Shown here piece by piece: positions 1 through 64,000 of a DNA stretch of 64,000 nucleotides. The stretch is taken from assembly GCA_963665115.1 (NCBI GenBank), contig OY762007.1, positions 2,560,001 to 2,624,000 on the forward strand, given 5' to 3'. The notes below the pieces were generated by a model. The model saw only the letters and a program-made list of their open reading frames with translations. It searched no databases and had not been told where the DNA came from. Origin of the DNA: an uncultured Rivularia sp. Lineage in GTDB: Bacteria; Cyanobacteriota; Cyanobacteriia; Cyanobacteriales; Nostocaceae. Numbering within the stretch: position 1 is the stretch's first letter; each line of letters begins with the position of its first letter. The position numbers were made by a program, and so were the translations under genes.

Positions 1-49
1 GTAGGTTTTATACAGAATTTCTCTTTATAAATCAAAAAGTGGTTAGGAA

Positions 50-1021
50 ATGAGCAATCCCCGTGTTTTATGTTTGGGTGAAATACTATATGACGTGCTT
101 GCCGATCAATTAGGGCGATCGCTCTCAGAAGTTGAATCCTGGACTTCTTATCCAGGAGGGGCACCAGCGAATGTTGCTTGTGCCCTACTAAAACTGGGAA
201 CGTCATCAGGATTTATTGGCGCAGTGGGTGAAGATGAACCCGGAAAGGATCTAGTAAAGCTTTTAGAAGAAATTGGTGTAGATACAACTGGGGTGCAGCG
301 TCATCCCTCTTCACCTACCCGACAAGTATTAGTGACGCGAAAACAAAATGGCGATCGCGTGTTTTCTGGATTTAAGGATTATGACACCGCAGAATTTGCC
401 GATACTCGTCTCAAAGCTGCCGAATTGCCAGAAAATTTATTTGCAGCAGCCGAAATTTTAGTCATCGGAACATTAGAATTAGCCTATCCCGAAACTGGTG
501 CAGCAGTTCACCGTGCGCTACAGTTAGCTTCTCAACACAATGTGAAGATTTTGCTTGATGTCAACTGGCGCGATGTATTTTGGAAAAATCCCGATGCTGC
601 TCCCGAAAAAATTCGCGAATTAATTAAAAAAGTAGATTTCCTCAAGCTTGCTAAGGAAGAAGCCGACTTATTATTTGATACTCACGATGCCGGGGCAATT
701 ACTTATCGCCTCAACACTGTAGAAGGGGTATTAGTCACCGACGGAGATAAAGGTTGTGCTTATTGTCTCGGTGAGAATGAAGATAAATTTCCGGCTTTTT
801 CCGTTCCTGTTGTTGACACAACTGGTGCGGGGGATAGTTTTGTCGCTGGCTTTGTTCACCAACTGTTGCAGACGGGAGTACAAAATTTAAAGGATGCGGA
901 AGTCGTGAAAAAAATCATCGCTTATGCCAGTGCTGCGGGAGCTTTGACTACATTAAAACCCGGTGCTATTGCTTCTCAACCTACAGCAGAGGAAGTAGAA
1001 AAGTTTTTGAAGGAGCATTGA
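50..1021 (+). CDS. PfkB-family carbohydrate kinase (fructokinase-like)
   Basis: GGAPANVA N-terminal motif and DTTGAGDSF C-terminal PfkB signature. Confidence 0.92.
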   Translation: MSNPRVLCLGEILYDVLADQLGRSLSEVESWTSYPGGAPANVACALLKLGTSSGFIGAVGEDEPGKDLVKLLEEIGVDTTGVQRHPSSPTRQVLVTRKQNGDRVFSGFKDYDTAEFADTRLKAAELPENLFAAAEILVIGTLELAYPETGAAVHRALQLASQHNVKILLDVNWRDVFWKNPDAAPEKIRELIKKVDFLKLAKEEADLLFDTHDAGAITYRLNTVEGVLVTDGDKGCAYCLGENEDKFPAFSVPVVDTTGAGDSFVAGFVHQLLQTGVQNLKDAEVVKKIIAYASAAGALTTLKPGAIASQPTAEEVEKFLKEH

Positions 1022-1041
1022 ATATATCGTTTAAGTAGCAG

Positions 1042-1114
1042 GTAGGTTGGGTTAGACACGATTTACAGTTTGAAAGGCAATAGTAAATTTTTGATTATCG
1101 TGTCGTAACCCAAC
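1042..1114. repeat. GTAG-type palindromic intergenic repeat (GTAGGTTGGGTTAG...GTAACCCAACA)
   Basis: Imperfect inverted repeat; related copies at about 36365-36680. Confidence 0.6.
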
Positions 1115-1230
1115 ATCAATATTTTAGGTAAGTTCAAATATTGCACAATTTTTTATCGACAATCTTCTGATGAAAAGCTTGTCTGGCAGTTTCAACCGCC
1201 ATTAACTTAGTGTTTACCAAGAATTTCCCA

Positions 1231-1710
1231 TCACAATTTTTCTACAATATTCCGCACAATATCTTCAAGCGACTCTGATATCTCTACTGTAATAGCGTCT
1301 GATGGTTCTTCAAGGATATCAAATTGACTTTTAAGAAGTTTTTCGCTCATAAAGTGATTTAATCGTTCTTTTAAGCGTTTATGAATCAATTCAAATGAAC
1401 CTTTGAGATAAACCAGCTTTACAGATTCACTATCTATTAAAAGCATCTGACGATAACTTTCTTTCAAAGCCGAACAAGTTATAACTATATTTGTATTTTC
1501 TGACAAACGCTGTTTGATAACATCTTGGATTTTTTGCAGCCACGGTACTCTATCTGTATCACTTAATGCAATACCGTTTTGCATTTTGTCAATATTCTCT
1601 TGTGGATGGAAATCGTCAGCATCGGCAAATTTATATCCTAACGATTCTGCCAGTTTTTCACCAACGGTAGTTTTACCCGAACCCGAAACGCCCATTACAA
1701 GAATAATCAT
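1231..1710 (-). CDS. gntK: Gluconokinase (GntK/IdnK family)
   Basis: MGVSGSGKTT P-loop, DADDFHP, CSALK and HFM..LL.SQF motifs. Confidence 0.9.
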   Translation of the reverse strand: MIILVMGVSGSGKTTVGEKLAESLGYKFADADDFHPQENIDKMQNGIALSDTDRVPWLQKIQDVIKQRLSENTNIVITCSALKESYRQMLLIDSESVKLVYLKGSFELIHKRLKERLNHFMSEKLLKSQFDILEEPSDAITVEISESLEDIVRNIVEKL

Positions 1711-1922
1711 CTACAAATTTAAAGCTAAAATTACTGTTTTTTTAGAAAAATAATGTATAAATTTGATACTAATTTTCAAAAAATGTATCATTCATATACC
1801 AAAAACTTTTGCTCAATTCCTTCTTAATTTATAATATTTAAGCTAAAATTCGATGCATAAGTCTAAATAGTTTAACCCTATTTAATTACAAATCATATTT
1901 ATAGCTAAATAATAATTAAGAA

Positions 1923-3395
1923 ATGAGCGCTGAAATTAATCCAGGAACTCTAATCAATAATCGCTATATAATTCAGAAAACTCTGGGAAGGGGCGGGTTT
2001 GGAAGAACTTATTTAGCTTTAGATAATCAGCGTTTTAACGAACCCTGCGTTCTTAAGGAGTTCTTACCCGATACTCAAAACGAGGGCGTTATTGAAAAAT
2101 CAAAAGAATTATTTGAACGGGAAGCAAAAGTTCTATATCAAATTAAACATCAACAAATTCCTGAGTTTTTGGCTTTGTTGACTCACGATAGACAACTGTT
2201 TATCGTTCAGGAGTATATTAACGGCAAAACTTATTTACAAATATTAGACGAACGTCTTACTAAGACTCGGAAGCCATTTTCGGAAGCGGAAGTTAGAACA
2301 TGGCTTTTAGATATGCTACCAGTTTTAGAATATATTCACAGTTGTAATATTATTCACCGCGATATTTCATTAGAAAATGTCATGCTTGCCAATAATCAAT
2401 CGAAACCAATATTGATTGATTTTGGAGTTGTTAAAGAGAAGTTTACCCAAATATTTTCAAGTCATTCGTCCCAATCCTTTAGACAAGCTTCGGTAGTAGG
2501 AAAAATTGGTTATTCACCACCAGAACAATTGCGTTTGGGACATTGTTATCCTTCCAGCGATATGTACGCACTTGCTGTTAGTGCGCTGATTCTTTTGACT
2601 GGTAAAATGCCGCATTTATTAATAGATGACTCTTTAAACTGGAACTGGCAATCTCATGTAAATCTTAGTAACTCTTTAGCTGGCATTCTTAATAAAATGT
2701 TGGCAGCAGTACCCAGCGAACGTTATCAATCGGCAAAGGAAGTAATAGCAGGGCTAACAAATAATCAAAGTTATAATACCAATTTGAACCAGACGGTTAC
2801 TAATAATAACTTGAAGCCAAAAATGTCATTAGGTGGCATTATTTCAAGTATATTACCGAGAAGAACCCAACAGAACGAGCAACAGAATGCGAATAATGAG
2901 AATCATTTTGAACAACTTGGACAAACACCAGTTTCTCAAAATCCCCAATTTGTAGATTATTGTCGTTCCCAGCTTACTAGTTTTGTAGGACCTTTAGCTA
3001 GTATTGTGATGGAGCAAACTTTGTCAGAAAACCCCGATATGGTGTCCAAAGATTTTGTAGAAGTTTTAGCTCAAAAAATTCCAGACGCACAAAGAGCAGA
3101 AAGTTTTAGAAGTCAGATCAAACTTCTTAAAGAATATAAAACAGAACAACCTCGCAAGCTAAATCAATCGGTTTCAAGTTTAACAACCACTCCTGCAATT
3201 AGTCACCCAGACTTTCTAGATTATTGCCGTAGAGAATTTAGCAGTTTTGTGGGACCTTTTGCTAGTGTAGTTATTAAAGATACTTTAGAGGAAAATCCAG
3301 ATTTAACTCCGAAGCAACTTGTAGAAAGATTGATGACTGGAATTCCTAATCGCAAAAGAGCAAAGGAATTTGAACAACGGATTCTTAAAGATTGA
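1923..3395 (+). CDS. Hanks-type Ser/Thr protein kinase with two tandem C-terminal helical repeats
   Basis: GRGGFG, VLKE, HRDIS, DFG, YSPPEQ; repeated unit 'YCR..L/F.SFVGP.AS.V'. Confidence 0.92.
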   Translation: MSAEINPGTLINNRYIIQKTLGRGGFGRTYLALDNQRFNEPCVLKEFLPDTQNEGVIEKSKELFEREAKVLYQIKHQQIPEFLALLTHDRQLFIVQEYINGKTYLQILDERLTKTRKPFSEAEVRTWLLDMLPVLEYIHSCNIIHRDISLENVMLANNQSKPILIDFGVVKEKFTQIFSSHSSQSFRQASVVGKIGYSPPEQLRLGHCYPSSDMYALAVSALILLTGKMPHLLIDDSLNWNWQSHVNLSNSLAGILNKMLAAVPSERYQSAKEVIAGLTNNQSYNTNLNQTVTNNNLKPKMSLGGIISSILPRRTQQNEQQNANNENHFEQLGQTPVSQNPQFVDYCRSQLTSFVGPLASIVMEQTLSENPDMVSKDFVEVLAQKIPDAQRAESFRSQIKLLKEYKTEQPRKLNQSVSSLTTTPAISHPDFLDYCRREFSSFVGPFASVVIKDTLEENPDLTPKQLVERLMTGIPNRKRAKEFEQRILKD

Positions 3396-3552
3396 GAATG
3401 GGTAATTGGTAATAGGTAGTTGGTAATAGTATTTGCAAAAATTGTTACAATTTTGATTTGTATAACCCTTGATTTTTATCAGTCAAATTACTATTTTTTT
3501 GCTTGTAGAGTAAAATTTATTACTTTTTTTCAAGAAAAGAAAAATTAAATTA

Positions 3553-4716
3553 TTAAGGTGTATTGTTTGCAATCTTGTATATACAAACAACTTTCTCTCG
3601 CCATGTAGACTCTTTCACAAATTCCATCCCAATTTTTTCTAAAACTTTTATTGAAGTTTGATTTTCTGGTTCGACAATTCCTAAAATATAATCAAAATTA
3701 AACTTACCAAAACCATATTTCAAACAAGCCTTCGCTGCTTCGGTTGCTAAACCCTGTCCCCAAAATTCCGAATCAATTCTATAACCCAATTCGTTTTCAA
3801 GTTTACCTTCTATTTCTTCAACCGCAATTCCACAATAGCCGATTAAACGTCCGCTTTCGCGATAAATTACAGCCCATTTTCCATAACCTTGTTTTTGATA
3901 AGAATCAAGAAAACTTTGAACTTTTACGGCTGTTTGTTTATAGGATAATATACCACTGGGTGAAAATTGCATTACTTCAGGTTTCGCAAGAATTTGCGCT
4001 AATGCTTCAATATCTGAAACTTGAAACTCGCGAATAATTAAACGTTCGGTTTGAGTAATAATTTTTTCTTCAATATCATTTTTAGTTGTAGCTAAACTAG
4101 ATATTCTCAAAACCTTTGCTAACCACTTAGTTTTAGAATTTAACCACAGAGTAAAAACAAGAAATAAATGTATTGCAAGAGTTATTTGAGCATAGGGTTT
4201 TACCGAAAAATCGTATATTCTTACCCAATCTCCGCGAAAAGCAGTGAATGAAAGCAGCGGATAAGCTACCAGCGAGAAAACAAGTTGAGCTTGAGCAAAA
4301 GTGTAAAATAAATGTTTTAAAACTGCTTTTTTAACCAAAGGTACCGCTAGAATCGCTAAAAAACCTAAAGTAATCGAAACTAAATTACCGCTAAACGCAA
4401 TCCACCAAGATTCTACAGGAAGAAAATTTCCCACAGCGATAACATAACCCCAAGCAACTCGCCATTGAAATTCTCTAACTTCACCACCTACCTGTAAAGT
4501 AGCTAAAGCGTGTCCAACTTCGTGAAAAAACACTCCTAACGGAATTAAAATAAAAACTGCAACTCTTTCTAACAAAAATCTATCTTTGGCAGTTACTTTG
4601 TCATCCCAAAATGAACGCCAATTGTTGAATAAACGAAAAATGGTGTCAATGCTGAGAATAGCGTAAATAATCGCCATGAAATCGAATGATGAGTCATTGA
4701 ACATAAATAACCTCAA
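3553..4716 (-). CDS. Membrane HExxH (M50 peptidase-like) domain fused to a RimJ/RimL-type GNAT acetyltransferase
   Basis: Hydrophobic N-half with HEVGH; C-half has TERLIIR, ELGY, WGQGLATEA and N..S..VLEKIG. Confidence 0.75.
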   Translation of the reverse strand: MRLFMFNDSSFDFMAIIYAILSIDTIFRLFNNWRSFWDDKVTAKDRFLLERVAVFILIPLGVFFHEVGHALATLQVGGEVREFQWRVAWGYVIAVGNFLPVESWWIAFSGNLVSITLGFLAILAVPLVKKAVLKHLFYTFAQAQLVFSLVAYPLLSFTAFRGDWVRIYDFSVKPYAQITLAIHLFLVFTLWLNSKTKWLAKVLRISSLATTKNDIEEKIITQTERLIIREFQVSDIEALAQILAKPEVMQFSPSGILSYKQTAVKVQSFLDSYQKQGYGKWAVIYRESGRLIGYCGIAVEEIEGKLENELGYRIDSEFWGQGLATEAAKACLKYGFGKFNFDYILGIVEPENQTSIKVLEKIGMEFVKESTWREKVVCIYKIANNTP

Positions 4717-4717
4717 A

Positions 4718-5101
4718 TCAAATTAGTTTGATTGGGTAAGCACGAATTGCTTTATCCGCTGTTGCAATTGATAAATTATGTTGTAAAGCTTGACAAATCA
4801 ACATTCTATCAAAAGGATCGCGATGTAAAGACGGTAGTTTTGTAAGTTGAACTACACTGCTTTCATCTAGATTCAGATTAATAATTTGATGGCGATCGCG
4901 CTGTCTGGGAAGATAAATATCGGGAGGTTCTGGTAATGGTAATTTACCCAATTTATATTTAACAATACATTCCCAAATTGAAATAATACTTAAATAGACT
5001 TCATTGTCATAATCACAAATAGCATTTCTAACCTCTGTTGATAATCTGTTATCACCATTGACAAACCATAAAAAAATGTGTGTATCTAGAAGAATTTTCA
5101 T
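4718..5101 (-). CDS. vapC: VapC-family PIN-domain toxin
   Basis: LLDTH..LW, SIISIWE, HRDPFDRML..QA. Confidence 0.92.
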   Translation of the reverse strand: MKILLDTHIFLWFVNGDNRLSTEVRNAICDYDNEVYLSIISIWECIVKYKLGKLPLPEPPDIYLPRQRDRHQIINLNLDESSVVQLTKLPSLHRDPFDRMLICQALQHNLSIATADKAIRAYPIKLI

Positions 5102-5337
5102 TTGCCCTCAAATGCATCCAAAATATCATCTGGTAAAGGATCATCAAAATCATCGGGTACTGTAAATTCTCCTTTACACAAAGCAAATGGTCTTCGTGGC
5201 TTTTTATTATTTATAATTGGCTTAAGTTCGGCAATAGGCTTGTCTTCTTGCATAATAATAAAGCTTTCACCTGCTTCAACTTGATTTAGGTACTTTGAAG
5301 GATTTTCTTGAATTTCTTGGATTGTGATTTGTTGCAT
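5098..5337 (-). CDS. Phd/YefM-family antitoxin
   Basis: 79 aa; VEAGE...PIAEL and VPDDFDDPLP tail; 4-nt overlap with the PIN toxin gene. Confidence 0.88.
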   Translation of the reverse strand: MQQITIQEIQENPSKYLNQVEAGESFIIMQEDKPIAELKPIINNKKPRRPFALCKGEFTVPDDFDDPLPDDILDAFEGK

Positions 5338-5429
5338 TTAATTACTTTGGGATAATCTTATCAGGAAAGGAAATACTCAATTTGATTGTAAATCATTAGT
5401 TAAGTTAACTGAATAATAACTAATATCAC

Positions 5430-6071
5430 TTAATACAAACCAAATCGCTCATCTTGTTCAATTAAAGCCTGTATTTCTTCGACGCTTTCTTTAAGATTTG
5501 CTGCATCTACCATTGTTTGCGCTAACGATGGTAAATCATCGATAGATTGCCAATTGTCGCTTTGCCATATTTTAGAGCGCAACATACATTTAGCACAGTG
5601 AAAAAACGCTTTTTTAATATTAACTACAAGCGCAAAATCTGGAATTTTATTATTAATAGCCATACTTTCCCGCAAAGGTGCATCTCTGACAATAATTGCA
5701 CTTCCACTCATTCGCAAAGTTTCACCTTTACCCGGTACGAGAAAGAATAAACCAACTTTGGGATTTTCTAGTATATTTTGAAAAGTATCTGCTCGACGAT
5801 TTCCTAGTCTATCAGGAATAGCTAAGGTATTATCATCAAGTATTTGCACAAATCCGGGTGGATCTCCTTTCGGTGATATATCCATGTTTCCATTAGCATC
5901 TGATGAAGCGATAAATACTAAAGGTGATTTTGCAATAAAAGCGCGACAGTGTTTATCTAATTTTGGGATTACGATATCGGTGACTCGATGGCTGGGATAT
6001 CCCATTACTTCCCGCAGTTGTTCAACGGTGGTGATGATTTCGGAAAATTGAGTTTTCATGGGTGTTTTCAA
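5430..6071 (-). CDS. Pyridoxamine 5'-phosphate oxidase-family FMN-binding protein
   Basis: DISPKGDPPGFV, PDR.GN.R.D...NI..NP.VGL.F, FHCAKC..RS.IW. Confidence 0.85.
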   Translation of the reverse strand: MKTPMKTQFSEIITTVEQLREVMGYPSHRVTDIVIPKLDKHCRAFIAKSPLVFIASSDANGNMDISPKGDPPGFVQILDDNTLAIPDRLGNRRADTFQNILENPKVGLFFLVPGKGETLRMSGSAIIVRDAPLRESMAINNKIPDFALVVNIKKAFFHCAKCMLRSKIWQSDNWQSIDDLPSLAQTMVDAANLKESVEEIQALIEQDERFGLY

Positions 6072-6292
6072 CTTATTTTAAATTAAGATAGTTTATGAGG
6101 AAATAATAAATAGTCTTTTCTTATTCATCAATATTCTTTAGTAATGGGATAAATTCGATCGGCTATTCCCTATTTAAATAATGTCGGATTAGTTACAAAT
6201 TAACCTCAATCATTAAGAAAAATTAAAAAACCGTTTTTTTCAATCGACTGTTGAAGTTTTACTTAGAATATTACATGGGAGGTAAGTTATAT

Positions 6293-8188
6293 ATGACGGA
6301 TTTATCACAAAATAATCAAAATAATCTGCTTCTACTCGATAAATTAAAAAGCGCCAAACAAGAATATAACTATAGCTATAGTCGTATTCCACCGATTGCG
6401 ATGGTGGATGAACTTCCCGGTAAAGAGAATTTTTCTACTGGCTGGCTGCGTTTGTTGGCTAAGGAGTTAAAAGTTGTTTTTATCAATACTTTGATTGCAA
6501 ACCGGGGAAATCGTGGTTCTGAAAATGTTCGCGATGATGTCAGACTTTTTCTCCTCGAAGTGTTGGCTGAAGGAGCATTACCTTTTAATTTGGGTGTTAC
6601 TGCTAGAGTTTTACAAATTATTCCTAACTTATTACTTACAGGATTATCAAAAGATTATAGCGAAATCGACGAGTTGTTCTTTTCCATACTCAAGGAAAGC
6701 GGACTTTCAATTTTTCAAGATTCCTTGAATCGAGTTAAGAGCCTTCTGTATAAAGATCAAACTACCGGGCATGCAAGCAGTCTGAATGATTATCATAAGC
6801 TGTTTCCAGAAATGGGAGTACCGGAAATAGCTAAGAATTTCTCCGATGATGAACAATTTGCTTATATGCGAGTTGCTGGATACAATCCCGTAACGATCGA
6901 GCAAGTAAATAAATTGGGAGACAGATTTGGGGTTACGGAAGCTCAATTTCAAGAAGTAATGGGAAATGACGATTCTTTAGCCGCAGCAGGAGAAGAAGGA
7001 AGGCTTTACCTGGCTGATTATGGAATTTTAGAAGGTGCTGTGAATGGCACTTTCCCCAAACAACAAAAATATATTTATGCTCCCTTAGCGTTATTTGCTG
7101 TTCCTAAAAATTCCGATGAATCCCCTTTGATGCGTCCAATTGCGATTCAATGCGGTCAAAATCCGCAAGATAATCCTGTTTTCACGCCAAAATCTGATAA
7201 ATATACTTGGTTATTTGCAAAAACCATCGTGCAAATTGCAGATGCTAACTATCACGAGGCTGTAACCCATTTAGGGCGTACTCATTTATTTGTAGGGGCC
7301 CCCTTTGCGATCGCAACTCATCGTCAATTACCAGAAAATCATCCGGTTAATATTCTGTTGCTTCCCCATTTTGAAGGTACTTTAGCAATAAACCATGCAG
7401 CCCAAAGAAGTTTAATTGCTCCTGGTGGGGGTGTGGATAGATTACTTGCATCGACTATTGACAATTCCCGTGTTTTGGCAGCAGTTGGTTTGCAAAGCTA
7501 TGGTTTCAATGAAGCGATGTTGCCCAAGCAATTGGAAAAACGCGGAGTCGATGATATTGAAAAGCTACCTGTTTATCCATACCGCGATGATGCGCTGTTG
7601 ATTTGGAATGCGATTCATGTATGGGTTACAGACTACTTAAAAATTTATTATAAAAGCGATGCCAGCGTTCAAAACGACGCTCATCTTCAGAATTGGGCTA
7701 TTGAAGCAGCAGCTTATGAAGGTGGAAGAGTTCCAGATTTTGGTCAAGAAAATGGGCGCATTCAAACTTTAGATTACCTAATTGATGCTGTAACGCTGAT
7801 TATTTTCACTGCTAGCGCTCAACACGCTGCGGTTAACTTTCCGCAGGGAGACATGATGAACTATGCACCAGCAGTTCCCTTAGCTGGTTATCAACCTGCT
7901 TCAATTCTTGAAGGTAAAGTTAGCGAGGAAGACTACTTAAATTTACTTCCACCTTTAGAGCAAGCCCAGCAACAATTAAATCTAGTCTATATACTTGGAT
8001 CTATTTACTACAAAACTTTAGGTGATTACCCAGATAATTACTTCAAAGATGCCTTAGTCAAAACAGCTTTAAAAGCATTCCAAACAAATTTACTGGAAAT
8101 AGAAGATACTATTCATAAACGCAATAAAAATCGACCGAATTACGAATATTTGCTTCCTTCAAAAATTCCTCAAAGCATCAATATTTAG
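6293..8188 (+). CDS. lox: Lipoxygenase (non-heme iron)
   Basis: HEAVTHLGRTH, HAAVNF and C-terminal SINI iron ligands; W..AK and YRDD motifs; ATG at 6293 follows a GGAGGT RBS. Confidence 0.95.
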   Translation: MTDLSQNNQNNLLLLDKLKSAKQEYNYSYSRIPPIAMVDELPGKENFSTGWLRLLAKELKVVFINTLIANRGNRGSENVRDDVRLFLLEVLAEGALPFNLGVTARVLQIIPNLLLTGLSKDYSEIDELFFSILKESGLSIFQDSLNRVKSLLYKDQTTGHASSLNDYHKLFPEMGVPEIAKNFSDDEQFAYMRVAGYNPVTIEQVNKLGDRFGVTEAQFQEVMGNDDSLAAAGEEGRLYLADYGILEGAVNGTFPKQQKYIYAPLALFAVPKNSDESPLMRPIAIQCGQNPQDNPVFTPKSDKYTWLFAKTIVQIADANYHEAVTHLGRTHLFVGAPFAIATHRQLPENHPVNILLLPHFEGTLAINHAAQRSLIAPGGGVDRLLASTIDNSRVLAAVGLQSYGFNEAMLPKQLEKRGVDDIEKLPVYPYRDDALLIWNAIHVWVTDYLKIYYKSDASVQNDAHLQNWAIEAAAYEGGRVPDFGQENGRIQTLDYLIDAVTLIIFTASAQHAAVNFPQGDMMNYAPAVPLAGYQPASILEGKVSEEDYLNLLPPLEQAQQQLNLVYILGSIYYKTLGDYPDNYFKDALVKTALKAFQTNLLEIEDTIHKRNKNRPNYEYLLPSKIPQSINI

Positions 8189-8254
8189 CAAAAATAGGTA
8201 ATAGCATTAAGAATCTTTAAAACAGTAAATAAAAGTAAATAATAAAGGAAAATT

Positions 8255-9601
8255 ATGGCAATTAGAGAAGAAGTTATCAAATCTCAAAAACGTCAAATTG
8301 AGCTTTCACGTACTTTAGCTAAAGTCGGCTATGACAGTACAATTGGTCAAATACTACGTTTACGATTGTATTATCAAGACGGCTTATTATTGCTGCGGAA
8401 ATTTAAGAGTTTTCTTTATACAGCTAAAGAAGTGTTTGGAGACAAATTTTTCGGAGGAGACCAAGCAATTATACATACCTCTCATGCTGAAGTAAAGAAA
8501 CTAATGCAAGTCGAACCTCAAGTGCGGGGAAACGATTTGGGTATCATTAGAATGTTAGCTCCGAGCTATTTGCTTAACAACCCGTTGAGTTTGGGAATGA
8601 ACGGTACTCAACATACAGGTGCCCGTGCTTTATTTTTACAAGCTTTACCAGAACCCTCGCAAAACATAGAAACTTTAAGCAATTTAGTTAATCAATGTTT
8701 ATCAGAAGCAGCCCAAAAAGGCGAATTACATATTGGTAAAGACTTACCAAGAATGATGCTGAAAATTTTGCATCAACTTGTTTTCCAAATTTCATTATCT
8801 GAAGAAGAAATCACTGCATCAACTGGTTACAATAAAAAGCTGTTTCTGGCATCTCTACCAAATTTTTTGAATAAATATACGCTGGGATTACTAACAGCAC
8901 CAAGCGTTAAACATCGCCAGCAATTAACGCAGAAATACAAAGAATCCCCACTATGGTCATCTTATCTAGAAACGGGTGCCAAATATAACTTGAATCCACA
9001 TCAAATTGCTAATATTCTTTTTGATATGATTCATATTGCCGGAACTCTTGGTACTAGTGCGCTTTTGGGTTCTACCATTGGGGTTTTATGTTTAGATGAA
9101 GCTTTGAGAAATCAAGTAAGTTCAGAAATTAATACAGTTTGGAATGAGCAAGAAACTCTGAATGCAGATGCTTTAAATAATTCGGTATTAATTAACAAGG
9201 TAATTCTAGAAACCGCCCGTCTTTACCCAGCAGTAAGATTTGTTAGCCAGCTAGCCAAGGAACCAGGAGAAATAGAAATAGGTGAAGCAAAATGCCCATT
9301 CCAAAAAGGTACTCGCTTACTTGGTTCTATCTTTACTGCTAATAGAGATGCTGCAAGATACAATAATCCAGATAGTTTCGATATTGAACGCGATTTTTCA
9401 GATATTTTATCTTGGAACGGTCACGGACACGAACGCGCTTGTCCTGGAAGAGATTTATCCGTCGGCTTAATCAATATCTTCTGTTTATACTTGTTCAAAC
9501 ATTACAAATGGGATTCAATTACAGAAGTTAAATGGGAATTTGAAAAAGTGACTGCTGTGACACCAAATGAATTAGTGTTACAGGGTTTTGCGCGACGTTA
9601 A
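8255..9601 (+). CDS. Atypical cytochrome P450 (CYP74-like features; candidate fatty-acid hydroperoxide-metabolising enzyme)
   Basis: K-helix ETARLYP, PDSFDIER meander, heme loop SWNGHGHERACPGRD, I-helix AGTLGTS; 66 bp after lox with an AAGGA RBS. Confidence 0.85.
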   Translation: MAIREEVIKSQKRQIELSRTLAKVGYDSTIGQILRLRLYYQDGLLLLRKFKSFLYTAKEVFGDKFFGGDQAIIHTSHAEVKKLMQVEPQVRGNDLGIIRMLAPSYLLNNPLSLGMNGTQHTGARALFLQALPEPSQNIETLSNLVNQCLSEAAQKGELHIGKDLPRMMLKILHQLVFQISLSEEEITASTGYNKKLFLASLPNFLNKYTLGLLTAPSVKHRQQLTQKYKESPLWSSYLETGAKYNLNPHQIANILFDMIHIAGTLGTSALLGSTIGVLCLDEALRNQVSSEINTVWNEQETLNADALNNSVLINKVILETARLYPAVRFVSQLAKEPGEIEIGEAKCPFQKGTRLLGSIFTANRDAARYNNPDSFDIERDFSDILSWNGHGHERACPGRDLSVGLINIFCLYLFKHYKWDSITEVKWEFEKVTAVTPNELVLQGFARR

Positions 9602-9769
9602 TAAGAACTTAGGCATTAAGGATTGAGCATAGAGATAAGAATCAAAAAATACTCGCTCAAAAATAATTGGTTGTTGCTTTTTTATTCTGATCTAATCCAA
9701 AATCGTAAATCTGTCTTGGAAAGTTTGATGGGAAGAACATTTCTCTATCAACTTTCCACAAAATAAAAA

Positions 9770-10342
9770 ATGAAATTTATTATGACTATAAAAATTGAAG
9801 AAAAACAATTAGATAATATTGCAAGCTGGATGAAACCAGTTAAAGAAACTGACTTACCAAGCATCCTTAAAGGTGTGTTTTTTATGGATGGCAATCCGCT
9901 GCCGGATGATTGTATCACCATGTATAACTTAGAGTGGGATGCCCAAAATAATACTTTGTTTCTACCAGTATTTGGACAGGTGCAGTGGACTTTCCATAAC
10001 TCTATTCAAGGAAGGTTACTACTTATTTTTGCTTGGTTGTTTCAGTTTACTTACAAAATTCAGTTTGAAGACGAAACTCTACAAAAATCGCAAATCATAC
10101 CCTTATCATTAGGGATACCAATTCCTAGATGGATAATAAATCCGACAATGTGCCAAGTTGAAAACTCTGACAATGGAGATACTTGGAAACGCGAAAACCT
10201 TTGGTTAGGTGTAATTCCACAAATTGGCAATTATACACTTCGTAGAATTGTCGATAAAGATGGTAATTACACTTCCGATTTTGACGATATGCTTAGCAAA
10301 GTTCAAAATGAATGTTTGGTAATTGCCAGAAGCTCGGTTTAA
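9770..10342 (+). CDS. Hypothetical protein, co-oriented with lox and the P450
   Basis: 190-aa ORF with conserved-looking GVFFMDGNPLPDD and WTFH segments; family not recognised. Confidence 0.7.
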   Translation: MKFIMTIKIEEKQLDNIASWMKPVKETDLPSILKGVFFMDGNPLPDDCITMYNLEWDAQNNTLFLPVFGQVQWTFHNSIQGRLLLIFAWLFQFTYKIQFEDETLQKSQIIPLSLGIPIPRWIINPTMCQVENSDNGDTWKRENLWLGVIPQIGNYTLRRIVDKDGNYTSDFDDMLSKVQNECLVIARSSV

Positions 10343-10349
10343 GATAATG

Positions 10350-10949
10350 TTAATGTTGAGTACGAATACTCCGAATATACCCAATCGCTACAATCAAAGC
10401 ATCCAACATAATTTCATAACTTTCATCAGTTGAACGTTCAAAAGTCATCATTCCGGCTTGCTCGACGCTAATAAATCCGTAAATAGCAGCGTTAACCATT
10501 CGCATCGCATCAATTAGTTGATTTTCTGTTAAATCGTAACCCTGTATTCCCTGTTGAAATAAACCCAAGGCTTCTTTTATAACCGCACCCGCATCTTTAT
10601 CTGTAGGATGTAATTGATACTGCATCATAACTTTGTAACGTGCTGGATACAACTTGGCAAAGTTGCGGTTAGCCATCCCCCCGGCTTTGAATAACTGATG
10701 TAATTCGTTTATTTCTTGGGTTTTTTCGCGACAATAATCTAAAAATTGCCGCCAAATTGTTAAAACTACTGCTTTTCTCAACTCCGCGTTTCCATTGAGA
10801 TGTTTATAAATCGCTGGTGGTTTTATACCTAACTCTCGCGCTACCCGATTCACTCCTAGAGCAGATTCTCCCTCTTTATCCAAACAGGCGATCGCAGCTT
10901 CAATTACATCTTGAGGAGTTAGTGAATTTTCTTTTGTCGGACGACCCAT
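10350..10949 (-). CDS. TetR/AcrR-family transcriptional regulator
   Basis: N-terminal HTH (VARELGIKPPAIYKH); C-terminal YGFISVEQAG. Confidence 0.92.
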   Translation of the reverse strand: MGRPTKENSLTPQDVIEAAIACLDKEGESALGVNRVARELGIKPPAIYKHLNGNAELRKAVVLTIWRQFLDYCREKTQEINELHQLFKAGGMANRNFAKLYPARYKVMMQYQLHPTDKDAGAVIKEALGLFQQGIQGYDLTENQLIDAMRMVNAAIYGFISVEQAGMMTFERSTDESYEIMLDALIVAIGYIRSIRTQH

Positions 10950-10963
10950 ATGTTATCTTATTG

Positions 10964-11003
10964 TTTAGTTAACACAATTAACTAAAAGTGAATATAATTA
11001 ACT
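10964..11003. promoter_or_regulatory. Putative tandem TetR operators
   Basis: Perfect TTTAGTTAA-N5-TTAACTAAA (10964-10986) followed by AGTGAA-N5-TTAACT (10987-11003), between divergent tetR and amidase genes. Confidence 0.65.
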
Positions 11004-11055
11004 TTGTTAAGCATATCAAATTATAGGAGAGGGTTAAAACCCTTACTACAAGCTT

Positions 11056-12523
11056 ATGAATGATTTAGTATTCAAACCCGCACATCAACTTGCTCGAATG
11101 ATAAAGGAGCATCAGGTTTCTGCGGTTGAGGTATTGGAAGCACATTTAAATCAAATTTCTCTGCATAATTCTAAGCTGAATGCAATTTGCACTTTTAATA
11201 AAAACGCTCTTGAAACTGCGAAACAAGCCGACGAAGCTTTAGCAAATGGTGAGAATTGGGGAATGCTTCACGGCGTGCCGATAACAATTAAAGATACTTT
11301 TGAAACTGCTGGGCTGCTTACTACTGCGGGTTACGCGCCATTAAAAGACTATATTCCTACAGAAGATGCAACTGCTGTGGCACGTCTTCGCAAAGCTGGA
11401 GCAATTATTATCGGCAAAACTACTCCGTCTCAACTAGCTGGTGATTATCAGGGAATTAATGATATATTTCCTCGTGTAAATAATCCTTGGAATCTGGAAT
11501 ACACGCCAGGTGGTAGTACTAGCGGGGGAGCAGCAGCGGTTTCGGCAGGGTTTTCATCTTTAGAATTAGCTTCTGATATTGGTGGTTTCGATTCGTCATC
11601 CGGCTCACTTTTGCAGATTATATGGACTCAAGCCGACAGATAGAAGAGTTCCGACTACCGGGCATATTGGCGATACTACGAATATGGATTCTCGCTGTAT
11701 TCGGCAAATGCTTACTGTCGGTGGATTGGCGCGTTCTATTGAAGATTTGAGCTTGTGTATAAAAATAATCGCTGGTGCAGATAATCGTCAACCTAATATT
11801 CCTCCCGTACCTTTGGATGAAGTTGAGGAGAAAAGTTTAGAGAATCTAAAAATTGCTTGGATTGATGAATTACCTTTATATCCTGTTGCTAAAGAAATTA
11901 AATCTGCAATGCAAGCGGTGAGAAAAAAGCTTGCGGATGCTCGGATTAATGTTGAAAGTTGGATACCAAAATACGATTTTGCTGCTGCATGGGAGGTTTT
12001 TTATGCTGTGGGTACCTATAACCTGATGTATACTCAACCCACGGATTTGAAAAACCTTAGTTTTATGTGGAAGGAAGCGACACAAGGAGATAAATCATTA
12101 CGGAAATTAAGTAAAATCCCTAATGTAGTACTACCAATATTTATAAAAAAATCCTTGAAAGGTTATTTTGCAGCTTTAACACAAAGAGATAATTTGATTG
12201 CTCAAATGGATCGAGAATTAGAGCAGTGGGATGTATGGTTGTGCCCTGTTGCGATGACAGCTGCATTTACTCATAGAGATAAAGGTGCAGCAGTTGAAAT
12301 TGATGGTAGAAAAGTTCCTTATCAGATGGCGAATGGTGCTTATGTAGTTCCTTTTAATCTTACCGGACATCCGGTTGTAGTGATTCCGATTGGTTTTACG
12401 AAGGATGGATTACCGATTGGGATGCAAATTGTTGGTAAAAGATGGAAGGAGATGGAATTATTGAGTATTGCTGGGAAGTTGGATGAAATTATCGGGGGTT
12501 TTAAACATCCGTCTCTATATTAA
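11056..12523 (+). CDS. Amidase-signature enzyme (+1 frameshift near 11585, probably a sequencing error)
   Basis: GVPITIKD, PGGSTSGG and SDIGG/SIRHPAHFC are split across two frames; paralog of the next gene. Confidence 0.85.
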
Positions 12524-12656
12524 TATCAAATACAACAGTCACTAAATAATCTCTCTGTTCTATTCCTCTGCGTCTCTGCGGTTTTTTTCTCAGTAATCTT
12601 CTTTCTTCTTGGAAGTAATAAGAGAGGGCTGAAGCCCTTACTACGAGCCTTTAATT

Positions 12657-14147
12657 ATGAATGATTTAGTATTTACACCCGCACATCAACTTGCTCGAAT
12701 GATAAAGGAACGATCTGTTTCTGCGGTTGAGGTATTGGAAGCACATTTAAATCAAATTTCTCAACATAACTCTAAATTAAATGCAATTTGTACTTTAAAT
12801 CAAAACGCTCTTGAAACTGCAAAACAAGCCGATGAAGCGTTAGCCTCATGTGAAAATTGGGGATTGCTTCACGGAGTACCGATAACAATTAAAGATATTT
12901 TTGAAACTGAAGAAGTACGTACAACGGCAGGATATAAACCGCTCAAAGATTACATTCCGACTCGTGATGCTACGGTAGTGGCACGTTTGCGTGGTGCGGG
13001 AGCAATTATTTTAGGTAAAAGCAATACTGCCGAACTTGCGGGGGAATATCAAAGCGTTAACGATCTTTTTCCTCCGGTTAATAATCCTTGGAATCTAGAT
13101 TGTACTGCTGGCGGTAGTTCTGGGGGAAGTGCGGCGACTGTTGCGGCTGGTTTTTCGCCGTTAGATATAGGAAATGATGTTTCTGGTTCGATTCGTCAAC
13201 CCGCCCATTTTTGTGGTGTTTATGGACTAAAAACAACCGATAGAAGAGTATCTTCAGCCGGACAAATACCGGAAGTTCCGGGACAGCCAAAGTGCATTCG
13301 TCAAATGCAAACGATCGGTCCTTTGGCGCGTTGTATTGAAGATTTACGGTTATCTTTTACACTAATTGCGGGTGCGGATATTCGACAGCCAGATATTGCG
13401 CCGGTTCCCTTTGATACGATATCTGGTAAATCTTTGCAAGATTTGCGGGTGGCTTGGATGGATGGTTGGGATAAGCTCCCCGTTGCTGCGGAAATTAAGT
13501 CTGCAATGCAAGCTGTAGCAAAGGATTTAACTGAAGCTGGTGTAAAGGTGGAAAGTTGGATTCCTCAAATTGATATAGAAGAGATTTTACAGTTGTGCGA
13601 TCGCCTAATTGCCTATAATTTCGTTTATTCCCAACCCGTTGACTTTGCAACTGCTAAAAAAAGGATTCCCATGATATTTCGGGAGATGACGCAGGGGGAT
13701 AAGGAGTTACGAAAAATCAGCAATATGGGAGATTATTTACCTGAGTTGTTAAATCCGACTTTGAAAGGATATTTTACAGCTTTGACGAGAAGGGATAAGT
13801 TCATTTCCCAAATGGATAAAGCAATGGATAATTGGGATGTATGGTTATGTCCGGTTGCAATGACTTGTGCGTTTACGCATCGTCCTATGGGTACATTTAT
13901 AGATGTAGATGGTAGAAAAGTACCTTATTTATTAGTAAATGGTGCTTATACTTCATTGTTTAATCTTACAGGAAATCCGGTTGTGGTGATTCCTATTGGT
14001 TTTACGAAGGATGGATTACCGATTGGAATGCAAATTGTTGGTAAGCGATGGAAGGAAATGGAATTGTTGAGTATTGCCCAGAAGTTGGATGAAATTGTTG
14101 GGGGTTTTCGGAATCCAGATCGTTTCTTGTTACAAAGCACAGTTTAG
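12657..14147 (+). CDS. Amidase-signature enzyme
   Basis: GVPITIKD, GGSSGGSAA, GNDVSGSIRQPAHFCG, GLPIGMQIVG. Confidence 0.93.
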   Translation: MNDLVFTPAHQLARMIKERSVSAVEVLEAHLNQISQHNSKLNAICTLNQNALETAKQADEALASCENWGLLHGVPITIKDIFETEEVRTTAGYKPLKDYIPTRDATVVARLRGAGAIILGKSNTAELAGEYQSVNDLFPPVNNPWNLDCTAGGSSGGSAATVAAGFSPLDIGNDVSGSIRQPAHFCGVYGLKTTDRRVSSAGQIPEVPGQPKCIRQMQTIGPLARCIEDLRLSFTLIAGADIRQPDIAPVPFDTISGKSLQDLRVAWMDGWDKLPVAAEIKSAMQAVAKDLTEAGVKVESWIPQIDIEEILQLCDRLIAYNFVYSQPVDFATAKKRIPMIFREMTQGDKELRKISNMGDYLPELLNPTLKGYFTALTRRDKFISQMDKAMDNWDVWLCPVAMTCAFTHRPMGTFIDVDGRKVPYLLVNGAYTSLFNLTGNPVVVIPIGFTKDGLPIGMQIVGKRWKEMELLSIAQKLDEIVGGFRNPDRFLLQSTV

Positions 14148-14301
14148 AAATTACTTATCTCTCTTTATTTCTTTCCTCTGCGCTCTGTGCGTCTCTGCGG
14201 TTTTATAATTATTTAAAAGATTATTCTTTTTAACGCAGAGGGGCGCGGAGGGAAGCGCAAAGGAGCGAGTTTTTTAAGTAATTAGATAAAATTCGTAGTT
14301 A

Positions 14302-15024
14302 TTATAAAAGCGGTAATTCAATTTCCCATGATTTTAAATCGGCTTTACGCTGTTGATAATCTGGCATGATATTACCGAGAGTTTGCCAAAAGTCTTTACT
14401 GTGATTGTGGTGCAATAGGTGAGTAAGTTCGTGAGCTACTACGTATTCTAAAACTGACAAAGGTGCATCAGCTAAACGCCAATTTATATGAATGCTTCCT
14501 TTTGACGAACAAGTTCCCCAAGCACGTTTTTGTTGAGATAGTTTGATAGATTTGGGTTGAACATTGAGTTTTTTGGTGTAAATTTGAGCAAGTTGTTGAA
14601 TATAAAAATAAACTTTTTCGCGCTTCCAATCAATTAATGCTTGTTTTATCGCCGCTTCTTGTTCGTCTTGGCTTAAGTGTTGCGGTATTTGGATATCAAA
14701 GCTGTTTTCATAATTAATAATCACTTTTTTGACATCAATTAATTCTATATTTAATAGAAAATAACTACCCCGATACATAATTTTGGCACCATTTATATAG
14801 CGTTGGGGTAGTTTTGGAGGATATTTGAGAATTGTTTCCGTAACAGTTTTGAATAACCAGCTTTTTTTGCTATCGATAAAATTAGTAATTAATTCTTCAG
14901 GGGTATTAACTGGTGCTACCACTTCTACCCCTTTAGAACTAACAATAATCCGCTGTCGTTTACTGCGTTTGCTGTAACGGATAGTATAAGCAATGCTGGT
15001 TTCACCGATTTGTAAAACGGGCAT
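14302..15024 (-). CDS. YgjP/DUF45-like (M48/SprT) metal-dependent hydrolase
   Basis: WGTCS, I.INWRL, YVVAHELTHL.H.NHS..FW. Confidence 0.88.
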   Translation of the reverse strand: MPVLQIGETSIAYTIRYSKRSKRQRIIVSSKGVEVVAPVNTPEELITNFIDSKKSWLFKTVTETILKYPPKLPQRYINGAKIMYRGSYFLLNIELIDVKKVIINYENSFDIQIPQHLSQDEQEAAIKQALIDWKREKVYFYIQQLAQIYTKKLNVQPKSIKLSQQKRAWGTCSSKGSIHINWRLADAPLSVLEYVVAHELTHLLHHNHSKDFWQTLGNIMPDYQQRKADLKSWEIELPLL

Positions 15025-15044
15025 GAATTAGTTTTTTATTGTTT

Positions 15045-15947
15045 TTATTGTTGGCGAAACCTGTTTAATAATTCTTCGCGAGATAGCTGTAGTAATAAAG
15101 GAGTAAATTCTTGGGGTGAGAGTATTGAAATTGGTTCGATAATTGCGTTTAATTCTGCATCATCAGAACCAAAGCGAACTTGCACTAAGTTCTCAATCAC
15201 TGTTTTAACTCCTTGCTGAACCCCTTCTTGCTTTGCATCTTCTAACTGTTGTAAGTAAATTGGTGATAATGCCATGACTAATTCCCTATCTTCCTCATCT
15301 ATATTTTGATTTTGATTTTGAGTAATTTCCAATATGCTTCTTAAACTTAATACTGCATCAATTGCTTTGGCTCGTAATGGGTTTTCTGGAGGTAGTGTTT
15401 CTAGTTCCTTAATAGCTTGTTTTTGGACGTTTCCTTTTCCTAAAAGTCGCAACCACAATGTTTCTGGGATGCGAGGTAGTTGATGGATAACGACAATTGC
15501 AGTTTTGGCAGATTCACCTAAAAAATATACTCCTTTACCCCAATTTTCTTCGTCTGAAATAGCGTTGAAACCATTCAAGATAGCAATAGAAGCAGTAGGT
15601 GTTAAGATCCATACTTTGGGAAGCTCGTCTTCTACTGTTGGAATTTCATTTCTTTTATCTTCGCGTTCTATTTCGGATATTAAATAGAACACTTTCTTCA
15701 TACAGCTACGGATTTCCGAGATTTTAACTGCATTCCTATAAGGTTCAAATAATGCTATTCTATCGGCAAGTCTCCCTAATAATCCTAATTCTATTTTATC
15801 TATAATGGGCTGGGATGAGGGAACGAAATAAACGTCAATTTCTGTAATTTCGGCGGGTACTTTGCGGCTAGTTTCGACTTCTCCTAAAGGTTGTAATAAT
15901 TCTTTAAGATAATCCTTGGCAAATTGATCGTAGGGAAACCGAGTCAT
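15045..15947 (-). CDS. Cyanobacterial Rpn-like/PD-(D/E)xK-type hypothetical protein
   Basis: DQFAKDYL, EIDVYF, FEPYRN, TLWLRLLGKG and QEGVQQG..RFG C-terminus. Confidence 0.7.
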   Translation of the reverse strand: MTRFPYDQFAKDYLKELLQPLGEVETSRKVPAEITEIDVYFVPSSQPIIDKIELGLLGRLADRIALFEPYRNAVKISEIRSCMKKVFYLISEIEREDKRNEIPTVEDELPKVWILTPTASIAILNGFNAISDEENWGKGVYFLGESAKTAIVVIHQLPRIPETLWLRLLGKGNVQKQAIKELETLPPENPLRAKAIDAVLSLRSILEITQNQNQNIDEEDRELVMALSPIYLQQLEDAKQEGVQQGVKTVIENLVQVRFGSDDAELNAIIEPISILSPQEFTPLLLQLSREELLNRFRQQ

Positions 15948-16003
15948 GAAGGTTTTTTATTTTTTTTATTTTGCTGCATAATAATTTTATAATTAATAGG
16001 TAA

Positions 16004-17023
16004 TTAAATATTCAAACCGCGAGAAGTTGTTAGATAAACGGCAAAAGTTCCTAGCCAGTGACTACCTGCGTAATGTTCGCAGACTGCATTTTCTAACCCA
16101 ATTTGACGATGAATTTTTGCGGTATTTTGTAATGTATTTATTCGTTTATCATCATCAGGTAAACCAGAAATTATTCCTTCTAACATCCAAGCTCTACTTA
16201 AATTTAACCCATAGAAATGAGCTTGCATATAGTCTTGTGTATCTTTAATTTCAGCGGGTTTTAACCAATCTGTAGAATTATCAATTGGTATATCTGGAAG
16301 AAATTGATTTAACCATTCAGCAAAATGATGTCGAGCTAAAATTCTTCTTACCAAATCAGCTTCTGCTAAACAAGGTGAAACAAAATCATATCCTAGCGGT
16401 TCAAATCTTAAAGAATAGTTTTTATCATTCAAATAAAACTGTTCCACTTTTTGCTCAATTAAATTAATAAAAACAGTGTTTTCTACAGTCTTTGCCCAGT
16501 CTAATATCAAACTTAATCCAAAAGCAGTTTGATTGTGCATCCCACCGCGATCGCAAATTGTCAGTTTTTCTAACCACCGCTGTAAATTCTCTTTAATCTG
16601 ACTTTCCAAAGGTTGTAATATAATCTGCCATTTTTTGGCACCAACATCATCCCATTCGTGAAGCTCGGCAGCAAGCTGTAATAACCAAGCCACACCATAA
16701 GGAATTTCAAACCGGGGATGACGTTGAAAATAAGCCACTTCTCCCTCAATATTTTTAGGAGTTAAACTTTTTTCCAAGGCTTGCTTTGCCGATAAACTAA
16801 AAGATGCTTTAGGAAAACAACGAGCCAAACGTGCAAGCAACCAATGCCCGTGTACCGCTGAATGCCAATCCAAACAGCCATAAAAAGCAGGTGTTAATTC
16901 TCGCGGTGGTTTGACATCTTCATCGCTATTCAGCCAGTAGATATTACTGTGGGGATATTCGCAATCGACGCAGTTTAACACTAATTCTACTAATTTTGTT
17001 GCAGTGGTTTCGTTGATTTGCAT
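16004..17023 (-). CDS. DUF2891-family protein
   Basis: PAFYGCLDWHSAVHGHW, GLNLSRAW, HWLGTFA; start moved to ATG 17023 because the upstream ORF extension is a repeat element. Confidence 0.85.
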   Translation of the reverse strand: MQINETTATKLVELVLNCVDCEYPHSNIYWLNSDEDVKPPRELTPAFYGCLDWHSAVHGHWLLARLARCFPKASFSLSAKQALEKSLTPKNIEGEVAYFQRHPRFEIPYGVAWLLQLAAELHEWDDVGAKKWQIILQPLESQIKENLQRWLEKLTICDRGGMHNQTAFGLSLILDWAKTVENTVFINLIEQKVEQFYLNDKNYSLRFEPLGYDFVSPCLAEADLVRRILARHHFAEWLNQFLPDIPIDNSTDWLKPAEIKDTQDYMQAHFYGLNLSRAWMLEGIISGLPDDDKRINTLQNTAKIHRQIGLENAVCEHYAGSHWLGTFAVYLTTSRGLNI

Positions 17024-17097
17024 ATTATTAATAATTTTATTTATTACTATTTTAATAAAGTGGTGGATTTTATAGAATTTATTTGTAGGCTGTGTGA

Positions 17098-17208
17098 CTA
17101 GTACCGCTGCGCGGAAGTAAAAAGTAAAAAGTAAGAAGTAAAAAGTATTATATGATAAGGCTTTCAAACTTTTTAAATGGGTGCTTTATTTATGCCGTAC
17201 TGTACTAG
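17098..17208. mobile_element. MITE-like element bounded by CTAGTAC...GTACTAG, nested in a GTAG repeat
   Basis: Inverted ends, internal AAAAGT heptamer run; flanked by GTAGGCTGTGTGA on the left and GTGACGCACC on the right. Confidence 0.6.
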
Positions 17209-17482
17209 TGTGTGAAGCTTCGAGAGATTTGGCGGGGTAAATAATAGTTCTCTTTGCGTGACGCACCATCTGTTAAGTTAATGTCCAGGTTCTATTTTCT
17301 GCTTCTGGGTATAGGATCAAGAATTATAGAATTTCTCCAAGGGGAACTTCAGCCATGCATCGGATAAATGTAGTTTTAAATTGTCTATAATTAAGTTCCC
17401 AGATTTAGTTTCTGGGAAGAATGCTAATAACTGATAACTGTTCATTGACTATTGCTAACTGAAAATTACCTATTTACCTAAA

Positions 17483-18092
17483 TTAAACAGAAATATTGCT
17501 GACACGGTTAGTTAAAAACCAGTATCCAGCCCAAACAGTCCCACAGCAAGTAGCCCACAATCAAAGCGAGAATATTAATTCCTAAAAATCCGATAAAAGA
17601 TTGTACGAGTAATGAATTGAATAAACCTATTATCGTGGAACCTATTCCAATTAGCCATGCCATACCAACAACAACACTGAGCATCGCTAACAACCGAGGT
17701 ATTACTCTAGTTTGCAATCCCAACAAACCATTTAAAATTAACCATAATCCAATACATCCGATAGTACACAGTACAAATCCACTTATATAAGGAGAAAAAT
17801 TCGCCGGGTTGAGCAAGCCTAAGATATACCCTATCAAAATGGAAGCAGCACCAATTATCCCAATGACTCGAATTGCATGACTCCAATAGGGAAAGCGCCG
17901 GTGATGCAGTTGGTGAAAGGCTAGCACCATAGGTAATAAAGGCAAAGTTGGCGAGCAAAGAATGAGGAATTCGCCGAAATCTTCATTGAAGTTACTAATA
18001 AATAAACCAGCTACGAACAATCCCAAACTGAAAAAGGCTCCTAAACCTGCAATTCTGAATAGTACAGGACTAACAGTTATTCTGTGAGACAT
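17483..18092 (-). CDS. Multi-pass membrane hypothetical protein (probable +1 frameshift near 17542)
   Basis: About 6 hydrophobic segments; removing one G gives the C-terminus WTVWAGYWFLTNRVSNISV*. Confidence 0.65.
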
Positions 18093-18244
18093 GATTCACA
18101 CCTCGTAAACTTATATTGACAACATATATACAGCGCTAAATCATGACATTATTTAGAATTTCTGATACTTCACTAAATCTTTACGTAAGCGAGGATGAGT
18201 ATTTCCCCGCTAAACGAAAATATAACTTTTATCTACAAAAAACC

Positions 18245-18904
18245 TTAATCTATATATTCCACTACATCTTCTTTCTCGAAACGAACTTTAGCCATATTTG
18301 CATACTTGTCAGTAGAAAAACGATACCCAGCAGCACAAACTACTACTGTACGATATCCTTTATCTTTTAAGCCCAAAACTTCATCGTATTTAGCAGGAAC
18401 CAAACCTTCCATCGGACAAGTATCGATTTCTAACATTGCCGCAGTAAACATAAAAAACCCTAAAGCAATGTAAACTTGTTTAGCAGACCATGCATCTTTA
18501 TCAAAAACGTCAGAAGGTCTTTTTAGAAAACCTTTTACCATATTAGCAAGACCTTCTAGCTTCTCTACCGGAACATTTCTGACTTCCGACATCCGCTGAA
18601 GATAAGTATCAACATCCTCGCTATTAACATCTTCTTTAATAGTAAAAACTACTAAATGAGAAGCATCTACAACTTGTTTTTGTCCCCAGGAATGTTCTAC
18701 AAGTTGCTGACGAATTTCGGGATTGCGTACCACAAAGAATTTCCAAGGTTGTAGCCCAAAGGATGAAGGTGCAAGTAGCAAACTTTGTTCCAACACTTTC
18801 CAAACGTCTTCTGGAATTTTTTTGCTAGAGTCAAATTCTTTGGTTGCATAACGCCAATGTAGTTGCTGGAGAACTTCTTGAGGTGAAAATGTAGTTGCGT
18901 TCAT
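18245..18904 (-). CDS. NAD(P)H-dependent nitroreductase-family protein
   Basis: WRYATKEFD, LAPSSFGLQPW, QVYIALG, DTCPMEG. Confidence 0.92.
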   Translation of the reverse strand: MNATTFSPQEVLQQLHWRYATKEFDSSKKIPEDVWKVLEQSLLLAPSSFGLQPWKFFVVRNPEIRQQLVEHSWGQKQVVDASHLVVFTIKEDVNSEDVDTYLQRMSEVRNVPVEKLEGLANMVKGFLKRPSDVFDKDAWSAKQVYIALGFFMFTAAMLEIDTCPMEGLVPAKYDEVLGLKDKGYRTVVVCAAGYRFSTDKYANMAKVRFEKEDVVEYID

Positions 18905-18965
18905 GTAAGAGTTATAAAAAACAGCCAGTTCAAAGATAAACGCAATTATAGATAAACGCTAGTTG

Positions 18966-19000
18966 GCGTTACGCCGAAGGCGTTTAGCTCCGCTAATCGC
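18966..19000. repeat. Small dispersed repeat inserted in a HIP1 site (SDR5-like)
   Basis: GCG + 27-nt hairpin insert + ATCGC; near-identical copy at 32102-32138. Confidence 0.65.
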
Positions 19001-19116
19001 TCGTATTCTAAAATACATACTTATGGAAAATATGCAAGTGGCAATAGGCGTATTATCTTAGTTTACGCGCAGTAATCGCTGCATGATTCGGCGGTAGATT
19101 AAACTCACCATAGCGC

Positions 19117-20106
19117 TCATACATAAGCGATTATATCTTTTAACTTCGCTAAATAAGACGGTATATATTCTAGTGCTGTTTGCATAAAAGCAGATTCTTG
19201 CTCAGATTTACCCGCAAGAAAAAGCGCAATACAAATATATCTGGCTGCCATAAATAATGAAATTTGATTTTCTATTTCAACTGAAAATTTTCTAATAGTT
19301 CTATATCCTTGGAATAAATTTTGTTTAATTTGAGAATATTCCGTTATTCCCCAATAATTCGCTAAAATTACCGCCAAATCGTAAATATAATATCCATAAC
19401 TAGAATCATCGAAATCAATGGGAACTAAAGTATTTTTATGACAAATAACATTCTTTAAATGCAAATCACCGTGAATGATGCCGAAAACATTGGTTTCTTT
19501 TCCAGCTACAGCTTCAAAATCACTTAAGCGTTGATAAACTAATTCAAATAAATTAACTGTTTCTCGATCAAAATATCTGTAACCCAAAGTCGCATATCCA
19601 AAAGCTCCATTTTTCCCAATCAAACCATCAGCATCAAACATTGGACGATGAAAATCAATAGGCTTTTGCCAATCCGCTAATTTATTATGGATATGAGCAA
19701 GTAATTTACCAAGTTTCTCAAATAAGCTTAAATCCTTGACTTGATGTCCGATAACTGGCGAATCAATCCATGAAAGTATTGAAACAGCTTTAGAAATTCC
19801 TGAAGCTTTACCGATAGAAACAAAATTATTGAAATTATTGTAAATCGGTTTTTGATATCGATAATTATTACAACTACTTAGATATTCGATAATTTTCGCT
19901 TCCGATTCTATATCTTGAACCGTATTCTGCAATCCACAATATACCCGGAGTAAAAAGTTACCTTGCTCGCTGGATAATTTAAAAGTTGTATTTTCTAAGT
20001 GTTTGATAAATTCCAGTTTTACTGAATTGAAACTATATTGTTCGATGGCATTCCGTGCGATTTCGGTATTGATAATAATTTGTTCTGTTGATGAATCTTT
20101 TTTCAT
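19117..20106 (-). CDS. APH/type II homoserine kinase-like phosphotransferase
   Basis: EN.TF, LG.LLA.IH, IHGDLHLKNV, IDFDD, YDLA. Confidence 0.88.
   Translation of the reverse strand: MKKDSSTEQIIINTEIARNAIEQYSFNSVKLEFIKHLENTTFKLSSEQGNFLLRVYCGLQNTVQDIESEAKIIEYLSSCNNYRYQKPIYNNFNNFVSIGKASGISKAVSILSWIDSPVIGHQVKDLSLFEKLGKLLAHIHNKLADWQKPIDFHRPMFDADGLIGKNGAFGYATLGYRYFDRETVNLFELVYQRLSDFEAVAGKETNVFGIIHGDLHLKNVICHKNTLVPIDFDDSSYGYYIYDLAVILANYWGITEYSQIKQNLFQGYRTIRKFSVEIENQISLFMAARYICIALFLAGKSEQESAFMQTALEYIPSYLAKLKDIIAYV
20017..20106. repeat. 90-bp direct repeat, copy 1 (first 30 codons of the phosphotransferase)
   Basis: 89/90 identical to 22356-22445 by direct comparison. Confidence 0.95.
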
Positions 20107-20979
20107 TGTAGCTTTATTAAAAAATCTGCCAGAAAAGTTTTATTTTGGAATGTTGCACGAACAGTATCACCATTATTGTAGTCAATAATAATTTCAAATC
20201 TTTTAAATTCACCAACCGGATTGTCGATATCAACTGATTTTAATCCTGCAAGCGCATCATTAATATTATTAAACTCATAGTTTTGGGCAAATAATGGTGC
20301 TATAATAACTTTTACTATAAATCGTTCAAGGACTGCTTGAAGTTTTTCCATAAAGTTATCTATTTCCTTTTGAGCAATTAACATTATTGCTTGTCGAAGT
20401 ATTTCTTTATCATTACTAGTTAGATTTGTCAGCTTTTGCGAAGCTTTAGAATAGTTTTCGTCAGCAGTATCTTCGTCAAATGCAATATCAAAATCAATAC
20501 TACTAAACGCCTCTACTACATCTTGATATGGTATATAGATAAGCGTAAATCCATTATTTCTTAATTGCTCTAAAGCTGGTTTAGTAAAATCTCCAGCTAA
20601 AACCGCACCGTAGAATGGTGCTGACAAATGGTGAAGTTCAATAATAGGTAAAATAGCACCTTGAATTTCCTGTACTTTATTCTTTGAATGCTTAGTATAT
20701 CTACGCCATGCAGACTCTATAAATGCAATTGGTGTACCAAGTTTGCTATCTGTACCATTCACTTCAATTACAAAATCTAGATCGTGTTTATTTCCGTACT
20801 TATCTATCCAAGTTACTTTTTTGCCACTTCTTGCTGCACGAAAACGTTGCGAATCAAGATAATAGTTTTGAGCTTGAGTAAATTCTAGTAGTCGAGGCTT
20901 AAGAATATCATCAAGGGACAATCTCTTCTGAAAGTTTACCTAAATCTTGCCCAAATTTATGGGATGGTGAACGCGCCAT
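20103..20979 (-). CDS. Putative type II restriction endonuclease (PD-(D/E)xK-like); +1 frameshift near 20918
   Basis: HDLDFVIE...AFIESAWRRYTKHSKNK; upstream frame starts MARSPSHKFGQ at 20979; directly downstream of the MTase. Confidence 0.75.
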
Positions 20980-20995
20980 AGTTTTATGATTATTT

Positions 20996-22285
20996 TTATC
21001 TTATCCAAAGTCTTCCTTCCTGTAATGGAATATTATGCTTTCTATTTTTCCATTTGATATTGCGTTTCCTAATCTGCTCGAAACTCCAGGAATTAAAACC
21101 TGCTGATAATGCTAATTCACCAAGCCATTTTTGAACGGGAACATATATTCCGTAAGGTGCTGAATCTCCTACTACAAAACATATATTACAGTTATTTGTT
21201 GTTACTCTACGTAATGCATGAAAAACCTTAGCCATATCAATAAAGTAAGCAGCTATCATTGTATGATAAGCTTTATTTCCTCCTTTAGTCTTTCTAATTT
21301 CTTTTAATTGTCTACAGACAGGAGTTAATTCATCGATAATGACTTTAATTATAGGTTCTTCTATCAAAATATCTAAGTCAAACTTTTCTTTAGAAGCGTG
21401 TTGAGAATTTGAACAAATCAGATATTTTCGTACAGCTTCATGTAAATCTCCCCAAGAATTTACTTCACCCCAAAAAGTCATTTCAAGTCGCGTCGCATCA
21501 GCGTAATCATAGTTATTTGCGTAAGGTGGAGAAGTAATAATTAGATCGATAGATTTATCAGGAATATTTTTTAATAATCTAGCATCATCTTGGATAAGAT
21601 TAGCTTGAGATTTTGTTAGACTTTGCATATACTGCATATCTGATTGTATTAATGCAGCTTGATTATCTAAAGCGATAAATGGCTCGCAAGTTTTAGCTTT
21701 GCGTTTATTAGGAAGAACATATTGCCATTGTGCTGTACCTACATAGCTGGATAATCTCAAAATTCCACAGATAGTTAAAAAGGTAAGAGATTGGATATCT
21801 TCTGATAAATTGGGTGCTATTTCATCATAAGCTTGTCTAATTTTAAATAAACTTTTTAACGTATCTTCTGTATAACATTTTGTTAGTAAAGTTGGAATAT
21901 TTTCTGGAAATTTCACTTTAAGATTATTTGCACGATTCTTAATATTATCGATCGCTGCTACAAATTGATCCAAATTAGCAATCCATGCCAGTTTTCCTTT
22001 TGCAATTCTATACACAAACGGATGTGCTTCAATTCCATATGAATTTATAGCTAATTTATCGGCAACAATACAAACAGTACCAGAGCCAAGAAATGGATCG
22101 AGAATGTTTTTAGGCTGTAACTCTTTGATAACTTCTTCCGTCCAATTTGCTGAAAATCCCGCAGAATAACGAAACCAGCGATGGACAGGTAGCTTCATAT
22201 TATCACTAAAAGTTCCAGTTTTTTCTGCAATCAAAGTAGATTGAGGTGAGTAATCAAAAAGCGAAAGTTGTAGGGGCTGAGTCAT
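20996..22285 (-). CDS. Amino-DNA methyltransferase, probably N4-cytosine
   Basis: Motif I DPFLGSGT precedes motif IV TSPPY; HRWFRY.AGFS N-terminal block. Confidence 0.9.
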   Translation of the reverse strand: MTQPLQLSLFDYSPQSTLIAEKTGTFSDNMKLPVHRWFRYSAGFSANWTEEVIKELQPKNILDPFLGSGTVCIVADKLAINSYGIEAHPFVYRIAKGKLAWIANLDQFVAAIDNIKNRANNLKVKFPENIPTLLTKCYTEDTLKSLFKIRQAYDEIAPNLSEDIQSLTFLTICGILRLSSYVGTAQWQYVLPNKRKAKTCEPFIALDNQAALIQSDMQYMQSLTKSQANLIQDDARLLKNIPDKSIDLIITSPPYANNYDYADATRLEMTFWGEVNSWGDLHEAVRKYLICSNSQHASKEKFDLDILIEEPIIKVIIDELTPVCRQLKEIRKTKGGNKAYHTMIAAYFIDMAKVFHALRRVTTNNCNICFVVGDSAPYGIYVPVQKWLGELALSAGFNSWSFEQIRKRNIKWKNRKHNIPLQEGRLWIR

Positions 22286-22355
22286 TTTAGTATTTTACTT
22301 ATATATTGCATAATTTTTCTTTCACTCTATTTCTGTTGCTAAAAACTTTGTACTA

Positions 22356-22445
22356 TTTTACTGAATTGAAACTATATTGTTCGATGGCATTCCGTGCGAT
22401 TTCGGTATTGATAATAATTTGTTCTGTTGATAAATCTTTTTTCAT
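22356..22445. repeat. 90-bp direct repeat, copy 2 (truncated 5' end of the phosphotransferase)
   Basis: Minus strand reads MKKDLSTEQIIINTEIARNAIEQYSFNSVK, then diverges and stops. Confidence 0.95.
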
Positions 22446-22686
22446 ATGCTGTGAAAAATTAATTTTAATACCATAAATGGTCAATATTTTGCTCTAACTA
22501 TAGTCTTGTATTCATATTTTTGCTGGTTTGATTTATCTATATTAATCTAAACTTATTCGTAGAGTATTTAAATATAAGATTTGCTAATATTTAGCTTTAC
22601 AAATTGACATTTTACGAATTGAACATTTCAGGTCATGATAATAGGTAATAACACCACCGCACATAATATATTTTTGGATTAAACTA

Positions 22687-24420
22687 ATGGTTCAACTCAC
22701 ACAGTCAACTCAAGCTACAACTAACCCCGGACGTTTAACAGTTGAAACTGTAGAAATTGCTCCTGAAACTACTGCTATTCGCTGTCTTGATTGGGACAGA
22801 GACCGTTTTGATATCGAGTTTGGTTTGCAGAATGGAACAACTTATAATTCTTTCTTAATTCAAGGAGAAAAAATTGCTTTAGTTGATACTTCTCACCGCA
22901 AGTTTGAGGAGTTATATATGGACATAATTACAGGTTTAATTGACGTAAGTAAGATAGACTATTTGATTATTAGCCACACCGAACCAGACCATAGTGGCTT
23001 GGTTAAAAATATTTTAGAATTAGCTCCTGGTATTACAGTTGTTGGTGCTAAAGTAGCGATTCAATTCTTAGAAAATATGGTTCACCAGCCTTTTGAATCA
23101 ATGGTGGTGAAAAGCGGACAGAAGCTAGATTTGGGCAACGGACACGAGTTAGAATTTGTTTCTGCTCCGAACTTACATTGGCCCGATACAATCTTCACTT
23201 ACGACCATAAAACAAATACTCTTTATACCTGTGATGTATTTGGAATGCATTACTGCGATGACCGCACTTACGATGAAAATTTCACCTCAATAGAAGATGA
23301 TTTCAAATATTACTATGACTGTCTGATGGGGCCAAATGCCCGTTCTGTATTATCAGCTTTAAAGCGGATTAATAAATTAGAAATTGGAAAGGTTGCAACG
23401 GGACACGGACCTTTATTACAGCACCATATTTCGGAATGGATTGGACGCTATCAAGATTGGAGTTCGGAACAAGCTAAAAAAGAAAAATTAGTAGCTTTAT
23501 TTTACGTTGAAGATTACGGCTATAGCGAAGAATTAGTTAGAGCCGTAGCATATGGAAGCAATAGAACAGATGTAGCGGTAGAATTAGTAGATCTCAACGA
23601 TACCGAGCTAACTGAAGTCCGAGAAATAGTTTCCCAAGCTGCTGGTTTAGTAATTGGAATGCCTCCACAATCTAATAATGTTGCTCAAGCTGCTTTAAAT
23701 ACTATCTTGGCAGCCGTTCACAATAAGCAAGCAATTGGCTTATTAGAGTCGGGAGGAGGAGAAGACGAACCGATTTATCCCTTACGCAATAAGTTTCAAG
23801 ATTTGGGATTAACCGAAGCCTTTTCTCCAATATTAGTTAAGGAAACTCCCAGCAAAGCTATAGAACAACTTTGCGATGAAGCAGGAACCGATTTAGGACA
23901 ATGGTTGAATCGCGATCGCACCATAAAACAAATCAAAGCCATTGATAACGAGTTAGAAAAATCTTTGGGAAGGATTAGCACCGGGCTTTATATTATCACC
24001 GCCAAAAAAGGAGAAGTTGAAAGCGCAATGCTGGCTTCCTGGGTGACACAAGCAAGCGTTAATCCATTAGGAGTTGCGATCGCAGTTGCCAAAGACAGAG
24101 CAATCGAATCCTTAATGCACGTCGGCGATCGCTTTGTTTTAAACGTTTTAGAGGAAGGCAAATATCAAGGATTAATGAAACATTTCCTCAAGCGTTTTGC
24201 TCCCGGTGCAGATAGATTTGCAGGAGTTAAAACATATCCTGCTGCCACCAACGAATCTCCGATTTTAGCCGAAGCTCTCGCTTACATGGAATGTGAAATT
24301 ACAACCCGTATGGATTGCGGAGATCACTGGGTAATTTACAGCACAGTCCACACCGGAAGAGTTGCCCAAGTAAACGCCTTAACCGCCGTGCATCACCGCA
24401 AAATGGGCAATCATTATTAA
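22687..24420 (+). CDS. flv4: Class C flavodiiron protein, Flv4-like
   Basis: Metallo-beta-lactamase (HTEPDH, LHWPD), flavodoxin and flavin reductase domains; first gene of a flv-small membrane protein-flv arrangement. Confidence 0.85.
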   Translation: MVQLTQSTQATTNPGRLTVETVEIAPETTAIRCLDWDRDRFDIEFGLQNGTTYNSFLIQGEKIALVDTSHRKFEELYMDIITGLIDVSKIDYLIISHTEPDHSGLVKNILELAPGITVVGAKVAIQFLENMVHQPFESMVVKSGQKLDLGNGHELEFVSAPNLHWPDTIFTYDHKTNTLYTCDVFGMHYCDDRTYDENFTSIEDDFKYYYDCLMGPNARSVLSALKRINKLEIGKVATGHGPLLQHHISEWIGRYQDWSSEQAKKEKLVALFYVEDYGYSEELVRAVAYGSNRTDVAVELVDLNDTELTEVREIVSQAAGLVIGMPPQSNNVAQAALNTILAAVHNKQAIGLLESGGGEDEPIYPLRNKFQDLGLTEAFSPILVKETPSKAIEQLCDEAGTDLGQWLNRDRTIKQIKAIDNELEKSLGRISTGLYIITAKKGEVESAMLASWVTQASVNPLGVAIAVAKDRAIESLMHVGDRFVLNVLEEGKYQGLMKHFLKRFAPGADRFAGVKTYPAATNESPILAEALAYMECEITTRMDCGDHWVIYSTVHTGRVAQVNALTAVHHRKMGNHY

Positions 24421-24580
24421 ACAGTGAACAGTTAACAGTTAACAGTGAACAGTGAACAGTTAACAGTGAACAGTTAGGAGTTAGGAGTTAGGAGTAGTTA
24501 TTTCTCCTTGTCTCCCCCTCTCCCCCTCTACCCCCTCTACCCCCTCTTCCCCCTCTTCCCAATCTCCCCATCTTCCCCCT
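24421..24580. repeat. STRR-type short tandem repeats (AACAGTG/AACAGTT, TTAGGAG, CCCCTCT variants)
   Basis: Visible 7- and 9-nt tandem units. Confidence 0.85.
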
Positions 24581-24609
24581 ATGCATAAATCTGCGAAACT
24601 ATACCAACC

Positions 24610-25092
24610 ATGTATATGATCAATCGAGAGCGCGTTGTCAAAAGTTTAGAATTTATCCAAGACGCAATTGTAATTTGCCTGTGTATAGGTTTATTTAGCT
24701 TCATGGTGCTTGAAGTGAGAGATATGTTTCTCTCTTTGCTTCCACCTTTAGAGTCTCAAGCTGTTACTGCCGATATTCTGTTTTTGCTGATTTTAGTTGA
24801 GTTATTTAGGCTACTGATAATTTATTTGCAGGAACATCGAGTATCAATTGGGGTAGCTGTTGAAGTTTCTATAGTTTCCGCATTGCGAGAAATTATCGTT
24901 CAGGGTGTACTAGAACTAAGTTGGACTCAAGTTTTAGCAACTTGTGGCTTTTTATTAGTTCTAGGAATACTATTAGTTCTCCGAGTTTGGCTACCCCCTA
25001 CCTTTGATGGTATCGATCCCGAACAAGCAATAACTGAACGCTATAAGAATCGACAAGTTAAATCGGAATTAGTAGAAACTAATGGGCGGTAG
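24610..25092 (+). CDS. PsiE-family membrane protein (Sll0218-like)
   Basis: ILFLLILVELFRLL..Y, VEV.IVS.LREII; lies between two flv genes. Confidence 0.82.
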   Translation: MYMINRERVVKSLEFIQDAIVICLCIGLFSFMVLEVRDMFLSLLPPLESQAVTADILFLLILVELFRLLIIYLQEHRVSIGVAVEVSIVSALREIIVQGVLELSWTQVLATCGFLLVLGILLVLRVWLPPTFDGIDPEQAITERYKNRQVKSELVETNGR

Positions 25093-25256
25093 GAGTGAGG
25101 AATTAGGGGTAACTAAGGTTAAAGGTTAGGAGTTAGGAGTTAGGAGTTAGGAGTAGTAAGTAGCAAGTAGTAAGTAGTGAGTTAAGAATATATTTCTCCT
25201 TGTCTCCTTGTCTCCCCATCCCCTCTTCCCCCTCTTCCCCCTCTCCCCCCTCTCCA
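25091..25256. repeat. STRR-type short tandem repeats
   Basis: TTAGGAG, AAGTAGT and CCCCTCTTC units. Confidence 0.8.
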
Positions 25257-25290
25257 ATTACTAAATACCAAATTTAATCCAAAATTGATT

Positions 25291-27025
25291 ATGTCAACTA
25301 CCACAACCACAAACCGTAAAAGAGATGTCCAAGTTGCTGAAATTGGACAAAATACGATGATTTTGCGATCGCGAACTTGGGATCGATTGAAGTTTGAGGT
25401 TGAATATTCCCGTCAAAAGGGAACTACAGCCAATTCTTATCTGATCCAAGCTGATAAAAAAGCTTTAATCGATCCTCCTGGTGAATCTTTTACGGAAATT
25501 TATCTCCAGCAATTAAAGCAGCATCTAGATTTAACTACTTTAGATTACATTATTCTCGGTCATGTTAATCCTAACCGTAGAGCGACTTTGGAAGCATTGC
25601 TACCTCAAGCACCGAACGCTACTTTAATTTGTTCTCGCCCTGCTGCCAATGCCCTCAAAGCGGCTTTTCCTGAGTGGGAATCGCGGATTCAAACCGTGCG
25701 CTCGGAGGATACTTTAGATTTAGGAGGAGGACACAATTTAACATTTGTTACCATACCTACTCCCCGTTGGGCTGATGGGCTTTGTACTTATGACTCTGCG
25801 ACAAATATTCTTTATACAGATAAATTATTTGGCGCTCATATCTGCGAAGATACTTTATCTGATAAAAACTGGAAAAGTTTAGATGCGGAACGTCGTTACT
25901 ATTTTGAATGTCTCCACGCACCCCAAGCCAAACAAGTTGAAGCTATTTTAGAAAAGATTGCGGTTTTCCCTGCAAAAACCTACGCTCCCGGTCATGGTCC
26001 AATTGTTAGTCATAGCCTCAGTAGATTTACTTACGATTACCAGCAATGGTGCCAGAATCAAAAATCTCAAGAATTGAGTGTTGCTTTACTTTATGCTTCC
26101 GCTTACGGAAATACAGCGATTTTAGCCGGGGCGATCGCCAATGGTTTAATAGAGAATGGAGTTAATGTAGAATCGATCAACTGTGAATCGGCAGATACTG
26201 AGGAGATTACCCGGATTGTAGAAGCTTGCGATGGCTTGATTATTGGTTTCACCTACATTAGGTGGGCATGCACCGACTCAAATTCAAACCGCTTTAGGAA
26301 TAATTCTGTCAAAAGCTGCGAAAACTAAATTAGCGGGAGTATTTGGTTCCTATGGTTGGAGTGGGGAAGCAGTTGATTTAATAGAAAACAAATTTAAAGA
26401 TGCCAATTATCGTTTAGGATTTGAATCAATTCGAGTTCGTTTCACTCCTACAGATGAAATTCTGCAACAATGTCAAGAAGCTGGCGCATTATTTGCCGAA
26501 AACTTGAAAAAAGACAAGAAACTGCGTAGCTCCCGTCAAGTTGTCACAGAAACCCATATAGATCGTACCGAGCAAGCAGTAGGGCGGATTATAGGTTCGT
26601 TATCTGTAGTAACGAGTCGCGACGGAGACACTCACAAAGGTGTTTTAACTTCTTGGGTATCTCAAGCCAGCTTTAATCCACCGGGAATAATGATTGCCAT
26701 TGCTGACGAACAAAATGCAGATTTGATATCTAATCTTGACGATAAATTTGTACTAAATATCCTTAAAGAAGGTAGAAATGTCCGCCGATATTTTTCTCGT
26801 CAAAGTACGTTAGGGGATAATCCATTCGTCAATCTTTCCACCAAAACCGCTGACAATGGTTGTCTTGTTCTCACCGAAGCATTATCTTACTTAGAATGCA
26901 CCGTACAAAATAGAATTAAATCTGGTGAAAGATGGTTAATTTATGCCGTAATAGATAACGGTGAAGTCTTAGAAGATGAAGGTTTAACTGCCGTCGAGCA
27001 TCGGAAATCGGGGAGTTATTATTAA
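25291..27025 (+). CDS. flv2: Flavodiiron protein, Flv2-like (+1 frameshift near 26248)
   Basis: Non-canonical HVNPNR/PRWAD site, YASAYGNT, G/SPTLGGH split across frames, flavin reductase C-domain. Confidence 0.82.
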
Positions 27026-27074
27026 TTATGTAGAGACGTAGCACTGCTACGTCTTCCGACGTTTGAATTGCTTT

Positions 27075-27335
27075 TCACTTGATAATCCATTTTCGCCAAT
27101 CAACATTACTATCTTCACATGGTTGATATAATTCCGGCTTCCCAGATGCAAGCACTTCGGCGATCGTTTGCATCGATTTAGCTTTACTTGGTATAGAAAA
27201 TTCAGAATTTGGGTTATAGACATCGGGATGATGCCAATTATTTAGTTGAATAATTTGAGCTAATTCAGCCGCATTTAAGCTATACCAACCAACCACTTGT
27301 TCTGTCGTCAAAGCCCAATCTTGATCGTTTTACTG
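27075..27335 (-). pseudogene. Internally deleted, 5'-truncated copy of the gene at 30350-31015
   Basis: 3' ~60 nt identical to the start of 30350-31015; joins a DWALT.EQVV.WYSLN segment directly to QIIQL.NWHHPD. Confidence 0.85.
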
Positions 27336-27341
27336 AGGAAA

Positions 27342-27416
27342 GTAGTTGATAACGGTAAACTTTTTGAAAACGAAGGTTCAACTGCTGTAGAACATCGTAA
27401 ATCTGGCAGCGATTAA
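27342..27416 (+). pseudogene. Diverged orphan 3' end of a flv2-like gene
   Basis: Encodes VVDNGKLFENEGSTAVEHRKSGSD*, versus flv2 VIDNGEVLEDEGLTAVEHRKSGSYY*. Confidence 0.8.
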
Positions 27417-27476
27417 GCTGTTGCGTATTCAATTTGTATATGAGAAGCGGGCAAGATGCCCGCACTACAAAAGATG

Positions 27477-27553
27477 GAAAAATTGAACTTGTTGCTCTTG
27501 AAAATAAGCCTTTGAGAAATAAACAAGTTGCTGATTGTAGTGGCTGATATACG
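27477..27553 (+). pseudogene. Orphan 3' end of a filamentous-haemagglutinin-family gene
   Basis: Encodes GKIELVALENKPLRNKQVADCSG* then TATACGT, matching 30063-30141. Confidence 0.8.
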
Positions 27554-27638
27554 TAAAAATACTGTTTTTTTATGTAATATAAATCTTTGACAAAAATTTG
27601 GGAATTATAGATCCAGGTAGAATGAAATATTGTAAATC

Positions 27639-30134
27639 ATGGCAAAAATTGATTTAGTCTCTGGATTGCTCGGTTTTTTAATCACCTTTGCAGCTTTACC
27701 TGCGACTGCTCAGGTAACATCTGATGGAACGACCAATACAAATATCAACAATAGCAATAGTAACTTTACGATTCTCAACGGCATTCAAAAAGGGAATAAT
27801 TTATTTCATAGCTTCAAAGAATTTTCTATTCCAACAGGTGGTTCGGCAACTTTTAATAATTCTACCGACGTAGTAAATATTATTAACCGAGTCACGGGTG
27901 GAAATATTTCTAATATTGATGGACTAATTAAAGCTAACGGTAGTGCAAATTTATTTTTAATTAATCCTGCGGGAATTGTATTTGGGGAAAATGCAAGGTT
28001 GGATATTGGTGGTTCGTTTTTGGGGACAACTGCTCAGAGTATTTTATTTGAAAATGGATTTGAATTTAGTGCTGTAAATGCACAAACTGAGCCATTGTTA
28101 ACTATAACTATTCCTTTAGGACTACAAATAGGTAGCAATCCAGGAGACATTACTGTTCAAGGAAATGGACATCAGTTAAGCACTGTAAATAGTCTTTCAG
28201 CTTTAGAAACTCGGAATACCAGTTCTGGTTTAAGAGTTAATTCCGGTAATACCCTGGCTTTAGTCGGAGGAAACTTGGTTTTGAACGGTGGTATTGTTAG
28301 CGCTGATGGTGGCAATATTGCACTAGGAGCTGTAGCAAATAGAAATGGTAATCCAGTTCAAGTTAAATTAAATAATGTGGATACATCTTGGACTCTAGAT
28401 TATTTACAAGTAGAGGAATTTAAAGATATTAACCTTACAAAACGTGCCTTAGTAGATGCAAGTGGTGTAAGTAAGGGTTCAATTCACATTCAAGGAGAAA
28501 CTGTTTCTCTCAAACAAGCTTCCCTTATTGCTTTAGAAAATAGAGGAGAGCAAACAGGGGGAGACATTCAAATACAGGCTACCAAATTACTGGAATTCGC
28601 AGATTCTCCTGTTGCAAATGCTTTAGACGGTTTGATGAACGGCGTATTTAATGATACTGCAAGCAATGCTACAGGGGGAGATATCATCATCTCGACAAGC
28701 GAAATATTAATGCAAAATGGAGGTGGTTTAATAGCCAACCGCACATTCACAGAAGGTGCTGGAGGTAGCATTAATGTAGATAGTAAAGACATCACTATAC
28801 TTGGTTCAAGTAGTATGTATGGCGGTACAATCATTACGCGAACATTAGGAGCTGGTAATTCAGGAAATGTTTCCATAAATACGGAACGATTAAAAATACT
28901 TAATCAAGGAAGTATTGCTTCTAGTTCCAGGTCTCCAGGTTCAGCAGGCAACCTTACTATTAATGCTGAAGAAAAAATAGAATTTACTGCTCCCCAATCC
29001 GCTGGTAGGAGTAGTTCAGGTATTAGCTTTTCAGCATTGAGCGAATCAGGTAATGCTGGGAATATAGTTGTTAATACAGGTAAATTAGTTCTACGCGATG
29101 GTATGTTAATTAGTTCTTCTACCTTTGGTAAGGGTAATTCAGGTTCAATTGTCATTAACGCTTCGGAATCTTTTGAAATAGGGGGAACGCGAACCATTAA
29201 TAATCGAGATGGGACTACTACTACCGAAGGTAGTATTGTTCGTTCTGCTGCTATTTTGCTCAATCCATTCGCAAGACGGTTGTATAATTTACCGGATGTA
29301 TTAGGGGGAGATGGAGGCAATATTACAATAAATACACCCCGTCTGAATTTAGAAGACTTGGGTTTAATTACGGTACGCAATGATGGTACTGGGGATGCTG
29401 GCAACATAATTATTAATGCTGAGTCGATTTTTCTCAACAAACAAGGGGAAATTACTGCAAATACATCATCAGGAGAAGGTGGAAATATTAACTTGAATTT
29501 AAAATCAGACTTGATACTGCGAAATAACAGCTTAATTAGTACGGAAGCATTAAGTACGGGTGATGGGGGTAATATCACGATTAATTCTCCTGCAATAGTC
29601 GGAGTAGAAAATAGCGATATTGTTGCCAATGCTTTTGAAGGAAATGGCGGTAAGATTGACATTACAACTCAAGGTATTTTCGGTTTAGAATTTCGCAACG
29701 AACTAACCGATGAAAGCGATATTACTGCGAGTTCTCAATTTGGTATTAACGGTACAGTAGAAATAAATAATTTGAGTATTGATCCCAGTTCTGGTTTAGT
29801 AGAATTACCCGCAAAACTAGCAGATTCATCACAAAAAATCGCTAGTGGATGTTCTAGTAATACCAATAGTACTTTTGTTGCCACCGGAAGGGGTGGAGTA
29901 CCGCAAAACCCCAAGGAACAGATTGATATAAATCCTGCTTGGTCGGATATTCGTGACTTATCAGCATATCGTCAAAAAAGAAATAATAGTAGTGTTAAAA
30001 ATACACAAATATCAAATCAACCAGCTATTGTAGAAGCTACTGGTTTTGTCCGTAATGCTTCAGGAGAAATTGAACTAGTTGCTAAGGAAAATGCACCTTT
30101 AGTAAATAAACTAGTTGCTGATTGTAGTGGCTGA
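27639..30134 (+). CDS. Filamentous haemagglutinin N-terminal (TPS) domain exoprotein
   Basis: Signal peptide, NLFHSF, NIINRVTGG, NLFLINPAGI and G.AG.I.I repeats. Confidence 0.9.
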   Translation: MAKIDLVSGLLGFLITFAALPATAQVTSDGTTNTNINNSNSNFTILNGIQKGNNLFHSFKEFSIPTGGSATFNNSTDVVNIINRVTGGNISNIDGLIKANGSANLFLINPAGIVFGENARLDIGGSFLGTTAQSILFENGFEFSAVNAQTEPLLTITIPLGLQIGSNPGDITVQGNGHQLSTVNSLSALETRNTSSGLRVNSGNTLALVGGNLVLNGGIVSADGGNIALGAVANRNGNPVQVKLNNVDTSWTLDYLQVEEFKDINLTKRALVDASGVSKGSIHIQGETVSLKQASLIALENRGEQTGGDIQIQATKLLEFADSPVANALDGLMNGVFNDTASNATGGDIIISTSEILMQNGGGLIANRTFTEGAGGSINVDSKDITILGSSSMYGGTIITRTLGAGNSGNVSINTERLKILNQGSIASSSRSPGSAGNLTINAEEKIEFTAPQSAGRSSSGISFSALSESGNAGNIVVNTGKLVLRDGMLISSSTFGKGNSGSIVINASESFEIGGTRTINNRDGTTTTEGSIVRSAAILLNPFARRLYNLPDVLGGDGGNITINTPRLNLEDLGLITVRNDGTGDAGNIIINAESIFLNKQGEITANTSSGEGGNINLNLKSDLILRNNSLISTEALSTGDGGNITINSPAIVGVENSDIVANAFEGNGGKIDITTQGIFGLEFRNELTDESDITASSQFGINGTVEINNLSIDPSSGLVELPAKLADSSQKIASGCSSNTNSTFVATGRGGVPQNPKEQIDINPAWSDIRDLSAYRQKRNNSSVKNTQISNQPAIVEATGFVRNASGEIELVAKENAPLVNKLVADCSG

Positions 30135-30165
30135 TATACGTTCAGGTAGTATTTTTAATATACAT

Positions 30166-30273
30166 AGGACTTACGCAAAAGGAACGAAATTACGTCATTA
30201 TTAGCTGCGCGAAGTAATCTCTCCAGAAGCTGAGAGTTCTGGTCGCAATGACAATTTCAGATGCGTAAGTCCT
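30166..30273. mobile_element. MITE-like element with 12-bp terminal inverted repeats AGGACTTACGCA / TGCGTAAGTCCT
   Basis: Perfect TIRs, non-coding interior. Confidence 0.7.
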
Positions 30274-30349
30274 GATACAGGTTAAAAAGGTGATAAATTG
30301 AGAAAGTATGAATCCAGAAAATACAGACAAATTAATATCTCAATAATTT

Positions 30350-31015
30350 TCACTTGATAATCCATTTTCGCCAATCAACATTACTATCTTCACATGGTTG
30401 ATATAATTCCGGTTTACCAGATGCAAGCACCTCAGCAATCGCTTGCATAGATTTAATTCGACTCGGCAGAGAAAATTCCGAATTAGGGTTATAAACGTCG
30501 GGATGATGCCAATTATCAAGTTGAATAATTTGACCTAATACAGCCGGTACTATTTCTCTTAATTCTGTTTCAGGTGCTAAAATTTTCTCCCGATATCTAT
30601 CCGTAAGATAAACCATCAAGTCAAAATCAATATAATCCGACAGATGAGGATTTCTGTCAATTTCACTTGAATTAATCATAAATTGTTCTTCCCGAATCGT
30701 TACTGATATAGATTCGGGAATTTCATCATCTTCTTCTAATTCATTCAATGGATATTTAACCGGATAATAAGTAACAAAAGGTTCGTTTATCAAAATACGG
30801 CTTCCAAATGCAGAAATCATCAGCACTGGTTCAACGCCATTTAAACTATACCAACTAACAACTTGTTCTATAGTCAAAGCCCAATCTTCATCGTTTCTGA
30901 ATCCGGTTAGACGAGCAGTGACCATATCGTAATTCATATTATCAAAACCAGGAAAATCCAATTTCCCTGCTGCTTTGTCCAGACAGTTGAGAATATTATC
31001 TGTAGTAATTGTCAT
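30350..31015 (-). CDS. Hypothetical acidic protein (DUF7003-like; possibly an immunity-type protein)
   Basis: 221 aa; ARLTGFR...DWAL.IE, WHHPD and SNVDWRKW motifs. Confidence 0.65.
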   Translation of the reverse strand: MTITTDNILNCLDKAAGKLDFPGFDNMNYDMVTARLTGFRNDEDWALTIEQVVSWYSLNGVEPVLMISAFGSRILINEPFVTYYPVKYPLNELEEDDEIPESISVTIREEQFMINSSEIDRNPHLSDYIDFDLMVYLTDRYREKILAPETELREIVPAVLGQIIQLDNWHHPDVYNPNSEFSLPSRIKSMQAIAEVLASGKPELYQPCEDSNVDWRKWIIK

Positions 31016-31130
31016 ATGATATCAAATAACTTTTCTTAAGATAGCACTTAGCACCAATAACTACATTAATCTTTCGTGAAGAGTGTTATTCAAAAAGGGA
31101 AATCATAATTTGCTCAGACAATTTATTACT

Positions 31131-31880
31131 ATGATTAATCCCAGTGAAGTCTACGATTTAATGTTGGATTATGCTACTGAAAAGACTCAAATAAAAGAAA
31201 TTATCATCGGTTTAACTTGGACTTTATGTTTAGCCGAAGGTGCTGGTTTATGCATGAGTCCGGGAATGCTGACTCGCACTTTACCTTTTTCAGGAAATTT
31301 AGTAAATAAACCAATTTCCGATTTAGCTCCTTGGTTGCGTTCGTGGAATCCCTATCAAGCAACTATAGGTATGGCTGCGATTAATTCTATAATAAATTCT
31401 TCTTCAAAATTACCTGATACTGGTACGCTTTTATCTCCAGATAGTTCGGCAAATTTAGCAGTATTCGAGCATTTTTTACCTCAAATTCGCAACAAAAACG
31501 TTTGCATAATTGGACGCTATCCGGGATTAAATAAGTATTCCGAAGAAATGCAAATGAAAGTAATAGAATTGAATCCGGGGCCAGAAGATTTCCCCGCACC
31601 AGCTTCAGAATATTTGCTCCCAGAAGCCGAATGGGTATTTTTAACTGCAACTTCTATTGCTAATAAAACATTTCCTCGCTTAGTTCAATTAGCAAAAAAT
31701 TCTAAATTAGTTTTAATGGGACCAACTCTTCCTTGGTTGCCAGAATTAAAACAATTAGGAATCGATTATTTAGCAGGAGTTAAAGTTACTAATTTACCAG
31801 CTTTAAGAGAAACGGTTGCAGAAGGAGGTGGTGTGAGAATCTTTGAAACTGGTATTCAATATAGTGTAGTTGAGTTGTGA
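31131..31880 (+). CDS. DUF364 Rossmann-like domain protein
   Basis: IGMAAINS, IIGRYP, LTATSIANKT..RL, MGPT. Confidence 0.82.
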   Translation: MINPSEVYDLMLDYATEKTQIKEIIIGLTWTLCLAEGAGLCMSPGMLTRTLPFSGNLVNKPISDLAPWLRSWNPYQATIGMAAINSIINSSSKLPDTGTLLSPDSSANLAVFEHFLPQIRNKNVCIIGRYPGLNKYSEEMQMKVIELNPGPEDFPAPASEYLLPEAEWVFLTATSIANKTFPRLVQLAKNSKLVLMGPTLPWLPELKQLGIDYLAGVKVTNLPALRETVAEGGGVRIFETGIQYSVVEL

Positions 31881-31929
31881 ATGAGAATTAGGAGTGAGTT
31901 ATTATATTTCTAAATTAATATTTTGCACC

Positions 31930-32090
31930 TACACCCTATAAGGGTGAGGCTACACAAACAAAGCCTGCCTACGCAGGCTAATAATCCGAGAAATTAATAC
32001 TTTTAAATAAAATTTGAGTCAATGAAGATGAATATTATTAGCCCACACAGGTGGGCTTTGTTCATGTAGCCCCACTCTTCTGGAGTGAGG
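31930..32090. repeat. Inverted pair of cyanobacterial dispersed repeats (GGCTACACAAACAAAGCC / GGCTTTGTTCATGTAGCC)
   Basis: Inverted arrangement; partial copy at 45610-45643. Confidence 0.55.
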
Positions 32091-32101
32091 GATTAATTTC
32101 G

Positions 32102-32138
32102 GCGTTACGCCCTTCGGGCGTTTAGCTTTGCTAATCGC
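32102..32138. repeat. SDR5-like repeat inserted in HIP1
   Basis: GCG + hairpin insert + ATCGC, similar to 18966-19000. Confidence 0.65.
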
Positions 32139-32324
32139 CATCTTCATTATTTCTTCATCTGTCATAATTAGTTATTAGTTGTTAGTTGTTAGTTGTTAGC
32201 AATTATCAGCGATATATAAAGCATTTATACAAGTTTTTAATTTTAAGCGAAAGCTAATAAAGATTTGGGGACAAAATTCCGTTAAATTACGACTACAGAA
32301 TCATACACCCAATTACCAATTACC

Positions 32325-33725
32325 ATGATAATAGACAGTTTCAGGGCTAAATTACGTAAGGAAGCGCAACTTTGGCGAGATGAAGGAATTATACAGGATT
32401 CTGTGTACGAGCAATTATCCGAAAGATATCAATTTAATAGTTTAGATAGTGTTTCTCAAGACCGCTTTATTTTTATTTTGATTGGTGTTGGCTGTATACT
32501 TGTTGGCTTAGGGGCAATTACTTTTGTTGCGGCTAATTGGCAATCATGGTCGCGTGAAGTAAAGTTAGTCTTATTATTAAGTCTATTTTTTGCCACAAAT
32601 ATTGTTGGCTTTTTCTTGTGGAGAGAACCTGTATTTGATAATGCGGGAAAAAAAAGACGACAGCGCAAGCGAATATTCGGGCATGGTTTATTACTTTTAG
32701 CGGCTTTACTTTTAGGCGCAAATATGGCGTTTATGGCGCAGACATTCCATCTCAGTGGCTCCAATTTTGAGTTGTATTTGTACTGGGGAATCGGCGTTTT
32801 AGTAATGGCTTATAGCTTGCGCTTGGCTTCCCTGGGTGTATTTGCGTTCGTCTTAATTAACATTGGATACTGGACGGGAAGATGGGAATTATGGAGTAGT
32901 TTTAATCAATTGTCTTTGACGCAAATGATGATACATTATATGCCGATTCTTTTCTTGGTATTGTTTGTTCCTTTAGCGTATATCTGTAAGTCGCGATGGA
33001 TTTTCGCATTATCTACAATCAGTTTTGCTACTTCATTACAATTAAATTTTAATAGATATTCAACAGCTTGGATTAGTTCTTTTGCTTTTGCACTTCCGCC
33101 AGCTTTGTTATGGAGTTATGATGATTTATTCTTCCCCAGAGTCAATCAAAGATGGTTTCAACCTGTTGCTCGTAATGTAGCGCTGCTGTTTTTGGGCATT
33201 TTATTTTATGTGCTTTCTTTCCGGGGGTATTGGAAATATTCTCATTATTCTTATAATAACAACTATTCAATACCCAATTTATTTTTACTCATAGATTTAG
33301 GAATTCTTACCGCTTTAGCTATCTATCAATGGTTTCATTTGCTGCGCCCAAACCGCAACCGTCAGCATCAAGGAATCGATATTACTAACATTGGAATTGC
33401 TATTTTTGTTATGATGGCGGGTTTTGCACCAATTTGGAATCAAAGCTTTGCTGGAATGTCGGTTTTAGCAATTTCCGTTTTCAACTTACTTTTAGCATTA
33501 TTAGCTTGCGGAATGATTCGTCAAGGATTGAACTCTAATCAAAGACGCGCATTTTGGGGGGGAATGATATTGTTAACGCTGCAAATCATTACCCGAATGC
33601 TGGAATATGACACCGCTTTATTATTCAAATCTTTAGTTTTCGTATTATGCGGTGTTGCAGTCATCGGTGCAGGATTATGGTTTGAACGCCATTTAAATCA
33701 ATTATCAATGAACAATGAACAATAA
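32325..33725 (+). CDS. DUF2157 predicted membrane protein
   Basis: W..EG.I, G.G.I.FVAANW, GAN...AQ.FH; many TM helices. Confidence 0.85.
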   Translation: MIIDSFRAKLRKEAQLWRDEGIIQDSVYEQLSERYQFNSLDSVSQDRFIFILIGVGCILVGLGAITFVAANWQSWSREVKLVLLLSLFFATNIVGFFLWREPVFDNAGKKRRQRKRIFGHGLLLLAALLLGANMAFMAQTFHLSGSNFELYLYWGIGVLVMAYSLRLASLGVFAFVLINIGYWTGRWELWSSFNQLSLTQMMIHYMPILFLVLFVPLAYICKSRWIFALSTISFATSLQLNFNRYSTAWISSFAFALPPALLWSYDDLFFPRVNQRWFQPVARNVALLFLGILFYVLSFRGYWKYSHYSYNNNYSIPNLFLLIDLGILTALAIYQWFHLLRPNRNRQHQGIDITNIGIAIFVMMAGFAPIWNQSFAGMSVLAISVFNLLLALLACGMIRQGLNSNQRRAFWGGMILLTLQIITRMLEYDTALLFKSLVFVLCGVAVIGAGLWFERHLNQLSMNNEQ

Positions 33726-33733
33726 TTAAAAAC

Positions 33734-34360
33734 ATGAATTCTCAACCTTCTTCCGATTCTCAGCCAAATTCACCCTCAACTAATCAACCCGTACCAATTC
33801 TCAGGTTTTTAATACCCTTATTAATCCAAGCTGGGTTACTTTTCGCGATACCAGCGCAATCCGCTTACACTTATCTGACAGGTAAAACGGTGATTTTGCA
33901 AACTGTACCCGTAGATCCTTACAATATATTGACAGGTTACTACGTTACTTTGAATTATGACATTTCGACACAAAATACTTTAGAAAAACTCCCCGATAGC
34001 AAAAAGATATTAGAAGATGGGAATAGTTTTTATGTAATTCTTCAAGAACAAAAATCTATTGATGAAAAAATTCCTAAAGCTTGGAAACCAGTAGGGTTAA
34101 GTGCAAAACTTCCTGATTCGCTTCCTAATAATCAAGCCGCTTTAAAAGGTAAATATAGATATGGTTCTATAAAATATGGTTTAGAAAAATATAATATTCC
34201 AGAAGATCAACGCAATCAAATTAACAATAATATATCTCAAGCTAGCCGTAGCGCAACAGAAAGGGATAAACAACCTATCGTGGTAGAAGTCAAAATTGAC
34301 TCCCAAGGTAAAGCTGTTCCTATAAGTCTATGGGTGAAAGAACGTAATTATCGGTTTTGA
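33734..34360 (+). CDS. GDYXXLXY-domain membrane-anchored protein
   Basis: PVDPY.IL.GYYVTLNY and YGLEKY.IPE; usual partner of DUF2157. Confidence 0.85.
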   Translation: MNSQPSSDSQPNSPSTNQPVPILRFLIPLLIQAGLLFAIPAQSAYTYLTGKTVILQTVPVDPYNILTGYYVTLNYDISTQNTLEKLPDSKKILEDGNSFYVILQEQKSIDEKIPKAWKPVGLSAKLPDSLPNNQAALKGKYRYGSIKYGLEKYNIPEDQRNQINNNISQASRSATERDKQPIVVEVKIDSQGKAVPISLWVKERNYRF

Positions 34361-34587
34361 CCGCGAGCAGTTATGATTTATTTTTATAGAGCCATTTCGC
34401 AGTGCGTTAACGAAGTGTGTCCGTCAGGACATGCGTCTCGCTCGCTCGTCATAACCAGGGAGCGAGACGCTCCTACTTCCGGGTACCCATTACAATTCAT
34501 GTGGCGGAGTAGTAGTGTTAGCTTTTTATCGAAAATATTGATTTGAATGTAAACTTATAAATTTAAAACTACTCACCGTCAACTGAT

Positions 34588-34827
34588 TCAATCTTCGTGA
34601 CGTAATTGCCAAGCTGCACCGAAAGCCGCTCCGGCTCCTGCAAGCAAGCCAGTACTCATTCCCTGTATCGTTTTACTAACAGGATTTTGAATTAAACATT
34701 CACTCGTCACTTCAGTAGCTTTCAAACACATGGTGCTTTTAGCCCAGCTAGAGGTACCACCCAGCACCACACCAGCTACGCTACAGGAAACAACTAATAA
34801 TAAAAGGCGTTTAGTCTTTCTATCCAT
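34588..34827 (-). CDS. Small membrane hypothetical protein
   Basis: 79 aa; two hydrophobic Gly-rich segments with a Cys pair between them. Confidence 0.65.
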   Translation of the reverse strand: MDRKTKRLLLLVVSCSVAGVVLGGTSSWAKSTMCLKATEVTSECLIQNPVSKTIQGMSTGLLAGAGAAFGAAWQLRHED

Positions 34828-35332
34828 AGATAGGTTTTTTTTAATCTTAAGGAATAATTCTTCTATCCACTGTACATAAAAATTGATGCATTGTCAGGAT
34901 AGTTTGTATAAAATAATGCCTTTTTCTTGTTGTTTTTGCTTCAGATGAAAATATTTGCGATTGTAATTTGAACGGGACTCTTAACTGGGTACGTCTTCCC
35001 CGAGTGCATAAAAACTAAAAGCCACCCCCTAAATAGTAATATGCACCGAGATTAACGAACAGATTTTACGGTGTCAATATATACTAACTAGTGTGGTGAT
35101 AATGACTAATATTACTTTCGCTGAAAATCTTCAGTTTGATAATAAGAGCGGCGAATTGAAACTGGCTTGAGATTGTGACTGGAGCGCTACAAAATAGTTA
35201 TTTCTATCTCAGCAACTTCCGAAATCATGCAGAATATAACGAAAATTGTGTAATCTTCACTTATTAGTTTAAATTACATCAAGTTTGTAGGGTGCGTTAT
35301 TACTGAAGCAATAACGCACCTTATCGCGTATT

Positions 35333-36052
35333 TTAAATAAACCGCATTTTCGATTTAGTTAAAACCATTGTGGCTGCTAATCCGATAAATATAGTTACGG
35401 GTAAACCTGATTCAGGTACTCTCCTTCTGCGTTTTGGCTCATCTTTTTTCGCGTAGGTGTAGGAAACCATTACATTAGCACCTGCATAAGTTTCAAAACG
35501 AGCTGACAGATTACCCGCACCTGTAGCTGTTGAGTTACCTATAGCTTCAAGCAATAATTTAAAACTGCCATCGCCAACGAAAGGTGTAAAATCATCCGTG
35601 GTGGTGAAAAAAGTCGATTCTTTTTTGGTATTAGAAATTCCAGTTAATTTAACGCCCGAAGTACCATCAAAATCAAATGTTCCATCGTATGCGTCCAACT
35701 TTTGCTCAACAGATGCAGTGGGTAAAGCTACTAGTAATAGGGAATCATCAGGTTTTTTTAAACTTAAACTAATTTCTGCGGCAAGATTTCCAGTAACTAG
35801 TGCGGCATGAGCGTCTTCATTTTCTAAATTTATCGAACCTTGAACATCACCGCTCAATTCAAATAAAACACTTTCTAATTCGCCTAAACTGCTATCAAAT
35901 TTAGGTAAGGTTATTTGTTTTTTAAAGGTCGTTTTTTCTAAATCTACAGATTTTTGATAAGTCAGTGTAGTTGCTTGTACTGTATTTATCGGCGCTAATA
36001 TTGCAGCAAAAGCTGTCACCATAACTTTAGCTTTGGAAATGGATAGATGCAT
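35333..36052 (-). CDS. PEP-CTERM-type exported protein (choice-of-anchor E-like)
   Basis: Signal peptide, LPKFDSSLG.L, C-terminal VPE + TM + basic tail. Confidence 0.8.
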   Translation of the reverse strand: MHLSISKAKVMVTAFAAILAPINTVQATTLTYQKSVDLEKTTFKKQITLPKFDSSLGELESVLFELSGDVQGSINLENEDAHAALVTGNLAAEISLSLKKPDDSLLLVALPTASVEQKLDAYDGTFDFDGTSGVKLTGISNTKKESTFFTTTDDFTPFVGDGSFKLLLEAIGNSTATGAGNLSARFETYAGANVMVSYTYAKKDEPKRRRRVPESGLPVTIFIGLAATMVLTKSKMRFI

Positions 36053-36364
36053 AATTATTTAACCTATATATTGTTTGCGTTTTTATGACTGTTTATTCAA
36101 CGCACCCGCTTACTCTAGAAAAGAGATTAATTTAGTTAAAAAAAATAAGCAATATTACTTAAGTATATTCATGAAATATTTACAAAAAAACTCCGGATAT
36201 ATCCAGATATATGTTTTTTATGTAAGTAAAAGCAAAAATAATATTATTAGTTAATTTCGTTGGTAAAAGCTTTATAAATCAACAGTTAATACTTTATAAA
36301 CTAGATTATTTTAAATGTATTGCTTGAATTGCTAAGTAGCTATGGTGTTTTTACTGATTTCTAA

Positions 36365-36680
36365 GTAGGTTGGGTTAGGCACACGAATAAATATAGTCAT
36401 TCCAATTAATTCCCGTAGTGCGAGCATCTTGCTCGCTCGGTACTAGCGAGCAAGATGCTCGCACTACAAATCAATCGGTTTCTATTTAGAATCGCTATAT
36501 AGCTTGTAACGAAAAATTATATTTGAGCCGTAACCCAACATTGGATTCTCGATGCGGAGAATAATCTTTGTACGCAATTGTGATGTTGGGTTACGACATG
36601 ATTAAAGTAGATTGTCGCTACGACAAAATTTGTTTATGTCCGGAGGACAAGCTTCGCTAACGTGTTTAACCCAACCTACT
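36365..36680. repeat. Nested cluster of palindromic repeats
   Basis: GTAGGTTGGGTTAG...AACCCAACCTAC outer pair; inner TATAGTCATTCC...GAATCGCTATA element; innermost GTAGTGCGAGCATCTTGCTCGC inverted pair. Confidence 0.7.
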
Positions 36681-36719
36681 AAATATATTTGATAATTGAT
36701 AATTGTTCATTGATTTGAT

Positions 36720-38549
36720 TTATTCAATTATCAAATTAAAAGGCAAGCGAGCATATACATCTGAAGGGTCATTCATGTTTTGTAAAGCTGCTATTTCTAC
36801 TTGTAATTTATCAAATTCAACTGTTAAAGGATGGTTTGCTTTAAGCGGGCTTTTGTTAACTTTAAAAACACTTTGAGTCTCTTCTGAAACCTTACCAAAA
36901 AATCTTTCGCTAAAGCTGCTGGCTCTGGGATACTCTTCCAATTGCCATTTATCTCCTAATTTTGCTTCTGTCGCAGCATATTCAATCGCAGCATCTAAAC
37001 CGCCGATTTCATCCACCAAACCAATATCTTTCGCAGCTTTACCAGACCAAACTCTTCCTTGAGCAATTTCTGCAACCTTTTTTTCTGGTAAATTTCTACC
37101 TTTGGCTACTTTATTTAAGAACTTACCATAAATTCTATTGACGCTACTTTGAAAAATCGCTAATTCTGCTTCAGATTGGGGACGAGTCGTAGTTCCAATA
37201 TCAGCATATTTTCCGGTTTTGACGCTATCCCAAGTAATACCGTTGTCGTTGGCTAATTTTTGGAAATTGGGTATGCTTCCAAATACACCAATCGAACCCG
37301 TAATGGTATTTGGTTCGGCAAAAATGCGGTTTGAATCTACAGCTATCCAGTAACCACCAGATGCCGCAGTATCTCCCATTGATACCACAACTGGTTTAAC
37401 ATCGCGAGTCAGTCTAACTTCTCGCTGAATTATTTCGGATGCGGTAGCGCTACCACCCCCAGAATTCACCCGCAAAACCACCGCTTTGACATCTTTATCT
37501 TGACGCAGACGACGGAAAATTTTAGCAAAGCGGGTTCCTCCTATTTGTCCTGATTCTCCATTACCGTTGACAATACCACCTTCGGCATAAACTATGGCTA
37601 TTTGATTTTGGGAATTTTTACTTATATTGTTATCGGCAATAGTCGCGTATTCATTTAAATCAATTTGTTTAAAAGATTTTTCTTTACTGTCAGTTTTGGT
37701 TAACTTTTTGAGTTCGGTTACTACTTCGTCAAAATAAACTACCTTATCTACCAAACGGTTGGTTTTAGCTTCATCAGCTTCCAAAATACCTTTACTATCG
37801 GCGATCGCCTGCAATTGTTGGGGAGTCATTTTGCGGCTTTTACCTACAGTACCGCGCCATTCAGACCATAAATCGTCCAATAATTTCTGAATTTGCTCGC
37901 GGTTTTCTGGACTCAATTGTTTCAAAATCAGCGGTTCAACTGCACCTTTAAACTTTCCTACTCGCACAATCTGTACGCCAACGCCAAACTTTTCTAAAGC
38001 TCCAGCCAAAAACATCGGTTGCGAACTCAAACCATTAATTTCCATAGCTCCGTAAGGATTAACCATAACGGTATCGGCTACCGAACTGAGATAATATTCT
38101 TTTTCACCCCATCCGACACCGTAAGCAACAACTTTTTTACCCGAATCGCGAAACTTCGAGAGTGCTTGACGAATTTCTTTGAGAGTTGCAAAACCCGTGC
38201 TTCCTGCTCCCGAAGCATCCCTTGCATCTAAATAAACCCCAACAATTTGCTTGTCAGTGCGGGCTTTTTCCAAAGCGTCCAAAACCGAACGTAGCGTCAT
38301 CTGCTTTTTATAATTACCCGAAAGTGCTTGCTGTAAAACCAAACTGGAATCGGGTTTCCCATCAGTAATTTGAGTTGATAAATCGAACACCAACATCGAA
38401 GAATCCTTTACTTTCGGTGTCGAATCCGTAGAAGAAGCAGCAGCAAAAATTAGCAAGAAAAATCCTACAGTACTTATACCTCCAAAAATAAATAGTCCTA
38501 ATAAACTTCCAATCAAACTCGCAAAAGTTTGTTTAATAAAATTACGCAT
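36720..38549 (-). CDS. sppA: Signal peptide peptidase SppA (long form)
   Basis: VGKFKGAVEP, LRVNSGGGS, SMGDTAASGGYW, ITGSIGVFG, QGRVWSG. Confidence 0.95.
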   Translation of the reverse strand: MRNFIKQTFASLIGSLLGLFIFGGISTVGFFLLIFAAASSTDSTPKVKDSSMLVFDLSTQITDGKPDSSLVLQQALSGNYKKQMTLRSVLDALEKARTDKQIVGVYLDARDASGAGSTGFATLKEIRQALSKFRDSGKKVVAYGVGWGEKEYYLSSVADTVMVNPYGAMEINGLSSQPMFLAGALEKFGVGVQIVRVGKFKGAVEPLILKQLSPENREQIQKLLDDLWSEWRGTVGKSRKMTPQQLQAIADSKGILEADEAKTNRLVDKVVYFDEVVTELKKLTKTDSKEKSFKQIDLNEYATIADNNISKNSQNQIAIVYAEGGIVNGNGESGQIGGTRFAKIFRRLRQDKDVKAVVLRVNSGGGSATASEIIQREVRLTRDVKPVVVSMGDTAASGGYWIAVDSNRIFAEPNTITGSIGVFGSIPNFQKLANDNGITWDSVKTGKYADIGTTTRPQSEAELAIFQSSVNRIYGKFLNKVAKGRNLPEKKVAEIAQGRVWSGKAAKDIGLVDEIGGLDAAIEYAATEAKLGDKWQLEEYPRASSFSERFFGKVSEETQSVFKVNKSPLKANHPLTVEFDKLQVEIAALQNMNDPSDVYARLPFNLIIE

Positions 38550-38759
38550 ATTATCCCCGGTTCTACTAATAAGTATTTACACTTAACCTACTTATGACCT
38601 TTGTAGTTGCACTACCGCGCAACTACCCTTCTTGAAGTTATCCTTTGTATTTCACTTATATTTTATAAATCATCCTTATGTATTTACCTTATATTTCTAA
38701 TGTCCTCTAAAAATATTGTTCCTAACACCGAGAAAATGCTCAATAATTGAGATATAAAA

Positions 38760-39813
38760 TTATTCAACTGTTTTAAGTAAACTATCAGAATGTTGAAGTT
38801 GTTCTAGTGTAGCGTTACCAGTACAGAATAGTACGGTGCTAATTTCCGCAATTAAAACTTTTGCTAGATCGTAAAGTGTAGCCTCAGATGAAGTTGCAGC
38901 TTGTAAAAACGGCATTGCTAACCCGGCGATATCCGCACCTAACGCGATCGCCTTGGGCCACATCCCCACCATGACGCAAACCTCCCGAAGCAATCAAAGG
39001 AATATCGGGTGCAATGTTACGAATTCCGGTGATGCAGTCAGCCGTCGGTACGCCCCAATCGGCAAAGGTTCTACCCAAACGCCGCTGTAAAACATTATCA
39101 GCACGCTCGCTTTCCACCAAAGCCCAAGAAGTACCACCCGCACCAGCTACATCAATTGCAGCAACTCCTGCACCAATCAACTTATAAGCCATCTTCGCTG
39201 AGATTCCATTTCCAACTTCCTTAACAATTACTGGCACTGGTAATTTTTCGCATAAAGTTTCGATTTTGTCCAGCACACCCCGAAAATTAGTATCACCTTT
39301 GGGCTGAATGCATTCTTGTAGCGGGTTGAGATGCAAAATCAGCGCATCGGCTTCCAAAATGTCAACGACTCGCAGACATTCATCTAAACCGTAATTGTAA
39401 TTAAGTTGAATCGCACCCAAATTAGCAAACAATAATATATCGGGAGCATATTTACGAACTGCAAAAGTATCGGAAACATCTGGATTTTCTACCGCAACTC
39501 GTTGAGAGCCCACACCCATAGCCAACCGGTAATGTTGAGCAATTTTTGCTAAGCGATAATTAATAGTTTTAGCTTCTTGGGTTCCCCCAGTCATCGACGA
39601 AATTAATAACGGCGCATTCATAGGTTTCCCTAAAAATGTAGTACTAATATCAATTTCCGAGCGGTCAATTTCCGGTAAACAACAATGGTCAAAATGATAT
39701 CTTTCCAAACCATTAGTAGTTTGACGAAACTGAACATCTTCCTCTAGACAGATGCGGATGTGGTCAGCTTTGCGAGATTCGGTTGCGGCTGAATAATTTG
39801 TAGAAATCTTCAC
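38760..39813 (-). CDS. fni: Type 2 isopentenyl-diphosphate isomerase (+1 frameshift near 38960)
   Basis: [46 protein letters not shown]; continues as KAIALGAD in the second frame. Confidence 0.92.
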
Positions 39814-40055
39814 GGTGGAGACTGGGATTAAAGTTAACTGCTATTTTCTCAGTCTCTAGTATTTTGGGATTTTTTTGAGTTAAATAGGAACTTTTGATTA
39901 CTTTATTAACAATTCGCACAACTTTTTTGTATTTGGGAATTGGGGATTACTTGTAGGGTGTGTTACGGCTACGAGATATTTTCGCTCATAGGTAATAAAT
40001 TTGCGAATGCCGTGACTGGCTCGAATATTTTGCAGACGAAGAAGATATATAATAG

Positions 40056-40084
40056 AAAATAGTCATAATGTACAAAATAGTCAT
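40056..40084 (+). promoter_or_regulatory. Putative TA autoregulatory operator (AAAATAGTCAT direct repeat x2)
   Basis: Copies at 40056-40066 and 40074-40084, just after TATAAT (40048-40053) and before the antitoxin start. Confidence 0.5.
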
Positions 40085-40096
40085 TTTTTGATTTAT

Positions 40097-40360
40097 ATGC
40101 AAAATTACTCGCTTACAGATGCTCGAAATAAACATGGTGAGGTTTTTGATAAAGCCGCTGTTGAACCAGTTTTGTTAACAAAACAATCCCGTCCGAGTCA
40201 TGTAATCATGTCAGCAGAAACTTACCATAAATTAGTTGAGAGATTGGAAGAATTAGAAGATATGGTATTAGCTCAAGAAGCTAATGTTGCTCTTAGTAAT
40301 TCGGAAATGGTGGGGAGTAAAGCTTTTACAAATGCGTTAGAAAATTTAGCAAATGGCTAA
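40097..40360 (+). CDS. Phd/YefM-family antitoxin
   Basis: SLTDARNK, EPVLLTK..RP..VIMS.E.Y..L.E.LEELED. Confidence 0.9.
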   Translation: MQNYSLTDARNKHGEVFDKAAVEPVLLTKQSRPSHVIMSAETYHKLVERLEELEDMVLAQEANVALSNSEMVGSKAFTNALENLANG

Positions 40361-40633
40361 ACTTGATGGTTTAGAAACCGTTCTTGATTTTTTAAACGGT
40401 TTGCAACCGAAAATTGCAGCACAGATTGCGAAAAAGTCTTGGCTTTAAATGTAAATCCTTTACCAACTGATAGTAAATCACTATCTGGTTACGAAAAATA
40501 TTATCGTGTTGATAGCGGTGAATATAGAATAGTTTACAGATTTTCACCTGATGAAGACTTAGTTGAAATCATTTTAGTTGGGAAACGAAACGATGATGAT
40601 GTATATAAACGATTGAAGCGTTTGTTGGGATAG
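40353..40633 (+). CDS. RelE/ParE-family toxin (-1 frameshift in the A-run near 40433)
   Basis: MAKLDGLETVLDFL...IAKK joins LALNVNPLP..SK.L.GY..YYRVDSGEYRIVY..VGKR; ATG overlaps the antitoxin end. Confidence 0.85.
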
Positions 40634-40861
40634 TTATAGTAATTATGCAATGGTTAAATAATTTATAAAATTGCATCTAAATCATGTTTAGAAGAAGAGA
40701 AAAAGTTAAGTAACGTAACGAGCGATCGCCACATCCACAAACACCGCAATCACTTACTCCGTGTTCCTCTGCGCTTACCTTAGCGTGACTCTGCGTTAAA
40801 GTTGAAAATTTATCTAATTCAAAATGTTACCTTAAATAATGTCTTTCGGTGATTTAACTAA

Positions 40862-42251
40862 ATGCTGCTAACCATCTCCACCACTCACCAACCAGCAACC
40901 GATTTGGGTTATCTTCTACACAAACACCCAAGTCGCTGTCAATCGTTTTCGCTTTCTTTTGGGGAAGCACACGTTTTCTACCCGGAAGCAAACAACGAAC
41001 AATGCACCGCAGCACTTTTATTAGATATCAATCCAGTAAAATTAGTTAGAAAAAGAACTTTGACGCTGGATGCTTATGTAAACGATCGCCCTTATGTGGC
41101 TTCTTCATTTTTCAGCGTGGCAATATCTCAAGTATTTGGTACTGCTTTAGGTGGGCGTTGCAAGGATAAACCGGAGTTAGTTGAAACTCCCATTCCGTTA
41201 GTAGCAAAAATATCGGTTTTACCTTGTCATGGGGGTGAACATTTTTTACGAGAATTGTTTGAACCTTTGGGTTATCAGGTAGCTTTGCAGAATTACCCTT
41301 TAGATGAAACTTTCCCGGAATGGGGAGAAAGTAAATATTTCACAGTTGAATTAGAAAATACCTTACCGCTTTCGCTTTTACTCAGCCATCTTTATGTTTT
41401 GATACCAGTTTTAGATAACAATAAACATTACTGGGTAGACGAAGAAGAAGTAGAAAAATTATTGCGTCACGGGGAAGGTTGGTTAAAGGAACATCCATTA
41501 AAAGAAGAGATTACCAAACGCTATTTAAAACGTCAGTATCGTTTGACTCGCTCTGCTTTAGCACAACTAACAGAACCCAGCGAAACCAGATCCAGATAGT
41601 GCTGAAGAAAATCATGATAAAGAAGAAGCAGCGGTAGAAAAACCATTAAGTTTAAATCAGCAGCGTTTGAATTCAGTAGTAGAAGTTTTAAAGAAAAATA
41701 ATGCCAAAAAAATCGTTGATTTAGGTTGCGGACAAGGTAATTTACTAAAAAAACTTTTAAAAGACAGTTATTTTGAAAAAATTACCGGGGTAGACGTTTC
41801 CTATCGCTCTTTAGAAATTACCAAAGAAAGATTAGACAGATTGCATTTACCACGCAACCAATGGGAAAAATTACAATTAATTCAAAGTGGTTTAACTTAT
41901 AGAGATAAACGGATTACCGGGTATGATGCAGCTGCGATAATTGAAGTAATAGAACATTTAGATTTACCCAGATTAAGCGCTTTTGAAAGAGTTTTATTTG
42001 AATTTGCCAAACCGCAAACCGTAATAGTTACCACACCAAACATTGAATATAACGTTAAATTTGAAAGCCTACCAGCGGGCACATTACGTCATAAAGATCA
42101 CCGTTTTGAATGGACAAGAGCAGAATTCCAAAAATGGGCAAAAGAAGTAGGAGAAAACTTTAGTTATAGCGTGGAATTTCAAAGTGTAGGTGAAGAAGAA
42201 TTAGAAGTAGGTTCCCCCACGCAAATGGCAGTTTTTTCAGTTATCAATTAA
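40862..42251 (+). CDS. hen1: Bacterial Hen1: 3'-terminal RNA 2'-O-methyltransferase and ligase activator (+1 frameshift near 41584)
   Basis: MLLTIST..PATDLGYLLHKHP, YVNDRPYVASS; C-domain DLGCGQG, EVIEH, TTPN.EYN, RHKDHRFEW. Confidence 0.93.
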
Positions 42252-42431
42252 CAATTAAGGTTCGTAGTAAGGGCTTTAGCCCTCTTCATGCAACCAACGT
42301 TAATGATAATACATATAAATCGTGTAGAGACGTAGCAGTGCTACGTCTCCCCGTATTTTAAGTTGTATAGAGAATTTAATAAAATATATTACGCTCCCAG
42401 AAGAAGGGCTGAAGCCCTTACTACAAACAAA

Positions 42432-42881
42432 ATGCAAGCAATCATATTTATCGGTATCCAAGGAGCGGGTAAGTCAACTTTTTACCGCGAATACTTTGTT
42501 GATACCCATATCAGAATTAATCTTGATATGCTCAAAACACGTCATCGAGAAAAACTAATATTTGAAGCTTGTTTGTCAGCAAAACAGCGATTAGTTATAG
42601 ATAACACCAATCCAACTGTAGAAGATAGGAAACGGTATATTACACCAGCTAAAGCACAAGGTTTTCAAGTGTTAGCATATTATTTTAATTCAGAATTGGT
42701 CGATTGCAAACAACGCAACAGCCAACGCTCTGGCAAAAAAGTAATTCCCTTAGTAGGAATATTATCAACTTATAAAAAACTGGTTTTACCTAGTTACACC
42801 GAAGGATTTGATGCAATATACTCGGTAAAAACCCGTCCAGATTATTCATTTATTCTTGAGGAGTGGAACCGTGAAATTTGA
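42432..42881 (+). CDS. Stand-alone P-loop kinase of the polynucleotide kinase (AAA_33) type
   Basis: GIQGAGKSTF, INLDML, VIDNTN...R, RN..R lid, EGFD; start at ATG 42432 because the upstream extension is repeat DNA. Confidence 0.85.
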   Translation: MQAIIFIGIQGAGKSTFYREYFVDTHIRINLDMLKTRHREKLIFEACLSAKQRLVIDNTNPTVEDRKRYITPAKAQGFQVLAYYFNSELVDCKQRNSQRSGKKVIPLVGILSTYKKLVLPSYTEGFDAIYSVKTRPDYSFILEEWNREI

Positions 42882-43629
42882 TGAACTTGATACTAAAATG
42901 CGGGTATTTGAAACCGCTCACGATTATTGCGTATTACCGGGAATTTATATAGTAGCCAGATTGGATGGACGGGGTTTTACTCGTTTAACAAAAGACGTGC
43001 ATAAATTTAAAGCACCCTATGACGAACGTTTTCGAGACTATATGTTAGATACCGTAGAACATTTAATGAATAGCGGCTTTGATGTTACTTACGGTTACAC
43101 TCAGAGCGATGAAATCTCCTTATTATTTAACTTAGAAGATGAAACATTTAATCGCAAAACTCGTAAAATAAACTCAGTTTTAGCAGGAGAAGCTAGCGCT
43201 AAATTTTCATTACTTTTAGGAGATATAGGTTGTTTTGACTGTCGGATTTCTCAACTTGCGAATATTCAACAAGTAATAGACTATTTCCGCTGGAGACAGC
43301 AAGATGCTCATCGGAATTCGCTCAATTCTCACAGTTATTGGTGTTTGCGTGGAGATGGAGAAACAGCCCGTAAAGCTACTAGTATTATGGAGGGTTTATC
43401 AGTAGCCGATAAAAACGAATTATTATTTAAACATGGAGTTAATTTTAACGAATTACCCAATTGGCAAAAACGCGGAATAGGTTTGTATTGGGAAGAATAC
43501 GAAAAAGAAGGATATAACCCAATTAAAGATGAAACTGTTTTTACAACGAGACGACGGATAAAAAGGGAATTGGATTTACCGATGAAGGATGATTATAGTG
43601 AATTTATTCGAGGATTATTTGCTAGTTGA
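42871..43629 (+). CDS. Thg1-like protein (tRNA-His guanylyltransferase / 3'-5' RNA polymerase family)
   Basis: RLDGRGF, YTQSDEIS, FDCR, YFRWRQ.DA.RN, GVNFN.LP.WQKRG; GTG start after GAGGAG, overlapping the kinase stop. Confidence 0.93.
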   Translation: MKFDELDTKMRVFETAHDYCVLPGIYIVARLDGRGFTRLTKDVHKFKAPYDERFRDYMLDTVEHLMNSGFDVTYGYTQSDEISLLFNLEDETFNRKTRKINSVLAGEASAKFSLLLGDIGCFDCRISQLANIQQVIDYFRWRQQDAHRNSLNSHSYWCLRGDGETARKATSIMEGLSVADKNELLFKHGVNFNELPNWQKRGIGLYWEEYEKEGYNPIKDETVFTTRRRIKRELDLPMKDDYSEFIRGLFAS

Positions 43630-43708
43630 AATTATCGCAATCGTATATGTTTTTGTATTTGACATATTTAGAAACCCGATTTTTTGAACAAACCGGGTTT
43701 ATTTATTC

Positions 43709-45139
43709 TCATGAGTGATTTATAAATAAAGTTTTAAATCTCATGTCATTGCGAATATTTTCAAAAAATGACTCGTTATTTGCTTTTTCGCGGAACTCTT
43801 CAGGATTAATATATATAGCAATTTGTAGATTTTCAACTGCTAAATCTATTTTATTTAAAGCCACATAACAACAAGCTTTATCATATAAAATATTTGGTTG
43901 GTTTGGACGCAAATCTAAAGCTTTGTCGAAAAATAAAATTGCTTCCTCATTTCTTTCTAATTTCTGGAGTACCGAACCATAAATTTTCCATGCTAGATCG
44001 TAATTTGGATTAATTTCTATTGCTTTATTTAAGGCTATAATTGCATCTTCGTTCCGTGCTAGTTTATGAAGTGTGTAACCCCTAAAGCAATGTGCTACAT
44101 AGTTTTGTGAGTCAATTTCTATTACTTTATCAAAAACTGCAATTGCATCTTCATATTTTTCTGATTTACCTAGTGTTGTTCCTAGCCGATTCCGAGCTTG
44201 GCAATTTTGAGGTTCTAATTTTATCACCTTTTTAAAGGTATTAATTGTATCTTCTAACTGTCCTAAACGATATAGGATGTTAGCCTTTTTATATAAAGCA
44301 TCTGGGGAATTCGGCTGAATCTCTATTGCTTGCTCAAAACAAGCTAAAGCGGATTCTAATTTTCCTAAATCTAATAATGCAACACCTTTGTGATACCAAG
44401 CTAAGTATAAATTTGGTTTGAACTCGATTGCTTTATCAAAGCAAATAATTGCATCTTCTAATTTTCCCAAGTTATCTAGCGTATAACCTTTCTCATACCA
44501 AGCATTTGCATCATTAGGATGTATTTGTATTACTTTTTCAAAAGAAGTTAAAGCGGATTCTAATTTTCCTAAATCAAATAACGCAATACCTCTGTGATAC
44601 CAAGCTAAGTCATAATCTGGTTTGAACTTGATTGCTTTATCAAAGCACATAACTGCATTTTCTAATTTCCCTAATTCATACAGTGTCAAACCTTTCTCAT
44701 ACCAAGCTTTAGGATAATTAGGCTTTATTAGAATGAGTTTTTCAAAACTAATCAATGCTGCCTCTAATTTTTTTTGTTCAAAAAGCACATCACCCCGTAA
44801 TAGCAAAGCTTTGAGGTAATCTGGCTGAATTTCTATAGCTATATCTATGCTGGAGAGTGCTTCTTGTAATTTTCCGAGTTTAAATAAAGTTACCCCCCGC
44901 TCATACCAAACATAAGGAGAATCCGATGAATGTGCGATCGCCCTTTCAAAATCAATCAGCGCTTCTTCAAAATCTTCTAAACCTTGTAGTGCCATTCCCC
45001 TAAAGACAAGAGCATCATAAGCATTTGGCTCAGATTCTAAAATTTGATTGTAAATTAATAATGCCTCTTCAAAGCGCTTTAATTCGATGAGAGTTACCCC
45101 TAAATGATGCAACCCTTCCCAACTATCAGATAAATTCAT
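43709..45139 (-). CDS. TPR-repeat protein
   Basis: About 12 tandem 34-aa TPR units; C-terminal YDKACCY. Confidence 0.92.
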   Translation of the reverse strand: MNLSDSWEGLHHLGVTLIELKRFEEALLIYNQILESEPNAYDALVFRGMALQGLEDFEEALIDFERAIAHSSDSPYVWYERGVTLFKLGKLQEALSSIDIAIEIQPDYLKALLLRGDVLFEQKKLEAALISFEKLILIKPNYPKAWYEKGLTLYELGKLENAVMCFDKAIKFKPDYDLAWYHRGIALFDLGKLESALTSFEKVIQIHPNDANAWYEKGYTLDNLGKLEDAIICFDKAIEFKPNLYLAWYHKGVALLDLGKLESALACFEQAIEIQPNSPDALYKKANILYRLGQLEDTINTFKKVIKLEPQNCQARNRLGTTLGKSEKYEDAIAVFDKVIEIDSQNYVAHCFRGYTLHKLARNEDAIIALNKAIEINPNYDLAWKIYGSVLQKLERNEEAILFFDKALDLRPNQPNILYDKACCYVALNKIDLAVENLQIAIYINPEEFREKANNESFFENIRNDMRFKTLFINHS

Positions 45140-45281
45140 TTTAGATTTTAAAGTGTCTTATGAAAAAAGAAGTAAATTTAATTGAATTTATTTATTTATA
45201 ACAGAATTTAAATGTATTTATTACAATGCTAAAACTGCTTAATTAAAAAAATATATATTCTTAACTTTAAGGTATAAAAAA

Positions 45282-45617
45282 ATGAATTATTCAGAAGATA
45301 AATACAGAATATGGCTCGAACTTGATGAATATAATATCGAATTAGATAAAAGTTTTGATGAAGAGTACTGTAATGCCATAATATCTTCCCCCAATAGTGT
45401 AGATATTGGTCTAAATGTTTGGAGAGAAAAATACTTTAAAAAAAATATTAATAATCTTGATTTGATAGAGAAAGAGTTTACGACATTGCCAGATATTATT
45501 GTGAAGAATTATCAAGCATCTTCGATTAGGGAAGCTATGATTAACTTAATCGAAAACTTAATCGAAAAACAAAACTTGATTGAGGGAAGAGTTTTTTGTA
45601 TTTTACCTGGCGACTAG
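45282..45617 (+). CDS. Hypothetical acidic protein (possibly immunity-like)
   Basis: 111-aa AT-rich ORF; stop lies inside a dispersed repeat. Confidence 0.55.
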   Translation: MNYSEDKYRIWLELDEYNIELDKSFDEEYCNAIISSPNSVDIGLNVWREKYFKKNINNLDLIEKEFTTLPDIIVKNYQASSIREAMINLIENLIEKQNLIEGRVFCILPGD

Positions 45618-45714
45618 AAGTCGCGGCTACACAAACAAAACCCCTCTCTACCTCTTACCTCCGCGCCCTCCGCGCTTCTGCGGTTATTATATTCTTATTA
45701 TTCTAAAACAAACT

Positions 45715-48309
45715 ATGAAAATAACTATCCCCGAACTATCTTTAGTAACGCTCATCGGTGCATCTGGTTCCGGTAAATCAAGCTTTGCCAAAAAACACTT
45801 CCAACCTTTTGAAGTCATATCTTCAGATTTTTGTCGCGGATTGGTTTCCAACGACGAAAACAGCCAGGATGCTTCCCGCGATGCTTTCGACGTACTCCAT
45901 TACATCGCTCAAAAACGTTTAGCAGCAGCCAAACTAACAGTAATTGACGCAACCAACGTTCAAAAAGAAGACAGAAAATATTATGTAAACTTAGCAAGAG
46001 AATATCATTGTTTACCAGTTGCTATAGTTTTAAATTTACCCGAAAACGTCTGCCATCAACGCAACCAACAACGTCCAAGTAGACAATTTGGTTCTTACGT
46101 AGTTCAGCGTCACGTGCAAAATTTAAGACGTTCTTTACGCGGTTTACAAAAAGAAGGTTTTCGCTATGTTTACGTGCTTAATTCAATCGAAGAAATCGCA
46201 GCCGTCACAATCGAACGTCAACCATTATGGAACAATCGTAAACACGAACACGGTCCATTTGATATTATTGGTGATATTCACGGTTGCTGCGACGAATTAG
46301 AATTACTATTAGAAAAACTAGGCTACCAAAAATCAGTTAACAATAATAACTCTACCCCCTCTACCCCCTCTACCCCCTCTCCTCTCTACTCCCACCCCCA
46401 AGGACGAAAAGCCCTATTCCTCGGCGATTTAGTAGATAGAGGTCCCCGGATTCTTGATACTGTCAAACTTGTAAAAAACATGGTTCAATCGGGTACGGCG
46501 ATTTGCGTTCCCGGTAATCATGAAAACAAACTTTTGCGCCAAATTCGCGGTAAAAAAGTTAAGCTGAATCACGGTTTAGAGCAAACTGTCGCCGAAATCG
46601 AAGCTTTATCTGAGGAAGTAAAAGAACCATTACTTAAAGAATTAGAACAGTTTATCGACTCTTTGGTAAGTCATTTTGTCCTAGATGATGGACGCTTGGT
46701 AGTAGCTCATGCGGGAATGCGTGAAGAAATGCAGGGAAGGGGTTCGGGAAAAGTGCGGAGTTTTGCGCTGTATGGTGAAACCACCGGCGAAATCGATGAA
46801 TTCGGCTTACCCGTGCGCTACGATTGGGCTTCCGAATATCGCGGTGAAGCGATGGTGGTTTACGGACATACACCAGTACCGGAAGCGGAATGGTTGAATA
46901 ATACGATTGATATTGATACGGGTTGCGTGTTTGGGGGTAAATTAACTGCTTTGCGCTATCCGGAAAGGGAGTTGATTAGCGTAGAAGCAGCGAAGGTTTA
47001 CTGCGAACCCGTGAAACCTTTAGGTAATATAACAGGTGCGGGAATCAGTTCCCAGCAGCAGTTAGATGATGTTTTAAATATTGATGATGTCTTGGGTAAG
47101 CGGATTATTAATGTCCGTCTGCAAAACAAGATTACCATTCGCGAAGAAAATTCCATTGCTGCTTTGGAAGTGATGAGTCGGTTTGCAGCAAATCCCAAAT
47201 GGTTGATTTACCTTCCTCCTACAATGTCACCCGTGGAAACTTCTCAACTACCCGGATATTTGGAGCATCCAAAACAAGCTTTTGCTTATTATAAAAACCA
47301 AGGAGTTACTGAAGTTATTTGCGAAGAAAAACACATGGGTTCGCGAGCGGTTGTTATTGTATGTCGCGACGAAGAAGCTGTTAAAAGAAAGTTTGGAATT
47401 GAGAATGAAGGAATCGGCATTTGCTACACTCGCACCGGAAGACGCTTTTTTAATAATTCGGAATTAGAAGTAGAATTTCTTGCAGAAGTAAATAAAGCGC
47501 TGAGTGAAAGTGACTTTTGGTCAAGATTAAATACTGATTGGGTATGTCTCGATTGCGAACTGATGCCCTGGTCTGCAAAAGCTCAAGGATTAATCCGAAG
47601 TCAATATGCAGCAGTCGGTGCAGCCTCCCGTCCGGCTTTAAGTAATGCCATAAATTTACTTGAGCAAGCCAGTCAAAACGGTATTGAAGTTAACTCTTTA
47701 CTTAGTAAATTTCAACAGCGTCAGGAAATGGCAAATCAATATGTAGACGCTTACCGTCGTTACTGCTGGGAAGTTAACGATATTTCCGATATCAAACTTG
47801 CACCATTTCATATTTTAGCTACAGAAGGTGCGGTACATATCGATAAAAATCATCGCTGGCATATGGAACAAGCTGCTATGTTAGAAAAAGCCAATCCCGA
47901 ACTATTAATGGCAACTAATTATAAAATTATAGATTTAAACGACCCCAGCAGCGAAGCAGAAGGAACCCATTGGTGGGAAGAAATGACAACTAAAGGTGGT
48001 GAAGGAATGGTTGTCAAACCGATGGAATTTATCGTTAAAGGTAAGCGTGGAATTTTGCAACCAGCAGTCAAATGTCGCGGTAAAGAATATCTGCGGATAA
48101 TTTACGGAGCGGAATATACAACTGAAGAGAACTTAGAACGTCTGCGGAAACGCGGGTTATCTTTGAAACGTTCCTTAGCGATGCGGGAATTTGCTTTAGG
48201 TGTGGAAGCACTGGAAAGATTTGTTGCAGAAGCGCCATTGAGAAGAGTGCATGAGTGCGTTTTTGGGGTTTTGGCTTTGGAGAGTGAAGCGGTTGATCCG
48301 AGGTTGTAA
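45715..48309 (+). CDS. pnkp: Bacterial polynucleotide kinase-phosphatase-ligase Pnkp
   Basis: Kinase GASGSGKS/DATN; metallophosphoesterase GDIHG, GDLVDRG, GNHE; ligase EEKHMGSR, GEGMVVKP; C-terminal ESEAVDPRL. Confidence 0.95.
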   Translation: MKITIPELSLVTLIGASGSGKSSFAKKHFQPFEVISSDFCRGLVSNDENSQDASRDAFDVLHYIAQKRLAAAKLTVIDATNVQKEDRKYYVNLAREYHCLPVAIVLNLPENVCHQRNQQRPSRQFGSYVVQRHVQNLRRSLRGLQKEGFRYVYVLNSIEEIAAVTIERQPLWNNRKHEHGPFDIIGDIHGCCDELELLLEKLGYQKSVNNNNSTPSTPSTPSPLYSHPQGRKALFLGDLVDRGPRILDTVKLVKNMVQSGTAICVPGNHENKLLRQIRGKKVKLNHGLEQTVAEIEALSEEVKEPLLKELEQFIDSLVSHFVLDDGRLVVAHAGMREEMQGRGSGKVRSFALYGETTGEIDEFGLPVRYDWASEYRGEAMVVYGHTPVPEAEWLNNTIDIDTGCVFGGKLTALRYPERELISVEAAKVYCEPVKPLGNITGAGISSQQQLDDVLNIDDVLGKRIINVRLQNKITIREENSIAALEVMSRFAANPKWLIYLPPTMSPVETSQLPGYLEHPKQAFAYYKNQGVTEVICEEKHMGSRAVVIVCRDEEAVKRKFGIENEGIGICYTRTGRRFFNNSELEVEFLAEVNKALSESDFWSRLNTDWVCLDCELMPWSAKAQGLIRSQYAAVGAASRPALSNAINLLEQASQNGIEVNSLLSKFQQRQEMANQYVDAYRRYCWEVNDISDIKLAPFHILATEGAVHIDKNHRWHMEQAAMLEKANPELLMATNYKIIDLNDPSSEAEGTHWWEEMTTKGGEGMVVKPMEFIVKGKRGILQPAVKCRGKEYLRIIYGAEYTTEENLERLRKRGLSLKRSLAMREFALGVEALERFVAEAPLRRVHECVFGVLALESEAVDPRL

Positions 48310-48461
48310 GGGGATAAATTTCTTGTGATGTAGGCATTTTGCTTGCTCATGAGAATACCTTTACTGTAAAGTTATAAACAAAACGATTTAAAGCATCTTG
48401 CGAAATTTGAGTTGGACATTTAAACTCTAATCCATATGGATTTGGGGAGAGTGGAAGTATT

Positions 48462-49935
48462 GTGACTGTACTCGCAGGGCGCTATGAAATTACTAAGAAA
48501 TTAGATGAAGGTGGTTTTGGAATAACTTTTCTTGCTAGGGATACTATGCAACCTAGTCAACCCCTGTGTGTAGTTAAGAAATTAAGTCATAATCAAACTA
48601 ATCCAGAGTTTATAAAGCGAATAACTGAAAAATTTAAACAAGAAGCTAATATTTTAGAAAAATTGGGAATACATACCCAGATACCCCAGTTACTGGCCTA
48701 TTTTCAGCAACATAGTAATTTCTATATTGTTCAAGAATTTATTGAAGGGCAAAATATAGAAAAAGAAATCTTAGGAAACAAACGAAATGAAGTTTATGTT
48801 CGTAATTTGTTACAAGAAGTTTTAAAAGTATTATCATTCGTACATCAGCAAGGAGTAATTCATTTAGATATTAAACCCGCAAACCTGATGCGTAGTCGAA
48901 AAGATGGCAGAATTTTTCTAATTGACTTTGGGGCAGTCAAAGAATTGATGTTAAATACCCAAGGAAAATTCGCTTCAAGTGCGCGAACAAGTTTACCGAT
49001 TGGTACCCCTGGATATATGCCAACCGAACAGAGTTTAGGTCAACCTCGTTTTGCAAGTGATGTTTATGCAGTCGGAATGACTGCGATCGCAGCTTTGAGT
49101 GGAGTTCAACCTCACGAATTAGAAGAAGATCCTCATACAGGTGAAGTCATTTGGTCGAACCAAGCGCAAGTCAGCAAGGATTTAGCAGAAGTTATTACCA
49201 AAATGGTGCGCCGTCATCATAGTCTGCGCTACACCTCAGCAGAAGATGCATTACAAGCCTTAAACTCATTGCGACCCTTTAACACCTTATGTTTCAACAC
49301 CACAACAAACATCATCAAAGCCGCAAAGACAACCAGCGCCGACACCAGTAGTGTCAAAGGTATTGCAACAAAAACCACTAAATTTACCAAGCCAACTAAC
49401 GCCGAAGCCTTTAAAAACACTATTAACACCAACAATTCCCTCACATAACACACAGAATGACTTCCCTCGTCGGAAAATACTTGGATTTATTTTAGCTGGA
49501 GCCAGCTTAATTGCTGTTGGTTTGGTACCCATAATATCAAATAGTTCTATTAAAGCAAGGATATACGAAGGTAAATCTTATGCTGGTTCTATGAATCGTA
49601 CCCAACAAGCTTACTACGTTGAAAATAATAAATTCGCTTCAAATATTAAACACTTGAGACTAGGTATCAAATTGAAAAAAAATGATTACAGTGTTAAAAC
49701 CGTGCCGCAATCCAATGATAAAAGTGTAATGAATATCGTTCAAGCTAAGGACAAAAAGCTTAAGAGTTATATTGGGTTAGTTTATTTCAGAAAATTAGGT
49801 GATCGAGATGACTTGCTTGCCAAACTTTGCGAAACCAGCCAATCTTTATCTAAACCCCCTGTAATGCCCAAATTAGCTAAAAATGCGAAATATGATGATA
49901 TAAAATGTCCGTCGGGTTTTAAAGCTATCCTATAG
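48462..49935 (+). CDS. Ser/Thr kinase with TM helix and C-terminal pilin-like (Pilin_GH) domain (+1 frameshift near 49280)
   Basis: HLDIKPAN, DFG, GTPGY; second frame has a TM helix and EGKSY.GSMNR.QQAYY.E. Confidence 0.8.
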
Positions 49936-49971
49936 CTGTATACTTTACCTGTTAATTAACTAAAAAATTCA

Positions 49972-50280
49972 ATGGAAATTCTACCCAAACAATGGGCGGA
50001 TATTCAACCGGATGAAATTCACGAGACAACTGATGGATTACTAGTTTCCTTCAGCCCAGAACAAATTAAACTAGGATTAAAGTACGACCAAAATAGCAAA
50101 CATCTAAAAGCAATTGAAAAAGGAATTGTTCCACCACGAGGTAATATCGGACTTGTACCTTCCCAAGAAGTAGATTTCGATTTGAAATCAAAAGTGTTGG
50201 GTAAAGGAGGCGATAAACGTTTTCACGCACAATTTATAGATGAAGTATTACACTTCCCCGGTTTGGTAACAGAACATTAA
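49972..50280 (+). CDS. Hypothetical protein; candidate RelE/BECR-like RNase toxin domain
   Basis: KGIVPPRG..G...K.KVLGKGGD.RF...F....H resembles polymorphic toxin tip domains (from memory). Confidence 0.5.
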   Translation: MEILPKQWADIQPDEIHETTDGLLVSFSPEQIKLGLKYDQNSKHLKAIEKGIVPPRGNIGLVPSQEVDFDLKSKVLGKGGDKRFHAQFIDEVLHFPGLVTEH

Positions 50281-50289
50281 TTCAAACAT

Positions 50290-50658
50290 ATGACTTTTGT
50301 AGAATTAAAAAATCACCCAGTTTGGCATGATTTTACTGAAGTATTAGAAAACATAGATGCCAATGCATTAATCAAAGAACATTTAGAATTATCCGATTAT
50401 AAAATTTGCGGTTACTGGGATGAAAACGATAATTATTATGAAGAAATTATTCTCCCAAATAACTTAGACACAGAATTAATCAGTAGTTCTATCGGTGTGA
50501 ATCGAAATCAAAAATTTATTCAATTGGAATTTGTTGTTGAAAATAAACTTAATAATCAGATAAGAATTGGTGAATTAATTTTAATCTATGATGAAAATCT
50601 GGAATTCGTTAATGAAAATTGGTCTTTAGATACCGATTTTTTAGAAACTGCTAATTAA
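50290..50658 (+). CDS. Hypothetical acidic protein; candidate immunity protein or antitoxin
   Basis: Starts 9 bp after the previous ORF; strongly acidic; IGELILIYDENLEF.NENW tail. Confidence 0.5.
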   Translation: MTFVELKNHPVWHDFTEVLENIDANALIKEHLELSDYKICGYWDENDNYYEEIILPNNLDTELISSSIGVNRNQKFIQLEFVVENKLNNQIRIGELILIYDENLEFVNENWSLDTDFLETAN

Positions 50659-50679
50659 ATTATTTAAATTAACATCTTT

Positions 50680-50820
50680 GTAGGGTGTGTTATCGCCTAA
50701 GCGTAACGCACCTTTTTGATTAAATTAATTCATAATCCAATATTAAAAACGGTGCGTTAGCCGCGAAAACAAATTAGTTTGTCACTTAATAATTATCTTT
50801 CGCGTCATAACACACCCTAC
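50680..50820. repeat. Inverted pair of GTAGGGTGTGTTA...TAACGCACC repeats
   Basis: Related copies at about 35288-35320 and 39952; the right arm supplies the msrA stop codon. Confidence 0.65.
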
Positions 50821-51302
50821 TTTTTTTCCGCCTCTCTCCGCTTCATCTCCTCCAAATTCTTCTTTTCAAAATACTGCTGATGCTCATCACTTGCCAACCA
50901 ATAATCCGAAGCTGCTTTTATCTCCGTCACAACATCTCTTTCATACTTCCCCGAATCCTGTAATTTCTGAAAAGAATTTCTCGCCATTACTTCTTGCTCG
51001 GAGTTATGAAAAAATATTACAGAACGATATTGTTCTCCTCTATCCGGCCCTTGACGATTTAAACTTGTAGGGTCGTGAATCTTCCAAAATACTTCTAATA
51101 ATTCATCGTAACTAATAATAGAAGCATCATATTCCACTTGTGTAACTTCAGCGTGCCCCGTAATTCTGGAAACCACATCGAGATAACAGGGATTTTCAAA
51201 ATGTCCCCCCATATATCCAACAGAAGTAGAAGTAACACCGTTTAATCTTTGAAAAGCAGCTTCAACTCCCCAAAAACAACCCGCACCAAATGTAGCTTTC
51301 AT
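50817..51302 (-). CDS. msrA: Peptide-methionine (S)-S-oxide reductase
   Basis: GAGCFWGVE, TGHAE, HDPT..NRQG.D.G.QYRS, HQQY. Confidence 0.95.
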   Translation of the reverse strand: MKATFGAGCFWGVEAAFQRLNGVTSTSVGYMGGHFENPCYLDVVSRITGHAEVTQVEYDASIISYDELLEVFWKIHDPTSLNRQGPDRGEQYRSVIFFHNSEQEVMARNSFQKLQDSGKYERDVVTEIKAASDYWLASDEHQQYFEKKNLEEMKRREAEKK

Positions 51303-51310
51303 AGTGATTC

Positions 51311-52012
51311 TTATATTAATTCCTGTAAATCTCTAATAACTAAATCGGGAATTGCCATACTTTCATTAAGCTGTTTACCGCGTCTATTTATCCAAACAGT
51401 TGATAATCCCGCCGTTTTTGCTCCACCAACATCGCGCATGATATGGTCGCCAATATACACTATTTTGTCACGCTCGACATCAAAAAATTCAATTGCTTCA
51501 TTAAACAGTTTTGTGGAAGGTTTTATCCAACCGTAATCTGATGAAAAGATAATTACATCAAATAAATCGCGAATCCCAACACGATCAAATTCTTTTAAAA
51601 ATATATCCTTTCTAGACCAAATATTTGAGATAATACCCAAACGATGAGTTTTTCGTAATTGATGCAAAACTTCTATATGCTTTTGGGATATAACTCCAAC
51701 TTCGTGATTTGCAAAAACTTGCTCCAACAAACTTAACTCGCTTGCTGTTAAATATGAAGCTTCGGAGTGTTTCTGTAAATAACTCAACACAGAAGGCAAA
51801 CATTCATAGTTTGCTGGATTTTTACCATCAGCCTTTATTCTTCTTGAAACCGTAAATATAATCTGATTTACTAATTCATCTGTCAATAAATTTCCACCTA
51901 AACTACGATAAGTAGCCGCAAAATCTTCAGTATTGAAGAAACGATAACCACTAAACATAAAAGTGTGCCCTACGTCTAGTAGAAGCACATCAAAATTATT
52001 TATAAAAATCAT
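51311..52012 (-). CDS. HAD-superfamily hydrolase
   Basis: LLDVGHT, IISN, KP...F, IGD...DV.GA..AG. Confidence 0.85.
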   Translation of the reverse strand: MIFINNFDVLLLDVGHTFMFSGYRFFNTEDFAATYRSLGGNLLTDELVNQIIFTVSRRIKADGKNPANYECLPSVLSYLQKHSEASYLTASELSLLEQVFANHEVGVISQKHIEVLHQLRKTHRLGIISNIWSRKDIFLKEFDRVGIRDLFDVIIFSSDYGWIKPSTKLFNEAIEFFDVERDKIVYIGDHIMRDVGGAKTAGLSTVWINRRGKQLNESMAIPDLVIRDLQELI

Positions 52013-52148
52013 TCGTAATTGTTTTGATAATGAAAAGAACCATCTTTACGAAAAAACGTCTCCTTCCATACTAGTAGAGGTAGAAGCATACAGTTGAATG
52101 CTTTATCAAAAGTGTTTAATATAAACTTTCGGTTTTCAGGGAGGCTTT

Positions 52149-53454
52149 ATGGCAAATACTTTTTCATTTCAACCGGAAACAACTTTCGAGGTAATAGACG
52201 GTGGGTTTGATGGTGAGTTTGACGGAATAGGAGATAGCGTTTTTCCCGGTAACTTTTTCACCGTGATACTTGGTAAGAGTGGTGAAGCTGCTGAATTTGC
52301 GGAATTTGATATCAGTAAATTATCAATCCCGGAAGGCGAAGTTATTACTAATACCAGATTTGAGGTAAAAATTACTGGTTTAGAAGTTGGTGGATTAGGA
52401 GCTTCTTTTGGTGATAATCCCGATAGTATCGGTGCGTTTGGATATGCGGGTAATGGGGTTGCTGATGCTTCAGACTTTGAAATAGGTGTCCTTTTAGATA
52501 CAGAGAATACGGTACTACCATCCGTAGGACAGCAGCTTTCTTTTGATGTTACCGATTTTATGCAAAACTTAGTTAAAAGCGATGAATCTTTCGCAGGAAT
52601 AGGTTTACGCGCTTTGGAGTTAGGAGGTATAGCGGTAGACCCCAACTTCTGTAAGTATGCCGATGTTGATAGTCGAAACCGCTGCGACAACTAATAATCT
52701 GACAGTAGCGACTGACGATGTGGTTACAGCTTCTCAAAATACACCTGTTGCTATTCCCGTTGCTAATTTACTTGTCAATGACAGCAATTTAGACGGTGAT
52801 TCTTTAATTATTACTGCCGTTAACAATGCTATCGACGGTACTGTAATTCTCAACGATAACGGTACTATCGATGATTTGGGTGACGACACGATAATTTTTA
52901 CCCCCAACCAAGACTTTAACGGAAACGCCCTTTTTGAATATACTGTGAGCGATCGCCAAGGTGCTACCGATATTGGTTTAGTTACAGTAAAGGTTCACAA
53001 TAATATCGACGGTACAAGCAGCAATGATAATTTGGAAGGCACCGATCAAAACGATATCATTCGCGGATTTGAGGGAAATGATTTCCTTTACGGTGGTAAT
53101 GGTAATAACCAATTAGATGGTGGTATCGGTAACGATGGTCTTTTAGGAGGAAAAAATCAAGATATTCTGATAGGTGGTGAAGATAATGATTTTCTTAATG
53201 GTGGTGCTGGTGCAGATAGCTTAACTGGTGGTACGGGTGCCGATAACTTTTACCTTGATGGAAATAGTTCTGCAACAGATATAATTACTGACTTTAACTT
53301 AGGAGAAGGTGACAGGATTACTACCTACAATAATCTTCTATTCCGCGATTTATCTTTTTCCGGTAACGACATTTTATTTGGAGACACGGTATTAGCAACC
53401 TTAGAAGGATTTGATACTACTTCTCTAAATTCGAGTCACTTTTATGCGATTTGA
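52149..53454 (+). CDS. Secreted Ca-binding protein with a cadherin-like domain and RTX nonapeptide repeats (+1 frameshift near 52640)
   Basis: LLVND...DGD.L, FTP..DFNG...FEYTVSD, GG.GND repeats. Confidence 0.8.
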
Positions 53455-53827
53455 GGAAGTGGGAATATTAAGCTTGCTTGGATTTTTTTCCTAAAAATAC
53501 CTTTTGCGAAAATGCGAAAAGTAATAACAACATTATTCATTGTCTGAATAAAATGTAAGAGTTAGAGTTTGATTGCAGACAATTTTGATCGTAGATGTCT
53601 AAAATTGTAACTTTTAACTTTAACTCTTAATTCATTGAAAATAAAAAAGTAATGAATTGAAAACTTGAATTATTAATTAAATAAATTAAAGAAAACTACC
53701 GTAATTATATGTAATTTTTAAATAAGATTTATACATATAAAGTTATAATCTTAAATTCAATGACATTACGAAATCAGTAGGATTATTATTGTAGAAGTAT
53801 ATAGTAATTCTAGAAAGAATTTGTCAT

Positions 53828-54163
53828 ATGGAAAATGTAGATCGCCGCAAATTATTGTCAGCCCTATGTCATGGGGCGATATTCCTTAGCTCTACGCTCG
53901 TAGCTGTCGCTATACCCATTGCAATTTTGTTTACTACAGAAGATTCAGTTGTAAAAGCTAATGCTAGAGAATCCTTGAATTTCCATATTAATCTTTATAT
54001 ATATGGATTAATAGCTGCAATGCTGACTGTAGTTATTATCGGTTTTCCATTACTGATGGTTTTAGGTTTAATCAGTTTTATAATGCCGATTATCGCTATT
54101 GTCAAAATTTTAAACTCACCAGACGAACCTTATCGTTATCCATTTATTTTTCGTTTGGTATAA
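53828..54163 (+). CDS. DUF4870 membrane protein
   Basis: ALCH, A.ESLNF.I, YRYPFI.R. Confidence 0.85.
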   Translation: MENVDRRKLLSALCHGAIFLSSTLVAVAIPIAILFTTEDSVVKANARESLNFHINLYIYGLIAAMLTVVIIGFPLLMVLGLISFIMPIIAIVKILNSPDEPYRYPFIFRLV

Positions 54164-54404
54164 TCACCCATTTATCCATTTCCAAATGTAGAGGCGTTGC
54201 AGTGCAACGTCTTTTGTCGTTATGTTGCACAATCAAAGCAATCGTTAATAGAAACGCTATTGCAGGCATTTTCGCGAGAAAGCAAAATGCTAACACTACT
54301 GAAATTAATTTGAATGACTATATGTAATTTATTCAATTTAATCAACAAGCGTCATATAACTGATATACTCTGACAGATAAATACGAATTAGATTCAACCT
54401 TTTT

Positions 54405-54941
54405 ATGAACAGCGTCGATCGGCTACAAAATATTTTGGCTGATTCTCCTGTTGGTGCTGTATTGCCAGCCATATATCAACTCAACCTTCCCGATTGCTGG
54501 TTAGCTGGAGGTGCTTTACGAAACACAGTTTGGCGTTCGATTTTTGGCGAAGACTGTCAGCTATTTATCAAAGACTTCGATATTGCTTTTTTTGATGAAA
54601 AAGGCGATCGCAATCAAGAGTTAGCAGCAAAAGCAACTTTAACTAATCTATTTCCAGACTATGTATTTGATATAAAAAATCAAGCCAGCTTTGCTCGATG
54701 GCGCTCTGGCAAAAAAACTTTCACCAGCACTGAAGACGGAATCAAAAATTGGTTGCACACCACAGCAGCAATAGGTGTGCGCTTAAATAGTCAAGGTGAA
54801 TGGGAATTTTTTACACCTTATGGTTTAGAAGACTTATTTAACGGAATTGTTCGCCCAACCCCCACGAATATAGATAATCCAGACGCACAACGTAAGGCTG
54901 ATGGGTATTTGCAAAAATGTCCCTGCTTGCGACTGGTGTGA
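54405..54941 (+). CDS. DUF925-family nucleotidyltransferase-like protein
   Basis: WLAGGALRNTVW, IKDFDIAFFD, KNQA, PYGLEDLF. Confidence 0.85.
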   Translation: MNSVDRLQNILADSPVGAVLPAIYQLNLPDCWLAGGALRNTVWRSIFGEDCQLFIKDFDIAFFDEKGDRNQELAAKATLTNLFPDYVFDIKNQASFARWRSGKKTFTSTEDGIKNWLHTTAAIGVRLNSQGEWEFFTPYGLEDLFNGIVRPTPTNIDNPDAQRKADGYLQKCPCLRLV

Positions 54942-55004
54942 GGGAGATGGGGAGATATAGTTATTACAAAAAAATAGACGATCAACCGCACTTCTGGTGA
55001 ATGG

Positions 55005-55054
55005 TAGTGGGAGCATCTTGCTCCCTAGTCCGAGGGAGCAAGATGCTCCCACTA
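55005..55054. repeat. GTAGTGGGAGCATCTTGCTCCC inverted pair (REP-like)
   Basis: Same family as 36415-36467 and the half-copies at 27447 and 56493. Confidence 0.7.
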
Positions 55055-55163
55055 CTGAAATTAATTGGACTAATTTCTAACTATTTACCATCCCCAATGC
55101 CCAATCCCCAATGCCCAATCCTTAACTAATTTCCGATCGCTGTTGACTTCAAATTTATTATAT

Positions 55164-55177
55164 GATACTAATGTACT
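55164..55177. promoter_or_regulatory. Possible cyanobacterial LexA box upstream of the KTSC gene
   Basis: GATACTAATGTACT matches 12/14 of AGTACWNWTGTACT; TTGACT lies upstream. Confidence 0.4.
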
Positions 55178-55258
55178 AGTAAAGTAAATTTTAAATATAA
55201 ATTTAACGGTTGGGATTGAGAGATTCCACTTACCTCTGTTAATAGGAGAGCAGAATTT

Positions 55259-55672
55259 ATGAAGTTTAGCAAGGTTGATTTAAGTAAATTATTGGGGGTG
55301 TCTCATTCTGACGGATATTTACAGTTATTGCTCGACAGAGGTGACGAGTTAGAGTTTTTGGAGATACCAGCACCAATTCAGGCTTATGAAGGATTGCAGG
55401 ATTTAAATGAATTAATTGCTGAACCTCCACCGCTGTTAGAGGAAGAAGCATTTGCTATGTTGCCAGTAGCATCACCAATGGCAAGTGCGATTGGATACGA
55501 CTCTGAAAATGAGGTTTTGCAGATAGAGTTCAATAGCGGTGCAGTATATCAATTTTCAGATGTAGATGAGGATACCTTCGAGGATTTATACACATCTGAG
55601 GCTGTGGGTAGATATTTTAATCAGAATATTAAAGGTAGATATCAGTCTCAACGTATAGATAACTCCTGTTGA
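55259..55672 (+). CDS. KTSC-domain protein
   Basis: V.S....IGYD.....L.IEF.SG.VYQ...V......L....S.G.YFN..IKG.Y. Confidence 0.9.
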   Translation: MKFSKVDLSKLLGVSHSDGYLQLLLDRGDELEFLEIPAPIQAYEGLQDLNELIAEPPPLLEEEAFAMLPVASPMASAIGYDSENEVLQIEFNSGAVYQFSDVDEDTFEDLYTSEAVGRYFNQNIKGRYQSQRIDNSC

Positions 55673-55760
55673 GTTGTAGATATTGAGCAGTATTATTTAA
55701 GTGGATATAATGCTTACTCCATAAGAGTTTCAGGTATATCTATTATATTAAAATTTTAAA

Positions 55761-55868
55761 GTTTCCTGGTGCCACGGCTAATTGCTTTTTTTAAAGCGGT
55801 TAGCCTTTACTTTTCAGCGAACAGATAATTTGACCGCGAAAGACGGTCATCGGTGTACCGATGACTTT
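55761..55868 (+). ncRNA. Candidate structured RNA (sRNA or leader); family not recognised
   Basis: GC-richer island with three stem-loops, the last followed by TTT. Confidence 0.3.
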
Positions 55869-55955
55869 AATATAATCATTTTGAGCAGATTGCTTTTTTC
55901 CCTAAAGTCCAATTTATTAATGTTGATATACTTAGTTAAAATTACAATCTATACA

Positions 55956-56396
55956 ATGTTAGAAATTGCTGCTCTTTATTCTTCATTATTAATTGCTCAA
56001 GCACCGGCTCCATCACAAAAATTTTTAGACTTAAAGAGTCAATTGGAAAAATACGGTTTTCAGGTAGTACTCGAATTACCACCGAAGCGAGGTGCTTATG
56101 GTTTGTTAAACGCGGCTCGTAAAAAAATATGGATTAATCCAGTGGTTTTCGATTTAAACATTGCGACTCCAACTTTAATTCATGAATCCGTTCATGCAGC
56201 CCAAGTTTGTGCGGGTAAAGGGAAAATCAAAGCTTTAGGTTTGGAAATTCAACCAATTGCTAACGCTCGACGGCTTTTTCTACGATATAAAGATACTCAT
56301 AGACAAGATTTGGAAAGAGAAGCTTATGCTGTACAAACTCAATCTAATAGTTTTGAATTAGCTACAAATCTTCTGAACAAATATTGTAAGGAATGA
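55956..56396 (+). CDS. Hypothetical protein with an HExxH motif (zincin-like)
   Basis: TLIHESVHAAQ...EREAY; N-terminal hydrophobic segment from ATG 55956. Confidence 0.7.
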   Translation: MLEIAALYSSLLIAQAPAPSQKFLDLKSQLEKYGFQVVLELPPKRGAYGLLNAARKKIWINPVVFDLNIATPTLIHESVHAAQVCAGKGKIKALGLEIQPIANARRLFLRYKDTHRQDLEREAYAVQTQSNSFELATNLLNKYCKE

Positions 56397-56531
56397 GGGA
56401 GTAGGGAGTAGGGAATAGGGAGTAGGAAGTAGGGAGTAAGGAGTAGGGAGTAATATTAATAAAACGGGGTTTTGCGTAAGTTTTGACAAAATAGCGGGCA
56501 AGATGCCCGCACTACAAGAGTGTATTTTTAG

Positions 56532-57645
56532 TTATGAAACGCCCCCACCTGCCGATTTAATCAATACTCCGGGCTGATATCCATCAGGGCGATCGCCAAC
56601 TGTTGCACCTCCATGAATCATTCCTTGAATTTCCCCATCAAAGAAACTGTAAGGAAACTGGGATTCTAGTTTACTAACGCTTTCAAGACGATTTGCAAGC
56701 TCTGGGGGAATGTCAAAATCCAATGCTTTGATATTGTCTTCCAACTGGGATAACTTTGAAGCACCTACAATAACTGATGCGATACCGGGACGATTTACCG
56801 TCCAATTGACGGCAACTTGTGCCATGCTGTGTCCCACTTCCTCGGCTACAGATTCTAATTCGGCGACAATTTTCCAGTTTCTGTCGCTAATTTTTTGAAA
56901 AGCTGGATTATCCACATCGCGAGTTGCATCAAGTCTTCCTTCTCCAGAGAATCCGCCTTCGCTAGGCTTATATTTACCGCTCAAAAGTCCGCTAGCTAAA
57001 GGGACTCCATACCATAGTACCCACTCCCAAATTTTGCCCGAGACTGATAAATTCCCGTTCGATGTTACGCTCAGTCAAGGAGTATTCTAATTGCAAAGCC
57101 GAAATTGGTTCATAGTTGCGATACTCCGCGATAGTTTGCGCTCTAGCGGCATACCATGCAGGTACATCGCTCAAACCTATATGACGCACTTTTCCCGCAC
57201 TTACCAAATCATCCAAAGTACGCATCACTTCCTCAGCAGGGGTGACTTTATCCCAGGTGTGGAGAATATATAAATCGATGTAATCAGTTCCTAATCGTTT
57301 GAGAGAACCTTCCACAGCCCGCATAATATTTTTACGTCCATTTCCTCCCGCGTTAGGGTTTCCAGGTTCAACGTTGTAGCTGAATTTAGTGGCAATAACA
57401 ACCTTATCGCGTAGATTGCGTTCTTTGGTAAACTTTCCCAACAAAGTTTCGCTGGTGCCATTCGTGTATAAATCTGCCGTATCGATAAAATTACCACCAG
57501 CATCGACGTAGGTATTAAACATTTGTCGTGCAGTCTCTTCATCCGCACCCCAACCCCATTCCGTACCAAAAGTCATCGTTCCCAGAGCAAGACGACTTAC
57601 GCGCAATCCAGTACGTCCGAGAGTATAGTAACTGTTAAGTGGCAT
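56532..57645 (-). CDS. Aldo/keto reductase (+1 frameshift near 57000)
   Basis: LGRTGLRVS.L.LGTMTFG, FIDTAD.Y, SLKRL.TDYIDLY, WSP/L.GKY, QL.DN. Confidence 0.9.
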
Positions 57646-57788
57646 TTAAGATAGCTCCCCGTGTGTGTTAATTTCAGTTTAGTTATTTAGGGAGAGAGTT
57701 TATAGTAAATTCTTGCGGGGTTATATCAACATCTTGCTGTGATTAGGAAATATATAAATGTAATAGCTATAAAATTTAAGATTACAAA

Positions 57789-58310
57789 ATGGATTTAGAT
57801 AACTGGGTAAATATTGCCAAAGAAGTAGGAGCTATAGGTGAAGATGGTTACGAATTTAGTTCCAGTACAATGGCTCGTGAAGCAATAGAGATTCTTCTGG
57901 GAAAAGATAATTTAAAAGAAGCAGTTAGATATTATGTAGCACATAAACCGGGAAGCGAATTACTTAGAGGAGTGCTTTGGCAATTACATCCTTATAGCGC
58001 AATGGAAGAATGCTATAGAATTTTCAAAGAATCTAACAATTTAGATGAAAAAATCGATGCTATAGAATTACTTCGTGTTGTAGCAGATAAACGTGTATTA
58101 AAATGGGTTCCAGAGTTTTTAGAACATGAAAATCCTGGCATTCAAAATTGGGGAATTGGTATCGTAGATCAATTGCTTTTTTCTAGCCTTTGTGATGATG
58201 AAGATGTTGTTGAGATATTGGATAAAGCTAGAAACCATTCAAGTCAATATGTGAGAGAGAAAGCTGAATTGATATATTTTACGTTGGAAGATGGAGAAGA
58301 GCTTAATTGA
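57789..58310 (+). CDS. Hypothetical acidic helical (HEAT-like) protein
   Basis: 173-aa ORF with helical-repeat character. Confidence 0.65.
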   Translation: MDLDNWVNIAKEVGAIGEDGYEFSSSTMAREAIEILLGKDNLKEAVRYYVAHKPGSELLRGVLWQLHPYSAMEECYRIFKESNNLDEKIDAIELLRVVADKRVLKWVPEFLEHENPGIQNWGIGIVDQLLFSSLCDDEDVVEILDKARNHSSQYVREKAELIYFTLEDGEELN

Positions 58311-58471
58311 TAAAACATAATTATCATGAATTCAGTATCAAGCATATTTATTATTTTGCGAAAAGAGATAATTTTTGATGAAATTAAAATTATGTTTAGT
58401 AAATATGATGCGTTGCACTCCGTGATAACAGTACCGTAAAATAATCCGGTTTAGTTCATAAATAATTAATT

Positions 58472-59239
58472 ATGAAGATGGAAGTCAATTTGCAACCAGA
58501 AGAATTTCACGACGCACTTCAAAAAGGTATGGGAAGAGCTTATTTACACGTTAATAAATATGGAGACAGTCAAGTAAGCGATAGTATTCTTTATTGTTGT
58601 TTGCATAATTTATCTTATAAGAAATATAATTCTCCGCATACTTATATAGCTTTTGCAAAATATGCTGTAGAAGCCGAATTTAATCTAGTATTTGAAAAGT
58701 TTCTCCATGAGACAAGAAAAGAACAAATAGTGCGTTACTTATGGATTTTTAGAAAGCGAGAAATTCCCATAATTGACGATAAACTTTTCCAGTTAGCAAT
58801 GTCTGACGATGGAGATATTCGCACTGCTGCTGTGGAAGCTCTTAAATTTTGTCAAGATAGCTCTATTCGTAATTTGGCTATAGATTTTAGTAAAAATCAA
58901 GATGATAAATTTGCTATTTGTTCTGTAGGGCTTTTTATCAAAAACTATCAATCTGGAGACAATAAATTTATTGAATCAATCCTTCCTAGAATAAATGATG
59001 AAGATACCAAGCATTTCGTTTGTATGGATTTAATCAAAATATTTGAAAGACACGCGCTAGATGAATTATTTACAAGCTTATTATGGGCTTATGAAAATAC
59101 ACCATGTACTTACTGTCGAGAAAATATAGTCAAAGCTTTAATAAATAGCAATTTGATGCCACAAATATTGGTTGATGAGTGTCAATTTGATTGCGTTCAA
59201 GATGTCCGGAATTTAGTCAGAGGATATACACGTGCATAA
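58472..59239 (+). CDS. Hypothetical HEAT-like protein
   Basis: 255-aa ORF; ALQKG.GRA N-terminus; YENTPC.YCR and EC.FDC. Confidence 0.65.
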   Translation: MKMEVNLQPEEFHDALQKGMGRAYLHVNKYGDSQVSDSILYCCLHNLSYKKYNSPHTYIAFAKYAVEAEFNLVFEKFLHETRKEQIVRYLWIFRKREIPIIDDKLFQLAMSDDGDIRTAAVEALKFCQDSSIRNLAIDFSKNQDDKFAICSVGLFIKNYQSGDNKFIESILPRINDEDTKHFVCMDLIKIFERHALDELFTSLLWAYENTPCTYCRENIVKALINSNLMPQILVDECQFDCVQDVRNLVRGYTRA

Positions 59240-59722
59240 TAATCTAATTATTGATTTTTATCAAATTTCATCACCCCTAAATTCCCATGAAGCTGCTCAC
59301 AAACTAGCTCAACTTTTAGAAGTGCCTTACATCATGCAGTTACATATCAATATATTAGTAACTGTTTAGAATCGAGAGAAAAACAGGTATTTAGTATGGC
59401 TTTAGGTGATTTTTTGCGAGAACTTTTAAAATGTAAAATTGGAGAAATTGAAAAATAATCTTTCAAACTATCTCTCTTAATCTCTTTCCTCCGTGTACTC
59501 TGCGTCTCTGCGGTTTTTTATATATAATTATTTTGGATACGAAGAAAGTAATTACTCCTATTCCGCTACAAGATTACCGATAAAAAAATCGCAGAGACAA
59601 GCCACTGCGTTGTGGAGGTTCCCTCCGTTGTAGCAAGTGGGCATTTTTGAGAACTACCAGTGTTGTTTCTCCCCTTCTTGTTGGTATTGAATAGCGGAAG
59701 AAAATATTAATAAATCTACTAC

Positions 59723-59896
59723 TCACTTAAAAATTATAATACCTATAATCGAACCAATAAAGCCAGACAAACCCATTGCAAAAGCCATTCCTAAACTCTC
59801 TTTTGAAGAGTCTCCTTTTAATTTATGTCTTAGGAATGTAAGGAAGAAAAACGGTACGGCGAAAGACAAAACACGAATCCAATCATTTCTAGACAT
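59723..59896 (-). CDS. Small two-TM hypothetical protein (57 aa; absent from the ORF track)
   Basis: Manual translation MSRNDWIRVLSFAVPFFFLTFLRHK...MAFAMGLSGFIGSIIGIIIFK*. Confidence 0.4.
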   Translation of the reverse strand: MSRNDWIRVLSFAVPFFFLTFLRHKLKGDSSKESLGMAFAMGLSGFIGSIIGIIIFK

Positions 59897-60114
59897 CTTT
59901 TTAACTTCTCTAAATTTATCGAGGAGTAAACGGAATGTTGCTAATGATTTGCAGTTAAGGAAACCGCTTGTTTTACGGTATTTCGGTTGTTAAATCCAAT
60001 TTTAAAAAATTACTGTTGAAACTAAAGCCCGATTCTTGCGCTGTTATATCAAAATCTTGCTTTCTTGGTTTGATTTTGTAATTTAGTAATAATGTAAGAA
60101 CTTTTTTAGGTTAC

Positions 60115-61590
60115 TTAACTATTCAAATCTTCCACCACTTGCTCAAAATCACGAGCAAATATTTGTTGATTATATTTATCTAATTCTTTTTGGTTTGAAG
60201 AATAGCTAAGCCCTGTCATTGTGACTTTTTGCACGTATTCTATCAATGGGCGGCGTATACTTTCGTATTTATCAAACGCTTCATGAATAGCATTTTCATC
60301 ATCTAATTTTTCTGAAACCACAAGTTTATTAATAAGTTCTACAATAATTAATGCATCTTCTAAGCCTTGATTTACTCCTTGAGCGGCGAAAGGAGGCATT
60401 CCGTGGGCTGCATCGCCTACTAACACTACTCTACCGGCGTGCCAAGGTGGTTGCATATTTGCAGAATTCTCTTGGCTATGAAGGTTGGCGGTGTCGGGAA
60501 ATGGTAAGGAATCGGAAATAATGGCGCGGTGAATATAGTAAGTCCGGTGTTGCATATTTGCAGGGTTTGATATTCTTACTAATTCTTTAATCGCGTGGGG
60601 AAAATTGTTTTGTTCTAATTGTTGTAATGTGACTTCGATTCGAGAATTTTCGTGTAATTGATTTAATTCTACAGGAATATGGATGAGATATGTAAATTTA
60701 CCTGGTTTTCGGGTTAACAAAATCATTCTAGGAGGTTGTTCGGAAGCAAAATTATCCAATTGTACATCTTGAGTAATAGTAACTATTGGTAAATGTTGAA
60801 GAAATTTTTCCTGTATTTCTGTTTGAATATTACCGGGAATATCAGCTATTTCCGAACAAATTACGGCTGCATATCCAGAATATTCGGGACGGGAAAAAGT
60901 TTTATAACGAGTATTGTTATAAAGTATCTTGCGGACGGTAGAATTTATTCCATCTGCTGCAATAACTAATTTACCTCGGAAAGATTTATGCGCGGATTTT
61001 TCAGTATTAATATCAGCATTAATATTTTGAGGTTGATTTTGAGATTGATTTTGAATATTTTGTGCTTCAGAATTCCAGTGTGCGTAGGGATTAGCTTCTA
61101 CCGTCATATCCGAGAGACAATCTACTCGAACGCATTCGTTCTCTGTTTCGTAGACAACATCAATACAACGATGATTGGCTTTTACAAGTTCATCAGGAAT
61201 AATCGTTCTTAAAGTTGTTTGTAAATCAAACCAGCTTATGTTTAATTTACCTTCACTATAGTTTTCAAACCATTCGTTAAAGTCGAGTGCTATGCTACGT
61301 ATTGCCTCTCCTTGTAAATCTCTGACAAACCATTTCGGTAAAGGTTGAGGAGAATTATCTTGTTGAGTATTAATTCCTGCGGTTTTTTTGACTTCTTCGT
61401 AGGCTGTAATATTTAAATATCTTAAAGCTTTTAACCCATTAGCAAGAACATCTAAACCTTGTCCAACCTGACGAAAGGCTTTAGTTTGGTCTAAAACTAG
61501 AATATTTTCTATCCCTCGGTGACGCAAACCATTGGCTGTTGCTAATCCAACAGGTCCTGCGCCAACTATAATTACATCATAAATATGCAT
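60115..61590 (-). CDS. FAD-dependent monooxygenase (UbiH/salicylate hydroxylase-like)
   Basis: IVGAGPVGL, AADGINS.VR, LVGDAAH.M.P..AQG.NQGLED; start at ATG 61590 because the extension is a MITE. Confidence 0.9.
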   Translation of the reverse strand: MHIYDVIIVGAGPVGLATANGLRHRGIENILVLDQTKAFRQVGQGLDVLANGLKALRYLNITAYEEVKKTAGINTQQDNSPQPLPKWFVRDLQGEAIRSIALDFNEWFENYSEGKLNISWFDLQTTLRTIIPDELVKANHRCIDVVYETENECVRVDCLSDMTVEANPYAHWNSEAQNIQNQSQNQPQNINADINTEKSAHKSFRGKLVIAADGINSTVRKILYNNTRYKTFSRPEYSGYAAVICSEIADIPGNIQTEIQEKFLQHLPIVTITQDVQLDNFASEQPPRMILLTRKPGKFTYLIHIPVELNQLHENSRIEVTLQQLEQNNFPHAIKELVRISNPANMQHRTYYIHRAIISDSLPFPDTANLHSQENSANMQPPWHAGRVVLVGDAAHGMPPFAAQGVNQGLEDALIIVELINKLVVSEKLDDENAIHEAFDKYESIRRPLIEYVQKVTMTGLSYSSNQKELDKYNQQIFARDFEQVVEDLNS

Positions 61591-61613
61591 AATAATTAGC
61601 CAGGGAATGTAAT

Positions 61614-61768
61614 TAGACATCTCCGGAAATAAACAAAAACCCCTCTCCAAACCTCTCCCCCACAGGCAGAGAGGCTTAATTTTCCCCCTTCCCTCGTAGG
61701 GAAGGGGGGTAGGGGGTTAGGTTTTACCGAAAAGTTGAAACCATATAAATGTTTTCCGGAGATGTCTA
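61614..61768. mobile_element. MITE-like element with 16-bp inverted ends TAGACATCTCCGGAAA / TTTCCGGAGATGTCTA
   Basis: Perfect inverted termini; interior carries a CCCCCTTCCC...GGGAAGGGGG hairpin repeat. Confidence 0.75.
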
Positions 61769-62073
61769 TTGAGAGTCTCATAGCTAAAATTTTCTAAAGA
61801 ATTCTGAAAACGAAATTACTATAATATGTTCTCACGTCGATCTAAGAAGTACAATTTTAGAAACATTTATTTGCAGTTTGAGGAACAGATGAGACGGCGA
61901 ACGCCTTTATAAAATCAAGCCGGAGTGCAATACTCCAATGCTTTCAAGCTTTGTAACGAAAGCTAAAAAATTACCCACTCAGGTACTGTTATAGTTTCAA
62001 TATTTGTTTAACAATAATTTTTGGTACTCAAACTGTTGAGATAAAGACAATCCAACTTCTAAAATCTAAAATT

Positions 62074-63054
62074 GTGTTGACACAACCAGATTTAATTATT
62101 TCCACAGCAAATCTAACAAAAAGCTACGGTAGAAATTCAGTTGTTGAGAAGCTAAATTTAGCCGTACCTCGTGGCTCTATTTGTGGTTTTCTCGGTCCGA
62201 ATGGAGCGGGTAAAAGTACTACAATCAAGCTATTGCTGGGATTAGTAAAGCCAAGTAGTGGAGACGGTACTATTCTGGGTGAAAATATTGTTAGGGATAG
62301 CGTTAGTATTCGGGAGCGAGTTGGTTTTTTGGCTCAAGAGCCGCGTTTTTACGGATATTTAACCGCTCGCGAAACTCTACGTTTTGTAGCTTCTTTCTTT
62401 TTCAAAGGTTCCAATAGCCAAATTGAAAGTCGAATTGATGAAATTATCTATATTGTAGGTTTAGATGGCAAAGAAAACCGTCCGGTAAAAGGTTTTTCTG
62501 GAGGCGAGCGTCAGCGTCTCGGTATTGCTCAAGCTGCCATTAACGATCCAGAGTTAATTATTCTCGATGAGCCAGCATCGGCTTTAGATCCATTAGGAAG
62601 ACGCGATATGTTACAAATTATCGAAAGTTTTCGCGGCAGAAGTACGGTTTTTTATTCAACCCATATTCTTGATGACGTGCAGCGGGTAAGTGATATGGTG
62701 GTGATTCTCAACAACGGAAAATTAGTTGCTCAAGGCTCCATTCAAGAATTGCTTGCGGGGAATCGCAGTCAATTTCATTTAACAGTACGCGGTGATGGGT
62801 TGACTATAAAAGATAAATTAACAAATATACCTTGGATTAAAAATATAAATATCGAACTAGGAATTCCCGATGTTGATAATAATAGAACCAGTAAATTACA
62901 CGTTAACGTTACTAACCCAAATACCGCCGAAGACGAACTTTTACGTTTAGTAATTACAGATAGCGAAACGGTTGTCACAGAATTTGGACGGACATCTTAC
63001 CAATTAGAAGATATTTTTGTAAATTTAGTAGAGGGAGGCAAAAATGCTCGTTAG
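62074..63054 (+). CDS. ABC transporter ATP-binding protein (ABC-2 exporter type)
   Basis: GPNGAGKST, FSGGERQR, ILDEP, STH. Confidence 0.93.
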   Translation: MLTQPDLIISTANLTKSYGRNSVVEKLNLAVPRGSICGFLGPNGAGKSTTIKLLLGLVKPSSGDGTILGENIVRDSVSIRERVGFLAQEPRFYGYLTARETLRFVASFFFKGSNSQIESRIDEIIYIVGLDGKENRPVKGFSGGERQRLGIAQAAINDPELIILDEPASALDPLGRRDMLQIIESFRGRSTVFYSTHILDDVQRVSDMVVILNNGKLVAQGSIQELLAGNRSQFHLTVRGDGLTIKDKLTNIPWIKNINIELGIPDVDNNRTSKLHVNVTNPNTAEDELLRLVITDSETVVTEFGRTSYQLEDIFVNLVEGGKNAR

Positions 63055-63817
63055 AACTTCTACTAACACTTGGCTGCGCGGCTTTTATCCCATATTTAGA
63101 AAAGAATTAGTTCGTTTTTTTGGAAATAAACGCTGGATATCGCCCTTAGTTCTTTGGATGGGATTATCGGCACTACCAACAATTTCTTTGATTACAGTTG
63201 GTGGCTCATCATTCTCTGCAAATCAAGGCATTGCCTTGTTGTCGTTATTTTTGTGGCTAGGTACTTTTCCAATGTCGATTGGAACTATCGTAATCAGTCA
63301 AGGTACGATTGTCGAAGAGAAATTAACCCAAACTTTGCTATGGATTTGTTCTAAACCTCTATCTGGTTCGGCTTTTGTTTTAGCTAAATTTGCTGCTTAT
63401 GCTGTTTTTATGGCTGTAATTATGTTGGGTGCCCCCGCATTGGTTATAGGTATTACAGCAGTAATGTTCGGAATAGATATAAGCTTTTTAATCGGTTTTT
63501 TTATCAGCATATTAATGATTTATTTGCTGTTACTGTTTTTTTTGGCATTAACTTTAATGCTGGGAACATTTTTTCAAAAAATTAGCTTTGTTACGGCGAT
63601 CGCCCTTATGGTTTACATCGGCGGGGGTAGCTTAAATGCAAATAAATATTTAAAACAAATTGAACCCTATAGTTTTGCAGCATTGCAGCGATATGCGCTT
63701 GAAACTGCTGCTGGTAAGTTTCCAATAGAAGCTTTGTTTGCGATAGGAATTACGCTTTTATTAATCGCGATATTTCTCTTTATTGCTTCATGGCAGATGG
63801 AACGATATGAATTTTAA
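63044..63817 (+). CDS. ABC-2 type permease
   Basis: About 6 TM helices; EK...TL......P.S...VLAK; overlaps the ATPase stop. Confidence 0.88.
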   Translation: MLVRTSTNTWLRGFYPIFRKELVRFFGNKRWISPLVLWMGLSALPTISLITVGGSSFSANQGIALLSLFLWLGTFPMSIGTIVISQGTIVEEKLTQTLLWICSKPLSGSAFVLAKFAAYAVFMAVIMLGAPALVIGITAVMFGIDISFLIGFFISILMIYLLLLFFLALTLMLGTFFQKISFVTAIALMVYIGGGSLNANKYLKQIEPYSFAALQRYALETAAGKFPIEALFAIGITLLLIAIFLFIASWQMERYEF

Positions 63818-64000
63818 AAATTTTATTTTATATCTTACCCAACCCAAAATTTATGGGTAAGGATGATGTGGCAACTGTGAAGTCTCTACATTTGTTAAAC
63901 ATTAAACTGTAAAAAAAGCAAACATTTACTATAAAACTTATAGTCTATTTTCTTTAAATCAAACTAACATCCAAAATTATTACAATTATTATTGCACAGC

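Follow-up and report, generated by a model that had tools for sequence, protein, structure and literature searches.

A conserved cyanobacterial gene trio of lipoxygenase, CYP227 P450 and unannotated beta-barrel protein, likely producing epoxide-type oxylipins

A lipoxygenase (LOX), a cytochrome P450 of family CYP227 and an unannotated beta-barrel protein (ORF3) form a conserved three-gene unit in cyanobacteria. The copy described here lies in a 64,000-nt window, the whole stretch of DNA that was analyzed (Table 1). The trio likely makes epoxide-type oxylipins from fatty-acid hydroperoxides, using a P450 lineage separate from plant CYP74. From sequence comparisons, we consider it probable that the three genes specify one oxylipin pathway in which the P450 would act as a redox-partner-free hydroperoxide isomerase, likely an epoxyalcohol synthase or bicyclase. 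For hydroperoxide conversion in cyanobacteria, the available parts of two sources (PMC8124189, PMC13049297) describe catalase-related enzymes. In Acaryochloris marina and Nostoc punctiforme, these AOS/HPL partners of LOX or 10S-DOX likewise combine a dioxygenase with an adjacent or fused hydroperoxide-converting haem protein, but they have a catalase fold rather than a P450 fold, and those parts of the sources describe no barrel partner.

Table 1. Features of the trio, in window coordinates.
Feature	Position	Strand	Remarks
Lipoxygenase (LOX)	6293-8188	+	ATG start; PF00305, E=1.5e-62
G/C run, 3 extra bases (one codon)	7295..7299	+	near 7297; likely assembly artefact
Cytochrome P450, subfamily CYP227A	8255-9601	+	448 aa; PF00067 above cut-off, E=1.2e-16; predicted hydroperoxide isomerase
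I-helix motif AGTLGTS, A262-S268	9038..9058	+	acid and Thr of AGx(D/E)T lost
K-helix ExxR, E319-R322	9209..9220	+	invariant in 79/79 homologues
Haem loop W387...C396	9413..9442	+	Trp-to-Cys spacing 9
Short dispersed repeat	9693..9740	.	P450-ORF3 spacer; 6 more partial copies in genome
ORF3, conserved unannotated protein	9770-10342	+	190 aa; no match in Pfam or NCBIfam; predicted lipocalin/streptavidin-like beta-barrel

The layout given in an earlier note on this DNA (three co-oriented genes, a 66-nt LOX-P450 spacer and no adjacent ferredoxin or reductase gene) was borne out. The spacer occupies 8189-8254, the adjoining genes encode a PPOX-type FMN protein (divergent) and a TetR (convergent), and no Fe-S cysteine pattern occurs in any frame across the whole window. 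A promoter scan was uninformative, giving 13 sites where 15.8 were expected, and a terminator was not found. Due to LOX-P450 spacers as long as 490-580 nt in some orthologues, a single transcript is not assured.

When the neighbourhood was surveyed across genomes, as the earlier note had proposed, the gene order was found to be kept while flanking genes vary between loci, and linkage of orthologues to LOX recurs. LOX lies at most 700 nt upstream of the P450 at 14/14, 9/10 and 19/21 testable loci in three sets, and ORF3 at most 600 nt downstream at 13/13, 9/10 (the tenth at 721 nt) and 26/27; note that these sets overlap and share ancestry. In the metagenome scan, every locus returned was at least 50% identical to CYP227. 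Because the order is conserved across genera, the association is beyond chance. Where sampled genomes contain a full-length LOX more than 60% identical, it adjoins CYP227 in 10 of 11. The exceptions run in both directions: at three loci (G026, L105, L118) no LOX adjoins the P450, and in G059 a LOX orthologue occurs with neither P450 nor ORF3. ORF3 tracks the P450 more faithfully than LOX does. It lies downstream of a P450 with the I-helix pattern AGxxG in 27/29 genomes and is paired with a sister P450 in 16 genomes, where no LOX was seen beside that sister P450 in 10 wider regions.

The LOX is, by sequence, of bacterial type with predicted 13S specificity. Its best PDB sequence matches are bacterial 15-LOX (E 5.6e-120), and the iron ligands H326, H331, H511, N515 and C-terminal I631 are all present (631-aa numbering). 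The Coffa residue is Ala370, from which S stereospecificity is predicted. The length of 631 aa as assembled results from 3 extra bases near 7297, and the protein likely has 630 aa. Contigs of runs X2, X4 and X5 (three of four runs) do not have these bases, and those of the fourth run break near 7297 with 1 base fewer. Of 31 distinct LOX segments, the one assembled here alone has the extra codon. Rather than a real one-residue lesion, the insertion is likely an assembly artefact. A second LOX gene is present in the same genome. Organisms with characterized linoleate 13-LOXs (Rivularia PCC 7116, Calothrix HK-06, and that of NpLOX1/2) also carry the trio or its ORF3/CYP227. The reported 13-LOX activity agrees with a Coffa Ala, but the assayed enzymes are possibly not the CYP227-linked paralogues.

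The second gene encodes a member of the cytochrome P450 superfamily: its model (pLDDT 94.6) has the P450 fold, with Z of about 30-32 to solved P450s (VIA), and E319, R322 and the haem-ligating C396 are invariant in 79 homologues. The protein is 90% identical to a Rivularia PCC 7116 protein, 69% to one from Nodularia, 65% to one from Calothrix PCC 6303 and 64% to one from Nostoc CENA543. Under the usual rule, P450s sharing more than 55% identity with named members are placed in the same subfamily. The Rivularia and Calothrix proteins are listed as CYP227A5 and CYP227A4, respectively (PMC7014017 supplement). By identity, then, the P450 belongs to the named subfamily CYP227A, and the earlier suggestion of a distinct lineage held. 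Nostoc punctiforme carries CYP227A1. In the literature searched the family is named only, without a function, and the portions available do not mention linkage to LOX.

Two regions of the P450 are unusual. The earlier note had pointed to an I-helix without the acidic residue of AGx(D/E)T; this is correct, and the catalytic Thr is also missing, with G266 in its column. A262, G263, T264, G266 and S268 are invariant in 79/79 CYP227 homologues in the alignment, and position 265 is Ala or Leu in 78 and Glu in one. The haem loop (SWNGHGHERACPGRD, S386-D400) is lengthened and Trp-led, as had been noted. The Trp-to-Cys spacing is 9 in all 79 CYP227 proteins, compared with a canonical 7 and with 16 in CYP74 (Arabidopsis AOS); this insertion (+2 versus +9) is shorter than that of plant CYP74, again as first read.

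The label “CYP74-like”, on the other hand, fails in the comparisons made here. The available parts of two sources give as marks of CYP74 an Asn with a catalytic role in the groove of the I-helix (PMC8124189) and a haem-binding loop lengthened by nine residues (PMC8124189, PMC10813956). CYP227 has Ala262 in the Asn column in 79/79 sequences, whereas Asn is present in 11/11 CYP74-clan references. In the phylogeny that the earlier note had called for, calculated without plant sequences and without characterized CYP5164 sequences, CYP227 does not fall inside the clan: the CYP74 references form a separate clade (100/100), and nesting of CYP227 with four bacterial-type CYP74 rows is rejected (p-AU 3.75e-10). 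Membership in CYP74 is rejected on the strength of the two motifs and the AU test. CYP74 appears as a weakly supported sister group (88/73), and the data do not reject a grouping in which CYP227 and five near relatives are sister to CYP74 (p 0.45). The likeness to the CYP74 family or clan and its plant LOX partners consists of the predicted chemistry class, the missing acid-alcohol pair, the Trp-led haem loop and a profile match along the full length (E 1.6e-32). Three bacterial-type CYP74 domains were found fused to haem dioxygenases.

In the tree, CYP227 groups with a lineage of “AGxxG” P450s (91/93). Among the members of this lineage are P450s fused to LOX in a diatom, a chytrid and Plasmodiophora, a single triple fusion of barrel, P450 and LOX, and a second P450 of cyanobacteria. 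The fusion P450 domains in this clade have the AGxxG helix, except for one AAxxG. The nearest relatives outside CYP227 are P0246, P0247, P0251, P0253 and P0394. A LOX domain is present on 6 among the 150 representatives listed, and Plasmodiophora brassicae has an additional full P450-PLAT-LOX protein. In the triple fusion (P0292), ORF3-like, P450 and LOX domains occupy a single chain, the ORF3-like match having E 7e-21; in this protein the Cys48 of ORF3 is missing and Gly replaces the fourth LOX ligand, and no relatives of it were found in viral contigs. CYP227 resembles the fusions weakly (E about 1e-10 to 1e-4), and the Pfam p450 model misses P0292, P0270 and P0364. No reductase domain was found in the 8 LOX-fused P450 proteins scanned. 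Linkage to LOX extends to two P450 sub-lineages and also takes the form of fusions, for which the tree requires two or more changes.

CYP227 possibly belongs to the CYP5164 clan; a profile search returned five proteins, none of which bears a CYP5164 name. As described in the available parts of PMC10813956 and PMC12843491, this clan (EsEAS CYP5164B1 and the bicyclases CYP5164A3 of Ectocarpus and CYP50918A1 of P. brassicae) stands apart from CYP74 and acts on 13S-hydroperoxides. SAR proteins, among them a P450-LOX protein of P. brassicae, also occur in the CYP227-containing clade, but the clan is described there from eukaryotes only whereas CYP227 is bacterial. The P. brassicae protein in the tree (clustered with CEP00685.1) differs from the characterized CEO97746.1. 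In a more far-reaching reading, which we hold to be rather unlikely, CYP227 would represent bacteria in a third, ancient lineage of hydroperoxide-rearranging P450s, which has the AGxxG helix without Asn, is found in cyanobacteria as well as in SAR protists and chytrids, and probably takes in the CYP5164 bicyclases; ORF3 would be a new barrel-fold enzyme acting on a reactive epoxide or allene oxide, giving filamentous cyanobacteria an unseen cyclic or bicyclic oxylipin signal from three proteins.

A role for the P450 in converting LOX hydroperoxides is supported by synteny, by the LOX fusions and by loss of the acid-alcohol pair. The pathway first proposed is partly supported, as a LOX-P450 oxylipin route without a redox partner; its filing as CYP74-type does not stand. 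LOX is predicted to turn linoleic or alpha-linolenic acid into its 13S-hydroperoxide, which CYP227A would rearrange with no need for O2, NAD(P)H or ferredoxin. By the chemistry described for such P450s (PMC10813956, available part), ferric haem would cleave the O-O bond, ring closure of the alkoxy radical would form an epoxyallylic radical, and an epoxyalcohol would arise by OH rebound. Given isomerase activity, an epoxyalcohol is the most likely product at a little below an even chance; a plasmodiophorol-type heterobicycle and a lyase or divinyl ether product are each about half as plausible, and an allene oxide somewhat less so. Two invariant residues, D257 and H260, are no more than candidates for a helper in O-O cleavage in place of the CYP74 Asn. 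ORF3 likely binds the lipid product or further converts the epoxide. In the part of PMC10487465 available, 13-LOX hydroperoxides are mentioned for wounded N. punctiforme, and no P450 product. If true, the proposed pathway would assign a function to the orphan family CYP227 and provide a soluble bacterial model of Asn-independent hydroperoxide rearrangement, as well as a bacterial anchor in the debate over how O2-independent P450s arose. Biocatalysis already has an interest in LOX partners of this type.

ORF3 has 154 homologues, most of whose starts are fitted by its second ATG (9782). It defines a protein family that is without annotation and is linked to oxylipin P450s. PDB sequences gave no match and ESM Atlas no usable one. 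The model (pLDDT 92.2) predicts an 8-stranded, lipocalin-like barrel, although matches are weak (Z 5.0-6.6, many lipocalins at 4.4-5.6): the top match is a haemoglobin linker barrel (Z 6.6), none reaches Z>=8, and the best Foldseek E is 0.011. Plant allene oxide cyclase (AOC) is a beta-barrel too, so the P450 might be an allene oxide synthase (AOS) and ORF3 a convergent AOC yielding cyclopentenones such as 12-OPDA in cyanobacteria. The constancy with which ORF3 follows AGxxG P450s fits this reading, as does Foldseek, which ranks the AOS structures 3dan and 3dam first and second for the P450. That lead is a tie (E 5e-13 versus 3e-12, equal TM), and CYP74A is not among the best 50 VIA matches, which are headed by the monooxygenases CYP90B1 and CYP120A1 (Z 31.8); structure searches with the model do not discriminate between CYP74 and other P450s. 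PDB sequence searches returned weak generic P450 matches only (in the family-profile search, CYP74A2 came 35th), and ESM Atlas returned generic P450 clusters. AOC was not among the ORF3 structure matches listed, an absence that does not count against it. Both the CYP74 Asn and insertion are missing. In a single case (G302), the order is lipase-3, LOX, sister P450 and an epoxide-hydrolase-like gene in ORF3's place, which suits a more stable epoxide. We regard the AOS-AOC pair as improbable.

A peroxygenase, using the LOX hydroperoxide as oxygen donor to epoxidize or hydroxylate a second fatty acid and leaving an alcohol, would also explain the LOX linkage and dispense with a redox partner. CYP152 peroxygenases do occur among the PDB sequence matches, but weakly (E about 3e-5) and over the generic C-terminal part; CYP152 enzymes have an Arg-Pro type I-helix motif, and that Arg is absent here, making this explanation quite improbable. 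Some monooxygenases function without the conserved Thr, and photosynthetic ferredoxin could act in trans. This and the best VIA matches would accord with an ordinary monooxygenase that depends on ferredoxin, has a LOX-derived hydroxy fatty acid as its substrate and is assisted by that substrate in proton delivery. Such an enzyme is nevertheless very improbable: acid and Thr are both gone family-wide, and the lineage is fused to LOX with no reductase domain in the fusions scanned. In a screen of 47 non-lipid compounds that included reductase-fused CYP227A1, CYP110E1 alone was reported active in the available part of PMC3411444, which counts weakly against a monooxygenase as folding of CYP227A1 was not demonstrated there. 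Finally, P450-ORF3 pairs without an adjoining LOX (G026, L118 and sister-P450 genomes of one genus) might suggest a general lipid-peroxide scavenging module with LOX as a neighbour of convenience, but this is scarcely credible, given the repeated LOX linkage in the tree and the LOX encoded elsewhere in those genomes.

Two further observations concern the assembly. Loose contig ends from the read runs coincide with the repeat in the P450-ORF3 spacer. A split omega-3-type desaturase was rejected as a real lesion, being explained by assembly error; the genome contains a desaturase cluster (desA/desB labels inferred), which is the expected source of C18 PUFA.

The earlier note's 66-nt gap between the LOX and P450 reading frames, and the I-helix and haem-loop motifs that it quoted, were found as described in the source genome, a single contig of 8.69 Mb. 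The neighbourhood survey that it proposed showed that the order of the three genes is kept although the genes flanking them vary. Three sets of loci were used, which overlap and come from genomes that are kin. LOX lies within 700 nt upstream of CYP227 at 14/14 named genome loci, in 9/10 sampled genomes and at 19/21 testable metagenome loci (8 of 29 being too short to test for LOX), and ORF3 lies within 600 nt downstream at 13/13, 9/10 (the tenth at 721 nt) and 26/27, respectively. The trio is a real conserved module. The flavoprotein and TetR flanks are confined to this locus and those of a few close relatives. Of 401 sampled cyanobacterial genomes, 11 carry CYP227, and within that sample all 11 belong to one family; further records are from Leptolyngbya and Lyngbya. 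In genome G368 the P450 is frameshifted, and in G044 two tandem CYP227 copies (65% and 58% identical to the query) stand between LOX and ORF3, possibly a case of product diversification.

Coordinates of the trio, its surroundings and loci discussed in the text
Feature	Location	Strand	Remarks
PPOX-type FMN flavoprotein	window 5430-6071	-	TIGR04025; flank, divergent
LOX	window 6293-8188	+	PF00305
P450	window 8255-9601	+	PF00067
Short dispersed repeat	window 9693-9740		P450-ORF3 spacer; six further partial genome copies
ORF3	window 9770-10342	+	no Pfam or NCBIfam match
TetR regulator	window 10350-10949	-	flank, convergent
Amidase, two overlapping ORFs	window 11056-12523		
Amidase, intact paralogue	window 12657-14147		
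Tandem CYP227 pair	L032 (G044:C45) 6037-8818		between LOX and ORF3
Four-gene run of G302	L131 (G302:C13:23000-37000) 1739-8310		co-oriented
Desaturase cluster, third gene	L143 2599-3668 (G000:C1 near 7183900)		split in assembly

The window P450 shares 90% identity with its Rivularia PCC 7116 counterpart and, judged by sequence, sits in a tight family: the best 120 of 164 homologues are all at least 59% identical, and at 50% clustering no more than 14 representatives scored below 1e-30. The name CYP227A is given in a supplement (PMC7014017). The structure model has a confident P450 fold. Across 79 aligned CYP227 members, A262, G263, T264, G266 and S268 never vary, and 78 of the 79 have Ala or Leu at position 265. 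In alignment with canonical P450s, position 265 falls at the acid and 266 at the Thr, so the oxygen-activating pair is wholly missing; the acid had already been reported missing, and the Thr is gone too. Searches of the open literature turned up neither a function for CYP227 nor any mention of the trio; the name occurs in two of the papers listed, the relevant one giving it in the primer list of a monooxygenase screen (PMC3411444). Subscription primary reports on CYP5164 and cyanobacterial LOX may mention the neighbourhood.

The label “CYP74-like” did not hold. CYP74 references were unnamed proteins from the P450 homologue search, and a profile of nine of them matches Arabidopsis AOS (E 5.5e-71). 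According to PMC8124189, the CYP74 clan is marked by an Asn in the I-helix and by nine residues inserted in the haem loop. The Asn is present in 11/11 references and is Ala in CYP227; a Trp-to-Cys spacing of 9 holds for every CYP227 aligned (79/79), as against 16 for AOS and 7 for canonical P450s, so that the loop is indeed shorter than in plant CYP74, as had been suggested. Using comparison sets hand-picked from matches, the CYP227 profile gave E 1.6e-32 against CYP74 and E 5.9e-46 against proteins whose helix reads AGxxG and whose loop has W/F-N. In a 38-row mixture-model tree, CYP74 formed one clade (100/100) and CYP227 fell inside a separate 22-row clade (91/93), the two being weak sisters (88/73); a 62-row quick tree agreed (99 and 99). 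Note that rows were hand-chosen, fragments excluded and branches long, and that the trees include no CYP74 from plants and no CYP5164 sequence that has been characterised. Forcing CYP227 together with four bacterial-type CYP74 rows was rejected (p 3.75e-10); placing CYP227 and its near relatives as sister to CYP74 was not (p 0.45). By these sequence criteria the window P450 falls outside CYP74. Its nearest candidate home would be the CYP5164 clan, which PMC10813956 treats as distinct from CYP74.

A LOX domain was found in 6 of the 150 P450 representatives listed, and P450 plus PLAT in two more, one with the beginning of a LOX. The P450-(PLAT)-LOX fusions (P0292, P0278, P0268, P0270, P0364, P0390 and P0409) come from sources that include a diatom (Stephanopyxis turris), a chytrid (Nowakowskiella) and Plasmodiophora brassicae; the P. 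brassicae cluster contains a full P450-PLAT-LOX protein. Fusion domains placed in trees all fall within the CYP227-containing clade, which requires at least two changes. P0292 joins an ORF3-like domain (E 7e-21), P450 and LOX in a single chain; in both this protein and P0278, Gly occupies the fourth LOX iron-ligand column. Separately, three unnamed metagenome proteins (P0286, P0343, P0354) join a true CYP74-clan P450 to haem-peroxidase/dioxygenase domains.

ORF3 itself has no match in Pfam, NCBIfam, PDB sequences or Atlas. Its model is a beta-barrel (pLDDT 92.2) that weakly resembles lipocalins, nitrophorins and further barrels of eight strands, at scores in the range that the search tool rates as common. 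Residues G35, D40, G41, N42, D46, W139, R141, Y155 and L157 are shared by the cyanobacterial proteins and the triple fusion, and this polar set would suit a predicted carboxylate-binding or catalytic pocket. C48 is invariant in 91 aligned cyanobacterial-type homologues and absent from P0292 and locus L118. Of the 401 genomes, 29 have ORF3: 11 by CYP227, 16 directly behind another P450 of the CYP227 clade and 2 as broken orphans. At those 16 loci (L049-L063, L065; not the window's family) the upstream P450 is missed by Pfam and is ∼39% identical to dinoflagellate protein P0265; the pair is often near petB/petD, and no LOX was seen beside it in the 10 wider regions inspected.

The window LOX is closest to bacterial 15-LOX structures and has complete iron ligands; Ala at the Coffa site predicts S products. 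It would likely convert free C18 PUFA to the 13S-hydroperoxide, whose O-O bond the ferric haem of the P450 would likely cleave homolytically. The epoxyallylic radical would then probably undergo OH rebound to an epoxyalcohol or, where an omega-3 bond is present, probably cyclise to a heterobicycle. Each step of this CYP227A chemistry is inferred as likely; such reactions are described for CYP74 and CYP5164 enzymes in PMC10813956, PMC12843491 and PMC9214053. The working logic would be that of LOX/CYP74 systems, although the P450 differs, and the trio would work like the catalase-type LOX partners of cyanobacteria. An epoxide product is preferred mainly because of a single locus, in G302: lipase-3, LOX (757 aa), a P450 missed by Pfam and of the same sister lineage as those upstream of ORF3 in the 16 genomes, and an alpha/beta hydrolase whose best PDB matches are epoxide hydrolases (E 2e-34). 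Read from sequence, this run would free the substrate, oxygenate and rearrange it and then open the epoxide, which makes it a candidate for a full epoxyalcohol-to-triol pathway. Counting against the pathway are CYP227 without adjoining LOX (G026, L105, L118), LOX alone (G059), the weak similarity of CYP227 to the fusion proteins, and a review passage about wounded N. punctiforme in which 13-LOX hydroperoxides are the only products named (PMC10487465). Further literature consulted includes PMC13319228, PMC13049297, PMC10864609 and PMC9498203.

An apparent extra LOX codon is likely an assembly error, because contigs of 3/4 runs lack it, as does every other LOX segment examined. A second error of the extra-base type splits a desaturase elsewhere in the source genome; its 2 extra bases are missing from contigs of 3/4 runs, so the gene is likely intact in reality. 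The broken amidase downstream of the trio, next to its intact paralogue, may be another assembly indel.

What the first reader, a model, noticed from the sequence alone, without database searches (positions are those of the whole stretch)
20017..22445. Restriction-modification cassette inserted with a 90-bp target duplication that rebuilds the target gene
Seen: the MTase and REase are bracketed by direct repeats at 20017-20106 and 22356-22445 (one mismatch). The repeat is exactly the first 30 codons of the phosphotransferase. The upstream copy is a dead stub behind the presumed native promoter. The downstream copy starts the intact gene, and its ATGA also supplies the REase stop codon. No transposase or integrase is present. 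Established: 'insertion with long target duplication' has been described for R-M genes in Helicobacter pylori. Inference: a recent transposase-free R-M acquisition that captures the host promoter and could be excised by recombination between the repeats.
Basis: partly seen in the sequence, partly recalled or inferred. Interest (0 to 1): 0.7.

Follow-up and report, generated by a model that had tools for sequence, protein, structure and literature searches.

The report
Roaming restriction-modification cassette with refreshed repeats
A two-gene DNA restriction-modification cassette sits between two near-identical copies of the first 90 bases of a kinase-like gene, a known footprint; related cyanobacteria carry the same cassette at the same spot or a clean empty site, so it is likely an old insertion passed between species by recombination rather than a fresh one.

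Summary
The 90-bp repeat is real (89/90, only two copies in the genome, double contig depth). It brackets a Type II methyltransferase and a PD-(D/E)XK endonuclease, with no recombinase. A ~99%-identical strain and 15 of 26 congeners have the single-copy empty site. This is a clean 'insertion with long target duplication', already described, including repeats over start codons and a cyanobacterial case. The scan has reported this kind on other DNA.

'Recent' is not supported. Seven of 26 congeners hold the cassette or a remnant at the same site, 83-94% identical, one with the same junction. The cassette and the neighbouring flavodiiron gene came from another lineage (dS ~0.2, against ~0.5 for the other flank and rpoB). 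The two repeat copies group by genome, not by position, so recombination likely keeps them alike.

NcoI-like (CCATGG) specificity and promoter capture remain inferences.

The parts
22356..22445 (-). Upstream repeat copy: 30-codon stub of the phosphotransferase, followed by TAG (22355-22353)
   Evidence: base 90 is also where the assembly of congener G018 forks into cassette or continuing gene
22286..22355 (-). 70-bp cassette leader between stub and MTase start; the same leader type occurs in G018 and G002, a different type in G005, G013, G021 and G004
20996..22285 (-). Type II DNA methyltransferase, 429 aa; DPFLGSGT near the N-terminus, then TSPPY, i.e. likely an alpha-class N4-cytosine MTase (class assignment from recalled motif rules)
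   Evidence: PF01555; PADLOC MTase_II PDLC03306, E 1.3e-128; motifs visible in the translation; dN/dS 0.13-0.20 against congeners
20103..20979 (-). Type II restriction endonuclease gene (291 aa when intact); in this assembly frameshifted after codon 22, which leaves the ORF 20921-20103
   Evidence: PADLOC REase_II PDLC03525, E 3.8e-57; start and frameshift; intact relative folds as PD-(D/E)XK
20915..20917 (-). Run of three C (two in intact alleles): the one-base insertion that breaks the REase
   Evidence: present in X1, absent in X2 and X3; absent in all five congener copies examined
20017..20106 (-). Downstream repeat copy: codons 1-30 of the intact phosphotransferase; its ATGA holds the REase stop
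   Evidence: the single copy in empty strain X4 matches it at 89/90
19117..20106 (-). Target gene: APH/homoserine-kinase-like phosphotransferase, 329 aa, intact
   Evidence: PF01636, E 5.8e-17; below the cut-offs of all NCBIfam equivalogs
22446..22686 (.). Intergenic region between the stub and the divergent flavodiiron gene; the same region lies directly before the phosphotransferase in empty genomes (presumed promoter, untested)
   Evidence: promoter scan at chance level
22687..24420 (+). Flavodiiron gene (577 aa), first gene of the tract (to about 27,030) that was exchanged together with the cassette
   Evidence: PF01613 and PF19583; G018-like ancestry

Best explanation
A Type II methyltransferase-endonuclease pair sits between two copies of the first 90 bases of a phosphotransferase gene; it is likely an old insertion with long target duplication that has since moved between species by homologous recombination, with recombination likely keeping both repeat copies matched to the local empty allele.

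Steps. (1) Shown: the duplication leaves the target gene whole behind the cassette and a 30-codon stub in front. (2) Shown: filled and empty alleles of this one site coexist across the genus and within single samples. (3) Strongly inferred: this lineage received the cassette as part of a roughly 7-kb tract that also holds the flavodiiron operon, with one end at the downstream repeat. (4) Inferred: both repeat copies are homologous to the single copy of the empty allele, so crossovers with empty chromosomes (or conversion between the copies) overwrite them with the local sequence, and an old insertion looks new. (5) Inferred: an active endonuclease resists loss; once it is broken (frameshift here, internal deletion in G003), one crossover between the repeats can remove the cassette exactly, giving the empty site seen in X4. 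Loss of the stub (G013, G021) would lock it in. (6) Predicted: the MTase makes N4-methylcytosine and the pair is NcoI-like (CCATGG); both genes would be read from the phosphotransferase promoter.
For: Site survey: of 26 other genomes in the genus, 5 hold MTase plus REase sequence at this site (G003, G005, G013, G018, G021) and 2 hold part or a remnant (G002, G004). 15 have the phosphotransferase start directly behind the same intergenic region, 2 show neither gene there (G010, G015), and 2 are unresolved (G022, G023). G018 has the same junction at base 90 and the same leader. Run X4 has a contig at depth 104 that skips the cassette, with 17 differences in 1,507 nt on one side and 13 in 737 nt on the other; it also has depth-4 cassette contigs about 98% identical. 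Lateral origin: dS to G018 is 0.18 (MTase), 0.22 (REase) and 0.20 (flavodiiron gene), but 0.50 (phosphotransferase after the repeat), 0.47 (nitroreductase) and 0.46 (rpoB). To G003 and G007, rpoB is 0.19 and 0.16 but the flavodiiron gene is 0.45. rpoB rejects a G000+G018 clade (p-AU 0.00016), while the flavodiiron tree has it at 100/99 (groups named after the trees were seen). Homogenisation: over the six pairs among the four genomes with both copies, 38 sites group by genome and 1 by position (pairs are not independent). G005's copies are identical over 60 aligned bases, and G003's stub matches the empty allele of its relative G007 at 44/45. Precedent: PMC2853133 (passages, sections 15 and 18) and PMC2588503 (passages: an active REase resists replacement by an empty site).
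Against: gyrB puts G018 at dS 0.22, as close as the cassette, and the phosphotransferase tree does not reject G000+G018 (p-AU 0.118). The genus is mosaic elsewhere too, with G018 reaching 95-96% in parts of a distant control region. G018 is a fragmented assembly of 83% completeness, and its two alleles are read from a 55-nt contig overlap. Homogenisation is incomplete in G018 (10/90 differences) and absent in G003. The direction for X4 (loss versus never gained) is by parsimony only. No excision was seen: cassette depth equals flank depth in X1 and X2; it is lower in X3 (242-256 vs 287-332), which contigs cannot resolve. Runs X1-X4 are one study. How the first duplication arose is not addressed by any search.
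Confidence: 0.65

Rival explanations
1. The cassette excises as a circle through the repeats and re-enters empty sites by a single crossover in the 90 bp, a recombinase-free cycle of release and reinfection.
For: Always the same site and nearly the same boundary. Stubs match the local host allele (G003 with G007 44/45; G002's stub is nearest G017) while G003's downstream copy is nearest G013's. Filled and empty alleles co-occur in samples. PMC2853133 (Discussion, read) proposes such a cycle and says release and infection lack experimental evidence.
Against: A circle would not carry the flavodiiron gene, yet it shares the cassette's foreign ancestry and divergence. A single crossover with a 7-12% diverged donor gives two different hybrid copies, not 89/90 or 60/60. 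No back-joined contig was listed, though a join inside the 76 identical bases would be invisible.
Confidence: 0.14
2. A fresh insertion in this lineage created the 90-bp duplication.
For: Repeats 89/90; a ~99%-identical strain is empty and its single copy matches at 89/90. At the cassette's divergence from G018 (6.5%), at most one difference in 90 has probability 0.017.
Against: The same cassette, leader and junction occur in G018 at 93%, and the same site is filled in six further congeners. A ~98% identical cassette occurs at low depth in X4's own sample. An independent event would have to hit the same base.
Confidence: 0.08
3. One insertion in the ancestor of the genus, inherited vertically, lost many times, with the repeats kept alike by conversion within each chromosome and no transfer between species.
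For: Filled genomes occur in several parts of the host tree. Cassette dS to G003, G005, G013 and G021 (0.3-0.5 for full-length genes) shows age. gyrB does not separate G018.
Against: MTase dS is 0.47 to the near relative G003 but 0.18 to the farther G018. The flavodiiron tree rejects the host clade (p-AU 9e-9). Left and right junction types occur in mixed combinations.
Confidence: 0.12
4. The repeat is an assembly artefact.
For: The window holds other frame breaks (the REase; a split second flavodiiron gene).
Against: Contigs of three runs reproduce both junctions and the double depth; congeners have stubs at the same place.
Confidence: 0.01

Closest known systems
Insertion of R-M genes with long target duplication (Furuta, Abe and Kobayashi 2010, PMC2853133; first described in H. 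pylori, cited there as ref. 37, not read here)
   Same: R and M genes only, insert under 20 kb, direct repeat over 30 bp, single-copy empty site in a relative, no mobility gene. The paper states that the repeats often span a translation start or stop and may leave the target intact, and lists an 88/88-bp Microcystis case.
   Different: That paper compares pairs of genomes. Here 27 genomes of one genus plus 8 sequencing runs show one site filled, empty, eroded and exchanged between species, and repeat copies that group by genome. Its supplementary figure S7 was not read.
PamI system of Paracoccus plasmid pAMI7, said to have NcoI specificity (PMC3925955, passages only)
   Same: The intact REase relative is 35% identical over 182 aa (E 1e-34) to the protein next to the pAMI7 methyltransferase.
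   Different: The pAMI7 MTase record reads 'DNA cytosine methyltransferase' (363 codons) and gave no tblastn hit to this MTase. The match covers only the N-terminal two thirds, too distant to fix specificity. That NcoI reads CCATGG is recalled.
H. pylori HpyAXII locus (PMC2588503, passages only)
   Same: Chromosomal Type II pair with a conserved M; the active R resists replacement by an empty site.
   Different: The word 'repeat' does not occur in its main text; different enzyme family.
Integrase-linked R-M islands at tRNA genes
   Same: A member of this same R-M family is flanked by a 61-bp repeat that looks like a tRNA 3' end in locus L061.
   Different: Here the repeat is protein-coding, has two copies in the genome, and has no integrase between or beside it.

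Membership tests
R-M insertion with long target duplication (criteria of PMC2853133) | Both R and M homologs inside the insert | tested here: met
   PADLOC REase_II and MTase_II; R is frameshifted in this assembly and intact in runs X2 and X3
R-M insertion with long target duplication (criteria of PMC2853133) | Insert shorter than 20 kb | tested here: met
   2,249 bp of unique sequence, 20107-22355
R-M insertion with long target duplication (criteria of PMC2853133) | Direct duplication longer than 30 bp | tested here: met
   90 bp, 89/90
R-M insertion with long target duplication (criteria of PMC2853133) | Empty site with one copy in a related genome | tested here: met
   X4 contig; 15 of 26 congeners
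R-M insertion with long target duplication (criteria of PMC2853133) | No integrase or transposase; repeat is not a tRNA end or a multicopy element | tested here: met
   ORF list; two copies in the genome; repeat is coding sequence
Type II R-M system | Separate endonuclease with a restriction-enzyme fold | tested here: met
   Model of the intact relative, pLDDT 89.8; best match BstEII Z 9.7, rmsd 3.0, 136 aligned, with SgrAI, BsaWI and BsoBI at Z 7.4-8.3; Foldseek weak but consistent
Type II R-M system | Cognate amino-methyltransferase with intact motifs | tested here: met
   DPFLGSGT and TSPPY in the translation; PF01555
Type II R-M system | Sequence-specific cleavage and protection | not testable with these tools
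   No methylome or enzyme assay available
NcoI/PamI isoschizomer group | Recognition of CCATGG | tested here: inconclusive
   35% identity to the pAMI7 endonuclease. CCATGG is strongly avoided in the genome (16 seen, 769 expected), but 20 of 64 palindromic 6-mers are at or below 0.08 of expectation
Self-mobile element (transposon or integrative element) | Own recombinase, terminal inverted repeats or further copies in the genome | tested here: not met
   No such ORF, no terminal inverted repeat among those listed, single copy of the cassette

The most novel reading that the evidence does not exclude
The 90-bp repeat works as a reusable, recombinase-free attachment site. The cassette cycles through the genus by entering empty alleles through it, losing its endonuclease, and popping out exactly. 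This locus would then be a natural, cultivable example of the release and re-entry steps of the 'virus-like life cycle' of R-M systems, which PMC2853133 describes as lacking experimental evidence. It would also mean that long target duplications in general are maintained structures and not dated scars.
Probability: 0.15. Interest if true: 0.62.

Novelty: new member of a known kind. Interest (0 to 1): 0.3.

Why it matters
The footprint itself is known. The value of this case is the depth of comparison. One site shows intact, endonuclease-dead, stub-less, remnant and exactly empty alleles, with near-isogenic samples differing by one base in the endonuclease and a ~99%-identical strain lacking the cassette. 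It shows that near-identical long 'target duplications' need not mean recent insertion, a caution for anyone dating R-M gains that way. It also gives a ready system to test whether loss of the endonuclease opens the way to exact excision.

Tried and rejected
Promoter scan: 15 sites against 14.4 +/- 4.0 in shuffles, uninformative. No RNA holder listed. PDB sequence searches: nothing for the REase (best E 0.92), weak MTase hits only. Pfam and NCBIfam do not recognise the REase; the ESM Atlas gave unnamed clusters and an Mrr_cat lead at 0.84. The single-sequence fold was poor (pLDDT 59.8) and was replaced by the alignment fold. Palindrome avoidance cannot single out a site.

General tendency of this R-M family to carry target duplications: of 43 loci scanned (4 of them duplicates-in-kind of genus loci plus the G003 locus, several with short flanks or R only), flank repeats outside the genus appeared in 5 (L053, L061, L136, L141, L142). 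Three were inspected: one tRNA-like end and two that look like dispersed repeats. So no general rule was found. REase decay beyond the frameshift: 6 departures at conserved columns, against 4-7 in close homologs, and dN/dS 0.14-0.22, so no sign of long decay. A second 88-bp gene-start repeat in the genome was tried as a non-R-M control; no clean empty site was found among 26 congeners. Literature searches for M.NcoI with N4-methylcytosine (0 papers) and for CCATGG in cyanobacterial methylomes (1 review, not read) gave nothing. Searches (listings and abstract starts only) showed no paper on repeat refreshing by allelic exchange; this is weak evidence of absence.

Full report
Observation. All genes read on the minus strand: a 30-codon stub ending in TAG, a 70-bp leader, a 429-aa methyltransferase (22285-20996), an endonuclease, and a 329-aa APH-family phosphotransferase (20106-19117) whose ATG overlaps the endonuclease's TGA. 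PADLOC assigns the two inner genes to MTase_II (E 1.3e-128) and REase_II (E 3.8e-57). No other ORF of 60 aa or more lies wholly between the repeats. Contigs of three public runs reproduce both junctions and collapse the 76 identical bases into one piece at about double depth, so the repeat is not an artefact. These runs belong to one study, and X1 may be the window's source.

A correction on the endonuclease. The listed 272-aa ORF starts at a TTG, but all five congener copies examined start at the ATG matching 20979 and read through, whereas the window has one more base in the run at 20915-20917 and stops after 22 codons. X1 carries the extra base at depth 231; X2 and X3, otherwise without listed differences, lack it. 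The break is therefore real in one sample and very recent. The rest of the gene shows no long decay (dN/dS 0.14-0.22; 6 departures at conserved columns against 4-7 in close homologs). The intact relative L047, folded with a 69-row alignment (pLDDT 89.8), matches PD-(D/E)XK restriction enzymes, best BstEII at Z 9.7, rmsd 3.0, 136 aligned. It is 35% identical over 182 aa to the endonuclease-position gene of plasmid pAMI7, a system said to have NcoI specificity (PMC3925955, passages). CCATGG is strongly avoided in this genome, but so are 19 other palindromes, so the specificity is a lead only.

The empty site. Run X4 holds a contig at depth 104 that passes from the upstream region through one copy of the repeat into the phosphotransferase, with 17 differences in 1,507 nt and 13 in 737 nt on the two sides; its single copy matches the downstream copy at 89/90. 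Among the 26 other genomes of the genus (record titles of the closest loci name Rivularia or uncultured cyanobacteria), 15 have the phosphotransferase start directly behind the same intergenic region, 2 show neither gene there, and 2 are unresolved. That paper already notes repeats over translation starts that leave the target intact, and lists an 88/88-bp case in Microcystis.

Not a fresh insertion. The remaining 7 of 26 genomes carry the cassette or part of it at this same site: G005, G013, G018 and G021 with both genes, G003 with most of the endonuclease deleted, G002 at a contig edge, and G004 as a 30-codon MTase remnant fused to the end of the phosphotransferase. G018 has the same junction at base 90 and the same leader, and its assembly forks at that base into either the cassette or the continuing gene. 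The G018-type filled allele's right end also appears in runs of two studies, and several allele types coexist in one mat sample. G013 and G021 have lost the stub. G005 and G021 end the endonuclease with its own TAA before the repeat, so the ATGA overlap is one of two variants.

How it reached this lineage. By rpoB plus gyrB, G000 lies with G016, G007, G003, G001 and G013, and G018 lies with G002 in another group. On both sides of the locus and in two distant control regions, G007 and G003 are mostly 88-97% identical and G018 mostly 83-92%. From the downstream repeat to about 27,030 the order flips: G018 is 91-95% and G003/G007 mostly 86-89%. Synonymous distance to G018 is 0.18-0.22 for MTase, REase and the flavodiiron gene but 0.46-0.50 for the phosphotransferase beyond the repeat, the nitroreductase and rpoB. 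rpoB rejects a G000+G018 clade (p-AU 0.00016) and the flavodiiron gene supports it at 100/99 (15-16 of 27 genomes used, groups named after the trees were seen). Against this, gyrB puts G018 at 0.22, the phosphotransferase test is inconclusive (p-AU 0.118), and G018 is a fragmented assembly. The simplest reading is allelic exchange of a roughly 7-kb tract with one end at the repeat. X4 shares the start of that tract but not the cassette, so its empty site is most simply a later exact loss.

Why the repeats look new. If they dated from one old event, stubs would resemble stubs. They do not. G000's copies differ at 1/90 from each other and at 10-12/90 from G018's. G005's copies are identical over the 60 bases that align. 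Over the six pairs among G000, G018, G005 and G003, 38 sites group by genome and 1 by position (not independent counts). G003's stub matches the empty allele of its relative G007 at 44/45. Both copies are homologous to the single copy of an empty chromosome, so recombination with empty alleles, or conversion between the copies, can overwrite them; which of the two acts is not resolved. Homogenisation is partial in G018 and absent in G003.

Mechanism, shown and inferred. Shown: anatomy, empty and filled alleles, endonuclease breakage in two lineages, conflicting ancestry across the locus. Inferred: spread by homologous recombination, refreshing of the repeats, exact loss by a crossover between them once the endonuclease is dead (PMC2588503, passages, shows that an active endonuclease resists replacement by an empty site in H. 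pylori), and expression from the phosphotransferase promoter (scan at chance). Unknown: how the first duplication formed. Outside the genus the same R-M family sits in other contexts, mostly without flank repeats, so the duplication is not a fixed property of these enzymes.

Verdict. A real and unusually well documented new member of a known kind. Earlier notes of this scan report the same footprint on other DNA, one of them also with passage by homologous recombination; they were read after my analysis and were not checked. Interest 0.3.

Noticed in passing
window 25285-27025: The second flavodiiron gene is split into two overlapping ORFs (347 and 260 aa), apparently by a frameshift near 26,250-26,330. 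Real or assembly error is unknown. The operon looks like flv4-sll0218-flv2 (name taken from an earlier scan note and recall, not tested).
   Followed up: no
window 19052-19116: About 65 nt right after the phosphotransferase stop resemble the 3' end of a gene, apparently a SAM-dependent methyltransferase (by eye), that lies whole at this place in G005 and G018. It was deleted here, so the locus loses and gains genes often.
   Followed up: partly
G000:C1:4307770-4310095 (L151): An 88-bp direct repeat 2,238 bp apart copies the start of a 254-aa gene and brackets three genes that are not R-M (cysteine-synthase-like and ArsR-like by eye). The region is patchy in the genus at 94-99% identity; no clean empty site was found.
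   Followed up: partly
L061:3043-3103 and 5911-5971: The same R-M family in a planctomycete contig is flanked by a 61-bp repeat (98%) that looks like a tRNA 3' end, an att-like context.
   Followed up: partly
window 27342-27415: A 74-nt, 77% identical copy of the 3' end of the second flavodiiron gene (26948-27021), probably a remnant of another such gene.
   Followed up: no
whole genome G000: Extreme avoidance of palindromes: 20 of 64 six-base palindromes are at or below 0.08 of the Markov expectation, a sign of long exposure to many R-M systems.
   Followed up: no
L113-L125 (gyrB of congeners): The gyrB open frame is 657-692 aa in some congeners and 914-1,128 aa in others, which suggests patchy in-frame insertions such as inteins.
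   Followed up: no
window 24417-24584 and 25118-25264: Two intergenic blocks of short tandem repeats (7- and 9-base units) on both sides of the 160-aa gene.
   Followed up: no

Follow-up and report, generated by a model that had tools for sequence, protein, structure and literature searches.

A putative two-branch RNA end-repair locus combining a PNKP-type kinase and a Thg1-like protein with hen1 and pnkp in Rivularia

In the window (the whole stretch of 64,000 nucleotides analysed, from an uncultured Rivularia sp.), the genes of a small kinase and a Thg1-like protein (TLP) lie between hen1 and pnkp (Table 1). Our analysis favours, with a rough probability of 0.55, an RNA end-repair operon with two branches: Pnkp/Hen1 would rejoin cut loops, and the kinase-TLP pair would restore 5' ends that have been trimmed in base-paired RNA. 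Following the activities established for the family, Pnkp would heal the 5'-OH and cyclic-phosphate ends, Hen1 would methylate and Pnkp/Hen1 would seal. In the other branch, damage or decay would leave a stem, for example the acceptor stem of a 5'-trimmed tRNA, with a recessed 5'-OH; this end is expected to be a poor one for the Pnkp kinase, which requires a single-stranded end, and would be phosphorylated by the small kinase of the mammalian PNKP type. The TLP could then activate the 5'-phosphate and copy the 3' overhang backwards, as other TLPs do in vitro, restoring the stem. As a tRNA 5' end requires no later ligation, the pair can survive without Pnkp/Hen1. Several optional accessory modules occupy the hen1-pnkp junction; the kinase-TLP pair is among them and likely works beside Pnkp/Hen1 and not in an obligatory gap-fill-and-seal chain.

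The order hen1, kinase, TLP and pnkp on a common + strand, as given in the initial annotation, was borne out by gene coordinates and family matches, but the TPR gene placed inside the same locus was found on the minus strand. The translational coupling claimed for the kinase and TLP genes also holds, as they overlap by 11 nt and a GAGGAG ribosome-binding-like site sits within the last kinase codons. A distance of 3,463 nt and four ORFs, one of them antisense, part hen1 from pnkp, and the direct adjacency of the two-gene cassette, common elsewhere, is absent from the window. Since the antisense TPR gene faces TLP and pnkp lies 2,085 nt from the latter, pnkp is probably not co-transcribed with hen1, kinase and TLP in this genome. 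The promoter scan of the locus gave no excess (23 vs 27.6 in shuffles), and the PADLOC search returned no match for the kinase, TLP or Pnkp.

Table 1. Features of the hen1-pnkp locus, with positions in the window
Feature	Coordinates	Strand	Description
hen1	40862..42251	+	Hen1_L ligase-activating N-half and 2'-O-methyltransferase C-half; PF12623, E 6e-117
Dispersed-repeat insertion	42260..42428	.	Between hen1 and kinase; palindrome flanked by 24-nt inverted arms
Kinase	42432..42881	+	P-loop protein resembling polynucleotide 5'-kinases, 149 aa, stand-alone; kinase of the mammalian PNKP type; PF13671
TLP	42871..43629	+	252 aa, GTG start, 11 nt overlap with kinase stop; PF04446 and PF14413
TPR-repeat protein gene	43709..45139	-	Antisense, convergent with TLP
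111-aa ORF	45282..45617	+	No family match
pnkp	45715..48309	+	Kinase, metallophosphoesterase and ligase; 864 aa counted from ATG

Three of these features lie outside the repair system. The dispersed-repeat insertion is not part of the repair system: repeats of the 180-nt hen1-kinase spacer have 44 and 339 near-full-length copies in the genome, the palindrome scores as a terminator-like hairpin, and the spacer is only 11-24 nt at several loci in other genera. An orthologue of the TPR gene (60-90%) was present in 11 of the 14 fetched same-genus loci, and none was seen between hen1 and pnkp in the other genera examined. The 111-aa ORF had no match in Pfam, NCBIfam, PADLOC or Atlas, and its partial homologs (54-82%, in 12 of the 14 loci) are frequently eroded. 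Both were rejected as system members, the former being genus-specific, the latter eroded, and the two lying outside the conserved core.

Both flanking genes appear to be complete repair enzymes. In Hen1, TIGR04074 was matched by both halves in the profile search and the motifs DLGCGQG, IEVIEH and RHKDHRFEW were found, although a single extra base at 41583 breaks the gene into two ORFs in the assembly. This base is present in run X1 only and missing from X2, X3 and X4; the X2 and X3 contigs across 38500-42282 show 0 further letter differences, and one unbroken Hen1 of 461-481 aa is encoded in 14/14 fetched same-genus loci. The frameshift is therefore likely a sequencing or assembly error, judged from these reads and relatives, and a hen1 pseudogene was rejected. 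Pnkp scored 1464.7 bits against TIGR04075 (cut-off 750), with kinase, phosphatase and ligase motifs found, including KHMGSR, and its kinase domain aligned gap-free with C. thermocellum Pnk (E 1e-73). In Anabaena, hen1-pnkP shows late induction in translational stress (PMC8421152).

The small kinase has the predicted residues Walker A, Asp32, DNTN (57-60), Arg39 and Lys115/116. Its top PDB match is mouse PNKP (E 1e-12 with the single sequence, 2e-20 with a profile), and the structure model (pLDDT 94) fits 1yj5 with Z 19.2 and rmsd 1.4 across 138 residues, compared with an rmsd of 2.4 for the Pnkp type. The Z scores were 19.2 for mPNK, 18.6 for a fungal tRNA-splicing kinase and 18.0 for C. thermocellum Pnk, and the modelled fold alone would barely distinguish between kinase types. 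The residues G8/G13/K14, D32, D57, T59 and N60 were found in 100/100 kinase homologs. The spacing from the catalytic Asp to DNTN is 25 in 94 of the 100 and, from the alignment, likewise 25 in mouse PNKP (D396-D421), but 40 in Rivularia Pnkp; we infer that this segment corresponds to the structure called 'truncated alpha9-loop-alpha10' in PMC2764422. On the bipartite duplex-binding surfaces of mPNK (R395, R403, R432; R482/K483), the R403 equivalent is R/K in 99/100 homologs and position 116 is K/R in 96/100, whereas R395, a substrate contact of mPNK, is replaced by Leu in the Rivularia kinase and in 89/100 homologs, and the R432 position is R in 54/100. A 5'-OH recessed behind a 3' overhang is favoured by mPNK (PMC2764422), while C. 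thermocellum Pnk requires a single-stranded 5'-OH (PMC3902929). As a stand-alone domain, the small kinase is not a PNKP but may work like the PNKP kinase domain, and this typing predicts that the seemingly redundant second kinase prefers recessed 5'-OH ends beyond the reach of the Pnkp kinase. The Atlas search with the kinase returned AAA_33 clusters only.

For TLP, the top PDB match is the M. acetivorans TLP 5axk (E 3e-31). Its residues R30, D32, S79, D80, E81 and R148 are conserved, the catalytic residues map onto BtTLP D30/D75/E76, S74, R28 and R147, and dN/dS is 0.03-0.11. At the alignment position of the activation lysine (BtTLP K43, human K44), TLP has Ala48; this position holds A/S in 99/120 and K in 9/120 homologs; the nearby Lys41 is conserved in 105/120. 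TLPs favour tRNAs with a truncated 5' end (PMC3061083), and simple duplexes are extended by them (PMC11404450). Phage and plasmid TLPs are distant from that of Rivularia (<60%; best 35% and 53% among the matches listed). The complex prediction for kinase and TLP (score 0.00, mark 0.32) weighs for neither side.

The kinase adjoins TLP in 64 of 80 GTDB loci from at least nine phyla, most commonly with an 11-nt overlap. TLPs with no kinase beside them are nonetheless common, at 16 of the 80 loci, some of which are ended by a contig edge. In-frame kinase-TLP fusions were also found (P0070, with 41 members, three of them named Akkermansia sp., and P0039, with 2 members). The conserved overlap, the fusions and the matching substrate geometry favour the suggested hand-off from kinase to TLP. 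Several other fusion candidates were discarded: P0001, P0009 and P0010 (partial TLP with mid-Pnkp, single-contig) were taken as deletions or misassemblies, of use only as a hint of adjacency, Hen1-kinase P0013 and kinase-TLP P0045 (one member each) have garbled junctions read as frameshift read-through, and the methyltransferase of P0014 is not Hen1.

The neighbourhood survey recovered the arrangement in three phyla. Thg1 matches were present in 18 of 26 same-genus genomes, and in all 18 hen1 lies some 2 kb upstream, sharing the contig and strand; together with the recurrence of the order in other genera and phyla, this exceeds a chance association. A limitation to one genus, apparent from the first 60 relatives (0/7 outside-genus TLPs linked), was overturned by wider sampling: tight four-gene operons occur in Nostoc (L059, L062) and in Gemmataceae of the Planctomycetota (L053, L055), with spacings of -4 to 14 nt at linked loci in two phyla, and one Bacillota locus (L109) is reordered as kinase-TLP-hen1-pnkp. 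TLP adjoins hen1 in 24 of the 42 family genomes with both genes; the small kinase is missing and TLP kept at 4 of these 24 and at L072. On the other hand, 69/93 family hen1 genomes have no TLP adjoining an intact hen1, kinase-TLP remains intact despite decay of hen1 and/or pnkp in four genomes (G720, G818, G010, G021), and 6/7 random planctomycete genomes carrying both have the two modules distant from each other or on separate contigs. These observations argue against the obligatory four-part pathway proposed in the initial annotation.

A sequential gap repair, in which the kinase phosphorylates, TLP fills a stem gap until the upstream strand is reached, and Pnkp/Hen1 then carries out methylation and sealing of the nick, is a doubtful alternative. 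It is favoured by the insertion point between hen1 and pnkp, which is identical in two phyla whose Hen1/Pnkp form separate clades, by the reordered Bacillota locus, by the retention of TLP in the operon after small-kinase loss, and by the association of TLP with other ligases, namely a fusion to an RNA_ligase domain (P0004, one single-contig protein), RNA ligase with RlaP (L049) and RtcB (L047). Moreover, RlaP, the proposed restorer of nucleotides before ligation (PMC12776372), uses the identical slot. The accessory modules at the junction comprise RlaP, RNA ligase with an HD-kinase, and NIF phosphatase, and RlaP occurs together with kinase-TLP at five loci (L057, L084, L103, L110, L109). RtcB, however, requires a 5'-OH, so ligase neighbours are no proof of a hand-off. 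Further, NTP addition by TLP yields a 5'-triphosphate, unsuited to the ligase, which requires a monophosphate. In the literature surveyed, pyrophosphate removal is described for eukaryotic Thg1 only. The repeated dissociation of the two modules also counts against this series, and the two known nucleotide-excising ribotoxins shorten the 5' half from its 3' end, at the anticodon, where no Watson-Crick template is present; anticodon-loop gaps would thus be beyond any templated polymerase. A broader gap-filling pathway, with refilling from the template by a duplex-reading kinase and the reverse polymerase, and sealing and immunisation of the junction by Pnkp/Hen1 or by the TLP-activated 5' end, is held equally tentatively. 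If true, four enzymes in series would provide a templated, sequence-restoring repair of gapped RNA resembling base-excision repair, and a gap-filling pathway would give a bacterial 3'-5' polymerase its first in-vivo role.

It is unlikely that the kinase-TLP pair is a passenger which entered an operon induced by stress on one or two occasions and keeps its own house-keeping role, proposed as tRNA 5' quality control following mis-cleavage by RNase P, without a damage signal in common. In the Rivularia genus, the TLP-pnkp gap does gather unrelated cargo (TPR, peptidase S58, RTX protein, IS605), and linkage is scant in random samples outside Nostocales (0-1/32 planctomycete hen1 loci, 0/11 Myxococcota hen1 genomes and 0/10 metagenome hen1-pnkp loci near L109). 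Against it, most of the further genes identified at the junction or next to it belong to RNA-repair families in Planctomycetota, Bacillota and Chloroflexota, the tight spacing is shared by two phyla, and a single clade of linked TLPs is rejected (AU p 4e-11), though losses alone could explain this result.

Repair of DNA ends, with kinase and TLP acting at recessed DNA 5' ends, is improbable: the nearest solved kinase relative is a DNA repair kinase, and DNA-alkylation and DinB genes stand in some kinase-Thg1 neighbourhoods of the 2010 supplement (PMC2904730), but the neighbours in the window are RNA-repair genes and the TLP substrates characterised in the papers surveyed are RNA (PMC11404450, PMC6471195, PMC3061083). 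Least probable is a TLP merely restoring a lost G-1 of tRNA-His, which C73 could template and TLPs can add in vitro (PMC6471195), since G-1 proved to be genome-encoded opposite the C73 present (C1:8270722-8270795(-), G just before the gene), as the initial annotation expected of most bacteria, leaving TLP unneeded for His maturation, while BtTLP is 5-160-fold more efficient with 5'-truncated tRNAs (PMC3061083), TLP is absent in 145/200 relatives, and the 5'-phosphate left by RNase P would make a coupled kinase superfluous.

The two-branch reading bears on the natural substrates of bacterial TLPs, an acknowledged open question (PMC3061083, PMC6471195), for which the tie of TLP to a ribotoxin-repair operon in heterocyst-forming cyanobacteria offers a concrete setting. 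The suspicion that the kinase-Thg1 link was already noted proved right: Anantharaman, Iyer and Aravind predicted in 2010 the polynucleotide kinase-Thg1 operon, its rationale and a Thg1-ligase link (PMC2904730). Within the literature surveyed (Burroughs & Aravind 2016 lying outside it), none was found that links the pair to Pnkp/Hen1.

Compared with that predicted operon, the Rivularia locus likewise has a P-loop kinase gene directly upstream of Thg1, with the kinase supplying the 5'-phosphate, and an RNA-ligase neighbour is given in Coprococcus; Hen1, however, has 0 mentions in text and supplement and Pnkp/PNK 0 in the supplement, and in the passages surveyed the kinase is not typed as mammalian-PNKP-like and fusions are unmentioned (PMC2904730). 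RlaP nucleotidyltransferases (PF10127; preprint PMC12776372) are likewise accessories in RNA-ligase operons, with a proposed role in replacing lost nucleotides, and are found in the same junction slot, but they extend 3'-OH ends, often with a wrong base, whereas synthesis by a TLP is templated and takes place at 5' ends. As in the bacterial Pnkp/Hen1 system, a three-domain Pnkp, a two-domain Hen1, the catalytic motifs and hen1 before pnkp are found; the differences are the second kinase and TLP between them and, in the Rivularia genus, extra cargo setting pnkp further apart. TLP shares with BtTLP and MaTLP (PMC3061083, PMC3701042; 4kgk, 5axk) the Thg1 and Thg1C domains, the metal-binding D32/D80/E81, a host with genomic G-1 and the lack of the eukaryotic HINNLYN motif. 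Unlike them it is coupled to a kinase and falls in a distant clade (E 3e-31 and 4e-20), and the ATP-contacting Lys43 of BtTLP, which matters for ATP and not GTP activation, is replaced by Ala. Finally, the small kinase resembles the kinase domain of mammalian PNKP (1yj5, PMC2764422) in its near-gapless fold, Asp base, DNTN, R403 equivalent and basic residue of surface 2, but it is stand-alone, with neither a HAD phosphatase nor an FHA domain, and lacks R395; mPNK itself is a DNA kinase.

The hen1-pnkp locus with an inserted kinase-TLP pair is real and recurrent; the pair is an optional addition to an RNA-repair cassette that was already known. Gene calls have borne out the initial annotation, in which hen1 and pnkp are set apart by a small PNK-like kinase gene and a Thg1-like protein (TLP) gene, all four on the forward strand. 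Each of the four is present in one copy in the host genome (a single contig of 8.69 Mb), and the comparison with up to 14 same-genus loci showed purifying selection on all of them, with dN/dS of 0.06-0.14 (kinase), 0.03-0.11 (TLP) and 0.04-0.18 (Hen1 and Pnkp segments). In the tree, Hen1 and Pnkp of the window cluster with proteins of named Nostocales cyanobacteria.

Genes of the expanded hen1-pnkp locus (window coordinates)
Gene	Position	Strand
hen1	40862-42251	+
AAA_33 kinase, 149 aa	42432-42881	+
Thg1-like protein (TLP), 252 aa	42871-43629	+
TPR gene	43709-45139	-
111-aa ORF	45282-45617	+
pnkp	45715-48309	+

The TPR gene was rightly positioned in the initial annotation; it lies antisense to the four core genes and belongs to the genus cargo. 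Orthologues were present in 11 of the 14 fetched same-genus loci, and none was seen in other genera among the hen1-pnkp slot genes examined. In other species of the genus the TLP-pnkp gap contains a peptidase S58, an RTX protein or IS605, which are cargo as well. Since the hen1-kinase spacer contains dispersed repeats with a terminator-like hairpin and the antisense TPR gene separates TLP from pnkp, the locus in this Rivularia genome is probably not one transcript. A short in-frame 9-nt tandem repeat, of high copy in the host genome, lies within pnkp (46350-46385), in that linker of the phosphatase region which is distal to the kinase.

The hen1 gene is split by one extra base at 41583. When four public sequencing runs of one study (X1-X4) were placed on positions 38500-50000, this base was present in X1 and absent from X2, X3 and X4; X2 and X3 otherwise had zero letter changes over the contig piece covering it (38500-42282), and X4 is more distant. 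X1 alone also has one extra base each at 38955 and 49275 (the latter outside X4 coverage); the three insertions disrupt idi, hen1 and a Ser/Thr kinase-pilin-like gene. The hen1 break is likely an assembly artefact, the assembly may have been built from X1, and further apparent pseudogenes in it may be errors too. Upstream of hen1, a Phd/YefM antitoxin gene is followed by a RelE-like toxin gene (40097-40633, +), and intact pairs of this kind precede hen1 in two other loci (L015, L017). Unlike the X1-only hen1 base, the frameshift near 40430 in the RelE-like gene is shared by X1-X3 (not X4), so this inactivation is likely real in the host strain.

Within the genus, a Thg1 match was found in 18 of 26 genomes, with hen1 about 2 kb upstream in all 18. 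An evenly drawn family sample of 200 genomes gave TLP in 55, a Hen1_L match in 93 and both in 42, of which 24 (12 genera) carry an intact same-strand hen1 <=3.5 kb upstream of TLP; four of these linked loci are without the small kinase. Among the other genomes with both, two have hen1 remnants at that site, in five, all from a single genus, kinase-TLP lies 10-34 kb upstream, three have the genes far apart and eight on separate contigs. In the phylum sample of 400 there were 18 TLP genomes, two of them linked among those fetched (close same-genus matches, g55, 3 of 5 fetched). These genus, family and phylum counts are descriptions and not tests, since kin are not independent. In four loci of one genus (L181-L184), kinase-TLP lies 10-13 kb ahead of hen1-pnkp, with a conserved unannotated ORF of ~300 aa 6 nt 5' of the pair.

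The query of the GTDB scan was a segment of a planctomycete-type TLP taken from a TLP-Pnkp chimera, which biased the set toward linkage; among the best 80 of 498 loci, the kinase adjoins TLP in 64, hen1 and pnkp are both near TLP in 18 (10 Cyanobacteriota, 7 Planctomycetota and 1 Bacillota) and either one in 24. No linkage was seen in the 8 Acidobacteriota, 8 Myxococcota, 6 Bacteroidota and 3 Chloroflexota loci of these 80, some being on short contigs. All four genes are spaced -14 to +14 nt apart in Gemmataceae (L053/L055) and Nostoc (L059/L062), and the Bacillota locus L109 is reordered as kinase-TLP-hen1-pnkp; TLP was not found at ten metagenome hen1-pnkp loci near L109. Four Bacillota-type hen1-pnkp loci (L131, L133, L135, L137) are preceded by a T4 Rnl1-type ligase and HD-kinase, or by TROVE genes. 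Linkage is much weaker in the unbiased samples. TLP was found in 16, Hen1 in 32 and both in 7 of 250 Planctomycetota, six of the seven unlinked and the seventh (G577) ambiguous, with TLP 4.6 kb from a broken hen1; in 120 Myxococcota the counts were 9, 11 and 3, with 0/3 on one contig. The association suggested at first from a single locus recurs in three phyla, but in the Planctomycetota and Myxococcota samples most genomes with both have them unlinked or on separate contigs.

The topology of the Hen1+Pnkp tree (55 loci) tracks phyla, and linked and unlinked loci are intermixed within the clades of Cyanobacteriota, Planctomycetota and Bacillota, each with support 1.0. For the TLP tree 72 of 120 rows were kept, 48 long-branch, near-duplicate or ambiguous rows being removed after viewing a first tree. 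A single clade of linked TLPs is rejected (AU p 4e-11, 12 changes); since the deep nodes are weakly supported, the history may be either of repeated gain or of one gain followed by many losses. Gene loss has run in both directions: intact kinase-TLP persists between hen1 and pnkp remnants in G720, beside a hen1 remnant in G818 and L064 and with broken pnkp in G010 and G021, whereas G013 has lost TLP and retains hen1 and the kinase.

The hen1-pnkp junction accommodates accessory repair genes. A Pfam scan of 43/55 slot ORFs plus 13 neighbours identified RlaP, RNA ligase with HD-kinase, NIF phosphatase, R2K ATP-grasp and HEAT proteins, which occur with or without kinase-TLP in loci having a hen1-pnkp gap. 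Unlinked kinase-TLP pairs neighbour RtcB (L047) or RNA ligase and RlaP (L049). Candidate fusions, each a single cluster, join TLP to RNA_ligase (P0004, 1 member) and RlaP to the kinase (P0093, 5 members). By tblastn, the host genome has further RNA-repair homologs, namely two RtcB-like, an RNA ligase and HD-kinase pair, one RlaP-like, one TROVE-like and another RNA ligase (G000:C1:8446590-8447768, 2246049-2246825, 2407083-2409427, 1374409-1374843, 3063192-3064469, 4074848-4075807).

The likely reason for a second kinase is the main mechanistic gain of our analysis. By sequence and fold, the best solved relative of the 149-aa protein is the mammalian PNKP kinase domain, with single-sequence E of 1e-12 vs 5e-5 for C. 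thermocellum Pnk, profile E of 2e-20 vs 3e-13, and fold matches of Z 19.2 (rmsd 1.4) vs Z 18.0 (rmsd 2.4); T4 gave Z 13.7 and fungal tRNA-splicing kinases tie at Z 18.6. The catalytic Asp and DNTN are 25 residues apart in 94/100 kinase homologs, as in mouse PNKP, and 40 in Pnkp of the window. This stretch presumably corresponds to the truncated helix-loop-helix to which the mammalian preference for a recessed 5'-OH with 3' overhang is ascribed (PMC2764422). Against the likeness, R395 of mammalian PNKP is not kept in the kinase homologs, R432 is variable and mammalian PNKP acts on DNA. Bacterial Pnkp kinase requires a single-stranded 5'-OH (PMC3902929), and TLPs extend a recessed 5' end opposite a 3' overhang (PMC3061083, PMC11404450). 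In-frame kinase-TLP fusions (P0070, 41 members, three named Akkermansia sp.; P0039, 2 members) support placing both proteins in one predicted pathway and are convenient single-chain biochemistry targets. Against this placing, some TLPs lack the kinase.

The most likely reading, at a probability of about 0.55, has two branches: Pnkp/Hen1 would mend breaks in loops, as established for the family, and the kinase followed by TLP would restore trimmed 5' ends in stems, where, at a tRNA 5' end, a ligase would not be required. The initial annotation had instead joined all four proteins in one chain of phosphorylation, 5' refilling and sealing; the kinase-TLP step of it is supported by the fusions, and an obligatory four-part chain is not supported, as the modules are often apart. 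Such serial gap repair is doubtful, since loops give no template and the triphosphate carried by the TLP product would need trimming before sealing; known nucleotide-excising toxins also act in loops (PMC12776372). The remaining explanations are weaker than both. Retention of the pair as a passenger with its own house-keeping role is improbable. Repair of DNA ends is very unlikely. A role in tRNA-His G-1 addition only is also very unlikely, since the tRNA-His gene was found on checking to encode G-1, with C73, making the addition unnecessary. An 11-gene tRNA array ~100 kb from the locus (G000:C1:2710034-2711460) contains, by eye, a tRNA-His-like gene with G-1 and C73 (~2711359-2711459) and further tRNA-like genes split by a short palindromic repeat and missed by ARAGORN.

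Our functional reading is drawn from genomic and structural inference only, and with it the role of bacterial reverse polymerases becomes directly testable. In Anabaena, hen1-pnkP is reported to be induced late during translational stress (PMC8421152), TLP substrates are treated as unresolved (PMC6471195), and Thg1 and RlaP are listed as nucleotide-restoring enzymes of jumbo phages (PMC7824862). A literature search, which did not reach Burroughs & Aravind 2016 or the RlaP preprint supplement, found no paper joining Thg1, Hen1 and Pnkp; works with Thg1 and Hen1 had Hen1 solely in a reference or were on other topics, and 'tRNAHis guanylyltransferase' with Pnkp occurred only in a phage paper, at distant ORF numbers. 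In comparison with known systems, the TLP retains R30, D32, S79, D80, E81 and R148, matching the catalytic residue set of BtTLP (PMC3701042), but has Ala at the column of its ATP-contacting K43, which would point to GTP as activator or to another lysine in its place. An operon of kinase and Thg1 had already been predicted, together with its logic and with an RNA ligase in the vicinity of Thg1 (PMC2904730); unlike the present locus, that operon comes without Hen1 in the available text and supplement. Hence, the kinase-TLP pair is a previously predicted one, and its addition expands the known RNA-repair cassette.
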